A DNA stretch of 63,814 nucleotides, the filler included, from Octopus bimaculoides (Eukaryota): assembly GCF_001194135.2 (NCBI RefSeq). It is 10 parts of 8 records of this genome, joined end to end, with 100 filler letters (N's around TTAATTAATTAA, not from the genome) between each part and the next. Parts side by side here need not be neighbours in the genome. Positions count along the whole stretch, not along the records: positions 30,226 to 40,965 come from NC_069000.1; 9 more parts are not named here. The stretch is one strand, 5' to 3'. Position numbers and translations under genes: made by a program. The notes beneath the pieces were generated by a model that saw only the letters and a program-made list of their open reading frames with translations, was not told the origin of the DNA and searched no databases. Positions 1 to 63,814 of this stretch are shown piece by piece (the first letter of the stretch is position 1; every line of letters begins with the position of its first letter).

Positions 1-80
1 TTATTTTCCGTCTGTTTTTTTTTTTTTCATGTTTTCCTCATTTCTTACCCAAAAGATGTGATTGTATTTATTTTATAAAA

Positions 81-290
81 GGTGCAGAGCTGGCAGAATC
101 GTTAACACATCGAGGAGCACAATACTTTCCTGCTCTTTTTCTGGCTCTTTACTTTCTCAGTTCGAGTCTCACCACTGTTGATTTTTGTGTTTCATCCCTT
201 CGAGGGGAAAATAAAATACAATACCGGTCAAGTGCTGAGGTCGCTGTAATCGACTTGCTTCTACCCCTGAAAATTGCGGGCCTTGAACAC
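81..290 (+). mobile_element. tRNA-derived SINE, family A (diverged copy)
   Basis: Head GAGCTGGCAGAATCGTTA, B-box-like GTTCGAGTC, body TTTCATCCCTTCG...GTAATCGACTT, tail AAATTGCGGGCCTTG; alignable by eye to many other copies in the window. Confidence 0.75.
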
Positions 291-579
291 TGAAACGGAC
301 TGGTATCCTTTTCAGGGGAAATGTTGTTATCTCGGTCACTTATACGCCATGAAACCTAGGTACTTGGCCTTATGAGTCCTACAGCTTAATAAAAATATAT
401 TACGTATTAATAAACCAAACGAATGCCATGTACTGTAGCTAAATTAATCATAGTTTTATTTTAATCTCTAATGAACTTGTTTTAATTTTAATATTTTCAT
501 TTTTGCTTCCTTCCCTGAATTTGTTTTTCTAGCTTATTAAGATTTTTGCGAAATGTTAATTTCCATTCAAGATAGTATT

Positions 580-975
580 TGAGTTCAGATCTGACAGAGG
601 TCAACTTTATCAATCATCCTTTCAAGATAGAGCACCAATGAAGTGCTGGGATCGATATTATCAACTTACCAGCCATAAAAATCTCAGGCCTTATCACCGT
701 ATTAGAAAGTATAGCTCCACGGTTTACGGCAAACACGTGCAAATCCTGCAGACGATGTAACAACATTTTTCTGAGCGTTTGCTTTGCAAAATCATCGGAG
801 CGTCGGATAAAATGTCATGTGAAAGTTCTAATAGTTTCAGTTCAAATCCCGCTAAGATCAGAATCAACCTTCATCCTTTTGAGGTTCATAAAATGCTGTA
901 GAGGTCAAGTACTAGGATTGATGGTATCGACTATCTTCCATCTCCAAAAATTGCAGGCCTTGTGTCTAAATCAGG
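580..975 (+). mobile_element. two diverged family A SINE copies
   Basis: GAGTTCAGATCTGACAGAGGTCAACTTT...AAATCTCAGGCCTT and GTTCAAATCCCGC...AAATTGCAGGCCTTGTGTC match the family A body and tail. Confidence 0.65.
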
Positions 976-1435
976 AACCATTTTTTATAGTTTTCTGATG
1001 TTATTAGAAAGTGTAAGCTCTCTATATTTAATGGCCACAAGAAGTAAATGCTTGTCACAATCTATAAATGAAAAGAAAATCGTTTAACTCCATTTGGAAT
1101 AATCTCATTTCAAAAGAAAACTGTTCCGACAGAGCAAAAATCCCTAGCTTTAAGAGTTAAAAGAAGTTTCACAAAATGTATTAATGAAAATAAAATCAAC
1201 TCCTTTTAGAATAATCTCACCTCAAGCAAACGGAAGGAATATACGTAGACATACCTTGAGAAAGTCTTTGAAATAATCTGAAATTTAAAATAATGCTTAT
1301 ATCAACGTGACAAAAAGAATGCTATCAAAAAGCGGTTACTGGGAGCTGTGCTGAGAAAATGACAATTTCTTTTCAAATGAATAAGGCTTCCCACTCAAAT
1401 GAATAAGGCTCTCTACCAGTTGAGTGTTACACACA

Positions 1436-1491
<56 letters not shown>

Positions 1492-1761
1492 CGCGCACAT
1501 ACACGTGCGCACATACACGTGCGCACACACAATATAAAATAATGATTCGAATTTGTGATACTATATATATATCATAATTAACTGTTGTTAGCAATCTTGA
1601 GTCATGTCTGTTGTGAAGATAAACGCAATGCAGTTTATCTTCATAGCATCCACGGAAATTGTTTTAGCAGAGCTTTTTAAAGAGACAATACCAGTCCTCC
1701 TTAATATGATGTGGGTTCTTCTTTAACAGAGACAGTATACTCAATTTGGATTTTCATAGCT

Positions 1762-2620
1762 TTAAAAAAAAAAAATTTCCGTTGCTTCTTCCGTTTTTCT
1801 TCTTTTTTTAGGAAGTGTGTGTATCCCCATCGACTGGTCCTCATCCTTATAAGCGATTGAGGTTGTACTGCTATAAGTGGTACTTCCTGGTCGTTTAGTA
1901 CTAGCTATTATTTTTGTTGCTGTAGGTGACTCACTTTGTCCTGGCTGTTTGTGGTTGGGAGAGGGGTTTTTGGGAACTTCATGGTTCACTCCTGGTCATG
2001 AGAACGAAGAAATATTGTTTGCGACTCACGAGTTGTGCTTGACGTCACCTTAGGAGTGATTTAATGCTTCTGATTCAATGCTGCTGCTTTTATTCCTTTA
2101 GAATTTCTGTGCATAAATTCCTTAAATTAGTTTTGCTCCAGCTTTTATAGTAGCTTGCTTGTCTACCTTGGATGATGAATTTTAAGATCTTCGTTTAGTG
2201 CCCTCTACAGGACACATTTCTGGTGTAGTTTTGGGGAGTCGTGCATACTAAAATGTTTATGGTAAACTTACCTGACCACATATCACCTAATATTATATCT
2301 GCTCTAACCACATGGCAACAGTGTGCTACAGAGGTGACTACTAGCACTAGTTAGGGATCGACTCATCACTGATGTCCCTGACAGTGACCCTTGTGTTCCT
2401 CCTTTCCAAGTACTGCGGAAACAGCTTCAGGGCCGATATGTTGCGTACTTTTGGACTTGTGCTTTCACTCGTTCTCTGGTTTAAAGATGACACATGTAAC
2501 GCCAAATACCTTCCCTCTCCCAGTGAAGGATATTTTACATACAATATCTGTCACGGCTGTCTCCAACTTTACTTGGATGAGACCAGAGAGCCTTCTAGTT
2601 ATTGATAAGGCATAGATATC
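1762..2620 (-). pseudogene. degenerate LINE ORF1-like relic (L1/Tx1-like)
   Basis: Fragmented minus-strand peptides FPQYLERRNTRVTVRDISDE, IIQGRQASYY and an S/T/K-rich end (PKKRRKTEE), organised like the ORF1 segment preceding the endonuclease at 59347-60110. Resemblance judged by eye only. Confidence 0.35.
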
Positions 2621-3209
2621 TTAGTTTTCTTCCTCTCTAGAGGTACTGTGATTGATTGTAAGCTAGCACCAGTCCGATTGACAAAATACTACCAGCCTTT
2701 AAATCTTTCAGCAAGTTATTACATATTGAAGGTTTTTAAATAGTATATACTGAATATTACAAATTGACGTACTTCAATATTGAAAGCTTTAAAGAGCTTT
2801 TTGTGAAGGACAGTTTCCGCTCTTCATGTGTACGATCGTGGTTGTTGTTCTTGCTATTGACAACATTTCTACTCGGTTTTGTCTAAATGCTCGTATTTTC
2901 TTTTAGGCCGTGGTTACTATTTATATCTTGCACTGCAAATAAAACAGTATCCTGTTTGTTTCTTTTGTAGGTTATTCTTTTGCAAGTTTTCTGTGAGAAA
3001 TGTATTATTTTGTACATTTCGTTTTTCTTTTCTTTTTTGTGGGCGTAGCATGCAATATTCATGGTCATTTTTTGTAAGTGAAATAAAAAGAAAAAATTAA
3101 ACTTAACTCGAAAACATTTTTCTTTTGTCAACTGCTACGTGATAAAACTCAGTATACGAGTATTTTTGGTAAAAACACTATTTCATTCAGGAAAATGTCT
3201 TTTTTTTTC

Positions 3210-4785
3210 TTTGAGAGTGAGTTGTATGTTTATGTTCTCCATGGTTATGAGAAAGATGGGTGCTGGTTACAAACTGCAGAAAGACATGAGACCAATCAAT
3301 CATCTGCTGTTTATGGATGAGTTGAACCTTTACGGAGCTAGCTGTGGTCAATTGGATTTCCTTATCCAATCCATACGAATGTTCTCTCCAGATTCCAAGA
3401 TAGCATTTAGTATAGAGAAATGCGCTGTTATTGAACTGTGGGGAGAGCGAAAAGTAGACAGCAGTGGAGTACAGCTTTAAGATGATATGTGGATAAAAGA
3501 AGTGAACGGAGGAGGTTACAATTATCTTAGTGTTTTACACTAAGGCCAGGTACTGAATACCAAGATGAAGGAGAAAACTTCTGAATATACAGAAGAGTTT
3601 AAAAAGTTATGTAGGTCTGAATGAAGGGAACCTGATTAGAAGCATCAACGCGTTGGCTGTGGGTGTGATGTGTTACTATCCAGAAGTTGTGGAATGGACA
3701 AAGGAAGAACTTGGGTAGAAAAACTAGGAACGTAATGGCAATACATGGTTGCCTTCAAGCTAGAAGTAACGTAGCAAGGCTATACTTAGGAAGGAAGGTT
3801 GAAGAGGACTGGTTGGCATAGAAGATAATGTTGTCAAGGAGATCAAGTCCTTGCGTGCCTCTCTGAGGAATAGTGACGAAAGGATGTTGCAAGCTGCACT
3901 TAATGAGAAGGTGATCAGCGAAAGAGGTGAGACCCTCCAGGAGTACAATTTGAGGACTAATAGAGAAAAGATCATCAACTGAAAAAGGTAAGTTCTACGT
4001 GGAGAGTTTTTTCAAAAACAGTGGATGAAGAATTCTGGAGATGGTTAAGACACGGTTTTTTTAAGGAGACGGAAGGACTGGTTCTTGATGCTCAAGAAGA
4101 AACTTTACGTACTATCTCAATCAAGTATAGCATAGATAAAACAATAGCATCACCTTTGTGTAGACTATATGGAAAATCATTTGAGATAATTATACATATA
4201 ATTAATGGATACACAAAACTAGCCTAAAAGGAGTACAAAAAATGTCATGACAAAGTAGTAGTGCGAATACACTGGGAGTTGTGCAAGAAGTTTGGGTTAG
4301 AATGTTCCAACAAGTCGTAGTAGCACCAATCTTGGCTAGTAGCAGAGAACGATGAGGTGAAACTCACATGGGGTATGCCAATATACACAGACAAAAAACT
4401 CCAACATAACTAACTAGATACCACCCTCTCACTGAAAGAATTCAAAGAATGAACCTGCATTGACGTAGCTATACCTGCAGATCAAGATATTGTTAAGACA
4501 GTGAACGAGAACGTCGGGAAGTACCAAGACCTAGGATTGGAAGTGAAAAGAATCTATAGAACCTCAGAAGTGAGCGTGGTACCGATTGTAATCGGGCCAC
4601 TTGGGGCCATCTGAAAAAGAACAATATTCAAGCATCAAAAGCTGCGAATACCAAACTTCTAAGTAAGGATTCAGACGGCAACAATACTTGAAACAGCTCA
4701 TGTGTTGAAGAAATTGCTGCACCTCTAAGCTGCGGAATAGAGCTGAGACGTAACATAGACACAGATAAATCAAAAGTTAAGGGAA
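3210..4785 (+). pseudogene. R4/Dong-clade non-LTR retrotransposon relic (RT C-terminus, CCHC knuckle, restriction-like endonuclease), 5'-truncated
   Basis: INHLLFMDEL (RT YADD-equivalent), FSIEKCAVI, KETEGLVLDAQEETLRT, CRLYGKSFEIIIHIING (degenerate CCHC), HDKV..HWELCKK, IDVAIPAD, KYQDLGLEVKRIY, VVPIVIGPLG; many stops and frameshifts; ends in (TAA)n. Confidence 0.9.
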
Positions 4786-4845
4786 TAATAATAATAATTA
4801 TTATTATTATTATAATAATAACAACAACAACAATAACATCAACAA
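4785..4845 (+). repeat. (TAA)n/(TTA)n/(CAA)n microsatellite at the LINE 3' end
   Basis: AATAATAATAATAATTATTATTATTATTATAATAATAACAACAACAAC seen directly. Confidence 0.9.
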
Positions 4846-4999
4846 GAATAATTTCATTTATTTCCTGAATGAAGGTGACATTATAGAGACACACTATTAG
4901 TGTATGGAATTTGCAGTGAAATCTGACGAGAATTTTTCATTATTATTATTTTAGATAGACGTAATATAAAAATATGTAATAAAGTCTTTTAAGAAGATT

Positions 5000-5450
5000 T
5001 CGGCAAAGGGATAAACACAGATCCCCACAAATCGAAGATCCTGTCTACCAAGTACAACTACCATTTTTCAACTGTCATCTCCAACTTAAAGGCGCATGTT
5101 CAAGGTAGATCCAATCACATGTGTCATGTACTCTGTGTCACGCTAACCTTTGAAGAATTTTGCTGAAAGAGAGCACATCCTGCTTCTTCTCTCCTTCCTT
5201 TTCATGTGGATTTTGGAAAAGTCGATGAGAACTTTCGGCCTCGTCTACCTCACAACCTCTTTTGTCATAGTCACCAGACAGGGAAAAACTTGCTCCAATT
5301 TTGTCTTGCCAGATTGAAGGTTCTCGTGGAAGGGACGCGTACCATTAGTCAGAAAAGGGTGTTGGTGCCTGGCAACATTCCCGACGTCAGACGCCTAGCC
5401 TTGATCTTTGCCTAATCTAGACTGCAGAGCAGTGGAAAGACGTGACACGT
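5000..5450 (-). pseudogene. L1/Tx1-like LINE ORF2 C-terminal relic
   Basis: Minus-strand CLVTMTKEVVR*TRPKVLIDFSKIHMKRKERR..SAKFFKG resembles the C-terminal segment of Tx1/L1 ORF2. Recalled similarity, not searched. Confidence 0.45.
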
Positions 5451-5625
5451 CATACATACGTAATAGCAATGGCTAAAGCTCTATTATTTCGGATAAATGA
5501 CAAATTCCAATATAATAACAGTATCCATATACATACATAGATACATACATACATACATATATACACACATACATACATACACTATATGTATATGCGTGTG
5601 TGTATGTGCGTGTGTATGCATGTGC

Positions 5626-5671
<46 letters not shown>

Positions 5672-5715
5672 NNNNNNNNNNNNNNNNNNNNNNNNNNNNN
5701 NNNNNNNNNNNNNNN

Positions 5716-5727
5716 TTAATTAATTAA
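5716..5727. other. assembly spacer TTAATTAATTAA inside an N gap (also 17169, 23127, 27539, 30170, 41010, 49187, 53329, 61370)
   Basis: Identical palindromic 12-mer with stops in all six frames, always centred in a ~100 bp N run. Confidence 0.95.
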
Positions 5728-5849
5728 NNNNNNNNNNNNNNNNNNNNNNNNNNNNNNNNNNNNNNNNNNNNTATATATATACACACATATATATCTGGGT
5801 CAACCAGGTTATCGAATGTTATAACGACTGAACGACTGGTGATAATGCG

Positions 5850-6050
5850 TATCCCATAGATGTTTACCATTCGTAGGATACTATCAAACTTGCTAGGTGG
5901 GAAGGCAAAAACTATCTCAACACGAAAAGTCAGTCCATCGCCGAATCACCTATTTACAACTAAGTGGACTGGAGTAACGTGAAATGATAGATTTGCACAA
6001 GAACATTACGTATACCGTGTCTGTGAATCAAAAAGCTGATCGCGCAATAT
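5850..6050 (-). mobile_element. diverged family B SINE
   Basis: AAGTGGACTGGAGTAACGTGAAATG...CAAGAACA is the reverse complement of the family B core seen intact at 50121-50372. Confidence 0.55.
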
Positions 6051-6207
6051 TCAGTAAGACATTCTAAATTTGGATTCTATACGCATTTACGCATAAGCGC
6101 GTATCTCTGTCTGTTTGGATTTTTTGAATTCCCAGATTAACCGTCCTCCGCCCAGTTGCCAGTTAACTTGTTTTATGCGTTCAACTACATTCATGCAAAC
6201 GCATGTC

Positions 6208-6300
<93 letters not shown>

Positions 6301-7729
6301 GTCAACATATTTATGTCTTCAAATACCCTAACAAACACTGCCTACAACCATTGCTCTACAGCATAAAGCGTTTAACTTCATACAGTTAATGCTTGCCTTC
6401 ATAATGAACGTATATTTTGGACCTAGAATGTTAGTCATAGAATATACATAAAGCTGGGAAGTGCTGGATGATTCTTACACGCGTTAAGGCTGTATTCAGA
6501 TATCAAACCTCATCAATAAACAACTTATGCATGGTATATGCTGAATGAGAAGGGGAAATTTTCTACCGGCTCGATATCGGAGTAAATTTGAGAACCGGGT
6601 TGCAATGTTTCTGTTCTTAACATTTACATATTAAGAAGTAGACAGAAAATTATATTATTCTACATACTCTGAAGAAAGTTCCAGTTGTGTACCGATTTGA
6701 TGATATTTTATGAATATTTAAATGTGAGAACTCGTCCGAACAGATCCGCTACGATTGAGAAACATGCTATGCCTAAAGTGTTTGTGTGTGTGTGTGTGTA
6801 TACATACATGCATGTATACATACATACACATATTCAGATAGTTAGAAATCCTATAAAGAAATGAATTGCCGTTACGCTATGCAAGTATTAAAAAAGCGAT
6901 TTGTTCTCTTTTTTTTATTTTCTATAAATGGTGAACACAATCAATTCTGTGGTAAAAAAAAACCTCGACACTTCGATTGCAACGAACTAAGTTAATTTTG
7001 TTGCTCATGAAAAATATAGCTTTTTGTGGGAGTTGGATGAGGAAAGATTAAAAGTGATAAAAAAAACAAAAACAAAAAAAAACATAAAAGATGTCCAGCT
7101 GTACTTGATGAAACATCAATAATGCAGGTTTTATGAGGTCCAGAAAATATGTTAAGGATAATAAAGTTGATTAAAATCAGATAATCCAGTACTGTCGTTT
7201 GAAATCATGCAATCTAGTTTCCTCTGAAATATTGATCATTTCTTTGATTGTTCTCTTTTATGTATGTGCCACATGAGGATTAATGAATTTGGAGAGGAAT
7301 TGGTTATTTTATGGCATTTTCCACAAAATTCTTTCTTTTGACTTTTGTTTGAAATTTTCGTTTCATCATTTCTCAGTATTTCAAATACACAATTTATTTA
7401 AATATTTGAATTTCATAAATTCAGTATCAAATGATGAAGTTAGCTATGTAACCATTAGCAAGAGAATTACTGTTACTACTTCTAATGATAATAATAACAC
7501 GGACAACAACAATAATAACAAAACTGTATTTAATTCAGGCAGAAGTCGAGGATCTTTGAACAGTAGGCGGTTAGTGGAAGTCATTGATAGTTATTTTATT
7601 AAAGTAAAGTTTAGCTGACTGGTATAATGAAATCTTACAGTACTTTTTCGACGCTCTAATTCTCATTATATACTCACCTAATAATAGAAATAGCGATATT
7701 GTTAATTATAATGGCTCCTTCGAATTTTG

Positions 7730-7925
7730 GTTTCAAATGTTGGCACAAGGCCAGCAATTTCAAGGAATGGAATAATTCGATTACATTCACTACAGTGTCC
7801 AATTGCTACTTATTTTATCGACCCCAAAATAATGACAGAAATTGTCAACTTCGCTGGCATTTGAACTCAGAACGTAAAGACCAGCGAAATGCTACTAAGC
7901 ATTTTGTTCGGCCTGATAACGTTAG
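7730..7925 (-). mobile_element. family A SINE
   Basis: GGCACAAGGCCAGCAATTT...TTATTTTATCGACCCC...TTTGAACTCAGAACGTAAAGAC...AAGCATTTTG. Confidence 0.8.
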
Positions 7926-8914
7926 GTTCTTTCTAATTCTATCGCACAAGCACAGCAGGTTCTTAGAAGTAGGCGATAAAATCCACCATGTCTCCATTAC
8001 ACCAAACGTCATAAATGTTTAAACCAAGATCCACTGAAAATCCGTACTCACCTGTTTCTATTTCAGCGACATAGCAGACATTTTAAACTCACGCAGCGGT
8101 ATAAAACCGGCGCCTGAACAGTTGCAGCCAGAAGATCATTCCCCTCGCGGTTTTCATATTAAAGAGCGGCGTGTTGAAATTTCGCTCCTTTAACTCCGAA
8201 AAAAATTGTGCAGAATGCCCTTGCGGACAAATACACCAGCGTATTAGCCTTGATGTTGCTGCAGTTCATGATGTTTCTACAAGTGTTACTGTTCCCTGTT
8301 ACATTCCGCTGCCGCTGATAATGTTGCAGCTGTTCTATTTATCGTTACTCTCATTTGGCATCTTAGCAACGGTTCAGTGGTTTTGAATTTTGAACTTTCC
8401 AGTACCGTCTTCACGCTACTGTTGGTTTTATTAAAGTTGTTTTTGCCATTGCTATTATTTTAGCTACTATTGACATTTGATACTCTGGAAGTAGTGCATT
8501 TATTTAGACTTTCAACTATCAAGAGTTAAAAATCGTTCTCCCCTCATTCCAAGTACCCGCCCTTGTCTTTCGCTTGACTCACTTTCGAAGGTGGCAACAA
8601 TTTTGTAAAATTTATTGTTGTATTTCTATATCTGTCTTCAAAACATATTTGGAAAGATTTCTAATAAATTTGAAATTCAAAGAAGAGAGTATGAAAAAGG
8701 CTGACAAATCTTATATATTAAACTTAGTTATTTAAAATTCTATATAAAAAAATTGCGACAATTTACAACGGTTGGGTATATAAAAGAGAAAACATTTTAT
8801 GCCAGCTGCTCGATTCAACTTATTGTTCTCACCACGATAATGACGACCACAACAAAATTATATTATAAAAGCACAAATGGTAGTAATGTTGATTTCTTTT
8901 TTCTGCCATAGAAA

Positions 8915-9245
8915 TAAGGTCTAAAGTCTGTGAGGATGGGCATGGATTACATCAACGTAAGTACATGGTTGATACTTATTTTATCGAACCCGATGGTAAA
9001 CGGCTGCGAAATTTGAACTCAGAACGTAATGACGGACAAAGTGTCACGAAGTTTTTGTCCAGTGTGCTAACAGTTGTGCCTGTTCACCGCCTTCATGATA
9101 ATAATAATGATAATAATAATGATAATAATAATATTGACGACGACGATGGTGATGATGATAAGGAGCTAGTCGATTAAATCGACCCCAGAGCTGAATTGGT
9201 GGTTATTTCATCGACCCCGAAAATATGAAAGTCAAAGTCGAACGC
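8915..9245 (-). mobile_element. family A SINE (8915-9091) plus a partial copy (9165-9245)
   Basis: GATTACATCAAC...TTTGAACTCAGAACGTAA...GTGCTAAC...CACCGCCTT; second piece GTCGATTAAATCGACCCCAG...TCGACCCCGAAA. Confidence 0.7.
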
Positions 9246-10239
9246 AAGAATCATTTGGACAATATAAATCCAAAGACATATTCTCCTACATAAACAACAG
9301 AAGAGCTGCAGAAAATAGATGTAAGAGTGTAGCGATTATATATTATAAATAACAATATATTCACAAAGAGGAAAATATTACACATTGCCCGATAGATTAT
9401 AAAACAACATGTGGCATTGTATTGCATTCATCGATCCTTGAGGCACTGGGGATGTATAGTTTATCATTATTGATTATAGAATTCATGGAATGTAACATGG
9501 CAGAATGGAAAACTAATATGATAATAAATCACATGGTAGGTGAACTACAATCTGGTTCGATTGATATAATATCGCTAATTTTCAAGTAGACACGTTTTCA
9601 TAATATTTATTTTCTCTAGTTCCTCCACCATGTAAGCAAAATTTCAATAGTACAGACAGTGGCTTCATGGTTGAAGAGTCCTTCTTTAAGCATTTCCCGT
9701 ACATTATGACAACGTGTTAACTACCAACTATATGAAACAGGCTACGGCTGTTAAAATTAGTACGTGTTAAATTGAACTCAAGCTTATAATAATGGACATA
9801 GGAATTATTATGTTTTAAAGATATTGGGAATTCACAGAAGGTGAACATACTTGACACACTAGAGAGAAAGAACTAATACAGATAGAGTTTTTTCGTCCTC
9901 CTGAAATTCGCAAACAAATGCAAAATCCATTGCCGCAGAAAATGATATAATCAAGTCACAGAAACAGTAGTGTAATATGAGTGCAGCGCGATTCTCTTGC
10001 ATGCATTATTACAAGTAGATAACGGGGTGGAAAGTAATGGAACTGATGTTTTGCACACTAATTGATGTAGTATTTCTAAAGGACGATTACAGCAGCAGAA
10101 AATGTCTCCTGATTTTAATATAAGTATTATAATTAATGAAAATGAGTCACACACATACTTACTGCCGTAAACATTGTATCACTTCTTGAAGAATAATCGG
10201 TATAATCATATGAAACGCGGCGAATTGATAAAATAGTTT

Positions 10240-10543
10240 ACTCTTATACTCTTTTATTTGTTTCAGTAATTTCACTGCAGCCATGCTGGAGCACCGCCTT
10301 TAGTCGAATATATCCACCCCAGGACATATTCTTTGTAAGCTTGGTACTCATTCTATCGGTGTTTTTTCCCAAACCACTAGCTTACGGGGACGTAAACATA
10401 CCAGCATCGGTTGTCAAGCGATGGTGGGGCGGAGGGCAAAAACACAGACACACAAACATATACATATATAGACGACGGGCTTCTTTCAGTTTGTTTCTAT
10501 CAAATCCCCTCACGAGGCTTTGCTCGGTCCGAGGCTATAGTAG
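10240..10543 (-). mobile_element. family C SINE (tRNA/CORE-like), 5'-truncated
   Basis: GCCATGCTGGAGCACCGCCTTTAGTCG...GACGGGCTTCTTTCAGTTT...GGCTATAGTAGAAGACATTTGCCCAAGGTG. Confidence 0.85.
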
Positions 10544-11281
10544 AAGACATTTGCCCAAGGTGGTAGTGGTGGTAGGAGAAGGAAACGGAAGAGGAGAAGG
10601 AAACAAGAGAATTAGAAGTGTTTGACAACGTTGCTGTAAATGGAGGAAAACACACGCTTAGTCATGCATAGCTGTTCGCAGAGAAAGAACTACTCGAAGC
10701 ATAATTTTTGTATAGGTAAAAATAATGATAATATACCTGTAGATAAAGCTAAGCATATAAAAATTTTAACGATTGAATATCGACAAAAATAAATAATTCT
10801 CCTCAAATATTCCCAAAATCAAACTTGTCACAAACAGGCCTGTGAATACATAGATTCGTGTGAATCTGGCTAAACACTTTGGCAGAATGAGGTCCTTCTA
10901 AATATTGAAATTAGTGTTTTTGTTTTCATATGGTTTGGAGGAAAGGAATATGACCATGCTGATACAATCCCTACGAAACGTTACACATTAATAGTGTTAA
11001 AATATGTATTGGCCAGTTCCTGCACCACAGTTTAGAGAGAATAGCGAGAAGCATATTTAAGGGAATGACCAACGTTCTGAATAGAAAGAACCGGGTGTTT
11101 TTCTCGGGTTGAGACGTTTGGAAGATAAAATATACTTGACGATAGAAGACGCGTAAGTTGTGAGTGTTGGCTGAGTGTGGCACCGGGTGATTCTGTTGAG
11201 CCAATTCTATTATTGATAAAAAAGATAAATTAATGAAATAGCATATCTTCAGAATACACTGTGAATAATGTTTGTATACGC

Positions 11282-11783
11282 GCACGAGTGGCAGTGTGGT
11301 AAGTAGCTTGCTTACCAACCACGTGGTTCCGGGTTCAGTCCCACTGCGTGGCACCTTGGGCAAGTATCTTCTACTATAGCCTCGGGCCGACCAAAGCCTT
11401 GTGAGTGGATTTGGTAGACGGAAACTGAAAGAAGCCCGTCGTATATATATATATATATATATATATATGTGNNNNNNNNNNNNNNNNNNNNNNNNNNNNN
11501 NNNNNNNNNNNNNNNNNNNNNNNNNNNNNNNNNNNNNNNNNNNNNNNNNNNNNNNNNNNNNNNNNNNNNNNNNNNNNNNNNNNNNNNNNNNNNNNNNNNN
11601 NNNNNNNNNNNNNNNNNNNNNNNNNNNNNNNNNNNNNNNNNNNNNNNNNNNNNNNNNNNNNNNNNNNNNNNNNNNNNNNNNNNNNNNNNNNNNNNNNNNN
11701 NNNNNNNNNNNNNNNNNNNNNNNNNNNNNNNNNNNNNCATGGCCGCAGTCAAATGATTGAAACAAGTAAGAGAGTAAAATGAG
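11282..11783 (+). mobile_element. family C SINE spanning a gap
   Basis: tRNA-like head GTGGCAGTGTGGTAAG...CCGGGTTCAGTCCC, CORE-like CACCTTGGGCAAGTATCTTCTACTATAGCC, internal (TA)n, tail CATGGCCGCAGTCAAATGATTGAAACAAGT. Confidence 0.9.
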
Positions 11784-11967
11784 CGTGTCAACATATTAAG
11801 CATTTGAGAGGCTTTTCCTTGTATACATTCTCGGATGTATTTTTATTGCAGCAGCGGCATCGACTCAGAATGAGGAGCATTTTTCTCTTTTGTAGAGAGC
11901 TATTAGTTGTACACGTTCACATTGTATCTTTACTATATGTGTGTGTTTGTGTGTGTCTGCGTGTGCG

Positions 11968-12026
<59 letters not shown>

Positions 12027-14070
12027 ATTGTTATACATGCATATGAATAGTCCATTTATTTGTTTGCTTACTATATTCTTTGTATCAAACAATATATACG
12101 ATTTCACCAACAGACGAAATACGCTGCTTTTCAAACCTCATTATGCAGTAGGTGAATTACAGGAAGGCACCTTCGTCAGAACTTCCGACACCTGCCTTCC
12201 TTCTGTATCTACAGTTTTGCATAGCCTATCATCTCTAATATTTCAATTATTATTTTCAAACTGGTAGCCACCCTCCTTTCTGAAATAATGATATTATTTA
12301 GCATCAATCCCAGTGAGGTATATTTTAATAAATTCATATGCATTAGAAACGAACTGTGTAAATATTTTTCCATAATATCCTTTCGAGCTGTATATATATA
12401 TATATATCTTCATCAATCATTTCATATGGCATATGCTTGTGGGTTATAAAAGTATATGCATACCATATTACATAAAGCATTGTACATCAGAATAACTAAC
12501 CTAATTAACACATGAATGTTACTAGATCTATGAATCTTTCGGTTCACTTCTAAACTTCCTACTCGGTAAACTACTGACTTCTGTCGAATAATTCTAATTG
12601 TATTTGCGGAAATTGTGTGACGCATAATTAATAGGATATTCTTAATATGAATAGGATATTTAGATACTATCATTACAAGATAATTCGCATAAACCAAGGG
12701 ATAATTTATAAATCAATGCAATTTGTGTTAAATATACTTCTTAAGAATATGACTTTCGTATGTAACATCAGCAATAATCTACATTAATAGTAAAATTCCT
12801 TCTCTTGTCAGTTTGAAGAAATTTTGCAGTAGATTGGTGTAAGTGTTCTTATAAGCCATAAGTAACGAGAATATGAATTGTCAAGACAGATAAACTAATG
12901 TAAATTCTCTTCTAAACTACGGACAATAGCATATACTCATGATCTCCGAAACAATAGAGCAGAGCTACCATCATATTAATAAGTTAATATACGAAGTAGG
13001 TGACAAAAATCGATACCATCATTTCTCTTTTTCACTCTTCTTGAATAAAAACGTGAACAGGCTGAAATTGTTTCACTGATGAACAATTATTTACCGGGCA
13101 TCATAGAAAATGTTCAAATGTACTGCTTTAGTTTTGCATAATCTGCCAGTTGTGACATTCAATAACACTCGCCAACAATTACTAAACAATTACTCATTAG
13201 GTTTCCTATTGATTTATATCATTGATGCACGAAAATATAAGCGTAGATTACAGCCGATTAAACTAACTTTAGTATTTGGATAGCCTGTTATTTTATTGGC
13301 ACAAGAAGGATGATAGGCAGATTTGACTTTGGAGGGATTTAGATACTAACATAAAACAGATGCGTGCATGAACGCATGTACATACATATACACTTCATAC
13401 AGCCATACATACATATATAAATGTGTGTGTATGTGAGCTTGAATTAACTTAAATCACGCTATTGTCTTTAGAAGAGCATAACTTCAAGACTGCAAAGCTC
13501 GACGATCGTTTTATCAAAACATCCTTAATTCCAACACATTTACAAATGAGTTTGTAAACTGTCGAACTCTCTGGGAAATAATTATGTAGACCCCATAATT
13601 GATGGATGCAATTAAGGCATGAACACTAAAGACTGATTTAGAACATACCTACTCCATCCACAATAATTAAGGTATAAAGGAGGTATATCAATGGCCAACT
13701 TAAGGAAATCAATTTTGATTGAAGAAAAATTCCTATCCATAGACGAATATACGTATATACGTCTGTTTCTGCTTTAATGTGTTTTGGTGTAATGTTAAAG
13801 AGTGCGGATTAAATTGAGGTGAAATAATTGTGCAGTATTGTTTTGTGATGCAAGTATGATCTATTTCGAGGGCGGATAGCACGGGACCCGAGTCTTGAGT
13901 GTATCTTAAAAGTGATGCTAACATCATTTGGGAAATGCTGATAGGATATTTTCTACACCGTACAAATGATGTAGTGCTCACGACAGCGAATATCTGAGCG
14001 TCCAATAACACTATCCATATCACGTCCTCACGTTGTTGTTTTTTTGTTTTTTGTTATTGTTTTTTTTGAA

Positions 14071-14103
<33 letters not shown>

Positions 14104-14158
14104 NNNNNNNNNNNNNNNNNNNNNNNNNNNNNNNNNNNNNNNNNNNNNNNNNTATATA

Positions 14159-14196
<38 letters not shown>

Positions 14197-14649
14197 TAAG
14201 GTACTCAGAAATCTGGATGTTTGTACATTTACAGATTTTTATAAATGTCACATTAAATAAAGCGCTTTTCACTTGGTCGTGCAGGGTCTACAAATTGCTT
14301 TGAGAAAACTTTGCGGAGTGTCTCTTTATATAGTTTTATTGAGTGTGTAGTGGTGGAGAGAGATATATATATAAGATAGTATGAGAGGGTGAGGAAAAGT
14401 GAGAGAGAGAGTGTGTGTGTGTGTGTGAGTTTGTGTTTGTTTGTGTTGGTGTGTGTGTCCGTGTGTGTGCGTGTGTGTGTCGATGGGAAAGAGAAAAGAA
14501 AAAAAATGGGTTCATAGCTGGTTAGTTCTTTTCAATAAGTTATTTTTAGCCTTTTAAAGGAATGTCAAAAGCAGGTGTGATCGTTTTGAAGAAGTTGCTT
14601 TTCAAAAAGAATCTTTGGTGTCATTGTCTAGTAGGAGAATGTGGGTGCG

Positions 14650-14688
<39 letters not shown>

Positions 14689-15749
14689 CTGTGTATTTGA
14701 AAGGTGTGTCAGTGGGAAGGGGAGGGAAGAAGAAGATTCTGTTTACAGTTTACAGTTGGTCAGTTCCTGCTGTGACAAGTTCATGGTATTCTTTGGTATC
14801 ATTGTCCAGTGGCAGANNNNNNNNNNNNNNNNNNNNNNNNNNNNNNNNNNNNNNNNNNNNNNNNNNNNNNNNNNNNNNNNNNNNNNNNNNNNNNNNNNNN
14901 NNNNNNNNNNNNNNNNNNNNNNNNNNNNNNNNNNNNNNNNNNNNNNNNNNNNNNNNNNNNNNNNNNNNNNNNNNNNNNNNNNNNNNNNNNNNNNNNNNNN
15001 NNNNNNNNNNNNNNNNNNNNNNNNNNNNNNNNNNNNNNNNNNNNNNNNNNNNNNNNNNNNNNNNNNNNNNNNNNNNNNNNNNNNNNNNNNNNNNNNNNNN
15101 NNNNNNNNNNNNNNNNNNNNNNNNNNNNNNNNNNNNNNNNNNNNNNNNNNNNNNNNNNNNNNNNNNNNNNNNNNNNNNNNNNNNNNNNNNNNNNNNNNNN
15201 NNNNNNNNNNNNNNNNNNNNNNNNNNNNNNNNNNNNNNNNNNNNNNNNNNNNNNNNNNNNNNNNNNNNNNNNNNNNNNNNNNNNNNNNNNNNNNNNNNNN
15301 NNNNNNNNNNNNNNNNNNNNNNNNNNNNNNNNNNNNNNNNNNNNNNNNNNNNNNNNNNNNNNNNNNNNNNNNNNNNNNNNNNNNNNNNNNNNNNNNNNNN
15401 NNNNNNNNNNNNNNNNNNNNNNNNNNNNNNNNNNNNNNNNNNNNNNNNNNNNNNNNNNNNNNNNNNNNNNNNNNNNNNNNNNNNNNNNNNNNNNNNNNNN
15501 NNNNNNNNNNNNNNNNNNNNNNNNNNNNNNNNNNNNNNNNNNNNNNNNNNNNNNNNNNNNNNNNNNNNNNNNNNNNNNNNNNNNNNNNNNNNNNNNNNNN
15601 NNNNNNNNNNNNNNNNNNNNNNNNNNNNNNNNNNNNNNNNNNNNNNNNNNNNNNNNNNNNNNNNNNNNNNNNNNNNNNNNNNNNNNNNNNNNNNNNNNNN
15701 NNNNNNNNNNNNNNNNNNNNNNNNNNNNNNNNNNNNNNNNNNNNNNNNN

Positions 15750-17000
15750 TGAAATAGGGAACACCTTCGAACACAACTTCAGAGAAGACGTCAAGAAAAG
15801 TGGAAACGCTACCTCGATGACTGTTTCATCTTTTGGAACAGATCAGAAGAAGATCTACGAACATTCCACAACATCCTCAACACACTGCACCCATCTATCC
15901 ACTTCACAATAGATACCAACTACAACGAACTCCCCTTCCTAGACATCAACATCAAGATACACAACTCCATCGTTACAACAGACATCCACTACAAAAACAC
16001 AGACACACACCAATATTTAAATTTCTACTCCTGACACCCATCCCACATAAAGAGAAACATTCCATATAGTATGGCAAGACGCATATGCAGCATAGTGACC
16101 GACTCACAGACACGCCACACAAGACTAGAGGAACTTAAAAACTTCCTACTAGAACAAAAATACCCACTCACCTTAATAGAAAACGGAATCGAAAGAGCAA
16201 CAAAACTGGACATTACACAACTCAGAACACCAAAAAAGAAAAACAAAGAAAACAACATCACTTTCATTAACACACACAACCCTAAAATCACCGACATGTT
16301 TCACATTATACACTCAAACCTACCAATAATTCAACAAAGCCCCAAAATGGAAAACCTACTAAACAAACATTGCATAAAAAACAGTAAAAGCCAAGAAAAA
16401 AACTTGAAAAAACACCTCACAAGAGCGAAATTCTCAGCAGAGAATAAAACCGAATTCTACGTAAAAGAGTGTGGAGATGGTAGATGTGGAACCTGCAGCA
16501 ATCCCATCTAGAAAATATATAGAAGGGAACAAACAGATAAAATTTAAGAGTGGTCACACATTCAATTTAAATGCAGACATGAACTGCAAGACGCAGAATG
16601 TAATATACTGCATAACCTGCCCCACATGCAAGGAGAATTATATAGGTGAAACTGGAAATTCCTTATGTCAACGAGCCAGAATTCACCGACAACATGTCCG
16701 ACAGGAAGAACTATGGAATATTCCACTGAGTGAACACCTAGGAACATGTGGGGAAGGAAAAATTAAGATCTTTCCCTTCTAGAAATGCTCAAGAAACGAT
16801 ACCTCCTTCAGGAAAAATATGGAGAAATACTTGATAGCAAAATTGTCACCAAAACTGAATGGCTGAAACATGCAGATCACAACCCATCTAGGATCTTCAA
16901 CTTTGGAACAACAGACCCCCTAAAAAAACGGCAAGAAACCCAAATAGTGGGACATTTTTGTACCAACAAGAATTGAACCCAGTTACCTAGGTTCTCATAT
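15750..17000 (+). pseudogene. Penelope-like element relic (RT plus C-terminal GIY-YIG endonuclease; Neptune-type linker)
   Basis: KWKRYLDDCFIFW (15798-15836), ELPFLDI, YKNTDTHQYLNFYS*HP, Cys linker KECGDGRCGTC, GIY-YIG NVIYCITCPTCKENYIGETGNSLCQRARIHRQH (~16600-16700); contains stops and a frameshift. Confidence 0.92.
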
Positions 17001-17390
17001 TTCTCTCCTAACTTTTTTTCAAATAACCAGCTGTATAGATATAATGACAATTCCTTCCTTCCCTTTTACACCCCTTTCAGACACACACGCACACACGCAC
17101 ACACACCCACACACACCCACACACNNNNNNNNNNNNNNNNNNNNNNNNNNNNNNNNNNNNNNNNNNNNTTAATTAATTAANNNNNNNNNNNNNNNNNNNN
17201 NNNNNNNNNNNNNNNNNNNNNNNNGAGTAAGAGTGAGAGAGGGGGGAGTACGGGAGAGGGGGGAGGGGGGAGAGAGGGGGGAGTACGAGAGAAGAGAGTG
17301 AGAGAGAGTAAGAGAGAGGAGAGAAAGAGGAGTGAAAGAGTAAGAGTGTAAGAGTGTAGAGAGTAAGAGAGGGGGGAGTACGAGAGAAGA

Positions 17391-17505
17391 GAGCAGTGTG
17401 AAATAAAGTGTCCTGCTCAAGGGCACAACGCGTCGCCGGGAATTGAACTCACGACCTTACGATCGTGAGCCGAACGCCCTAACCACTAAGCCTCATGCCT
17501 TCACC
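17391..17505 (-). mobile_element. family B-like SINE head and core
   Basis: GTGAAATAAAGTGTCCTGCTCAAGGGCACAAC...GGGAATTGAACTC...CCCTAACCACTAAGCC (A and B boxes on the minus strand). Confidence 0.8.
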
Positions 17506-17556
17506 ACATATATATATATATATATATATAAATAAGCAACAGGATATCAAGAAGTG

Positions 17557-17644
17557 ATGCAGTACGACCGTTTCACGCGGCTCCATTTAATTGAGCAATG
17601 CAATCATTACATCAATTTAAATGCTGTGCTATCATCAGCTGCAC
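17557..17644 (-). ncRNA. type I hammerhead ribozyme, long stem II
   Basis: GUGCAG-CUGAUGA-(~57 nt stem II)-GAAAC-GGUC-GUA-CUGCAU: stem I 6 bp, stem III ACG/CGU, cleavage triplet GUA. Confidence 0.75.
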
Positions 17645-18022
17645 AAATAAATAGAATTTTAACCAGTTGGACACATTAATATAATTTTTCTCAAATACTC
17701 AGATGTCCTACCCTACTGATCATATTATGTATACTTGTAATGGCTTTTATGTAAGTAAGTCTCCTAATTATATACTCCCTAGAAACTATAAAATCACATA
17801 TATAATAGCACCTGTAACATTACAACTTATAAAATCTCTTCGGTCTGAATACCTCTAACTGCCCTCACAACGCTCATACCTACTATCTCTTCTTTTCGGG
17901 TTATCTTTATCTCTTTCCTACCTCAAATTTTAATACCCTGTCTCTTTAAATGTAGGTTATGTATATTTCTTATAATTTTCTATAAATTCTTATTATTTCT
18001 TTTTCTTACTTTGATATCCTTA

Positions 18023-18310
18023 CCTATTAACTTCTTATCCCTTATAAGTTGTTATTGTTCATAAATAGAGATTTTTCAGCTACTTAGGTTTATGCAAGAG
18101 GGTTATACTATATCCATATAAACGTATAAATATTTGTATATGTGTATATATGCATATATGTGCATAACCTATTAACCTCTTATCCCTTATAAATTGTTAT
18201 TTTTCTTGTTCGTAAATAGATTCTTTCCAGTTACTTAAGTCTATGCAAGAGGGTTATACTCTATCCATATAAACGTATAAATATTTGTGATGTGTATGTG
18301 TGTATGTGTG
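18023..18310. repeat. two-copy ~145 bp tandem duplication
   Basis: CCTATTAAC(T/C)TCTTATCCCTTATAA...TATGCAAGAGGGTTATACT(A/C)TATCCATATAAACGTATAAATATTTGT starts at 18023 and 18168. Confidence 0.9.
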
Positions 18311-19117
18311 CATATATATAAATATGTGTATCTGTACACATCTTTATTTTTTCTGATTCTTGGCTTATAATTAATATATGGATAGCATGTTATATTTATC
18401 TTTCTAGCATTCCATAAGTAAATGCCCTGAGCAGTCTTTATAGAAACCACCTAACAAGTAATTAATTAAGTACATGAATGAATATTAAACTGATTCTAAG
18501 TAATCTTTCCTTTTTAATGTTGATAATTGATATCCATACACATTTTTACCTATTTTGGTTATGATATCCTTTTTGATAATCTTAAATCTTATTTTTTATA
18601 CAACATAACAATATTGTTTATAAACAATCACCCATAGTATCCCAAGATAAAACTTCCTCTGTATTAACATCCCAGGTTTTATTAGCGTCTTGCCCCTTTA
18701 ACTGGTAATTAACATCATGATTTAGAGTCTTCTACCCAGTCTCATTTTACAGGCAGTTACTCTATATCCAATTGACTGCTCCTAATATCTTCTTCCCTCC
18801 CTACAGAAATGGGATACATATGACAATATTTACGACCATACACAGCCATGAGCTGTCAACTCACTCTTGCCCTTCATTCTAAACAGACACTGTTCTTTAG
18901 TCTTAGATTTTCTAGTTAAAAAAAAGACAAATAAATTAGAAATGAACCACAATCCTTCACAAGTTATGACCTCAGTGGGCTTCATGCCATTCTTGGAAGT
19001 GTCGTCTATTCTTAGATACAATAGCGACAACATGAATTTCTTCCATCTTCTTGCTCTGTTAAAGTATTTGAGTAAAATTATATTAACGTGTCCAGCTGGT
19101 TAAAATTCTATTTATTT

Positions 19118-19203
19118 GTGCAGATGATGATAGATCTGCATTTAAATTGATGTAATGATTGCATCGTTCAACTAAGGAGCCGCTTGAAACGGTCGTACTG
19201 CAT
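19118..19203 (+). ncRNA. type I hammerhead ribozyme copy with core mutation (C3 to A)
   Basis: GUGCAG-AUGAUGA-...-GAAAC-GGUC-GUA-CUGCAU; paralogue of 17557-17644. Confidence 0.65.
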
Positions 19204-19318
19204 CACTTCTTGATATCCTTGTCGCTTATTTTGATTTTATTCACGTTACTTCGAGCTGTGCGGATAATATCGGACTGACTTGGTGCTTCAACTTAAGTAC
19301 CTAATTCAACTGAATCTC

Positions 19319-19355
<37 letters not shown>

Positions 19356-19664
19356 CTCACATATAAATTATAAAATATTTAAAATAAAATGAAGTGAAAT
19401 AAAGTAAAGATCAATGGAAAATAAGTGAAAAATAACTGAAAAATAAATAAATTCATTACGATTGATAGGTGAGTGAGAAAAGCTAAAAAAGCGGGAAGTG
19501 TAGAGAAGGTAGTTTAAGGGAGGGAAGGGGATGGAGAGAGTGTAGTGTGATGGTCAGTATTTTAATTCAATTCGTGAAGATGACAAATGGAGTTGGATCA
19601 GTGGAAGTGAGTTATGACCCTATTCTAAATTGGTAACACCTAGAAGATAAATGAAAAGATAAGC

Positions 19665-20045
19665 AAAATGAAAGGCAAAGTCGACCTCGGCGGAATTTGA
19701 ACTCAGAAAGTGAAGACAGATGAAATACCACAAGGCATTTCGCCCGGCATGCTAACATTTCTTATTTCTTTATTACCCACAAGGGCTAAACATAGAGGAG
19801 AAAAACAAGGACAGACATAGAGGAGAAAAACAAGGACAGACATAGAGGAGAAAAACAAGGACAGACATAGAGGAGAAAAACAAGGACAGACCTCCAATGC
19901 GTAACTGGTACTTAATTTATCGACCCTGAAAGGATGAAAGGCAAAGTCGACCTCGGCGGAATTTGAACTCAGAACGTAAAGACAAACGAAATGCCGCTAA
20001 GCATTTCGCCCGGCGTGCTAGCGTTTCTGCCAGCTCGCCGCCTTA
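19665..20045 (-). mobile_element. family A SINE head-to-tail dimer with an internal 25 bp x4 repeat
   Basis: Full head TAAGGCGGCGAGCTGGCAGAAACG at 20045; the tail ...AAAGAAATAAGAA joins directly to ATGTTAGCATGCCGGG of a second unit. Confidence 0.9.
19790..19889. repeat. 4 x 25 bp tandem repeat ACATAGAGGAGAAAAACAAGGACAG
   Basis: Four identical units at period 25, read directly. Confidence 0.95.
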
Positions 20046-20355
20046 GATATACCCAATATTATTTTATTTTAATGCTAGTTGTTTCAAATGTGTATATTTA
20101 TTTAGTTTAAGCTTGGCCAGCTTCTGCACAAATAAGTAAATGCCTTTTTTACTGATTTCTATCGGAACGAAAGTTCCGATTTAGTTTACATTGACCGGCG
20201 AACAGTTGCGTTGTTATTGGGGACGGATTTTATATCCTCAGCAACCACTGGACATTCCTGTTTCGAGTCCTCCAACTTATAGAGTCCGTTACTTTGTTTC
20301 CATAGTGTTTAAGTGAGTGAGATCATAACATTCTCTCCAGTTAATTGCAGGGTTA

Positions 20356-20503
20356 GTCATTTACAGCTGAGTAAACTGGGGCAACGTGAAATGAAGTGTC
20401 TTGTCCAAGAACACAACATACCATCCAGCCCAGATATCGAAACCACGATCTTGCGATCGTTGATAGGTTGAATGAAATCATAACCACTAGGGTGCGCATC
20501 TTC
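20356..20503 (-). mobile_element. family B SINE, partial
   Basis: CAGCTGAGTAAACTGGGGCAACGTGAAATGAAGTGTCTTGTCCAAGAACACAAC...TCGAAACCACGATC...AACCACTAG. Confidence 0.8.
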
Positions 20504-20565
20504 ACGAAAATGAATCAGGAGAATGGCAGAGTAAGCACACACACACACACACATACACATCTATA

Positions 20566-20774
20566 CGAGGGGGCGTTGAAAAGTTCCTGGCTTTAAGGGT
20601 ACCGCGAAAGGCCTGGTTGAAAGCTCAACCTTTTGAGTTCTTTTACGGGGCTTCTGAAGGACTGTGGCAATAAGTGTGTGAATCTGAGAGGGGAATATGT
20701 TGAATAAAATCATAATTAACTGATCCTCTGGTATTTTTATTTACCCAAATCCAGGAACTTTTCAGCACTCCCTC

Positions 20775-20775
<1 letters not shown>
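20566..20775. mobile_element. mariner-derived MITE
   Basis: TIRs CGAGGGGGCGTTGAAAAGTTCCTGG / CCAGGAACTTTTCAGCACTCCCTCG with TA on both sides (20564-65, 20776-77). Confidence 0.9.
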
Positions 20776-20809
<34 letters not shown>

Positions 20810-21604
20810 CGTTTACTTTCCTTTTATGTATTATATATGTGTATGTGTGTATGTTAGTGTGTATTACCTGTTCTCTCTTGTTGGAGTTTTAAGAAGCGTC
20901 GTCATAATACGAATTTTTTGGTTACGTCCATTAATATTTTGATTTGAGTTCAATCCTGACTCAGAACAATAAAGCACAATCATATTATTATCTCCTCATC
21001 GACAAATCTGTCATTCTTTAATAATATCAGAAATAATTTTTATTACATTTTACAACCATCCTTAATTAATTAGGACCAAGAGTGCTTGAGTAGCATTATA
21101 GAGCCCCAGGCAAATCAATGCATTGGGCCCTATAGCATTTCGTCATGGCATACATAGATAAGTATTGACGGTAGAACTCGTGAGGCCCCCAGGCAATTTC
21201 CTTTAGACGGCATTGGTCAGGGCTATCGTCTCGTCGAAGACGTGGCCTTTGGATACACATTTCTCATCTTACTCATAAATCTTCGCGTATTTTTTTTTTC
21301 TTCTGAAACTTCGTTTGAGCCGAGTCAAAGAAGGAGGCTTCACGCTTTGTACGGTGGTTTGACCCGCTAGAAATAAAGACCAAATCATCCTCTTATCATC
21401 ACACCTTTTTTTTTTAATGACACATTGGACAATATAATTCTTGGTATGCAAAAGGCGGGATAGTCATTGCTGGAACACCTTTGCTTATAAGTCAGTTGAA
21501 TGAGGCTTGATTCTGTGTTAAACACTAATAATTTNNNNNNNNNNAAAAAAAGTGTTTATTTTTCTGTTCTACGCCATTATAAAAAATATTGTTGATAAAA
21601 TAAG

Positions 21605-21640
21605 TAAAAGACGAGAGAGAGAGGGGGGTAGAGAAAGAGG

Positions 21641-21704
<64 letters not shown>

Positions 21705-22125
21705 AAGAAGGAGAAAGTGAGACAGAGAGCGAGAAAGAAAGAGGAATGAAAAGAGGGAGGTACAGGGAGGGAGAAGTAGTGAAAAGAGAGAGAGAGTGAG
21801 AGAGAAAGAGAGAGAGCGAGAAAGAGACAGAAAGCGAGAGAGGGAGAGTGGGAGAGAAAGGGAGAGATGGAGAGAAAAGGAGAGAAAGGAAGAGATGGAG
21901 AGAAAGGGAGAAAGGGAGAGATGGAGAGGGAGAGGGGGTAGAAACGGAGAGGGAGGGGAAACAGAGAGAAAAAGAGAGATAGAAAAGAGAAAGATAGCAT
22001 GAAATAGAAAATAGAAAGAAAAGAAAGAGAGAAAGAGAAAGAGAAAGACAAAGAGGAATGGAAAGAGGGAGGGAAAGCGAAATAGATTAGATGAGAGATG
22101 GAAAAAGCGAAAGAAAAACAGAACG

Positions 22126-22187
<62 letters not shown>

Positions 22188-22207
22188 AAGGGAGAGTGAA
22201 ATAAATA

Positions 22208-22239
<32 letters not shown>

Positions 22240-22245
22240 GGGACA
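21605..22245. repeat. long polypurine (GA)n/(GAAA)n tract
   Basis: ~640 bp almost exclusively A/G on the + strand. Confidence 0.95.
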
Positions 22246-23280
22246 GAGAACATGTTGGCCACAATCGAGCGAGGTGATGTGTTTGATGTTTTGAAGAAAC
22301 AGGAATAGAGAGAGAGTGAAAAAAAAAGACCTTACTGTTCCTTTCACTACCGCAAGAGGTGTGAAGAGAGCAGGGTTCTTTTTTGTACAACGAAAGAATA
22401 TATTGAATAAAAGAAAGACCAGCTTTTCACACGACAGACTGTATAAGAGAAAAATGGATGGCGGCAGACGACACATGTTGTAAGTGGTACAAACAGACGA
22501 CGTACGCTGTTGTATTGGAACACAACCACGACAAATCTGCATAGAATGATGGAGGCAAAGTTTTAAAAAAATAAACACGAGGAAAATAAAACAGAAGGAA
22601 ATGGAAAACAAAAACAAGAAAAATAGAAAGAAGAGAGAGAAGAAGGGGAGGAAGATGAAGAAGGAGAAGAGGATGAAAGAGGAGAGGAAGATGGAGCAAA
22701 GAAGGAGATGAAGAAGGGGAGGAGTATGAGGAACAATAATAATAGCGAAAGCAAACAAAGAGGAAAAAAATAGTGGGAATGGATGGAAGAGAAGACGTAT
22801 ATTTTTTGGATAGACAGCAGTAAATAAATGGCAGAGAGAGGGGGGGCGGGAGAAAGAGACAGAAAGTGAGATGGTGAGGGAGAGAGAAAGGGAGGCAGAG
22901 TGGGAGAGAGAGGGGGGAGAGAGAGAGAGAGGGGGGGGGAGAGAGAGCTGTGAAAAATGTGTTTTAGCTTCTACACAATAATTCAAGATCGGTGATTAAG
23001 GAAAAATGTCCTAGTTTCGCGTCAAAGGCAAATCTATCAGATTGGAAATCAAGTGCAGATGTAAAGCTCCACAATGAGGCCTNNNNNNNNNNNNNNNNNN
23101 NNNNNNNNNNNNNNNNNNNNNNNNNNTTAATTAATTAANNNNNNNNNNNNNNNNNNNNNNNNNNNNNNNNNNNNNNNNNNNNTATATATATGTGTGTGTG
23201 TATGTATGTATATACATACACACACACACACACGTCACGTACGTTTGAGTTTAGAAACAAGAGCAAAAAATACTTTATAA

Positions 23281-23492
23281 ACTGGCGGAATCGTTAGCAC
23301 GCCGGGCAAAATGCTTAGCGGTATTTCGTCTCTCTTTACGTTCTGAGTTCAAATTCTGCCGAGGTCAATTTTGACTTTCATCCTTTAGGGTGGGAGATGA
23401 TAACATAAGTACCAGTTGATCACTGCGGTCGATGTAATCGACTTACTTCCTCCCCGAAATTGCTGGCCTTGTGCCAAATTTTGAAATCAATA
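23281..23492 (+). mobile_element. family A SINE
   Basis: CTGGCGGAATCGTTAGCACGCCGGGC...GAGTTCAAATTC...TTGCTGGCCTTGTGCCAAATTTTGAAA. Confidence 0.9.
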
Positions 23493-23614
23493 TGATATAT
23501 ATATATATATATATGTTTGTGTGTATGTCTGTTTATATATCTATCTGTCTCTCTGTCTGTCTCCATATCTATCTTTTTATCTATGTATTACAATTTTATT
23601 TATTTATATATTTC

Positions 23615-23645
23615 TTTTTGACTGATTTGTTTCTTGTCTTTGCAG
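23615..23645 (+). promoter_or_regulatory. 3' splice acceptor
   Basis: Pyrimidine tract TTTCTTTTTGACTGATTTGTTTCTTGTCTTTGCAG with a CTGAT branch-like motif, immediately before the open frame. Confidence 0.75.
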
Positions 23646-24843
23646 GGACATGCTGACGAAAAGACGTCAACGGAGTCTCATAGATCGATGGAAAACGCGA
23701 GGCCTACAGAAACGTGGCCAAACACCGAGTCCCAATCCTTCCCTCATGGGTCGCATATCATCAAACCCTTCAACACAGGGCTATTTGAAACAAGATGGTG
23801 TCCGATCTCATTCCTTCCCAAAGCTCAACCCGTCATCTCAGACGTATTCTTGGAAAGACCGAGTGGCAGCGGCCCCCGACACGCGCGATACTGAACCTCC
23901 TAACAATATGACAATCTCGAAGTATGCGAACCCCATGGACGAGTCGCAGCCGAAAAGTAACATTCTTCGCAAGCGTTCGAGTCACATACAAGACACAGGT
24001 TGCCAAACTGATGCCGAGATCCTGGGAATGCTATTAGCTTTTCTAAGGAACCACATAGGTGGAATATCTGACGCTGAAAGTGGAGAAAAATCCTTTTTCA
24101 GCGGCCTTAATGATAAGATGGTAACATTCTCTACTAACGACGCCATCTGCAACCAAGAATCGATGTCAACGAATCGCCATTACTCCATAACACCACTTCC
24201 GCTCTCGGAATCCCCTAAGGGGGCCTGCATTGATTGTATCCCTGGTAACACGTTGGCCAGTGAAAAATCCCCGTTGCTAAGCGCCGACGATGATGCTGAT
24301 ACGCTGTCGTTAGGGGACACAAACCTGGAATCCGGGAAAGAATTCAGTTTCTCCAGTAGTCTTCGCGAATTCCCTTTCATGTTGAAACGTCGCCAAAAAG
24401 CGAAGCATGCACACAACGAAAGTGACGTGTCAGAAATGTCTTGGATGGCACAGAGCAGTGGCCAAGAAAGCATTCAGAGCACGCCAGACAACTGTCTCTT
24501 TCCTAGTGTGTCTGAGTCACCTAACCTATTGAACGCCGCAGACCGGAAGTCGGTGCTCACGCCGCAATCCTCATACGAGTCACGTGATAACGACAAGAGT
24601 TGCAACGGCTACGAGCCACTGGTAGTCACGGTGTCAGTGACGCCGTCGACGTCAGCGGCGGCGGCGGCGTTGGCGGCAGGAATGGCGACGGGAGTCAGAG
24701 AGACCGCAGCAAAAGTGGGAGGTGGTGCTGCTGCTCTCGATAAACCGCTTCACACTGCTCCCCACGCCTCCTCCTCCGCCTCTTCTTCCGCCGCTGCTGC
24801 TGCCGCCATGGCTGGCAGCGTTGCCAATACCAACGCCGCTGTC
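23646..24843 (+). CDS. large coding exon of an unidentified host gene (Ser/Pro-rich, probably disordered, ending in an Ala-rich tract); 3' end lost in a gap
   Basis: ~400 stop-free codons of non-repetitive, GC-elevated sequence directly after a strong acceptor: (D)MLTKRRQRSLIDRWK...DTGCQTD...AAAAAAMAGSVANTNAAV. The ATG at 23650 is probably internal. No domain recognised. Confidence 0.8.
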
Positions 24844-25300
24844 NNNNNNNNNNNNNNNNNNNNNNNNNNNNNNNNNNNNNNNNNNNNNNNNNNNNNNNNN
24901 NNNNNNNNNNNNNNNNNNNNNNNNNNNNNNNNNNNNNNNNNNNNNNNNNNNNNNNNNNNNNNNNNNNNNNNNNNNNNNNNNNNNNNNNNNNNNNNNNNNN
25001 NNNNNNNNNNNNNNNNNNNNNNNNNNNNNNNNNNNNNNNNNNNNNNNNNNNNNNNNNNNNNNNNNNNNNNNNNNNNNNNNNNNNNNNNNNNNNNNNNNNN
25101 NNNNNNNNNNNNNNNNNNNNNNNNNNNNNNNNNNNNNNNNNNNNNNNNNNNNNNNNNNNNNNNNNNNNNNNNNNNNNNNNNNNNNNNNNNNNNNNNNNNN
25201 NNNNNNNNNNNNNNNNNNNNNNNNNNNNNNNNNNNNNNNNNNNNNNNNNNNNNNNNNNNNNNNNNNNNNNNNNNNNNNNNNNNNNNNNNNNNNNNNNNNN

Positions 25301-25344
<44 letters not shown>

Positions 25345-26214
25345 CATGAATATGTATGCATTTATATATATATGTATACATACATATATTCATGTATATA
25401 TACATATGTATATATGTATGTATTTATGTATATATATATATATGCACGTATTTATATACATATATATATACATATAATATATATATATATATATATAATA
25501 TACACACACACAAAAGTAGGGGTAGTGGAACAAGGTTGTGGTAATTGATTGACCCTTATTAGGGTAGTGGTAGTGGTGGTGGTGGTTTGTTAGTGGTTCG
25601 TTGGTGGTTTGATGGTAGTGGCACTATGTGAGTGTGTGTGTGTGTGTGTGTGTCACACCATTTTGACCACAGTGGAGTGAGAAACCGGCGTGACAGTAGA
25701 ATTGAAAGCCAGTAGGTGTGACAGCAGATTACGGCAGCCCGGTTTGAAACCGCAATATACTAACTACCGTGTCTAACCTCACCGAGTGACTATCGACTCT
25801 CCCAGGGTGGGGACATCCACCTTTAATATTCAAATGTCAACTTCAATACTTCGATTTCATGGAACCGCAAAATATCGACAACAGCAAGAAATATTTTAAA
25901 ATAGAAAGCTAAAAACTACAGAAACGAGTGACGGAGCTAATATTAACGTGTACGACGGTAGTTTGTACAACGGTAACCATAGCAACAAGAACAGGACAGC
26001 GGAAACACCGATGACAACAACTACTACAACCTCAATAATAACCATAGCAACAAAGACACCAACATTAACAATAAAATGCTCTTTTACATTGTTTGACCTG
26101 CGAGAAATAGCTACTAAATCTCTCTCAATTCACATCACTTACTATTTGCCAAAAGAAAGTAGCACACATTAGATTATGTACTCCTTGATACATTATGTTT
26201 GAATAAAAGTTGAA

Positions 26215-26790
26215 ATGGTCATGGGTGGAACAGCTTTGATGACAGGCCTGCTGGACCACGACTGACCTAGGGCTAAACCATAACAGTTACGTCGAAGAAG
26301 AACTCATGAGACGAGTAGTTTTGTATGTACCAAGTCTAAATATAAGACAGGGTGGTCACAGTTGGATCACCTTTGATCATAGTTCTGCCGGATCATTGCT
26401 GACGAGAGGTTGAACAACACCAGCAGCAAAAGCGGCCATTACGAATTGTCTTAATACAACTGTCACGTGACCACCACTTCAAACACAGCCACACGATCCC
26501 ATCCAATCCTACCGTGACTAATACATCTACCACGACACAACCACCTTATACCAACACAATCTACCCACCTCTAAGTGGTCGTCCAATCTGTTAGAAAAAG
26601 CAGTCAAATCTCCCTAAAATCACACTCTATCGTTTTAAAAAGGCGGAACCCGTTGGATAATATGGATCTAGCTTTCCAGCACACATATAAAAGACGGGAT
26701 GGCCATGGATGGAATATATTTGATTAAAGGTCTGTCTCGATCACGGTTCATCTGGGGTTAGACAACAACTACAGCAACAACAACCTAAAT
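26215..26790 (+). mobile_element. three retroposon 3' tails (family F, (CAA)n-ended)
   Basis: Variants of GGTCATGG..GGAA...TTTGAT.A.AGG.CTG...GA.CA.G..TGA.CT.GGG.TA.ACAAC at ~26215-26290, ~26345-26425 and ~26695-26790; the same tail recurs at ~36365-36440. Confidence 0.55.
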
Positions 26791-27421
26791 TATTTCAGAC
26801 GTTCCTCATATTCTATTTATTATTGTTGTTGTTGTTGTTGATAATGATGATGTTGTTATTGTCATTGTTTTTATTATTGTTGATGTTGTTGTTGTTGTTT
26901 TTCACAGTTTGCCAAAAAGAGAAAAAAAAAAAACACATTGCCAAATTTTTTGAAAACAAAAACTGAAAAAAAATCAACAACAAATATGGACGGTTTTCTG
27001 GGTTTCGTAGCAAATAAAAATAAAATAAAATAAAATAAAATAAAATAAAAAATCGATTTTTTTTTTTAATGTTTTTGGCCCTTTTCCACGAAGACTGACA
27101 ATTCATGGCACCCTTAAGGATAAATTTCGGGATCGATTTCAAGCGAAGGATTTTGGTTTTAAATTAATAATTTTTAGCAGAAACTGTAGCAAGCAAACCA
27201 TAATAGTCACGACTATTATATGTCCTCAATGGAATCCTTTAAAGCACTGTAATAATGTATATATGTGTGTATATGTATATACGCATATACATGTATATAC
27301 ATCCATTCATACGTATATACATAAATTCACGTATCTATATATGTGTGTATATATAAATACATATATATGTATATATATATATTACATATATATATATATA
27401 TATACATATATATGTATGTAT

Positions 27422-27494
<73 letters not shown>

Positions 27495-27594
27495 NNNNNN
27501 NNNNNNNNNNNNNNNNNNNNNNNNNNNNNNNNNNNNNNTTAATTAATTAANNNNNNNNNNNNNNNNNNNNNNNNNNNNNNNNNNNNNNNNNNNN

Positions 27595-27897
27595 TGTGAG
27601 TGTTTATTGAACGAAAACACCTAAAGCTCCACGAGGCTCCGGCAGGCGATGGTGGCGAACCCTGCTGTACTCTTTCACCACAACTTTCTCTCACTCTTAC
27701 TTCCTGTTTCTGTTGTGCCTGTAATTCAAAGGGTCAGCCTTGTCACACTGTGTCACGCTGAATCTCCCTGAGAACTACGTTAAGGGTACACGTGTCTGTG
27801 GAGTGCTCAGCCACTTGCACGTTAATTTCACGAGCAGGCTGTTCCATTGATCAGATCAACCGGAACCCTCAACGTCGTAATCGACAGAGTGCTCCTC
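27595..27897 (+). mobile_element. family D SINE (head lost in gap)
   Basis: About 93% similar by eye to the reverse complement of 30290-30590. Confidence 0.9.
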
Positions 27898-28240
27898 AGT
27901 GATGTTGGACCAAGAAGTGTAGAAGGTGGACTTTGTTGTTGTGGAATGGGTTGGAATCTGGCCACAGTAATAAAATAATAATGACCAACCACTATCAGTT
28001 TGTGCTGATTGCTGTTGAGACTTCTGGCATTCTCAGACCCCACCTTACTGATTTCCTCTGCAAAATCAGGATAACAGTGACCCCTCTGAGAAATGAATCC
28101 TGCAAAGAGATGGGGGCTGCTACAGTGATTTTTGTAGGCCATTCTCTGTGGCAATGCCAACACAGTCATGGCCATGGGGCATGGCTGAGCACATCACTGG
28201 TTCTGGAGTAGGTGGCCGATTGCTCCCTCCTCATCCACCA

Positions 28241-29250
28241 ACGAGGACAGACAAAGGGATTAAGTCAATTACATCAACCCCCAGTGTGTAACTGGTAATT
28301 ATTTAATCAACCTCGAAAGGATGAAAGACTAAGCCGACCTCGGCAGAATTTGAACTCAGTACGTAAATACACAGATGAAATACCGCTAAGCATTTCGTCT
28401 GGCGTGCTAACGATTCTGCCAGCTTATTGGTTAAGTATTGGATTAATAATGATTTCAAATTTTGGCCCAATACCAGCAAGTTTGGGGAGGGAATAAATTG
28501 ATTACATTGACCCCAATACATAACTGGTACTTACTTTATCAACCCCAAAAGGACGAAAGGCAAAGTTGACCATAGTGGCATTCGAACTGTAAATGAGAGA
28601 GTAAAGGCAGACGAAATGCTGTAAAGCATTTTGCTTGGATGAAAAGCTGCAAAGTGTTTTACCTGGTGTGCTAACAATTCTTATTTCTTTATTGCCCACA
28701 AGGGGCTAAACATAGAGGGGACAGACAAAAGGGTTAAGTCGATTACATCAACCCCAGTGCGTAACTGGTACTTAATTTATCGACCCCGAAAGGATGAAAG
28801 GCAAAGTCGACCTTGGCAGAATTTGAACTCAGAACATAACGGCAGACAAAATACTGCTAAGCATTTCGCCCGGCACACTAACAATTGTTATTTATTTATT
28901 GCCCACAAGGGGCTAACCATAGAAGGGACAGACAAATGTGTTAAGTCGATTACATTGACACCAGTGTGTAACTGGTACTTAATCTCCCTTAAGTGTGCAT
29001 TTTGCACCAAAAAGCCAATATGAGAGCTTCTTATTTATTTACTGCCCACAAGGGGCTACACACAGAAGGGACAAACAAGGATAGAGAAAGGGATTAAGTC
29101 GATTACATCAACCCCAGTGCGTAACTGGTACTTAATTTATCGACCCCGAAAGGATGAAAGGCAAAGTCGACCTCGGTGGAATTTGAACTCAGAACGTAAT
29201 GGCAGAGGAACTACCGCTAAGCATTTTGCTCGGTGTGCTAACAATTCTGC
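28241..29250 (-). mobile_element. cluster of family A SINE units, including a head-to-tail multimer
   Basis: Five full or partial units; tail-to-head junctions at ~28676 and ~28883. Confidence 0.9.
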
Positions 29251-29254
29251 CTGC

Positions 29255-29750
29255 ACCAAATTAATAGTGACAGTTATTTGACTAAATCCATTATTTTCAA
29301 AATTTATTGAAATGAAGTCAGTGTATTTCAGCAGATATATGGCAACAAAAGGGTTAAAGTGATCAAGATGAAAACCTTCCATCAAAATTTCATGCTAACT
29401 CATGTTTGAAACACTAGCTTGATAATGACAGTTATTTCACTAAATTCTTCAATAATTAAAAAAAAAAAGAAGAAGAACTCAAACAAACACTGCATATTTC
29501 AATAGAAATATGGTAAACAAAAAAATTAACCCTTCTGATATCGGCTTGCTTGAAACTGCCTTCATTCAGCAATACAAATTTAATTTTAATGCGAGTTGAA
29601 TTAAAACCTTCCATCAAAATTTCATGTTAATTTAATTTCCAAACACTCGCTTCATGACGACAGCTGTTTTTTTAAATTCCTCATTATTTTCAAAATTAAA
29701 TGAATCAGAGTCAATATATTTCAACAGAAATATCGCAACAAAAGGGTTAA
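29255..29750. mobile_element. tandem piggyBac-like MITE copies
   Basis: TTAA|CCCTT at 29526-29534 and AAGGG|TTAA at 29742-29750 bound one copy; another AAAAGGG|TTAA end at 29347-29357; internal blocks (AAAACCTTCCATCAAAATTT) repeated. Confidence 0.6.
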
Positions 29751-30278
29751 AGATAATTACTTTAAACATGACATCTCTAATTGCTATTGTAACTATCGTT
29801 TAATTGCTCTTGGAACTCCTTATAAACATATTTTATATACAGGGAAAATTAATGACATTAATCGTCTAGTATGCAGATTTCTCTGCCGAACGTAAAGCTT
29901 ATCTATTTCCATTGTTTTGAATTAATCCTGGATTATCTCATAGCTTTGAGATTTTAACGATGTGATTTATTTTCTGGAATAACATTGTAGGTAGGCGTGA
30001 GAGGCTGGATGTGGCCAGATTAATCCTTTTTCGTTAAATATATAAAGCTTATCTATTTCCATTGTTTTGAATTAATCCTGGATTATCTCATAGCTTTGAG
30101 ATTTTAACGATGTGATTTATTTTCTNNNNNNNNNNNNNNNNNNNNNNNNNNNNNNNNNNNNNNNNNNNNTTAATTAATTAANNNNNNNNNNNNNNNNNNN
30201 NNNNNNNNNNNNNNNNNNNNNNNNNAGATGGACTAACCCATTACAATACACAAGAACTGAGTGAACTGTCAGCAATGG

Positions 30279-30665
30279 TGTTGTTGTTGGCACTCCGTCG
30301 CTTATGACGTCAAGGGTTCCAGTTGATCCGATCAACGGAACAGCCTGCTCGTGGAATTAACGTGCAAGTGGCTGAGCACTCCACAGACACTTGTGCCCTT
30401 AACGCAGTTCTCGGGGATATTCAGCGTGACACAATGTGACAAGGCTGACCCTTTGAATTACAGGTACAACAGAAACAGGAAGTAAGAGTGAGAGAAAGTT
30501 GTGGTGAAAGAGTACAGCAGGGTTCGCCACCATCCCCTGCCGGAGCCTTGTGGAGCTTTAGGTGTTTTCGCTCAATAAACACTCACAACGCCTGGTCTGG
30601 GAATCGAAACCGCGATCCTATGACCACGAGTCCGCTGCCCTAACCACTGGGCCATTGCGCCTCCA
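30279..30665 (-). mobile_element. family D tRNA-derived SINE, full length, (CAA)n tail, decayed TSD
   Basis: Head TGGAGGCGCAATGGCCCAGTGGTTAGG, B box GGTTTCGATTCCC; flanks TCAGCAATGGTGT (30269-81) and TGAGCAGTGGTGT (30666-78). Confidence 0.9.
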
Positions 30666-31239
30666 TGAGCAGTGGTGTAATTCACTGTGTTAGTTTGATG
30701 TGTGTTGGTTTAACGGTCAGTAGTTGAACAGTGAAATACTGAGTATCGTACCTACGTTTGAGAAGTATGGAGTATATTCTGTGTTAACATATATTTCTGT
30801 GATTTGTTATTTCTAGGTAACCACAACCAACTATTTATTTGTGTAATACCATTTTACACCAGACATGAATACCCACATCGTAACACTTTCCCAGGGTGAA
30901 GCTTGGTGGGTGGAAATCTATAAAATAATGTATCAGTCCAGTGTTTAGGATCAAGCAGAATTCTTAGAACTTTAGACACAGTGCCTTGTAGCATTGATTC
31001 CAGTTCGTTACTTTTCAAACTCCCAGACAGGTGTGGCAAACTTGTCTATGTCAAGTCGACAAGATGGTGTCTTGTAACAAAAATACCCAAAGGAAGGCAA
31101 CAGGGAACCGCCTTTTGTAGTTTCCCATGAAAATTTCTCATGGCAAGCACATTGCAGTTGTCAAATTCCCTACAATTCATGTGATCTGATGTCACAGGAA
31201 GGCAAACACAACCAATCCTGTCATCCTCTGCCCTGTCTC

Positions 31240-31435
31240 ATCACCATTATCATCATCATCATTATCAGCAGCAGCAGCATTTAATGTCTGTGTGTCATGC
31301 TGCAAAGGGCAGCAGAGTTTGACAGGATCCAATGGAGTCTCAAGGACCGTATCCTGCTCCAGTGTCTGTTTTGGCATGGTTTCTACACCTGGATGTCCTT
31401 CTTAACTCCAATCTCTTTTCAGTGTGTACAACACT
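31240..31435 (-). mobile_element. family E retroposon 3' part with (GAT)n tail
   Basis: (CAT)n-TTTAATGTC...GGTTTCTACACCTGGATGTCCTTC. Confidence 0.65.
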
Positions 31436-31529
31436 CAATAAACACACACATACACACACACACACACACTCACACATACACACAGACACACACACGCATG
31501 CACACACACATGCATGCATGCGCATAAGT

Positions 31530-31688
31530 GATGGCCATCTTTCAGTTTATGTTCATAAAATTCATTCATAAGGCTTTGTTCAGCCTGAGTTTATAGAAGA
31601 GACTTGCCCAAGGTGCTTCACACTGGGACGGACCCCAAGACCACATGGTTGGGAAGCAAACTGCCTAACCACACAGCCATGCCTGCAG
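31530..31688 (-). mobile_element. family C SINE 5' half
   Basis: ACTTGCCCAAGGTG...ACCACATGGTTGGGAAGCAA...ACCACACAGCCATGCCTG. Confidence 0.8.
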
Positions 31689-31815
31689 CTATAAGAACAT
31701 TCCCAATGAGGATGAGATTTTAAACTTACGCAGGGTAACCCCCACTAGATTAGAAGTCCATTGTCTCAACCCCTGAGCAAAACAATACAAAAAGACATTC
31801 CAACAAATCTATTAG

Positions 31816-32111
31816 CAGTTCTATATTTAAGAGATGAGGAATTATGTACATTATGTACATTATTTACATTATTTACAATTGACGAATATTTGTCCTCATC
31901 TTGTTTGTTGTTAACACAACGTTTCAGCTGATATACCCTCCAGCCTTCATCAGGTGTCTTGGGGAAATTTCAAACCTGGGTTCTCATTCCTAAGGTATTT
32001 TTCGATGTTGTTATTATTATTATTATGATTATTATTATTATTATTATTCAGGTCACTGCCTGGAATCGAACTCGGAATCCTGGGCTTAGTAGCCCACACT
32101 CTGAGCCACTA
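31816..32111 (-). mobile_element. tRNA-headed, hammerhead-containing SINE-like element (copy 1)
   Basis: Minus strand: TAGTGG..AGAGTGTGGGCTACTAA...GAGTTCGATTCC (tRNA-like), (AAT)n, unique body with hammerhead, (AATAATGTA)-type repeats, end ..TTAAATATAGAACTG. Confidence 0.85.
31913..31958 (-). ncRNA. minimal type I hammerhead ribozyme (core intact)
   Basis: GACAC-CUGAUGA-A-GGCUG(GAGGGUAUAU)CAGCU-GAAAC-GUU-GUGUU: stem I GACAC/GUGUU, stem II 5 bp, palindromic stem III AACGUU. Confidence 0.8.
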
Positions 32112-32112
32112 T

Positions 32113-32211
32113 GTGGGCTACTAACCCCAAGATTCTGAGTTCAATTCCAGGTAGTGATCTGAATAATAATAATAAATCTTGGGGTTAGTAGCCCGCACTC
32201 TTAACCACTAT
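32113..32211. repeat. two extra inverted head fragments of the same element
   Basis: + fragment GTGGGCTACTAACCCCAAG...GAATAATAATAATAA (32113-32175), then a - fragment ATCTTGGGGTTAGTAGCCCGCACTCTTAACCACTA (32176-32211). Confidence 0.9.
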
Positions 32212-32212
32212 G

Positions 32213-32460
32213 TAGTGGTTAAGAGTGTGGGTTACTAACCCCAAGATTCCGAGTTCGATTCCAGGCAGTGACCTGAATAATAATAATAATAATAATAATG
32301 ATAATAATAATAACAACATCGAAAAATACCTTAGGAATGAGAACCCAGGTTCGAAATTTCCCCAAGACACCTGATGAAGGCTGGAGGGTATATCAGCCAA
32401 AATGTTGTGTTAACAACAAACATGATGAGGACAAATATCCATCAAATGAAAATAATGTAA
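32213..32460 (+). mobile_element. tRNA-headed, hammerhead-containing SINE-like element (copy 2)
   Basis: TAGTGGTTAAGAGTGTGGGTTACTAACCCC..GAGTTCGATTCCAGG, (AAT)n, AACATCGAAAAATACCTTAGG..., hammerhead region. Confidence 0.85.
32366..32411 (+). ncRNA. hammerhead ribozyme copy, core mutated (GAAAC to AAAAT)
   Basis: GACAC-CUGAUGA-A-GGCUG..CAGCC-AAAAU-GUU-GUGUU. Confidence 0.65.
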
Positions 32461-32819
32461 ATAAATGTATTAGCACTACTATAATGGTCTCCATGCACCC
32501 ACTGTGTATCTAAGACCTTCTCAGCTTCCTTCTTTATGCTCTCATCTCTGCTATGTCTCATCTTTCAGATCCTACACAAAACACTTCTTACCAATCCTTA
32601 CTTCTCAGCCGAGCAAACCCTCTGGAATTTGTCTTCCTGCCCACATTTTTATGTTTTTGTTTTGTTTTTTTCTTTTTTCTCCAATATCAGGCTTTACCAA
32701 TCTGGTTGGATGTGGGGTAAGAGGGGTGGGTGGATGAGTATTCCAGACCTCACAGACACTTCCCACCTGCCTAACACATTCTCTGACTAACACATTCTCT
32801 CAGCATTATTCTTAGTTTA

Positions 32820-33294
32820 TTTCTTGTATGTTGTTGTTGTGGTTGTTGTGGCAGTTGTTTATAGTCATCAGAAATTTTAGCAACAGCAGCATCTTATGCA
32901 AAATCATTGTTGCTATTATTTTTAGCATCACCAAGGCCACCACGACCACGACCACTGTAGTCATTGTTATCATCAACATGACTACCACCAACACCACCAC
33001 CAACAACAAGAACACCATCACCACCACCACATCACCACCATCATTATCATCACTGTTTTCATCACCAATATGACTGTCATAGTCATCGTCATTATGACCA
33101 CCACCACCACCACCACCACCACCACGATCATCATTAGTGTTATGGCTACCATCTCCACCACAGCCATCACCTCCACCACCACGACCACCATTACCATCAT
33201 CATCATCATTATCATTTGTGTCAGATTAATAATAGTTTGTCCATGCTCAAATGAATTGAATGGTTACTCTTACTGGCAAACTTTATTATTATCA

Positions 33295-33339
<45 letters not shown>

Positions 33340-33378
33340 GTTTGACTTTTGTTTTGCATTTTTATTATTATTATTATC

Positions 33379-33439
<61 letters not shown>

Positions 33440-33440
33440 N
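32820..33440. repeat. compound trinucleotide microsatellites (CAC/CAT/CAA/TAT)n
   Basis: Read directly. Confidence 0.95.
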
Positions 33441-34026
33441 NNNNNNNNNNNNNNNNNNNNNNNNNNNNNNNNNNNNNNNNNNNNNNNNNNNNNNNNNNNN
33501 NNNNNNNNNNNNNNNNNNNNNNNNNNNNNNNNNNNNNNNNNNNNNNNNNNNNNNNNNNNNNNNNNNNNNNNNNNNNNNNNNNNNNNNNNNNNNNNNNNNN
33601 NNNNNNNNNNNNNNNNNNNNNNNNNNNNNNNNNNNNNNNNNNNNNNNNNNNNNNNNNNNNNNNNNNNNNNNNNNNNNNNNNNNNNNNNNNNNNNNNNNNN
33701 NNNNNNNNNNNNNNNNNNNNNNNNNNNNNNNNNNNNNNNNNNNNNNNNNNNNNNNNNNNNNNNNNNNNNNNNNNNNNNNNNNNNNNNNNNNNNNNNNNNN
33801 NNNNNNNNNNNNNNNNNNNNNNNNNNNNNNNNNNNNNNNNNNNNNNNNNNNNNNNNNNNGTTCAAATATAATCAAAAATTTGGAGGGGTTTCCATAAAAA
33901 TTCATTAACTGGTTTCAGTCACTGGGTTGTGGCCATGCTGGGGCATCAATATCATTGATTGTATTAACCCTAAGGCCTGGTTATTTATTTCCTCAACTGT
34001 TATATATATAGTGAGCTTGGAATATG

Positions 34027-34790
34027 GGGGGGCACATGGATTAGTGGTTAGGGTGTTGGATTCATGATTGTGAGATGGTGGTTTTGATTCTTGGACTGGG
34101 TGATGTATTGTGTTCTTGGGCAAAACTCTCCATTTCATGTTGCTCCAGTCCACTCACATGGCAAAAATGAGCAGTCCTATGGTGGACTGGCGTCCCATCC
34201 AGGTGGGGAATATATGAGTCACAGAAACCAGGAAATCAGCATTATGAGTCTATATGACTCAGAAAGAATCTTTATCCTTTTTGTGGAGGCACATGGTCTA
34301 GTCGTTAGGGTGTGCGACTCATGATCATAAGATTGTGGTTTCGATTCCTGGACCAAGCGATATGTTGTATTCTTGAGCAAAACACTTCATTTCATATTGC
34401 TACAGGATACTCAGCCAGCAAAAGTGAGTAATCCTGTGAAGGGCCAGCAGCCCATCCAGGTGGGGAATATTTGCACCACAGACACCAGAAAACCAGCTTT
34501 ATTAGTCTACATGACTCAGAAAGGATCTTTATCGTTTTTGTGGAGGCACATGGCTTAGTGGTTAGGGTGTTGAACTCATGATCATGAGATTGTGGTTTCA
34601 ATTCCTGGACTGGACGATGTATTGTGTTCTTGAGCAAAACACTTCATTTCACACTGCTACAGGACACTTAGTTGGCAAAAATGAGTAATCCTGTGATGGA
34701 CCGATGTCACATCCAGGTGGGAAAATATATGTGCCATAGGAACTGGGAAACGGGCCCTTATGGGTCAGTATGACTCACGAAAGAAGGAAT
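34027..34790 (+). mobile_element. three head-to-tail family B SINEs (period ~257 bp)
   Basis: Heads G(G/A)GGCACATGG..TAGT at ~34027, ~34285 and ~34542; junction ATCTTTATC(C/G)TTTTTGTGGAGGCACATGG twice. Confidence 0.9.
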
Positions 34791-34835
34791 TTGAATAATA
34801 AAAGGCAAAGTGAAACTGGGTGGAGTTTGCACGAG

Positions 34836-35150
34836 GTGTAGGTATGGCTGTGTTCACGTTGCAGCCATGTGGTTTCAGGTTCAGTCCCACTATGCAGCAT
34901 CTTAGGCAAATGTCTTCTACTATAGCCCCAGACTGACCAATGCCTTATGAGTGAATTCAGTAGATGGAAACTGTGTAGAAGCCCGAGCCCGTCATATACA
35001 TGTGTATGCTTGCGCTCGCATGCCCACGTGTGTGTGTGTGTGTGTGTGTGTGCATCTTTGTAATTGTCCCACCACTACCACCACCACCACTTGTGAACTG
35101 GTGTTGGTTTGTTTACATCCTTGTTAGCAGTTTGTACAAGGAGACTAATC
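34836..35150 (+). mobile_element. family C SINE, diverged
   Basis: GTATGGCTGTG...GGTTCAGTCCCACT...TCTTCTACTATAGCC...(GT)n...GGTGTTGGTTTGTTTACATCC. Confidence 0.8.
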
Positions 35151-35409
35151 CCTCTGGTCCAGGAATTGTAACTTCATTCTTGTGATGCACCTCCTTCACA
35201 GAGGGAGAACATAAAGCGGCAGGAACCCTCTTGACTTACAAGGTACAGGGTAAGCCCTCTAGTGCTAGTACAATGATAGAATGTTCTAGTACATTCTCTA
35301 AAGTGGTTGTCAGATGAACCAAGACATCCTAAGTTCAAGAGGATCTGTTAGTCTTCTCTTGTTGAGGACACAACAGCATTTCTAGGGTTAGTGTCATGAG
35401 GAAATGAAT

Positions 35410-35685
35410 CTAATCATCATCATCATCATCATCATTGTAATCATCATCATTACCATTGTTGCTGTCATTGTCATCATTTAACAGCCACTTTTCCATGCTT
35501 GCAAGGGTCAGATGGAATTTGTTGAGGCAGATTTTTCAACAGCCTGATGCCCTTTCTGTTTCCAACCGAGGTAATATTTCCCCATGGCCAGACATGTTTG
35601 CAATGGAAGACTAGAATTGAACAACCTCAATTGTATGATGGTGATGCTCTTTTACAACCATCATCTGAAGTCTGGACAAGGCTAC
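35410..35685 (-). mobile_element. family E retroposon
   Basis: (CAT)n...TTCCATGCTTGC...GATGCCCTTTCTGTTTCCAACC...GGCCAGACATGTT. Confidence 0.65.
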
Positions 35686-35717
35686 ACACACACACACACA
35701 CACACACACGTATGTGT

Positions 35718-35749
<32 letters not shown>

Positions 35750-35751
35750 GC

Positions 35752-35786
<35 letters not shown>

Positions 35787-35991
35787 TATTATTTGATAAT
35801 AAATCATATGATATGCACCTGCTAGCTTACTAGTAAAGCATGTTCATTTTCACAGTGTTCATTGGGTATTTGATTAATGAGAGAAACAGAAAATGGGTCA
35901 AAGCAATTATAATGATCAATAAACATTCTCATATCTTCCATCTCTCTCATTAATCAAATATATATATATAAATACACATACATACAACTTT

Positions 35992-36156
35992 GACAGGCTT
36001 CTTTCAGTTTCTATGAACCAAATCCACTAACAAGGTTTCCGTTGGCCTGGGGCTATAATAGAAGACACTTTCCCAAGGTGCCATTCAACAGGACTGAACC
36101 CAAGACCCTATAGTTGGGAAGGAAGCTTCTTAAACCACAGAGTTACACCTGTGCCT
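35992..36156 (-). mobile_element. family C SINE 5' half
   Basis: GGCTTCTTTCAGTTTC...GCTATAATAGAAGACACTTTCCCAAGGTGCC...GGACTGAACCC. Confidence 0.8.
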
Positions 36157-36454
36157 GTAATTTGTAAAGTATTTAATGTTAGGAAGAGCATATGGATGTA
36201 GAAACCTTGCCGAAAAATAAGTGCACAAGTGAAACATGGTCCCACCACCACCACTGCCAACCACCCCTGCAAGGGCAATAACTCTGACTGAGACCTGACT
36301 CCAGACAGCAAGGAGAATGGACATGAAACTGTGATGTACTCCAAGACACCTCTTAAAAGACAGAATGGTCATAGGCTAGAATGTCTTTGGCCATAGGTCT
36401 ACTTAGTCAGGTTTAATCTCAAACTAAACAGCAACAACAAGAACAGGTGCAGGT

Positions 36455-36660
36455 GTGACCTGACTCAAACGTCTGACCCACTCGTACACTTCTGTGTAGC
36501 TCATACACTCCTCTCCAAACACTTTCCACAACTTTGCGCAAGCCTCTGAGCAGGTATTGCCATGACAACTTTCTCTGTCATGGTCAATATGGCTATCACA
36601 CGCTACACACTTTCCTTCCAAGCACTGCTGTAAACAGCAGAAGTGAGCTAGAACATTAAG
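36455..36660 (-). pseudogene. mariner transposase N-terminal (HTH) fragment
   Basis: KLWKVFGEECMSYTEVYEWVRR resembles the mariner paired-like HTH region. Confidence 0.55.
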
Positions 36661-36794
36661 ACTTAGTGCACATGCACAGCAGAGTTCAAGATCAACCTTT
36701 GCTAAGCAGCTTCACTCTGCATGCTTTAGCTTCGTTACTATGGCAGCAATCCGGATACTTATTGATCAGACCACGTAGTATATATACATACATA

Positions 36795-36945
36795 CATCAT
36801 CATCATCATTTAATGTCTGCTTTCCATGCTAGCATGGGTTGGACGATTTGACTGAGGACTGGTGAACCAGATGGCTATACCACACTCCAATCTGATCTGG
36901 CAGAGTTTCTACAGCTGGATGCCCTTCCTAATGCCAACCATTCTG
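36795..36945 (-). mobile_element. family E retroposon 3' part
   Basis: (CAT)n TTTAATGTCTGCTTTCCATGCTAGCATGGGTTGGACG...CTGGATGCCCTTCCTAATGCCAACC. Confidence 0.8.
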
Positions 36946-37816
36946 NNNNNNNNNNNNNNNNNNNNNNNNNNNNNNNNNNNNNNNNNNNNNNNNNNNNNNN
37001 NNNNNNNNNNNNNNNNNNNNNNNNNNNNNNNNNNNNNNNNNNNNNNNNNNNNNNNNNNNNNNNNNNNNNNNNNNNNNNNNNNNNNNNNNNNNNNNNNNNN
37101 NNNNNNNNNNNNNNNNNNNNNNNNNNNNNNNNNNNNNNNNNNNNNNNNNNNNNNNNNNNNNNNNNNNNNNNNNNNNNNNNNNNNNNNNNNNNNNNNNNNN
37201 NNNNNNNNNNNNNNNNNNNNNNNNNNNNNNNNNNNNNNNNNNNNNNNNNNNNNNNNNNNNNNNNNNNNNNNNNNNNNNNNNNNNNNNNNNNNNNNNNNNN
37301 NNNNNNNNNNNNNNNNNNNNNNNNNNNNNNNNNNNNNNNNNNNNNNNNNNNNNNNNNNNNNNNNNNNNNNNNNNNNNNNNNNNNNNNNNNNNNNNNNNNN
37401 NNNNNNNNNNNNNNNNNNNNNNNNNNNNNNNNNNNNNNNNNNNNNNNNNNNNNNNNNNNNNNNNNNNNNNNNNNNNNNNNNNNNNNNNNNNNNNNNNNNN
37501 NNNNNNNNNNNNNNNNNNNNNNNNNNNNNNNNNNNNNNNNNNNNNNNNNNNNNNNNNNNNNNNNNNNNNNNNNNNNNNNNNNNNNNNNNNNNNNNNNNNN
37601 NNNNNNNNNNNNNNNNNNNNNNNNNNNNNNNNNNNNNNNNNNNNNNNNNNNNNNNNNNNNNNNNNNNNNNNNNNNNNNNNNNNNNNNNNNNNNNNNTTAA
37701 ATAAACATTCCTCCATACAATGCTCTTAATTCAGAGAACGTTCATTTGTTGAGATTTTATTACTACCTCCTACTAAGAAAGCTATTTTCCCTTCTCATAT
37801 ATATATTTGCACTATA

Positions 37817-37853
<37 letters not shown>

Positions 37854-38094
37854 TTATATTTGTATATATGTATGTATAGTGTTGTTGTTTTTTTTTTGGC
37901 TCATTTTTGGTTTTGGTTCCAAATGTTTCTTAGATACAAAGGTGTTTTGTTGACGAACTCATGGAGCCATGCATTCATTCCGATATCGTCGAGTTCACCG
38001 GTTACATAACTCCATGCGAAATCTGGTGCCATAAATTAACATAATTACACCCGTGTTTTTTTTTTTCCTCAAGGCACCTTGGTACATCATCATC

Positions 38095-38575
38095 ACTACC
38101 ATCATCATTATCATCATCATCATCATTATTTTAATGTCCACTTCCCCATGTTTGCATGGGTTAGACTCACAGAATCTATTGAGGTTGACTTTTGACAGGT
38201 GGATACCCTTCCTGTTGCCAACACTCATTTCTAAGCAAGGTGATTAATATTTCGCGTGACCAGACATGTTCATGCATTATGTTGGAAATGAATGATACTA
38301 CTTTGTATGACTGTGACTCTCATTTACACCTATCGTGTGATGCTAAGGCTAGGAGACAGAAACATTCACACACACACACACACACCTGGTGATGGTGCCA
38401 TGTAAAAAGAGCACCCAGTACACTCTGTAAGTTGGTTGGTGTTAGGAAGAGTATCCAGCCATAGAAACCAAGCCAGAACAGACAAGGCAGCTTGGTTTGA
38501 CCCTCTGGCCTTACTAGTTCCTGTCAAACCCTCCAGCCTATGACAGCACAGAAAACGGACATATCTAGACCAAAT
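38095..38575. mobile_element. two family E copies back to back (- 38095-38370; + 38390-38575)
   Basis: GGATACCCTTCCTGTTGCCAAC on one and GGTTGGTGTTAGGAAGAGTATCCAGCC on the other. Confidence 0.65.
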
Positions 38576-38721
38576 ATTCTATCTGCTTTATGTTCAAATT
38601 GGTCAGATCTGTCTTCTCACACTTACCCTGCAATGTCATTCTAAAAGTAAACAATCAACTCTGTAAAATCTTGAAGCTACAAACTAACATGCGATTAATT
38701 TTTTAAAATGTGATTGAATGG

Positions 38722-39118
38722 GTAGAGGCATGGCTGTGTAGTAAGAAGTTTGCTTCCCAACCACATGGTTCCAGGTTCAGTCCTACTGTGTGGCACCTTG
38801 GACAAGTGTCTTCTACTATAGCCTTGGGCCAACCAAAACCTTGTAAGTGGATTTAGTTGCTGGCAACTAAAAGAAGCCAGCCATATATACATATGTGTGT
38901 CTTTGTCTCTATGTTTGTCCACCACTTGGTAACTGGTGTTGGTGTATTTACATCCCTGTAACTTAGCAGTTTAGCAAAAGAGACCAATAGAATAAGTACC
39001 AGGCTTACAAAGAGAAAATGTACTGGTTGATTCATTCAACTAAAATTCCTCAAGTGGTGCCCCAACATGGCCACATACAGTCTAATGATTGAAACAAGTA
39101 AAAGGAAAAAGATAAAGT
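38722..39118 (+). mobile_element. family C SINE, full length
   Basis: Head GGCATGGCTGTGTAGTAAG, CORE-like CACCTTGGACAAGTGTCTTCTACTATAGCC, tail ..AATGATTGAAACAAGTAAAAG. Confidence 0.9.
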
Positions 39119-40311
39119 TGGAAGAGTATTAGACCAATGATTTAAAGATCCCAGGTTCAATCCCGAGTTTCGGCATCCAGTGGCTGGTTTGCCTTCTTTT
39201 CAACATGGTGCCCCAGCATGGCCTCAGTCTAATGATTGAAACAAATAAAAGGAAAAAGATAAAGTTGGAAGAGTGTTAGACCAATGATTTAAAGATCCCA
39301 GGTTCNNNNNNNNNNNNNNNNNNNNNNNNNNNNNNNNNNNNNNNNNNNNNNNNNNNNNNNNNNNNNNNNNNNNNNNNNNNNNNNNNNNNNNNNNNNNNNN
39401 NNNNNNNNNNNNNNNNNNNNNNNNNNNNNNNNNNNNNNNNNNNNNNNNNNNNNNNNNNNNNNNNNNNNNNNNNNNNNNNNNNNNNNNNNNNNNNNNNNNN
39501 NNNNNNNNNNNNNNNNNNNNNNNNNNNNNNNNNNNNNNNNNNNNNNNNNNNNNNNNNNNNNNNNNNNNNNNNNNNNNNNNNNNNNNNNNNNNNNNNNNNN
39601 NNNNNNNNNNNNNNNNNNNNNNNNNNNNNNNNNNNNNNNNNNNNNNNNNNNNNNNNNNNNNNNNNNNNNNNNNNNNNNNNNNNNNNNNNNNNNNNNNNNN
39701 NNNNNNNNNNNNNNNNNNNNNNNNNNNNNNNNNNNNNNNNNNNNNNNNNNNNNNNNNNNNNNNNNNNNNNNNNNNNNNNNNNNNNNNNNNNNNNNNNNNN
39801 NNNNNNNNNNNNNNNNNNNNNNNNNNNNNNNNNNNNNNNNNNNNNNNNNNNNNNNNNNNNNNNNNNNNNNNNNNNNNNNNNNNNNNNNNNNNNNNNNNNN
39901 NNNNNNNNNNNNNNNNNNNNNNNNNNNNNNNNNNNNNNNNNNNNNNNNNNNNNNNNNNNNNNNNNNNNNNNNNNNNNNNNNNNNNNNNNNNNNNNNNNNN
40001 NNNNNNNNNNNNNNNNNNNNNNNNNNNNNNNNNNNNNNNNNNNNNNNNNNNNNNNNNNNNNNNNNNNNNNNNNNNNNNNNNNNNNNNNNNNNNNNNNNNN
40101 NNNNNNNNNNNNNNNNNNNNNNNNAAAGTATGGTAGCTTGATGTAGTGACTCAGTGATTTCTAATTTATGGATTTCTTAACGTTAACGTGCATGTGAAAG
40201 TTTATGCTAGACACACATTCACTTACACACACACACACACACATACACACACACAGAAAATACATGCATAAATCTATATGTATGTATGTGTGAGTACATA
40301 TCTATTTAGTC

Positions 40312-40347
<36 letters not shown>

Positions 40348-40395
40348 GTATGTATATATATTCATACATACATGCATTTGTATATCTTAGATATG

Positions 40396-40633
40396 CAGTA
40401 ATCCCTCAACTATCACAAGTGTTACATTCCAAAACCCCTTGCGATAGGTGAAAATCTGCAAAGTAGAAACAGTACTGTACTGTATATTGTTTGAAAATTA
40501 TTTTTATAATTTGAATATATTTACTTTATTACAAATGCAAAACAACACAATGGAGGAATTGACGTAAGCTTAAATAATAAACTGCAATAGGTGAACCATG
40601 ATAGGTGAACCACAATATGGTGAGGGATTACTG
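40396..40633. mobile_element. pogo/Tigger-like MITE
   Basis: TIRs CAGTAATCCCTC / GAGGGATTACTG; TA on the right, TG (decayed TA) on the left. Confidence 0.75.
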
Positions 40634-40704
40634 TATATATATCTATATATATGTATATATATATGCACACACATATATATATACAAACATGCATGTATCT
40701 AAAT

Positions 40705-40884
40705 ATCATCATCATCGTCATCGTTTAACGTCCGCTTTCCAAGCTGGCATGGGTTGGACGGTTTGACTGAGGGCTGGCAACTCAGAAGGCTGCACCAGGC
40801 TCCAATCTGATCTGGCAAAGTTTCTACAAATGCCAGATCAGATTGGAACCTGGTTCAGCCTTCTGGCTTGCCAGCCCTCAGTCA

Positions 40885-40886
<2 letters not shown>
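40705..40886. mobile_element. family E fragment with a fold-back duplication (56 bp arms)
   Basis: 40762-40817 is the near-perfect reverse complement of 40831-40886, with a 13 nt loop. Confidence 0.9.
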
Positions 40887-40924
<38 letters not shown>

Positions 40925-41218
40925 TATACATACATACATGTATATATGTTTGTGTGTGTGTATATNNNNNNNNNNNNNNNNNNNNNNNNNNNNNNNNNNN
41001 NNNNNNNNNTTAATTAATTAANNNNNNNNNNNNNNNNNNNNNNNNNNNNNNNNNNNNNNNNNNNNGGCCAACCTGGTCCCTGTAATTATTGATTTTTTTT
41101 CTCCTCCGCGTACATTGTGAGATGAGTTGCTGCATTTTTGCATTGGATATCAATTATGTAAAAGCATGATTTGTGCTATCGTTCCAAGTGATTGTGAGCG
41201 ATCCATGTTACGCTATGC

Positions 41219-41569
41219 CAGGGGTTCTCAACTATATATTTTTTATCCATGGACCTATTTGATTATTATTTTATTCTGGTGGACCGCCATAGCCATTCAA
41301 TGTTTAAAATCTAGTTTTATAGGAAATTCTTTCAAAATACTCTTTTTCTTTTACACATTAACTTGTGTCGGTTGAACTATGTAAAATGTTAGAGAAAGAA
41401 ACCTTGCTGTTTCTTACAATAGATACCAATGCATACATCTAAAGCATAATCTTTTCAGGGGCCCTTAGAATACTAATGTGGATCCCCAATTTACTATTTT
41501 GTTGTGTGGAACCCCCAAAGCCTTATATGGACCCTCAGGGGCCATATGGATCCCGGTTGAGAACCACTG
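41219..41569. mobile_element. hAT-type MITE
   Basis: TIRs CAGGGGTTCTCAAC / GTTGAGAACCACTG; 8 bp flanks CGCTATGC and CGTTATAT (5 of 8 match). Confidence 0.7.
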
Positions 41570-41751
41570 CGTTATATTGTCTGGTGGTGACTCGCATTTA
41601 GTAAGTGTTGTGAGAGTTGTACTCTTGGATGCTTAATGTATGTATTGTGAGTTGTGTGTAAGAGATTGTTCTGTGTGGGTTGCGCTATTAAATCGACAGA
41701 TCTCAGAATTTTGTTGTTAATGATTAGCTTTTGTTACTTTAAAAGTATTTA

Positions 41752-42766
41752 GTACAGGCGTGGCTGTGTGGTAAGAGGCTTGTTTCTCAACTACATGGTC
41801 TCGGGTTCAGTCCTATTGCGTGGCACCTTGGGCAAGAGCCTTCTACTATAGCCTCGGTCTGTGTGCATGTGTCTTTCTTTCTCTTTCTTTCTCTCTCTCT
41901 CTATATATATATAATTTATATATATCTATATATATAAAACTGAGAATGTGTGTGTGTCTGTATGTGTGGATCACTAAAACTCGAGAACTACCAAACCGAT
42001 TTCATTCAAATTTTACACATACACTACTTAGGGTCCATGGGGTGTCATGGGTCAAAAACATTTTCAACTTCTTGCATAATGCGATATATATATATATGTA
42101 CATATATATANNNNNNNNNNNNNNNNNNNNNNNNNNNNNNNNNNNNNNNNNNNNNNNNNNNNNNNNNNNNNNNNNNNNNNNNNNNNNNNNNNNNNNNNNN
42201 NNNNNNNNNNNNNNNNNNNNNNNNNNNNNNNNNNNNNNNNNNNNNNNNNNNNNNNNNNNNNNNNNNNNNNNNNNNNNNNNNNNNNNNNNNNNNNNNNNNN
42301 NNNNNNNNNNNNNNNNNNNNNNNNNNNNNNNNNNNNNNNNNNNNNNNNNNNNNNNNNNNNNNNNNNNNNNNNNNNNNNNNNNNNNNNNNNNNNNNNNNNN
42401 NNNNNNNNNNNNNNNNNNNNNNNNNNNNNNNNNNNNNNNNNNNNNNNNNNNNNNNNNNNNNNNNNNNNNNNNNNNNNNNNNNNNNNNNNNNNNNNNNNNN
42501 NNNNNNNNNNNNNNNNNNNNNNNNNNNNNNNNNNNNNNNNNNNNNNNNNNNNNNNNNNNNNNNNNNNNNNNNNNNNNNNNNNNNNNNNNNNNNNNNNNNN
42601 NNNNNNNNNNNNNNNNNNNNNNNNNNNNNNNNNNNNNNNNNNNNNNNNNNNNNNNNNNNNNNNNNNNNNNNNNNNNNNNNNNNNNNNNNNNNNNNNNNNN
42701 NNNNNNNNNNNNNNNNNNNNNNNNNNNNNNNNNNNNNNNNNNNNNNNNNNNNNNNNNNNNNNNNNN

Positions 42767-42818
<52 letters not shown>

Positions 42819-42915
42819 CTTGTCCCTACCTCCGCTTGGCAACCGGTGTTGGTGTGTTTACGTCCCAGTAACTTTACGGTTTGGCAAAAGATATAGATAG
42901 AATAAGTACCAGCCT
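41752..42915 (+). mobile_element. family C SINE split by a Helitron-like insertion and a gap
   Basis: Head at 41752-41860 and 3' part at ~42800-42915 (GGTGTTGGTGTGTTTACGTCCC...ATAGAATAAGTACC). Confidence 0.7.
41925..42095 (+). mobile_element. non-autonomous Helitron-like 5' end
   Basis: A|TCTATATATATAAAACTGAGAATG(TG)n...AAACCGATTTCATTCAAATTTTACAC; 5' TC after A and a microsatellite-bearing start. Confidence 0.5.
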
Positions 42916-43060
42916 GAATTCAAATTTTACCGAGGTCGACTTTGCCTGTCATCCATTCGGGTTCGATAAAATAAGTACCAGTTGAACACTGTGGTCGATG
43001 TAATCGACTTAGTCCCCACCCATCCCCGAAATTACTGGTCTTGTGCCAAAATTTGAAGTC
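42916..43060 (+). mobile_element. family A SINE, 5'-truncated
   Basis: GAATTCAAATTTTACCGAGGTCGACTTTGCC...GTCTTGTGCCAAAATTTGAA. Confidence 0.85.
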
Positions 43061-43892
43061 CTTATGACTTTTGCTGTTGTTACCATCAACGAGTGCAGCC
43101 GCGTTTACTTCTGTTCTCTTTGTAGTCTTTGATTTCGTTTTTCCAAAGGTTTTTTTTTCTAAAAAAATACTGACTCATATTTTTATGTTCGTTTAACTGT
43201 TTTCCAATGAGCTTTTATTTAATTAATTATTGCTAGATTTTGAAAAAAAAAGAATTCTATCGAAAATTTTATTTCCTTTTGCTTCGACTTGACATCGTTG
43301 GATGTCAAAATTTTCATTTCCTGCATTAATATTTTTACATCCATTCTAATATTAGTTTCATAAGCGTCGTATTAATATTTTTACATGCAAAATTCTTTTA
43401 TAAGTAGTAATATTCCATTAAATTATTTTTTTTACAAAATCCCCACCTTTATTCGGATTTTATTTCAATATTTTGGATCCGTTTTTCTTGGTTTAACTTA
43501 TTTCCGTAACAGTGTCAAGTTAATCGAATAACCCTTCAACAAAAAGAGAGAGAAAAAAAACTATAAATTTTATGAACAAAAAACAAAAATAAAAGCAAAG
43601 CAAAAACCAAAACACAAACAACTTTGCTTTGCAGCCAGATATACATTTTACAGACACGGAAGACTTTATTTTCTTGAGGAAAATATATTATTGAGTGGAT
43701 ATGAGATCTCACTTGGCGGCGGCGGCGGCAGTGGTAATAACAACAACAAAAACAGCAACAACAACAACAACAACAACAACAACAAATAACATTGATACTT
43801 ACACACAGGCAAGAAACGTCACCGAAAGAGAAGTGTACAAACATAGGAATTCTACCAATTCTACTTGTTTTAGCCGAGTTGCATCTAAGATT

Positions 43893-44251
43893 TACTCTTT
43901 TACTCTTTTATTTATTTAGGTCATTTGACTGCGGCCATGCTGGAGCACTGCCTTTAGTCGAACAAATCGACCTCAGGACTCATTATTTGTAAGCCTAGTA
44001 CTTATTCTATCAGTCTCTTTTNNNNNNNNNNCACACACACATACATATACACATACGCACACAAACGCGCGCGCGCACACATATATATACGACGGGCTTC
44101 TTTCAGTTTCCTTCTACCAAATCCACTCACAAGGCTTTGATCGGCCCGAGCCTATAGTAGAAGACACTTGACCAAGGTGTCACGCAGTGGGACTGAACCC
44201 GGAACCATGTGGCTGGTAAGCAAGCTATTTACCACACAGCCACCCCTCGCC
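43893..44251 (-). mobile_element. family C SINE, full length
   Basis: Tail TTACTCTTTTACTCTTT..CATTTGACTGCGGCCATGCTGGAGCAC; head ..GGGACTGAACCCGG..ACCACACAGCCAC. Confidence 0.9.
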
Positions 44252-44879
44252 TAAGAGTGAAAGAGACACGGTCCGACAATAGAACGTTGGTTAAGTTGCA
44301 CCCATAAAGACTGTCTGATTGCATAAAAAATTAATCAAGGAGCAGACAAGGGGAAAACTAATCTGCCTTTATCTTACAAATTATGCGAATAAGCTTTCTC
44401 TATACCTTTAAAAGAGTCGGATAAAATAGGCTGTAGCAGATGTCCTGACCAGCTTCTTGCACTTAGACAGGAGCAAGTTCTACGGCATTATCGACTTAAC
44501 CTTCATGACCAAGATGAGGATCCAGGGGCGAAGTATTCGCTCATTAGCTTGTGATCCAGTACATGGGAAGTGTAATATAAAGGAAACAGTAAAGGCATAG
44601 CAAATGCTATTAATCTGTAACTCACTGTCATCTAGAAAGGTATGGGAGGATGATGAGCGAATAAATTAAAGGCAAACGATATGTGGATGGCAAGTATCAT
44701 CATGAATTTGTAAGTCGTAAATGACCACCCCGCACGCAAAGCTATTCCAGTGCTGTGCCTCATTTTTGGCGATGAAACGAAGGTTAATATAACTGGTGGT
44801 GCAGCTGTGACAGCAAACACCACTTGAGCTCTTTCTTCCTCGGGTAGTTGGAAAAACAGTGAAAGATTAGTCAAGTTCT

Positions 44880-45438
44880 GAAGGTTGGTGCTCTAACAGC
44901 ACGTCAGTCGCTCCACCGAGTACAACTCAGAGGATATCTTGTAAACCTATTTCGTCATCGGTCTCAGAAATTGATGACCAAAAAGCACGCACCTAGGCAT
45001 CAAAGAATCCGTTTTCCAGGAGGGATACCCATCCATTTGCAATGACGAGGACAAAATGAAGGCTGGCGAGGAATGGAAGACTTGGAGAAAAATATTAATA
45101 AAAGTCAACCCAAACGGAAAACTTTTAAAAGACAGATGACCGAAATTCTGGAAATTGCACAACAACAACAATGGTCTGTTTAGTTTGTTGTATGAATGAG
45201 AGAAGAAAAATCCACCCAATTTGAAGATTATGAGGATGGATCGAAAGCTGGATGTTCACTACAGAGAACAGCCAGGGACAGAAGTAGTTTTAAGTATAAA
45301 AAATATGAAAGAATAAAGTGCTTTTTCCCAGAAGACCTGATATCATTTCTTGACAAACCCAGCGAAGAGATGCTTACGGATGCTTTAAGTGACCCCTTAG
45401 AAAAATACAATCTGTGGCGGGCGAACAAAAATGTGTGA
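44880..45438 (+). pseudogene. possible LINE ORF1 relic
   Basis: Coding-like fragments (KRKTFKRQMTEILE, YERIKCFFPEDLISFLDKPSEEML) with stops; no diagnostic motif. Confidence 0.25.
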
Positions 45439-45674
45439 AAAGGGGTAATTCCAAAGGTCTTTCCTGTCTTATCTTAAGTGCTATGCCTTGTTTTAAGTAT
45501 AGTGTTTCATAATATTTTTATATATATTTTGAGCTTATTAAATTTTTAAGTCGACTCTTTTATAACGTCCTCATCCCTCATCTCATTTTCAGATAACTTT
45601 GTTTTCCAGTCCCTTGTATGTGGTAACTCCTATGTGTACTACGCTTATTGTCTTGGGTGTTTAGGCCTTACACC

Positions 45675-45834
45675 TCCGAGTTCGACTTTGCCTTTCAGCT
45701 GTCGAGATCGATAAAATAAGTACCAGGGAGCATTATAATCGATGTAATCCATTTCGACCTCCCACTCAAAACTGTTGGCCTTGTGCCATAATTAGAAAGG
45801 ATAATTATAATTATCATTATCATCATCATCATCA

Positions 45835-45885
<51 letters not shown>

Positions 45886-46100
45886 GTATTAAGGCAGCGA
45901 GCTGGCAAAATTGTTAACCGGGCAAAATGCTTAGCGGTATGTCGTCCGTCTTTACGTTCTGAGTTCTAATTCTGCTGAGGTCGACTTTGGCTTTCATCCT
46001 TTCGGGGTCGATAAATTAAGTACCAGTGAAACATTGGCGTTGATATAATCGACTAGTCCCTACCCTACAAATTTGAGGCCTTGTGCCTCCAGTAGAAAGG

Positions 46101-46110
<10 letters not shown>
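45675..46110 (+). mobile_element. two family A SINEs (45675-45800 partial; 45890-46110 full), separated by (ATT)n
   Basis: AAGGCAGCGAGCTGGC...GAGTTCTAATTC...GGCCTTGTGCC...AGAAAGGATT(ATT)n. Confidence 0.85.
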
Positions 46111-46129
<19 letters not shown>

Positions 46130-46151
<22 letters not shown>

Positions 46152-46315
46152 GAGTGAGAGAGCAATGCATGCCATCAAAATGACGCTGAGGTAAAATATA
46201 CGAAGCCCATTATACCCATCATGACTACCCGTCTGATAAGGGTACACCAGGCACATGCATCACAACCATATGTGCGCGACATGGTGATCTCGTATTAAAA
46301 TTAACAGCGAGTGCA
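46130..46315 (-). mobile_element. retroposon 3' end with (AAT)n tail
   Basis: (TTA)n-GAGTGAGAGAGCAATGCATGCCATC...; recalled as a common interspersed repeat, not verified. Confidence 0.45.
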
Positions 46316-47419
46316 GACATGTTTACTTTGTCTCCCTCTCCCCATTTTTATTACATTTACAAAAGATTTTCAAAAACTGAATGATATTTCTTACGTGCCT
46401 AATTCATGTTTACAAAACCAGTGGATTTTTTTTTATTTAATTGCACCAGCATGACCGCAGCCACTTGGCTGAAACACATAAATAAATAAATAAATTTAAA
46501 AAACAGAATTCTAACATTTGACGTTGTTAAATGTCAGTTTCTATTTGAGATGTTGGATAAACATTTTTGCTTACATTATATTAATTTTTTTTATATCCCT
46601 AACTACTTTAGAAGGGAGTAAAATTCTATTGAATTGTTTTTCGCATTAAAAAGTACATATTTGAATTTTATTTGAGAAAATTTGCTCCGGTTTTGTGTCG
46701 GTTTGTTATTGGAATGGCGTCAAATCAACAGAGTGTCCGCAACCCCCCCTCCCCGCCATAAGAAAAGAAAATTATTTCCATAAAACAATGATATAAATAA
46801 ATAAATAAGTAAATTCATGAACAAGCGAGCATTGCACCAAGCATATTTTTCAATATAGAAGGCCTTATATTTTTGAGAAAAAATCATCCCAATCTATTGA
46901 TTAGTTCTGAGAGTTTGCACCGGATATTTTGTATACAAAATATATAAACACTGACAGATTTAGATTGTTCAGAGAAAGCGGAAAACCTATTTGAGATTGT
47001 ACGGAATGTTAATAGGGTTAATTTTTGCCTCAGTTTTGTTTCCCAAAGATTTTGGGATTCCAGACATGAAAACTGCCTGCAAATCCTATATCAAACCAAA
47101 TAGTGTTTCCTTACCTAACGAGTTCACCCAAGAGGAGGCAAAAAGGAAAGGAAACTGACTTATTTGTGCTTTTAACAGGACAGCGCAGAATTTCTTCGAC
47201 TAAAGCTCTGGTACATGAGGTTACCTCATGGTCAATCTTGGAAACCAATGACCAAACACCCGTTTCTCGACTATAGCAAGCAGAACTACCACTCTATCGT
47301 CCATGTCTTTACCCATTTACACTTGTCTATAACTATATTTTGTCCAGCTCTACTTATATGTAAGCACCATGTTCTTTAACGTTTACTGTCAGCCATAGTG
47401 GCAAATAAAACCTTATCAT

Positions 47420-47825
47420 TAAGGCGGTTTGTTGGCAGATTCGTTCCCGGACCGAACAAAATGCTTAGTGGCATTTCTTCCGGTTTTACGCTTGGAGTTC
47501 AAATGTCACCGAAGTCGACTTTACATTTTATTCTTTCGGGGTCGACAAAATAAGTGTCAGTCAAGCACTGGGGTCGATGAAATTAATTTTAGTCCCCTCC
47601 CCTAAATTGTACCGATAGTAGAAAGGATTATTAGGACGGCGAGCTGGCAGAATCGTTAGAGCGTCCGACAAAATGTATTGCGGTATTTCTGTACGTTCTG
47701 AGTTCAAATCCCACCGCGGTCAACTTTACAATCCATTCTTTCGGGGTCGATAAAATAAAGTACCAGGCAAGTAGTAGAGTCTCTCCTCAAAATTGCGGGC
47801 TTTGTACTAACATTTAAAGTAATTA
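47420..47825 (+). mobile_element. two tandem family A SINEs
   Basis: Heads at ~47421 (AAGGCGG) and ~47633 (GGACGGCGAGCTGGCAGAATCG), joined through AGAAAGGATTATTA. Confidence 0.8.
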
Positions 47826-48761
47826 TTATTTACTGCTGAACCAGTCACACGTGTTTTTAGGTCGTTTATCGAAGCAAAAGATTTTCCCTCGTGCAACTTC
47901 ATGGAATAGTATTACTTTTTGAAAAAAAAAAACTTATCCAACCACAAAGTTTTGAAGAGTTTAGAAGTTTTACTTATTCAAGGCTTAGAAAAAAATGGAC
48001 AAATTTTATTTTTCTTCACTCCGGCTACATATAGAATAGTTGGCGACGAAAACTTCGTCATACCCAGCGAAAGAAACAAATGTAAATCCAAGACTACAAA
48101 GCCGACATATAACAAAGTAAGAAAATACTCTACATCATGATACACATTACGAAAGGAGAAAGAAAACTAATGACAATTCCATTAAAAACACCACCAAAAT
48201 GAACGATGCAAGCACTTTCTTTGTCAACGATAAGAACAACACGAAACACATTTACGTACAAACGTATATAGAGTCGAGTAAGAAAAAAATTTCGAGATGA
48301 CATTTTTGTTACGAATAAAGCAGTAAAAGTCGAGGAGAAAGTAAAGAGTGGGCCTGACAAAGTTAATTTAATCCATCTAATCTCTCCTTGCCCGAACTGT
48401 GTATACAAGAATTAGCAAAGAAGACTGACGGCTACGTGATCATCCCCAAAATGGCGGGGATTTTTCGTTACCCACAAAACAGCAACTAGAAGGTTGTCTC
48501 CATGATATATAGGAAAAAATTCTGTCAATTAATATTGATAGAGCTTACGGAGCTGACTACTTGGCATTGGAAACCGAGAACATATTGCCACAAGAGGCTG
48601 AAATAGTGAGATGCACACCCTCCCATACATTTTTTTTTCTTAGGGTTTCGGACAGACAATTACAAGGTAACGGCTAGTGAAATCGGCATCATTATTGACC
48701 ATTGACTCTCGTACAATCTAAAGGAATAATGCTGCTAAGTAAAAGGCAAAAAAATAGATGT

Positions 48762-48980
48762 ATGAGGCGGTGAACTAGCAGAATAGTTACTGTGCCGGAC
48801 AAAATGCTTAGCTGCATTTCTTTCAGTTCTTTACGTTCTGAGTTTAAATGCCACCGGAATCGACTTTGCCTTTCATCCTTTCGGATCGATAAAATAAGTA
48901 CCAGTTGAGCACGGGAATCGATGTAAGCTATTGGTCTCATTGTCCTAACATTGATGGCATTGTGTTAAAATTTGAAAGTA
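48762..48980 (+). mobile_element. family A SINE
   Basis: GAGGCGGTGAACTAGCAGAATAG...GACTTTGCCTTTCATCCTTTCGG..AAGTACCAGTTG. Confidence 0.8.
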
Positions 48981-49351
48981 GTAATAAAGGTGTGTGATAG
49001 TATGTTAATGTTGGTATTAGTCGTCGAATTATTGAGTTGGAAGATGAAACTTTGCTTGAAGTTTGTCTAAACATTTACAGAGCAACTAGTAACAAAGACC
49101 GTACAACCAATGCCACCAAAAGCACCAAAATCACCACCACCANNNNNNNNNNNNNNNNNNNNNNNNNNNNNNNNNNNNNNNNNNNNTTAATTAATTAANN
49201 NNNNNNNNNNNNNNNNNNNNNNNNNNNNNNNNNNNNNNNNNNTCTGTAGTTCATTGTTCTAACGTCCTGTACCCTGATATGCATATATATACACATGTAG
49301 ATGTAAGTATGTACATATATGTGTGTATACATGTATATATATTCTTTGTAT

Positions 49352-49387
<36 letters not shown>

Positions 49388-49394
49388 TCACACG

Positions 49395-50850
49395 AAGCTC
49401 GCCAGAAGAGTTCAGAGGCTTACCAAGATACTCGCGTGGAATGTGGCCAAATGAGGTTCATTTTTTAATGTAATGCCCCCTTGCGGTCCATACACTTCTT
49501 ACATCAGTGTTGCAGTGCTTCGATCCCATTGGTGAAGAAGTTTTCATTCCTGTTGGTCAAAAAAATCTACAAGAGACATGACGTTACCACCACTACGGTA
49601 CTGGTTGCCAGCCAAGTGTTTTGGGGAACAGATGATAGTCGTATGGGGCCGAATCAAAATAGTGAGGGCAAAGGACCAGTTTAAACACAGTCATGCACAA
49701 CATCCATTGAAACGAAGGGCTTGTGTGCTGGAGCATTGTTCAGATGAAACAAGACCCCTTTCGTCATTTTTCCAGAGCATTTGGGCTTGATAGTCTTTCG
49801 TAACTGCCTCAGCAAGTTGTAGTACTCTCCATCGATAGTGAGTCCCTTTTGAATAAACACGAAGCCTTTTGCTTCTCAGAAAAACTGTGGCAATCACCTT
49901 CCCTAAAGATGAAACGACCTTGGCTTTCTTTGGAGCAGATAAAGAGGGATGTTTCCATTGAATGGATTGTCTCTTTATCTCTGGTTCAAAGTGATGAAGC
50001 CAACACTTATTGTGGCTTAGGAAACGTGGAAGGAAGTCAGCTGGATCTGCCCGAAACGATGTCAGATTTTCCCCTGATGTGATCAGCCTCGTGTTCTTTT
50101 TATCAGGTGTAAGAAGACGTAGGCGGAGGCGCGTGGTTTAGCAGTTAGTGTGTCAGCATCATAATCGTATGATTGTGGTTTCGATTCTTGGACCGGGCGA
50201 AGCGTTGTGTTCTTGAGCAAAACACTTTATTTCACGTTGCTCCAGTCCGCTCAGCTGGAAAAAAGGAGTAACGCTGCGATGGACTGGCGTCCCATCCAGC
50301 TGGGGAACACATACGCCATAGAAACCGGGCCCATGAGCCTGGTTAGGCTTTAAAAGGGCGCATTTATATTTTTAAGAAGACGTGGCGCCCATCTCCGTCA
50401 TGTCAAGTTCATTGCTCAGAATATTATTAGCTCTCTCACGGGATATGCTAATAGCATTGACTATTTGATTTATCGTCAGTTGCCTGTCATCCATCACCAT
50501 GTGGTAAAGACGATCAATGTTTTCTCGCTGGTGGCAGTTGAAGGACGTCCAGACCTTGGGTCATCGTCAAGACCCTCTCTTCCCCTCCTCAATTAAGCTG
50601 CCCTATTTTTTTCACTATTGAAAAGGCTGGAGCTTTACCGCTAATGTAGTAACCATATCAACATAAATGTCCTCGGGGGTAAATTCTTTTTTTGCAAGTA
50701 CTTGATAACAGTATGGTACCAAATTTTGTCGATTTTCAAGAGAAGTCGTTACTAGTTACACTTTGTTGTCTTCTTTGAACAGTCACAATGCAGTTATTTA
50801 TAAGAAGAGGAGTTAGAGTTTAAGCATGATTTCAGAACTGCATCGTTCCT
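49395..50850 (-). pseudogene. mariner (DD34D-type) transposon relic interrupted by a SINE
   Basis: Minus strand DDPRSGRPSTAT, RWAPRLLTPD (WVPREL-like, after removing the SINE), WLHHFEPE, GVLFHLNNAPAH, APYDYHLFP. Confidence 0.88.
50121..50372 (+). mobile_element. family B tRNA/CORE-like SINE, full length, 11 bp TSD
   Basis: TSD TAAGAAGACGT at 50110-50120 and 50373-50383; A box GTGGTTTAGCAG, B box GGTTTCGATTC, core GTTCTTGAGCAAAACACTT. Confidence 0.95.
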
Positions 50851-50881
50851 CCATATATATACACACACACACATACACATA

Positions 50882-51625
50882 ATGTGCGGTGAATAAACTG
50901 TCGTCTAAATTACGCAAAAATGAAAATAACACTGACATCTTATTTTAACAGATATATTTACCAAAATTACATTAAAATATCTTGAAATACTACAGAGTAA
51001 ATTTATTCAATGACATCGTCATTTGCTTCAACCACGGCCTCCAGACGACTTTGGAATCTCCTGCAACTCTTCTGGACGGTCTCCTTTGCCTTCAGTTCAT
51101 CTTTGGTGTTACAAGGAGCTTTGTTGGTTTATCGCTCAACTGTGCCCCACACATAAAGGGGAATGTAGTCTAGGGAGTTAGGCAGCCAGATGTTAGGGGT
51201 GGTGTAGTCGCAGAAATTGTCTGACAGCCATGACTGGGTTCTCCTGCTTGTGTGGCATGGTGCAGAGTCCTGTTGCCAGACATAGGGTCTTCCAGCAGCT
51301 ACCCCCTTGATCCAGGGCAGCACTACCTCCCCCAGGCACTTGACGTATGCCTCTGTGTTTTATCACTTAGTATATGTCCTCAGATTGCACTGTTTTCAGA
51401 TTGACACCCAAACACTCTGAAATGTTCGTATTGGAGTTTCCGGCACGAATGCCAAACAGCACAGCATGTTGTTTTCAAATTTCTGGCAGAGTGAATTGCG
51501 TCATGATGCCGTTTTCTCATAGGCGGTGCCCAACTGACCCAACTATACTGTGTAGTCCATAAAATTAAAAACAAACAATGCGCATGCGCGAAATTTAAAG
51601 CATAAAATGGCAACAATTTACCAAG
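50882..51625 (-). pseudogene. maT/DD37D-type Tc1/mariner deletion derivative
   Basis: N-terminus MTQFTLPEI*KQHAVLFGIRAG fused to YVWQQDSAPCHTSRRTQSWLSDNF..NIWLPNSLDYIPLYVWG; 37 residues follow the second D, and the third D appears deleted. Confidence 0.85.
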
Positions 51626-52499
51626 TTAAGGGGCTAGCTCCCCTGCTGGCAATAGATGTGTACAGGGTGCAGTGCTGCACCGATAACCAGCAGGCGGAAG
51701 ACTGCCTGGGGTTAAACTAGTAGTAACATGGGACAGCCGCATTGATGTGGCGATTAACTCTACTGGTTAGTATAGTTACTACTATCATCTCTTATATATA
51801 TATAAGGCGAAAAATTTATCCGCTCAGGCTGAGGGAATGTATAACCATGTATGTATCATACTAAATGTGCATACACCATTAAAATGAATGAAGTTGTAGA
51901 ATTGTCTAAGATAAATATCTCTTCACAGACTTGCGTTAATAACACATTCTTTATTGCGGTCGAGAGGTACGTTGTTTCCGTGGTGATTCATGAGAACGAT
52001 AGAGGCCTTTCTCCTTTGTTAAAGCTTGTTTCCTATGCATACATCAAGGCGTGAATTTTATTTAGGCTGGTGTCAATCGACTTCACGGTTTTGATAAGCA
52101 TCCAGAAAGATGAAACGCGTCTGTTGCTCTTCGTTAGTTGCAGCTGCGACGATGTTCGTGTCACTCTGATACATTTTGCATTTCTATCGCAACATGACAA
52201 TGAAAAGATTTTATATGAGACTGTTTCGCAGATTGATGCCTTCTAACAGAGTATATAGATTTAGTACGATACACAGATGGCGATTTTAATTTAATATATA
52301 TTTCTTTGGGTCCTCAACTGTTAATGAAGTCGTAGAGGTGCTGTCGTGACGTACAGCGTAAATTAACAAAGTACGTGTGTGTGCAAGCGCGTATGTTCGC
52401 GTGTCTGTGTGCCTGTGTGTGTCTGTGCGTGCGTACTGGGTTAATGTTTTTCTGTCGATGTTAGCGTATGAGTACCTAGTTTTTCTATCACATAAACAC

Positions 52500-53230
52500 T
52501 CTACTAATTAAGTTGAGTGGTTCTGTATTCCACAAGCACTGTCATTGGAAAAGTTACATCCCCAAAATTTCCTATACTGTCAATGATCCGGACCAAAGAG
52601 TGGAATTTCGCCAATGGGATTTGGCAAGATGTGCAAAAGTTGCACACTTTGCGACAAAAATTGTTTGGGGTGATGAGGCTACATTTAAATGCAATGGCTC
52701 GATTAACCACCACAGTTGCGCCTGCTGGGGACCTGAGAATCCACATATTACAAAGGAACATCATGTTAATTGACCAAGAATCACAATATGGTGTGGCTTA
52801 TCATCAAAAGGATTTATTGGACCATTCTTTTTGTGATGGTACTGTGGCTGTTCCCATTTATTTGAACCTGCTACAACAATCTATCATGCTAAGCATTCAA
52901 GAGGACTTTGAAGATGTGGAGTTTATTTCCAGCAAGATGGGGCACCCCACACTAACATGGTAATGTAAAGGCCCACCTTGATGAGATATAGTCAAACAGG
53001 TGGACTGGACGAAGTTCAGTAGAATACCCTCCATATCCAACGGACCTCAATCGATAATTTTTTTTTTTATTAGGCTACTTAAAACATAAAACATAAAGTT
53101 TAGAAAATTGGTTGCAATCGGCGAATTGAGAGCAACCATTGAACGAGAACGAGCACAGTTTGCGATTCTATTGTTTCACGTTATCGGCAGCGCCTCGACG
53201 AGAAACATCATCAGTTTGAAAATCCTTAAA
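52500..53230 (+). pseudogene. DD41D-like (rosa/Visitor) Tc1/mariner transposase relic
   Basis: [37 protein letters not shown], degenerate P..DL...F.L.GYLK; multiple frameshifts. Confidence 0.8.
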
Positions 53231-54219
53231 TTCTATCTGTAGATTCTATCAAATTTTGAAACTGAAATGTATTTTAGTTAACACNNNNNNNNNNNNNNNN
53301 NNNNNNNNNNNNNNNNNNNNNNNNNNNNTTAATTAATTAANNNNNNNNNNNNNNNNNNNNNNNNNNNNNNNNNNNNNNNNNNNNAAATTACAGAAATACG
53401 ACAACTTTAACATGGAATAACTTGCGAATTCCTTTTTTTTTTGTTAAGAAGACTAAGAGTAAAAGATGTTTTATATGATACATTCTACCAGTGTCCCAAG
53501 TTTCAAAGTGTTTCGTTAGTGTTTCGTTAAGAAAATACTGGCGCCCCCGTTTTAAAATAGATCCAAAGGGTTTTCTTGGTTGAAACAAGGGTTATGAAAA
53601 AATATTACAAAGGGCGAATAATAACAAACTTTACCTACTTATATTCCTGTGGAAGTAATTGAAAGAGAAAGAAACACACTGAGTAGAAGAAAGAGAGAGA
53701 GAGAGAGAGGAAGAGAGAGAGGGGGAGAAAATAAATTAAAAATGAATCAATAGCTTTTTAAGTTGAATCTAAATATGCTTGTACATAATGTAAATACTTA
53801 ATGTAAACATCAAACCAGGATCAAGTCCACAATTGACGAACTCCTACTGCCTATGTTACTGGATCATGATCTGAGAGGCTGTAGCAACAAGCACTGCGTA
53901 AACTACTTTAATATAGGGTAGACAAGCCTCTTTAAGTCATGTCGATACCCTATCGAGAGATCGTGTCTCAAAAACACTGATGTTTAGAGGTGTCAAATCT
54001 ACCTCTTGAGAAAGGAGGTCTTTGATAGAGACACAGCTCTGAGATGAGTCTTTATTAAAACACTTGAAGTAGTGTAACCTTAAATTCACTATCCTCATAA
54101 GTTTACAATATCACACTTAAAAACAGCAGCGAGAAAAGAAATGGAGCCTCTTGTGAAAGTTTGTTGCCCGGTAGGTGATCTGCAGCACAGTACCGCAGAC
54201 TAGGTTGCCATTCTGCTAC

Positions 54220-56390
54220 TGCTGTGCAAAACGTGGAGCAGAAAATGGAAACCAAGAGGATAGCAATGTATCATTATTTAGAAAGTGAACCTAGGAAGCG
54301 ACAATCTAGGAAAAGAAATGGAATAGTGAACGATATGCAGGAGTATTTAATTCCAGTGAATAACACCTTGCGGACAAAGTATTGTGAATCAGGAATAAAA
54401 ACTATGGCTCTGGCACAGAAATCAAGGAAACACAGAGACTGATCAATCAAATATTACAAGAAATTAACACTTCAATGCTAGATGGATGATGACAACTCTT
54501 CAGAGAATTAGAAAACTGTAACTGTCGTAGCTAACCAGGGAAATACAACCCCCAAAATTTGAAACTAGGGTTAATAGCAGCATTCAGGATAAAATGGAAT
54601 TTGATATGGGCAGCCTTTGATGACGATAAACTATGGAATCTTAAAAAATGAGAAGTCGAAAAAACAAAAACAAAAACTGGAGGCCTTTGAGTTGGTTAAT
54701 CTGAAGACACTTGAAAGCCCAATTAATGATCGATATGATGGTCTTGAGTAATCGCTGAAAGTGAATGACAAATGTATACATCGTTTGTATCGATTATAGA
54801 AAGGTATACGACTTAGTCCTACACGAGGATCAAGTATTGTTTAGAGCCGTGCAAGCTCTCGAAAAAGGTCAAATGCTGGTTAGATTATCCAATGTGACAT
54901 CAAGGAGTGAAGTTAACATCAAGAGAGGAATGGTTAGCAGATGCACAGGTCATAGGAATCTTTCAATAAGGCAACCTCTCCTGTTCTCGAGAGCATCGAT
55001 CCCTTTGTAGATTATACTAAACAAAGCTGAGGAAGAATATGCAGTGGGAAACAATAGGGGAAAGCTAATTACTCCTGTTTATAGTCGATTTAAACCTTCA
55101 TGGACAAAACAAGAACCTATTAGATTCTTTGTGCAACCCATAACAATATTTAGTAAGGACGTCAAGGTGACATTCAGAAATAAGAAATATTCTATGATCG
55201 AGACGAAGTTGGAAAAATTAAAAAGTACTGAGGGAGGGTATCTATTTTGTGAGAAAATATAAAATCTTTGAATGTAAGAAGCTATATGAATATCTCGGAC
55301 TACCGGAAGGTGATAAAATCTAAAGTATAGGTATTCGGTAAAGTATAATAATATTTTCGTCAAACGATGTTAAAATTCAAATCAAATGTGGAAAATATCA
55401 TACAATTAATCAAGTTGAGAGCAATATCACTAATAAGGCACGGACAAGGAATTATTGAGTTGAGGAAGGATGAGCTGAAGGATATTTTCAAGAAGACAAG
55501 AAAATAACTCGCAATGTACAGAAGGACAAAATTCTAATCAGGTTTGAACAGTTTATACTGGGAAAACAAACAAACAAACAAACAAACAAACAAACCCAGC
55601 ATGTGGAAGCAGGTTAATAAGAATTGAAGAGAGAACAGAACTAAAGAAAAACGTCTAGTTTCTATCTAGAAGAAAAAGACGTTTGTCTTAGGGCTTAAGG
55701 CGGTTTTAAGAGGACTATTTACAGAGTTAGTAGGGTACCCCACAAAAAAAAAAAATAATAATAATAAAAAATAAAAAGTAAAAAACGAAAAATCTATTCA
55801 GGATGACATGGTCTACTAGCTCCGGCCAATGAAAGAAATAATGGCGGAAAGGGTAACCTAAATCAAGACAATGTTAAATATTCAGGACTATACGCCCAAA
55901 TGTAAAATCTATTGATGAGACAAAAGCTCATATTGTATCAGAGTACTGGCATTTACATTAAAATTAATATCAACTGTGTCAGCACTATAAAATTGCAAGA
56001 CTTTTGTAAGTTCGGTTTTGCATTGTGTGGAGAAGCTGTGATAAAGTGAGGTTATGAGTCTTTCAAACACAAACCGAAAGAATAGAATATAACCGGATAT
56101 TGTGGTCGTTGATAAGAAACAGAGGCTATATATCTTGTAAACAACGTGGTATGTTCATATGATACCAAAGTCAAGGAAATAAAGGCCCAAAAAAAAAAAT
56201 CCCAAAGCAATCGAAAACGTCGATTCGTATATCAACTTGAATTCTAGAAATTTTCAGAAGGTGGGACAAAGAAGTTAACAAAATAATGAATCTGCCAAGT
56301 CTCGGTGGAGCCTCTTGAGAAATGTGAAGAATTTGTGAGCAAACCTTAATTTGGAAGTGGGTGCAGCGCTGAAAACCTGTTTAAGCCAGC
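54220..56390 (+). pseudogene. second R4/Dong-like LINE relic, highly decayed
   Basis: IDYRKVYDLVLH, EVNIKRG, GIFQ*G..SP, LLFIVDL, TIFSKDVKVTF, later PDIVVVDKKQ (RLE PD motif). Confidence 0.75.
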
Positions 56391-56599
56391 ATGAATTATT
56401 CTGAAATTCATTGGTACATGGTAAGAACAAAATATGACCAGCATAAAAATATTTTATTTCTCATAGAACGTATAAAAAGAGATGAACTTCACCCTATAGA
56501 CCATGGGACGTGGCCCGATAGAAAACATAGTTAAATCGTTTACGGCATCAATACCGTGTATCTGCATAATAATAACAACACTAGTTTATATATGGTCCC

Positions 56600-56789
56600 A
56601 CAAGGAGCCATATATATAATGTATCGTACAAATGGAGCTAAAAGAAACTCGTAGGGATGTACATTCGCACGAACATGATGCAATATACATACATACATAC
56701 ATACATATATGTGTATACATACATACATACATACACATATATACTTCCACACACGTGCACACACACACACACACGCATGCCCACTCATA

Positions 56790-56840
<51 letters not shown>

Positions 56841-57420
56841 TCCTACACTCGCACACACGCGCACACATACACGCACGCCCACACACGAAAAGTCCATATG
56901 CTTGGCTACACCAACGCACCCACACACGCTCCACCTCACCTCTCTCCCCCTCACGCACACAGACACAGACACAGACACACACTCACGCATACACACACAC
57001 ACATGGACGCACATATATATGCACACATACTCACATGCACACACGTACACACATACGCACACAACACACGCACACATATATTTATATATAGAAAGAGATA
57101 TACACACACGCACCCATAGGCGCGCACACGCACGCACGCACACACACACACACACGCACACGTTCCCACTCCGTCATACGCACACATGCAAACACACATA
57201 CACACGCAGAATCACACCCACCCATTCATACACTTGTCACCTCTTTCGACTGTCGCAAACGACTTGCTACTGACGTGCTCGCAGAGCGGCAAAAATAGTC
57301 ACACACGCGCACGCAGATACTACCGCACACGCACAACGACTCACACAAACACACACGCATACAGTTACTACTACGTACATACACTACCGCACACACACAC
57401 ACACACACCCACAATGACCA
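56600..57420. repeat. compound (CA)/(TA)/(CATA) microsatellite block
   Basis: Read directly. Confidence 0.95.
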
Positions 57421-58043
57421 TTTTCACACACTCCTTTCCCCCAAAACTACTTTCTTTATCTCTTTCTACTTCCCGACACTTCAGCAACGTAACTACACGT
57501 GTGCTGTTGGTAATTTCTTTTCCATCTTTGGACTTTTCCCTTTCTCCTTCCCGACGAAGAGCTATGCACGAAACACCAAACTCTCTCCTTTCACCGAGCG
57601 TCAAGCTAATACATTTCTTGTACCTATCCTCACGTTCGTTTCGTTACGTCTTTTTATTCGTTTATTTGATTTGAATTGTGTGCTTATTTCAATTGACTAT
57701 ATATATGGAAAAGAAGAAAAAGAAATAAAAGAAAGAGAAACAGAAATTTAGAGAGAGAAAGGGAAAAGCAGATAGGGGTAGAGAGTGTGAACTGATGACG
57801 TCCGAAAAGTATCTAAGGAACGTTAGATACTTCGTTTACCTTGCGAAACGAACATAAAAAAACGCACACATAAAATTATAAAGTATATCTACATAAATAC
57901 AAACATATATACAAATACACACACATATAAATACGCATACAAGTGTACAAAAAATATGTACGCAAATACATGCCCACATATATTAAAGTACATGCACACA
58001 TATATATATATATACACACACACACATATGTATATAAATATTT

Positions 58044-58086
<43 letters not shown>

Positions 58087-58199
58087 CGCACAGACACATA
58101 CATACATATTCACACATACACATACCTACAATACATGCATACACATCAATATTTAGAGACATATCTTCTCATCAAGAAAAATATATACATCATAACGTA

Positions 58200-58937
58200 T
58201 ATGCGCAAACAATTTTAAAATGTTTGTCTGGTGTATATAATATTACAATGTTAAAATAAGGAAATTGTACATTACTTTGATATAACATAATTAAATGCGT
58301 GAGTAAACAATAACAATAAACCTCCGTGAAGCTTAAGCTTAAATTTGTAAAACAGTCGAAGGCTTTCTTAAAAGTGCAGTCGAAATATGAACAAGCATTG
58401 TAATACAAAATAACTATAACTTTAGTCAAATTCAAATGCAACAGTCAAAATTTTCCGAAAGTCAAAACATTTTACCCATACATTATTTAATCGGTTGACA
58501 TTTTAAACCTCGTGGCGTGCCTGCAGAAATTTAAGAGCTCGCGTCTCTGGTTCAAAGCATGTTTATCCTGGAACAAGATAAGAACTTTTCTGAGAGGCAA
58601 AGATTACATTTCATAGGTCCTTTATAAGCTCCATGTCTGTATGATGATGCTTTTTCTAGAATTTCCCAGGTTACATTGAAAGGACGGGTGTCATTCTCTT
58701 TCAATTCCCAGACATGCTTTGCAAGACTAGTTGCTGTCCTATTCTCGGGGTATCGGAAAGAAATTCGGTGGGAATAGAATCGAGTCTTGAATGAATTTTC
58801 CGAAGCCCCTGTGTATGTTTTATATTCTTGTGAGCCATTTACTTGCACTTTGGCTCTATAAACAATTCCTTTTTCAAGACATTTACCTTCCAACGGACAG
58901 TAAGTCTTGTCTTTAAAGTTGCAGTTCCTCAGATTAG
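58200..58937 (-). pseudogene. Penelope-like GIY-YIG endonuclease relic with 3' UTR (CxCx5Cx5C-linker type)
   Basis: RNCNFKDKTYCPLEGKC-LEKGIVYRAKV..KTYTGASENSFKTRFYSH..VTWEILEKA..KCNLCLSEK..RRELLNFCRH. Confidence 0.88.
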
Positions 58938-59346
58938 NNNNNNNNNNNNNNNNNNNNNNNNNNNNNNNNNNNNNNNNNNNNNNNNNNNNNNNNNNNNNNN
59001 NNNNNNNNNNNNNNNNNNNNNNNNNNNNNNNNNNNNNNNNNNNNNNNNNNNNNNNNNNNNNNNNNNNNNNNNNNNNNNNNNNNNNNNNNNNNNNNNNNNN
59101 NNNNNNNNNNNNNNNNNNNNNNNNNNNNNNNNNNNNNNNNNNNNNNNNNNNNNNNNNNNNNNNNNNNNNNNNNNNNNNNNNNNNNNNNNNNNNNNNNNNN
59201 NNNNNNNNNNNNNNNNNNNNNNNNNNNNNNNNNNNNNNNNNNNNNNNNNNNNNNNNNNNNNNNNNNNNNNNNNNNNNNNNNNNNNNNNNNNNNNNNNNNN
59301 NNNNNNNNNNNNNNNNNNNNNNNNNNNNNNNNNNNNNNNNNNNNNN

Positions 59347-60110
59347 GGCCCATCTCGCAACGTCTGAGCAGATCGTTGAGGCAAGAGCTTACCTTCCTAA
59401 AACGATTCGAGCCAGCGTAATGTACATGTTCATCACAGATTGCGTTGAAGTCACCTAACACCACTAACGTGTGTGACGAACCCAGAAAGTTTTCCAGGTT
59501 TTTGAAAATGCCAAGCTGTCCTGTCCTGTCCCCACCGGAGCATAGACTGCCACCAACCTGTGAGGTTTGAATCTTCTCTTTTTCTCTTTTTTTTTCTCAC
59601 GTGCTCCCACTCTGTGTCTTCTTCTGTCTCTGTCGTCTCTTGAATAGGTATATCCTCTGCTTTCTTAGTTTTTGGTTGGAGTTTCGCCGACTTGTAGGTA
59701 TTTCTAGCGGTGGTGGAGGTACTGCTAGTTTTGTCGTCGGTGCAGCTTCTGGTGGTTTCTTCTTCGGTGGGGGGCTTCTTTCTCTGCCGCTGGTGGTGGC
59801 TCGCATTCAACCCTAATGTGCCCTTTTTGACCACATTTATAGCACTTGGGCTTCCTGTCATCCACGTTCACCCTCAACTTTGGTATGTTTAAGGAGAGTA
59901 ACGTGTCATGTTTCCATCAAAGAGTGTTATTTGTTCATGTCGTGCAAATCTGGTTGGACGTATTTAGTTCACATATAGTTGACTTTTGCATACAAAAGAG
60001 TGTTTGAAGAATGGTAGTACTTGTGTAAGAATATCTGTGATTAATCAGAATACAGGTAGACAACAGAAGTCATAACCGCGCCTTGGTGTACATCAGAGTT
60101 GATGGAAGTT
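59347..60110 (-). pseudogene. LINE relic: ORF1-like segment joined to an AP-endonuclease fragment (L1/Tx1-like)
   Basis: VLGDFNA endonuclease motif at ~59460; upstream basic/acidic ORF1-like tail EWEHVRKKKRKRE. Confidence 0.6.
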
Positions 60111-60282
60111 GGGATGGAGTCATCCGAGGACGTGAACACTGAAGGAGGCGATAATTATAAAAGATTTTAAATAAAAGCAAAAGAAAACAATTTTCTATGC
60201 CAATATACTGAAAAAGTAGACCTCAGATCGTCTGACCACATACACAATTTCTCACTATAAATACACAGCGTCTGGTTAGACG

Positions 60283-60540
60283 GCCCGGGGAAATAAATAT
60301 ATATTCCAACAAAACCTGTTGTCGGGTATGATAATGGTACTGTGTTTAAGACTGACAAACAGTTCACAAAAGATAGTGCATTGTTATTGCTGTTTTGTTT
60401 GGTCTCAGATCAACGACATTCTTTCAGTGGTATCCAGTTCTTATCTTTTTTCAGGCATGGTTTATCTAAGATTACAATTTCCAATGTACCCAAGATTACA
60501 ATTTCAGGTTTTGTTGGAATATATATTTATTTCCCCGGGC
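60283..60540. repeat. perfect 36 bp inverted repeat pair (60283-60318 / 60505-60540)
   Basis: GCCCGGGGAAATAAATATATATTCCAACAAAACCTG and its reverse complement. Confidence 0.95.
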
Positions 60541-60611
60541 TTTTCTGATGATTAACACTATTACCAAATTCCATATAAACCCTTTCCTTCTTTTCATAAT
60601 ATAGTGCTTTT

Positions 60612-60820
60612 AAGGCGACGAGTTGGCAGAATCGTTAGCACGCCGGGTAAATTGTTTAGCGGTATTTCATCTGTCTTTATGTTCTGAGTTCAAATTCGGC
60701 CGACTTTGCCTTTCATCTTTTCGGGGTCGATAAATTAAGTATCAGTGGCGTACTGGGGTTGATCTAATCGACTGGCCTCCTTCCCCAAAATTTCGGGCCT
60801 TGTGCCGAGAGTAGAAAAGA
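60612..60820 (+). mobile_element. family A SINE, full length
   Basis: TAAGGCGACGAGTTGGCAGAATCGTTAGCACGCCGGG...GGGCCTTGTGCC..GTAGAAAAG. Confidence 0.9.
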
Positions 60821-60989
60821 ATATTCGTAGTGCTTCTGGTCTTCTTTTTATTTCGTTATAGCAATATAGTCCATGATGTTCTTTTGCTGTTTAATATTAA
60901 GTTGGAACACCAAAATATTCATCAAGCACCCTGAAAAGCATTATCCACATCAAATTTAACTTCTGATAAAGAAATGTCTTAAAGGGTGA

Positions 60990-61160
60990 AGAGAGGCGTG
61001 GCTGTCTGGTTAAGAAGCTTGCTTCCTAACTATGTGGTACCAGGTTCAGTCAACTGAACCTGGCACCTGCACGGCACCTTGGGCGAGTATGTTCTACTAT
61101 TCTACTATTGCTTCAGACCAACCAATGCCCTGTGAATGGATTTGGCAGACAGAAGCCAAA
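60990..61160 (+). mobile_element. family C SINE 5' half
   Basis: GGCGTGGCTGTCTGGTTAAG...GGTTCAGTC...CACCTTGGGCGAG..TTCTACTAT. Confidence 0.8.
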
Positions 61161-61568
61161 TATATATATCGGTAACTAATTTCATGTTATTACATAACTG
61201 ACTTCACAATTTGGGTATTCATAACTTATTTGGAATTCCTAAGAACAAGATCCTGTGTAAGACAGTTCAGTATTCTCTGTAAATGCACAAAAACGGTTTT
61301 AAGGGCTACGCACTTTGTATTGTTANNNNNNNNNNNNNNNNNNNNNNNNNNNNNNNNNNNNNNNNNNNNTTAATTAATTAANNNNNNNNNNNNNNNNNNN
61401 NNNNNNNNNNNNNNNNNNNNNNNNNAAAAACAATTACTGCTGTGGTTTGTCAACAACACGTTCTGGTGGTGTAATGGGATCTTTTCCCTTGAATAAAATT
61501 ACTGCCGTTGTTTGTCAACAACTATCGGCGGTACTGTTATTTATGACATCGTTCGTGCGTTTGGACTG

Positions 61569-61696
61569 GTTTTAGCTTTAGGGTTTTAGGGTTAGGGTTC
61601 AGGTTTTAGAGTTAGGGTTAGGGTTTTAGAGTCAGGGTTAGGGTTTTAGGGTTAAGGATAGGGTTTAAGAGTTAGGGTTAGTGTTAGGGTTTTAGA
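61569..61696. repeat. interstitial telomere-like (TTAGGG/TTTTAGGG) array with a 20 bp higher-order period
   Basis: Units at 61581, 61601, 61621, 61641 and 61661 with consensus GGGTTTTAG(A/G)GTTAGGGTTA. Confidence 0.9.
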
Positions 61697-62216
61697 TAAT
61701 CTCGTTTCAAACCACTCACCCAATGAGTATTTTTGCCAAATTTGAACAGTTGCTTCATTTCCTAGAAATAGCAGCCAAATCTTCCTCAAATCAAACTCTA
61801 CCATCATTTACAAAATGTGCCAGACCTGACAACATCCACAGTGACAGACATGATAGCCATTATAGCAGCAGCAGCAACAGGCTATAGCGACAACAACAGC
61901 AGCAGCAACATTATTAATAGCAAAGCGCCTTCTTCATAGCCGGCAGTGCCGATAGCACTACCGACGCCACCACCAGCAACCCTGGCTCCAACAACACCAG
62001 CAGCTCTGGCTTCAACAACAACAACGTCGGTGACAGTGGCAGCAGCAACATCAACAACAGCAGCAAAAGCAACAACAGGTACAGCACCAGCAACACGCGC
62101 AGGGGCGAAAATATTACCGACACCATCACCACCACCACCCCCAGCGATGCCAACACTAACACCAGCACCCAACACCACCAGTAGCAACAACAACAACAAC
62201 AGCAGCACAACAGCAC

Positions 62217-62507
62217 GTGCCCACGAAATATGTGGGATGTACTGAGAATTCTCTCAAGCAATGTCTTTCCAAACATTTGTCCTCCTTCAGAGTTCCAGAA
62301 AGGAGATGCGTAACATCACTGGCCAGTCACGTCTGGCAACTAAGAGACGACGCAATACCATACCTGATCTCATGGAAAATCCCCCAAAACCCAGGCCCCT
62401 CCATCAACGGGATGAAACATTGCAAGTTAAGCATTACTGAACCCACGAACCCACTCATACCAGGGAGCATCCTTAACTCCAGCACGGAGATTTTCGGACC
62501 ATGTTAG
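62217..62507 (+). pseudogene. Penelope-like GIY-YIG fragment (same type as 58552-58893)
   Basis: KYVGCTENSLKQCLSKHLSSFR..TSLASHVWQLR..ISWKI..KHCKL parallels KTYTGASENSFKTRFYSH..TSLAKHVWELK..VTWEI. Confidence 0.8.
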
Positions 62508-62519
62508 AAGGCCATTCAA

Positions 62520-63009
62520 AGTAGACCTTACACATAGTTCCAGTAAGATGGGGCAACTACTCATGCCACAAGAGAAACAATGCAGTTGTTACAGCAATGC
62601 TTTGGAGAGAGAATAATCTCCCATTACAACAATGTCAACTGGCCTTCATATTCCCCAGACTTGACTAGCCCAGATTTTTTCTTGAGATACCTGAAAGAGA
62701 GGATTTACATCAACAAACCAGAGACCCTGAAGGAGAACATCAATAGAGAAATCAGAGAAGTGGGGTCTGAAACTTTTGAGGGTGTTATGGTGCAAGTTTT
62801 GGAAAAAGCACGGACATGCAAAACTGAAAATGGTGGCCATTTAAGCAATGTCATTTTTCATAGGTGATGTAGTGGTGTTGCAAAATTTGACTTGTGCATA
62901 TTAATTTCCATTATGTCGTTTATATTGTATCAAAATTTCATGCATTTATCTATAAGGTTAAAGAAGTTATTAAAAATTGAAACCCATCAATGACTTTTGG
63001 GACACCCTG
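62520..63009 (+). pseudogene. DD41D (rosa/Visitor) transposon 3' end with right TIR
   Basis: FQ*DGATTH..WPSYSPDLTSPDFF with exactly 41 residues between the two D; terminal ..GACTTTTGGGACACCCTG|TA (63009|63010-11). Confidence 0.9.
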
Positions 63010-63229
63010 TATTATTGTAGCACCAACACTAGTGAGGTTGCCTTGTATACATTTATACTAAAGAGTCCACACATGACTGCAGCATGGTTGTTTACTCAAG
63101 GTAATGTGACTGAGAATGTGGATAGACGAGAGAGAGATAAATGGAGAATGATGATGGAAGATGAACTGTAATGGGTGGGTGTACATTGCAAGGATATCGT
63201 CATTATGTCATCATCAACTCCATCATTAT

Positions 63230-63465
63230 CATAATCATTACCAGTGTTGTCATCATCATCACTGTTTTAGCGTCCATTTTTCCTTGCTTATATGGGTCTG
63301 ATGGAATTCATTAAGGTTGATTTTCTATGTCTTGGTGCACTTTCTGTTACCAACTCTTTGACCAGACATGTTTTTCATACAAGATTGGAAATAAATAACA
63401 CTTGCTTGTATGATGGTGACGTTCATTATAGCCCTCACACAATGTCAGGACAAGAGATACTCACA
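63230..63465 (-). mobile_element. family E retroposon
   Basis: (CAT)n..GCGTCCATTTTTCC..TGTTACCAAC..ACCAGACATGTT; similar to 35410-35685. Confidence 0.6.
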
Positions 63466-63490
63466 CACACATACATATATTTATATATAA

Positions 63491-63600
63491 CTAGCAGAAA
63501 TACCCGGCTTTGCCCGGGTTAAAGAGAATAATGAAATCTAAAAACGCTGTCTAGACTACGCAACCCTCAACTGTTAGTAGCTACGATACCATATTTCTAC
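63491..63600 (-). mobile_element. Helitron 3' terminus
   Basis: Minus strand ACCCGGGCAAAGCCGGGT hairpin, then ATTTCTG-CTAG|T. Confidence 0.8.
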
Positions 63601-63814
63601 ATTAATAACTCTCCAATCCATGCCAGCATGGAACATAGACATTAAGTGGAATGCCAGTCTCTCATCTGGGAAGGCCTTGAAATCAATGTTACCAACTGGG
63701 GACTATGTGCGTCGCAGTGATAATAAAAAGACTGAAAGGAGGTCTGCAACGAAATAATTTTACTCAACACTTTGCAAGTGAATCAGTGGAGGCAAAGATG
63801 CGTCTCATTTACTT

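What the first reader, a model, noticed from the sequence alone, without database searches (positions are those of the whole stretch)
31816..32460. tRNA-headed SINE carrying a Penelope-type hammerhead ribozyme: candidate PLE-mobilised 'ribozyme SINE'
Seen: both copies have a tRNA-like head (AGTGGTTAAG, anticodon-arm-like GGGCTACTAACCC, B box GAGTTCGATTCC), an (AAT)n linker and a body with GACAC-CUGAUGA-A-[5 bp stem II]-GAAAC-GUU-GUGUU. Stem I pairs (GACAC/GUGUU) and stem III is the loopless palindrome AACGUU. The minus copy keeps the core; the plus copy has GAAAC changed to AAAAT. Established: minimal type I hammerheads with palindromic stem III that act as dimers are typical of Penelope-like pLTRs and retrozymes, whereas tRNA SINEs normally borrow a LINE 3' tail. 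Inference: a Pol III-transcribed non-autonomous element that self-cleaves and uses Penelope RT/GIY-YIG machinery. I do not know of such a SINE class being described, but could not search the literature.
Basis: partly seen in the sequence, partly recalled or inferred. Interest (0 to 1): 0.9.

Follow-up and report, generated by a model that had tools for sequence, protein, structure and literature searches.

The report
Inverted retroelement pair with minimal hammerhead
Two head-to-head copies of a short non-coding mobile element, each joining a tRNA-like promoter piece to a Penelope-type minimal hammerhead ribozyme, look like one old Penelope-style insertion; whether this is a real SINE family could not be tested, and related ribozyme-bearing SINE-like elements are already known from blood flukes.

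Summary
Window 31860-32111 (-) and 32213-32464 (+) are 252-nt inverted arms, 94% identical without gaps. Each arm has a 5'-truncated tRNA-like stretch (AGTGG plus GAGTTCGATTCC at tRNA spacing), an (AAT)n run, a body with a type I minimal hammerhead, and a 9-bp-repeat tail.

The minus copy keeps the full catalytic core. It also has the traits published for Penelope-like-element (PLE) hammerheads: an unpaired base after A9, a 6-bp helix II, a 5-bp helix I and an ACGU palindrome in place of helix III. All three core differences between the copies are CpG decay, so the inserted sequence read CAGCCGAAACGUU with G10.1-C11.1.

The locus matches the published PLE insertion pattern: head-to-head 5'-truncated copies, a one-sided 33-nt tail extension and a 25-bp flanking direct repeat (20/25).

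Not shown:
- No other copy exists in the 10.7-kb piece, and no tool reached the source genome, so the head-body link across a family is untested.
- The A box is incomplete.
- Rfam finds neither a tRNA nor a hammerhead.
- Cleavage is untested.

The class is not unprecedented: schistosome Sm-alpha/Sj-alpha elements, dispersed and oppositely oriented PLE min-hammerheads, and non-autonomous PLEs are all described. Verdict: partly supported, a new variant of a known kind, moderate interest.

The parts
31802..31826 (.). Left copy of the direct repeat that flanks the whole composite (candidate target-site duplication), AACAAATCTATTAGCAGTTCTATAT
   Evidence: the best 18-nt window matches 15/18 with 32460-32477, reached by 2 of 2000 shuffles. 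By eye it extends to 20/25.
31827..31859 (-). One-sided 33-nt 3' extension ('tail') of the minus copy, absent from the plus copy; it contains UCCUCAUCU, complementary to AGAUGAGGA at 31892-31900
   Evidence: Arm homology stops at 31860 while the flanking repeat ends at 31826. The 79-nt 3' end folds with z = -3.4, matched by 1 of 200 shuffles. A 30-40-bp or 31-bp one-sided tail is described for PLE insertions.
31860..32111 (-). Minus copy of the element: tail repeats (ATTATGTAC)n 31841-31877, body, (ATT)n linker 32008-32048, tRNA-like stretch 32049-32111 with B box GAGTTCGATTCC at 32062-32073
   Evidence: (I1)
31913..31958 (-). Type I minimal hammerhead with intact catalytic core: helix I GACAC/GUGUU, CUGAUGA, unpaired A, helix II GGCUGG/UCAGCU (G10.1-U11.1 wobble), GAAA, ACGU palindrome, U17. 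The predicted cut lies between 31918 and 31917.
   Evidence: Descriptor hit. The strict version gave 0 hits in 80 Mb of simulated strand. The MFE fold recovers helices I and II. Rfam hammerhead models give no hit.
32112..32175 (+). Inner fragment: tRNA-like stretch from its position 16 through the B box into (AAT)5
   Evidence: D1, 92% to 32226-32289; I2, 91% to 32035-32098
32175..32211 (-). Inner fragment: first about 36 nt of the truncated tRNA-like stretch, forming a near-perfect hairpin with the start of the plus copy
   Evidence: I5, 36-nt arms, 94%, 2 nt apart; D2
32213..32464 (+). Plus copy of the element: tRNA-like stretch 32213-32275 (B box 32251-32262), (AAT)n 32276-32316, body, short tail
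32346..32362 (+). Second B-box-like motif inside the body (CCAGGTTCGAAATTTCC), just upstream of the hammerhead; TTTG in the minus copy through CpG decay
   Evidence: the only exact GGTTCGA in the piece. It suggests the body also descends from a tRNA-related unit (inference).
32366..32411 (+). Dead hammerhead remnant: same helices, C11.1 retained, G12->A and C15.2->U
   Evidence: differences at arm positions 186, 187 and 191, all in CpG context
32460..32484 (.). Right copy of the flanking direct repeat, AATAAATGTATTAGCACTACTATAA; its first 5 nt overlap the tail of the plus copy

Best explanation
The 31827-32459 block is the product of one old retrotransposition event of Penelope (PLE) type. It deposited two head-to-head, 5'-truncated copies of a short non-coding element, plus two small inverted head fragments at the junction.

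The element is a composite. Its 5' side is tRNA-derived sequence with Pol III-type A and B box remnants. Then come an (AAT)n run, a body with a second T-arm-like motif, and a 3' module carrying a PLE-type minimal type I hammerhead about 50-90 nt from the 3' end.

Proposed working, with the status of each step:
1. A master copy with a complete tRNA-like head is transcribed, probably by Pol III (inferred).
2. The 3' module, hammerhead included, mimics a PLE 3' end or pLTR and is used in trans by a PLE reverse transcriptase/GIY-YIG endonuclease (inferred from the hammerhead type and the insertion scars).
3. Target-primed reverse transcription with self-priming or template jumps gives the 5' truncation, the head-to-head inversion with hairpin junctions, the one-sided 33-nt snap-back tail and the roughly 25-bp target duplication (the scars are shown; the enzyme is inferred).
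4. The hammerhead has no helix III of its own. It can only cut as a dimer through its ACGU palindrome, after GUU (inferred from published PLE hammerheads).

At insertion the core was intact (CAGCCGAAACGUU). CpG decay has since weakened one copy and killed the other. Both copies lack the first part of the A box, so they are dead relics.

My probabilities for the sub-claims: genuine PLE-type hammerhead about 0.85; PLE-type integration about 0.65; an amplifying tRNA-headed SINE family about 0.4.
For: Hammerhead:
- There is a single descriptor hit in the piece. The strict form gave 0 hits in 80 Mb of simulated strand.
- Features that my loose descriptor did not require still match the published PLE min-hammerhead consensus (PMC4209133). 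These are the unpaired A after A9, the 6-bp helix II, the 5-bp helix I, the C15.2-G16.2 palindrome, and G10.1-C11.1 in the plus copy and the inferred ancestor.
- The three core differences between the arms are all CpG transitions, in a piece with CpG o/e 0.29.

Integration scars:
- The arms are gapless and 94% identical, and their homology stops at the element's tails rather than in arbitrary flank.
- The junctions are hairpins with 13-nt and 2-nt loops (I2 and I5).
- All four head copies are about equally far from their consensus, as expected from one event.
- A flanking direct repeat is reached by 2 of 2000 shuffles.
- The one-sided 33-nt extension folds back on the element (z = -3.4).
- Published PLE insertions show this same set of features: an inverted 5'-truncated copy at the 5' end, palindromes at the junction ascribed to self-priming, a 31-bp or 30-40-bp tail on one side, and a TSD. 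pLTRs alone suffice for mobilisation in trans (PMC3846280; PMC8557442).
- PMC4209133 reports dual min-hammerheads 100-700 bp apart on opposite strands.

Head: AGTGG plus GTTCRANNCC at tRNA spacing occurs in both arms, against 0 in 100 shuffles.
Against: - Only this one locus is available. There is no third copy in the piece and no access to the source genome. The head-body link, the family consensus and any partner PLE are therefore untested.
- No RT or endonuclease ORF is visible in the piece (ORF list; not profile-searched).
- Rfam gives no tRNA or hammerhead hit even at E<=10 on 691 nt.
- ARAGORN finds no tRNA by default. Its relaxed call on the plus head is within noise, at 4.15 hits per shuffle.
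- The A box is incomplete, so the true 5' end is unknown.
- The absence of T4 runs is not significant (P about 0.36-0.52).
- The hammerhead monomer fold is not more stable than shuffles (z = -0.46).
- The 9-bp tandem-repeat tail looks, from general knowledge, more like the tails of some LINE-dependent SINEs.
- Another unrelated repeat in the same piece also carries a fold-back (40762-40886). Inverted junctions may therefore be common in this genome and less diagnostic.
- The flanking repeat is only 80% identical.
Confidence: 0.5

Rival explanations
1. One-off chimera or nested juxtaposition, not a SINE family. A simple tRNA-derived SINE that ends in an (AAT)n tail became joined to a 5'-truncated PLE 3' end or pLTR fragment. 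The join arose either by template switching during the same reverse-transcription event or by a PLE insertion into the microsatellite tail. Alternatively, the arms are just the last 250 nt of a longer PLE-related element in which the tRNA-like piece is internal.
For: - The inner plus fragment (32112-32175) is exactly a 'head plus (AAT)5' unit that stops in the microsatellite, as a separate SINE primed on its tail would.
- PLEs show a microsatellite insertion bias and template jumps at trinucleotide repeats.
- Most dispersed min-hammerheads are interpreted as truncated PLEs.
- The head's 5' end is a fold-back point, not a natural terminus.
- No second locus is available.
Against: - Head, linker and body were copied together in both arms. 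The arms end at the element's tails, and a direct repeat flanks the whole block. At the time of integration they therefore behaved as one template.
- A nested insertion into a pre-existing microsatellite would put the bodies inside and the heads outside, or would need two matching insertions.
- No stand-alone 'head plus (AAT)n' copy exists in the piece.
Confidence: 0.3
2. An ordinary LINE-dependent tRNA-SINE. Its body carries a hammerhead-like string by chance or from an unrelated source. The palindrome arose after insertion by a replication fold-back or template switch, or by LINE twin priming.
For: - The tail is made of 9-bp tandem units (ATAATGTAM)n, a style known from some LINE-dependent SINEs (general knowledge).
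- Loose min-hammerhead matches are expected by chance at roughly tens per multi-gigabase genome (one hit in 80 Mb of strand).
- Rfam gives no hammerhead hit.
- Another repeat in the piece also has a fold-back.
Against: - The strict motif gave 0 hits in 80 Mb of simulated strand.
- It carries several PLE-specific traits that my loose descriptor did not require.
- The arm boundaries coincide with the element ends, and a direct repeat flanks the whole palindrome, which a random segmental fold-back would not give.
- Twin priming does not duplicate the same segment in both orientations (general knowledge).
Confidence: 0.15
3. Assembly artefact: a palindromic mis-join in a gapped draft assembly.
For: The piece has three N gaps, and PLE-type inverted structures are known to trouble assemblies.
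Against: The arms differ by 16 substitutions and no indels, with a transition and CpG bias typical of real divergence. The inner fragments carry their own substitutions.
Confidence: 0.03

Closest known systems
Minimal type I hammerheads of Penelope-like elements (Cervera & de la Pena 2014, PMC4209133; Lunse et al. 2017, not readable here)
   Same: CUGAUGA and GAAA boxes; an unpaired nucleotide between A9 and 10.1; long helix II; helix I of 4-5 bp; no helix III loop and a palindromic 15.2-16.2, so action only as a dimer; occurrence as pairs a few hundred bp apart on opposite strands.
   Different: Here the motif lies downstream of a tRNA-like stretch and an (AAT)n run, not in a recognisable pLTR next to an RT/EN ORF. 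The 10.1-11.1 pair is G-U in the one copy whose core is intact.
Sm-alpha / Sj-alpha SINE-like retroposons of Schistosoma (Ferbeyre et al. 1998; Laha et al. 2000, as summarised in PMC6765202 and PMC8490949)
   Same: Short non-coding retroposon with a Pol III-type promoter region followed by a type I hammerhead; cleavage in cis or trans of multimeric RNA is proposed to process the transcript.
   Different: Sm-alpha carries a canonical, efficient hammerhead and occurs largely in tandem arrays. Here the hammerhead is the minimal PLE type, the copies are inverted rather than tandem, and the host is a different, unidentified organism. The repeats look cephalopod-like from memory only. I could not read the primary papers.
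Penelope-like element insertion architecture (Arkhipova et al. 2013, PMC3846280; Craig et al. 2021, PMC8557442)
   Same: 5' truncation; an inverted copy abutting the 5' end head-to-head; a palindromic junction; an optional tail of about 31-40 bp on one side; a target duplication; mobilisation in trans of foreign sequence carrying only pLTR sequence.
   Different: There is no direct partial tandem (pLTR) and no ORF. The candidate target duplication is about 25 bp, against 8-10 bp in the rotifer examples.
Animal non-LTR retrozymes (Cervera & de la Pena 2020, PMC7229834; Li et al. 2026 preprint)
   Same: Short non-autonomous elements with type I hammerheads, thought to depend on PLE machinery.
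   Different: Retrozymes are head-to-tail tandem repeats of 170-400 bp with canonical hammerheads, expressed as circular RNAs, and have no tRNA-like promoter part. This locus is an inverted pair with a minimal hammerhead.
Classical tRNA-derived SINEs (SINE2) with a LINE-derived 3' tail
   Same: Modular head-body-tail plan, size near 250-300 nt, A/B box remnants, target duplication, tail of short tandem units.
   Different: The 3' module carries a PLE-type ribozyme, and the insertion scars are not those of ordinary LINE-mediated integration. I found no SINE-PLE partnership in the searchable literature.

Membership tests
Hammerhead ribozyme, type I | Conserved core C3-U4-G5-A6-N7-G8-A9 ... G12-A13-A14 ... 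A15.1-U16.1, H17, with helices I and II flanking in type I order | tested here: met
   Minus copy 31913-31958: all core positions are present and U17 is the cleavage-site base. The plus copy fails (G12->A).
Hammerhead ribozyme, type I | Match to the curated covariance models (Rfam hammerhead families) | tested here: not met
   No hammerhead hit at E<=1 on the piece or at E<=10 on 691 nt. This is expected for a motif without its own helix III, so it argues against a canonical hammerhead, not against the minimal type.
Hammerhead ribozyme, type I | Self-cleavage | not testable with these tools
   Needs in vitro transcription of monomer, tandem dimer and trans mixtures.
PLE minimal hammerhead (min-HHR) | Unpaired nucleotide between A9 and 10.1 | tested here: met
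   A at 31946 (minus) and 32378 (plus); criterion.
PLE minimal hammerhead (min-HHR) | G10.1-C11.1 closing pair | tested here: inconclusive
   G-C in the dead plus copy and G-U in the core-intact minus copy. The ancestor is inferred to be G-C by CpG logic.
PLE minimal hammerhead (min-HHR) | Long helix II, short helix I (4-5 bp), and no helix III loop with palindromic 15.2-16.2 | tested here: met
   Helix II is 6 bp, helix I is 5 bp, and ACGU is the palindrome. The published range for helix II is 6-8 bp.
PLE minimal hammerhead (min-HHR) | Location in the pLTR or 3' end of an RT/GIY-YIG element, or homology to one | not testable with these tools
   No PLE ORF is apparent in the piece, and the source genome was unreachable.
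PLE minimal hammerhead (min-HHR) | Covariation in helices I and II across a family | not testable with these tools
   There are only two copies, from one event, and both helices are identical in them.
tRNA-derived SINE (SINE2) | Internal Pol III promoter: A box and B box at tRNA spacing | tested here: inconclusive
   The B box matches 10 of 11 positions, and the A-box core AGTGG lies 37 nt upstream in both arms, against 0 in 100 shuffles. The first half of the A box and the acceptor stem are missing.
tRNA-derived SINE (SINE2) | Recognisable tRNA-like cloverleaf | tested here: not met
   ARAGORN default finds 0 and Rfam finds no tRNA hit. The relaxed ARAGORN call of tRNA-Ser(act) at 32204-32273 is within the noise of 4.15 hits per shuffle.
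tRNA-derived SINE (SINE2) | Dispersed multi-copy family with a constant head-body junction and independent target duplications | not testable with these tools
   No further copy in the piece, and no reachable source-genome data.
PLE-type insertion | 5'-truncated copy with an adjacent inverted 5'-truncated copy (head-to-head) and a palindromic junction | tested here: met
   (I1, I2, I5); criterion.
PLE-type insertion | Optional extension of about 30-40 bp on one side only | tested here: met
   33 nt at 31827-31859, on the minus copy only.
PLE-type insertion | Target-site duplication flanking the whole composite | tested here: met
   31802-31826 against 32460-32484, 20/25; reached by 2 of 2000 shuffles. 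It is imperfect and longer than the published 8-10-bp examples.
PLE-type insertion | Direct partial tandem forming a pLTR | tested here: not met
   No direct repeat of the body.
Non-LTR retrozyme | Head-to-tail tandem repeats of 170-400 bp, each with a type I hammerhead | tested here: not met
   The two hammerheads lie on opposite strands, and there is no tandem array.

The most novel reading that the evidence does not exclude
This locus is a relic of a real, amplified family of Pol III-driven tRNA-derived SINEs. That family took over the hammerhead-bearing 3' end of a Penelope-like element and is copied by the PLE reverse transcriptase/GIY-YIG nuclease instead of a LINE. It would be a SINE-PLE partnership with a dimer-dependent ribozyme in the recognition module, outside the flatworms.
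Probability: 0.35. Interest if true: 0.7.

Novelty: new variant of a known kind. Interest (0 to 1): 0.45.

Why it matters
SINEs are defined by their dependence on LINE machinery. Penelope-like elements are abundant in many invertebrates, yet their replication cycle and their parasites remain poorly understood.

A tRNA-promoted SINE that borrows a PLE 3' end would show which part of a PLE RNA the enzyme recognises. It would give a small, tractable substrate for studying PLE integration: self-priming, the tail extension and inverted copies. It would also link the thousands of orphan minimal hammerheads in animal genomes to a defined class of mobile element.

As it stands, the locus is one well-preserved example that fits this picture. 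It is not proof of a family.

Tried and rejected
1. Rfam covariance scans of the whole piece (E<=1) and of 31800-32490 (E<=10) gave only hairpin-driven miRNA-like sub-threshold hits, with no tRNA and no hammerhead.
2. ARAGORN at default settings found nothing. At an 80% threshold it calls the plus head tRNA-Ser(act), but shuffles give 4.15 calls each, so I discarded it.
3. I tried to recover other copies through spurious ORFs in the large protein collection.
   - The SINE antisense ORF gave 6 word-sharing candidates and none significant.
   - Ten window ORFs were absent by exact look-up.
   - The ORF of the most abundant repeat in the piece gave 1 candidate and none significant.
   - Conclusion: the collection does not cover this organism's repeats.
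4. Exact-pattern scans of viral, metagenome and prokaryote genome collections, using the hammerhead body, a CpG-restored gapped hammerhead pattern and an abundant-repeat 24-mer, all gave 0 hits.
5. A full-text search for sequence strings from the element found nothing relevant.
6. Literature searches for a described SINE-PLE partnership found none beyond the schistosome elements and untyped 'short non-autonomous Penelope' elements. Ferbeyre 1998 and Lunse 2017 are not held.
7. Pol III terminator avoidance: there is no T4 run in the sense strand, but shuffles give this 36-52% of the time, so I dropped it as evidence.
8. Thermodynamic support for the hammerhead monomer is lacking (z = -0.46, not informative). 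Cofold of dimers favours other intermolecular pairings, so it is not used as evidence.
The ORF list shows no long clean ORF.
10. The 257-bp tandem tRNA-like repeat at 34025-34795 was inspected for a CUGANGA/GAAA core and has none (the descriptor found no hit there).
Full report
**What is there.** Only the piece 30226-40965 is real sequence. It has 40% G+C, CpG o/e 0.29 and three N gaps.

The finding sits on a large imperfect palindrome. The arms are 31860-32111 and 32213-32464: 252 nt, 94% complementary without gaps, 101 nt apart. Read in the element's sense, each arm has five parts:
- a tRNA-like stretch starting at (A)TAGTGG and containing GAGTTCGATTCC;
- an (AAT)n run of about 13 units;
- a body that contains a second T-arm-like motif, CCAGGTTCGAAATTTCC;
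- the string GACAC-CUGAUGA-A-GGCUGG-AGGGUAUA-UCAGCY-RAAAY-GUU-GUGUU;
- a tail of 9-bp units.

The 101 nt between the arms are two further pieces of the tRNA-like stretch in alternating orientation, 32112-32175 (+) and 32175-32211 (-). They give hairpin junctions with 13-nt and 2-nt loops (I2, I5, D1, D2). No other copy of either part exists in the piece.

**Is the hammerhead real?** I wrote a descriptor for the minimal type I hammerhead: CUGANGA, an optional extra base, helix II, GAAA, a palindromic insert, U16.1, H17 and helix I. It hits the piece once, on the minus strand at 31913-31958, with the cut predicted after U17 at 31918.

In 80 Mb of composition-matched random strand, the loose descriptor hit once. 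A strict one (helix II >=6 bp, helix I >=5 bp) never hit. A loose match is therefore expected tens of times in a multi-gigabase genome. A match of this quality in a 10.7-kb piece is not a chance event.

The motif also carries traits that Cervera and de la Pena list as emergent properties of Penelope-like-element (PLE) hammerheads. These are an unpaired nucleotide between A9 and 10.1, a long helix II, a helix I of 4-5 bp and a palindromic 15.2-16.2 pair with no loop, so that the ribozyme can only form as a dimer (PMC4209133). The same paper notes pairs of such motifs 100-700 bp apart on opposite strands, which is what this locus shows.

The two arms differ at 16 positions, 10 of them transitions. 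The three differences inside the ribozyme core all fall in CpG context. The sequence at insertion was therefore CAGCCGAAACGUU, with the canonical G10.1-C11.1 pair and an intact G12. Today the minus copy has a G-U wobble at 10.1-11.1, and the plus copy is dead (G12->A).

Rfam's hammerhead models do not see the motif, as expected for a motif lacking its own helix III. The monomer fold recovers helices I and II but is no more stable than shuffles. Cleavage is untested, and published min-hammerheads cleave poorly in vitro even as dimers.

**Is the head tRNA-like?** Partly. The A-box core AGTGG and a B box GTTCRANNCC at tRNA spacing occur in both arms, against none in 100 shuffles.

The stretch begins inside the A box, and the acceptor stem is missing. 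ARAGORN and Rfam do not call a tRNA. A relaxed ARAGORN call lies within noise. The start of the stretch is the fold-back point of the palindrome, not a natural 5' end. The copies here therefore cannot show that the tRNA-like part heads the element, and they could not be transcribed from their own promoter. The lack of T4 runs in the sense strand is not significant.

**How the locus arose.** Several observations point to one integration event rather than a later segmental fold-back:
- Arm homology stops at the element's tails.
- The four copies of the tRNA-like stretch are about equally far from their consensus.
- A direct repeat of about 25 bp flanks the whole block, at 31802-31826 and 32460-32484. 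It matches at 20 of 25 positions, and its best 18-nt window is reached by 2 of 2000 shuffles.
- Only the minus copy carries an extra 33 nt beyond the shared tail (31827-31859). This extension contains UCCUCAUCU, complementary to AGAUGAGGA just downstream of the hammerhead, and the 79-nt end folds with z = -3.4.

This set is the published signature of PLE integration. It comprises 5' truncation, an inverted 5'-truncated copy abutting head-to-head, junction palindromes ascribed to self-priming, a one-sided tail of 31 or 30-40 bp, and a target duplication. It has been documented that pLTR sequence alone lets unrelated DNA be mobilised in trans (PMC3846280; PMC8557442).

Two cautions apply. The tail of 9-bp repeats is, from general knowledge, more typical of some LINE-dependent SINEs. 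A different repeat in the same piece also ends in a fold-back next to a (TA)n run (40762-40886), so inverted junctions may be common in this genome.

**What could not be done.** The decisive test is whether the head and the body travel together across the genome, whether the consensus keeps the core, and whether a PLE shares the 3' module. That test needs the source genome.

I tried to reach it in four ways. These were spurious ORFs in the large protein collection, exact look-ups, pattern scans of the public DNA collections and sequence strings in the literature. All came back empty.

From memory, the other repeats in the piece resemble octopus SINEs. A 24-mer that I recalled from that family matches three copies in the piece with 1-2 mismatches. 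That is not a tool-based identification of the organism.

**Comparison with what is known.** SINE-like, Pol III-transcribed retroposons with a hammerhead are known from schistosomes (Sm-alpha, Sj-alpha), so the class as such is not new. Those elements carry canonical hammerheads and sit mostly in tandem.

Also described are dispersed PLE min-hammerheads, non-autonomous PLEs and animal retrozymes as PLE dependants. I found no description of a tRNA-derived SINE that uses a PLE 3' end. Curated repeat libraries could not be searched.

My best reading is a relic of one PLE-type retrotransposition of a composite non-autonomous element with a tRNA-derived 5' part and a PLE-type hammerhead 3' module (confidence about 0.5). 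The main rival is a one-off chimera or a fragment of a longer PLE-related element (about 0.3). A LINE-dependent SINE with a coincidental motif comes next (about 0.15). An assembly artefact is unlikely (about 0.03).

I rate it a new variant of a known kind, with interest 0.45. It would rise to about 0.7 if a genome census shows a true SINE family partnered with a PLE.

Noticed in passing
window 34025-34795 (also 30566-30655, inverted): A different tRNA-like repeat of 257 bp stands in three head-to-tail tandem copies (78% and 67% identical to the first). Tandem SINE-like units are unusual for LINE-driven insertion and are reminiscent of PLE or retrozyme-style multicopy insertions. It has no CUGANGA/GAAA hammerhead core.
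   Followed up: partly
window 40720-40886 and 36781-36945: Another repeat family starts with an (ATC)n run. At 40762-40817 / 40831-40886 it ends in a 56-nt fold-back (93%, 13-nt loop) directly beside a (TA)n microsatellite. The relative at 36781-36945 has no fold-back before an N gap. The hairpin explains the sub-threshold plant miRNA-like Rfam hits there (MIR6459, 56 bits against a gathering score of 100).
   Followed up: partly
window 31594-31667 (-), 34827-34972 (+), 35962-36140 (-), 38734-39160 (+): There are four copies of an abundant tRNA-like SINE in 10.7 kb. A 24-mer that I recalled from octopus repeats matches three of them with 1-2 mismatches, which hints at a cephalopod origin but is not verified by any tool.
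   Followed up: partly
window 39078-39158 and 39225-39305: An 81-nt direct duplication, 98% identical and 147 bp apart, sits at the 3' part of the abundant repeat and runs into an assembly gap (39306-40124). It could be a partial tandem or an assembly effect.
   Followed up: no
window 30226-40965: The piece is strongly CpG-depleted (o/e 0.29 at 40% G+C) and very rich in microsatellites: (AC)n, (TTA)52 at 33283-33439, (ATC)n, (TATG)n and (TA)n. Two of the three N gaps abut microsatellites or repeats.
   Followed up: partly
window 32346-32362 (+) and 31962-31978 (-): A second B-box-like motif (CCAGGTTCGAAATTTCC) lies inside the body, just upstream of the hammerhead. The element may be a dimer of two tRNA-related units joined by the former (AAT)n tail of the first, as in dimeric SINEs.
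   Followed up: partly
window 31827-32459: If transcribed across, the block would form a roughly 250-bp near-perfect RNA hairpin, a plausible source of small silencing RNAs. Rfam reports only miRNA-like sub-threshold hits on the central hairpins (32177-32248).
   Followed up: no
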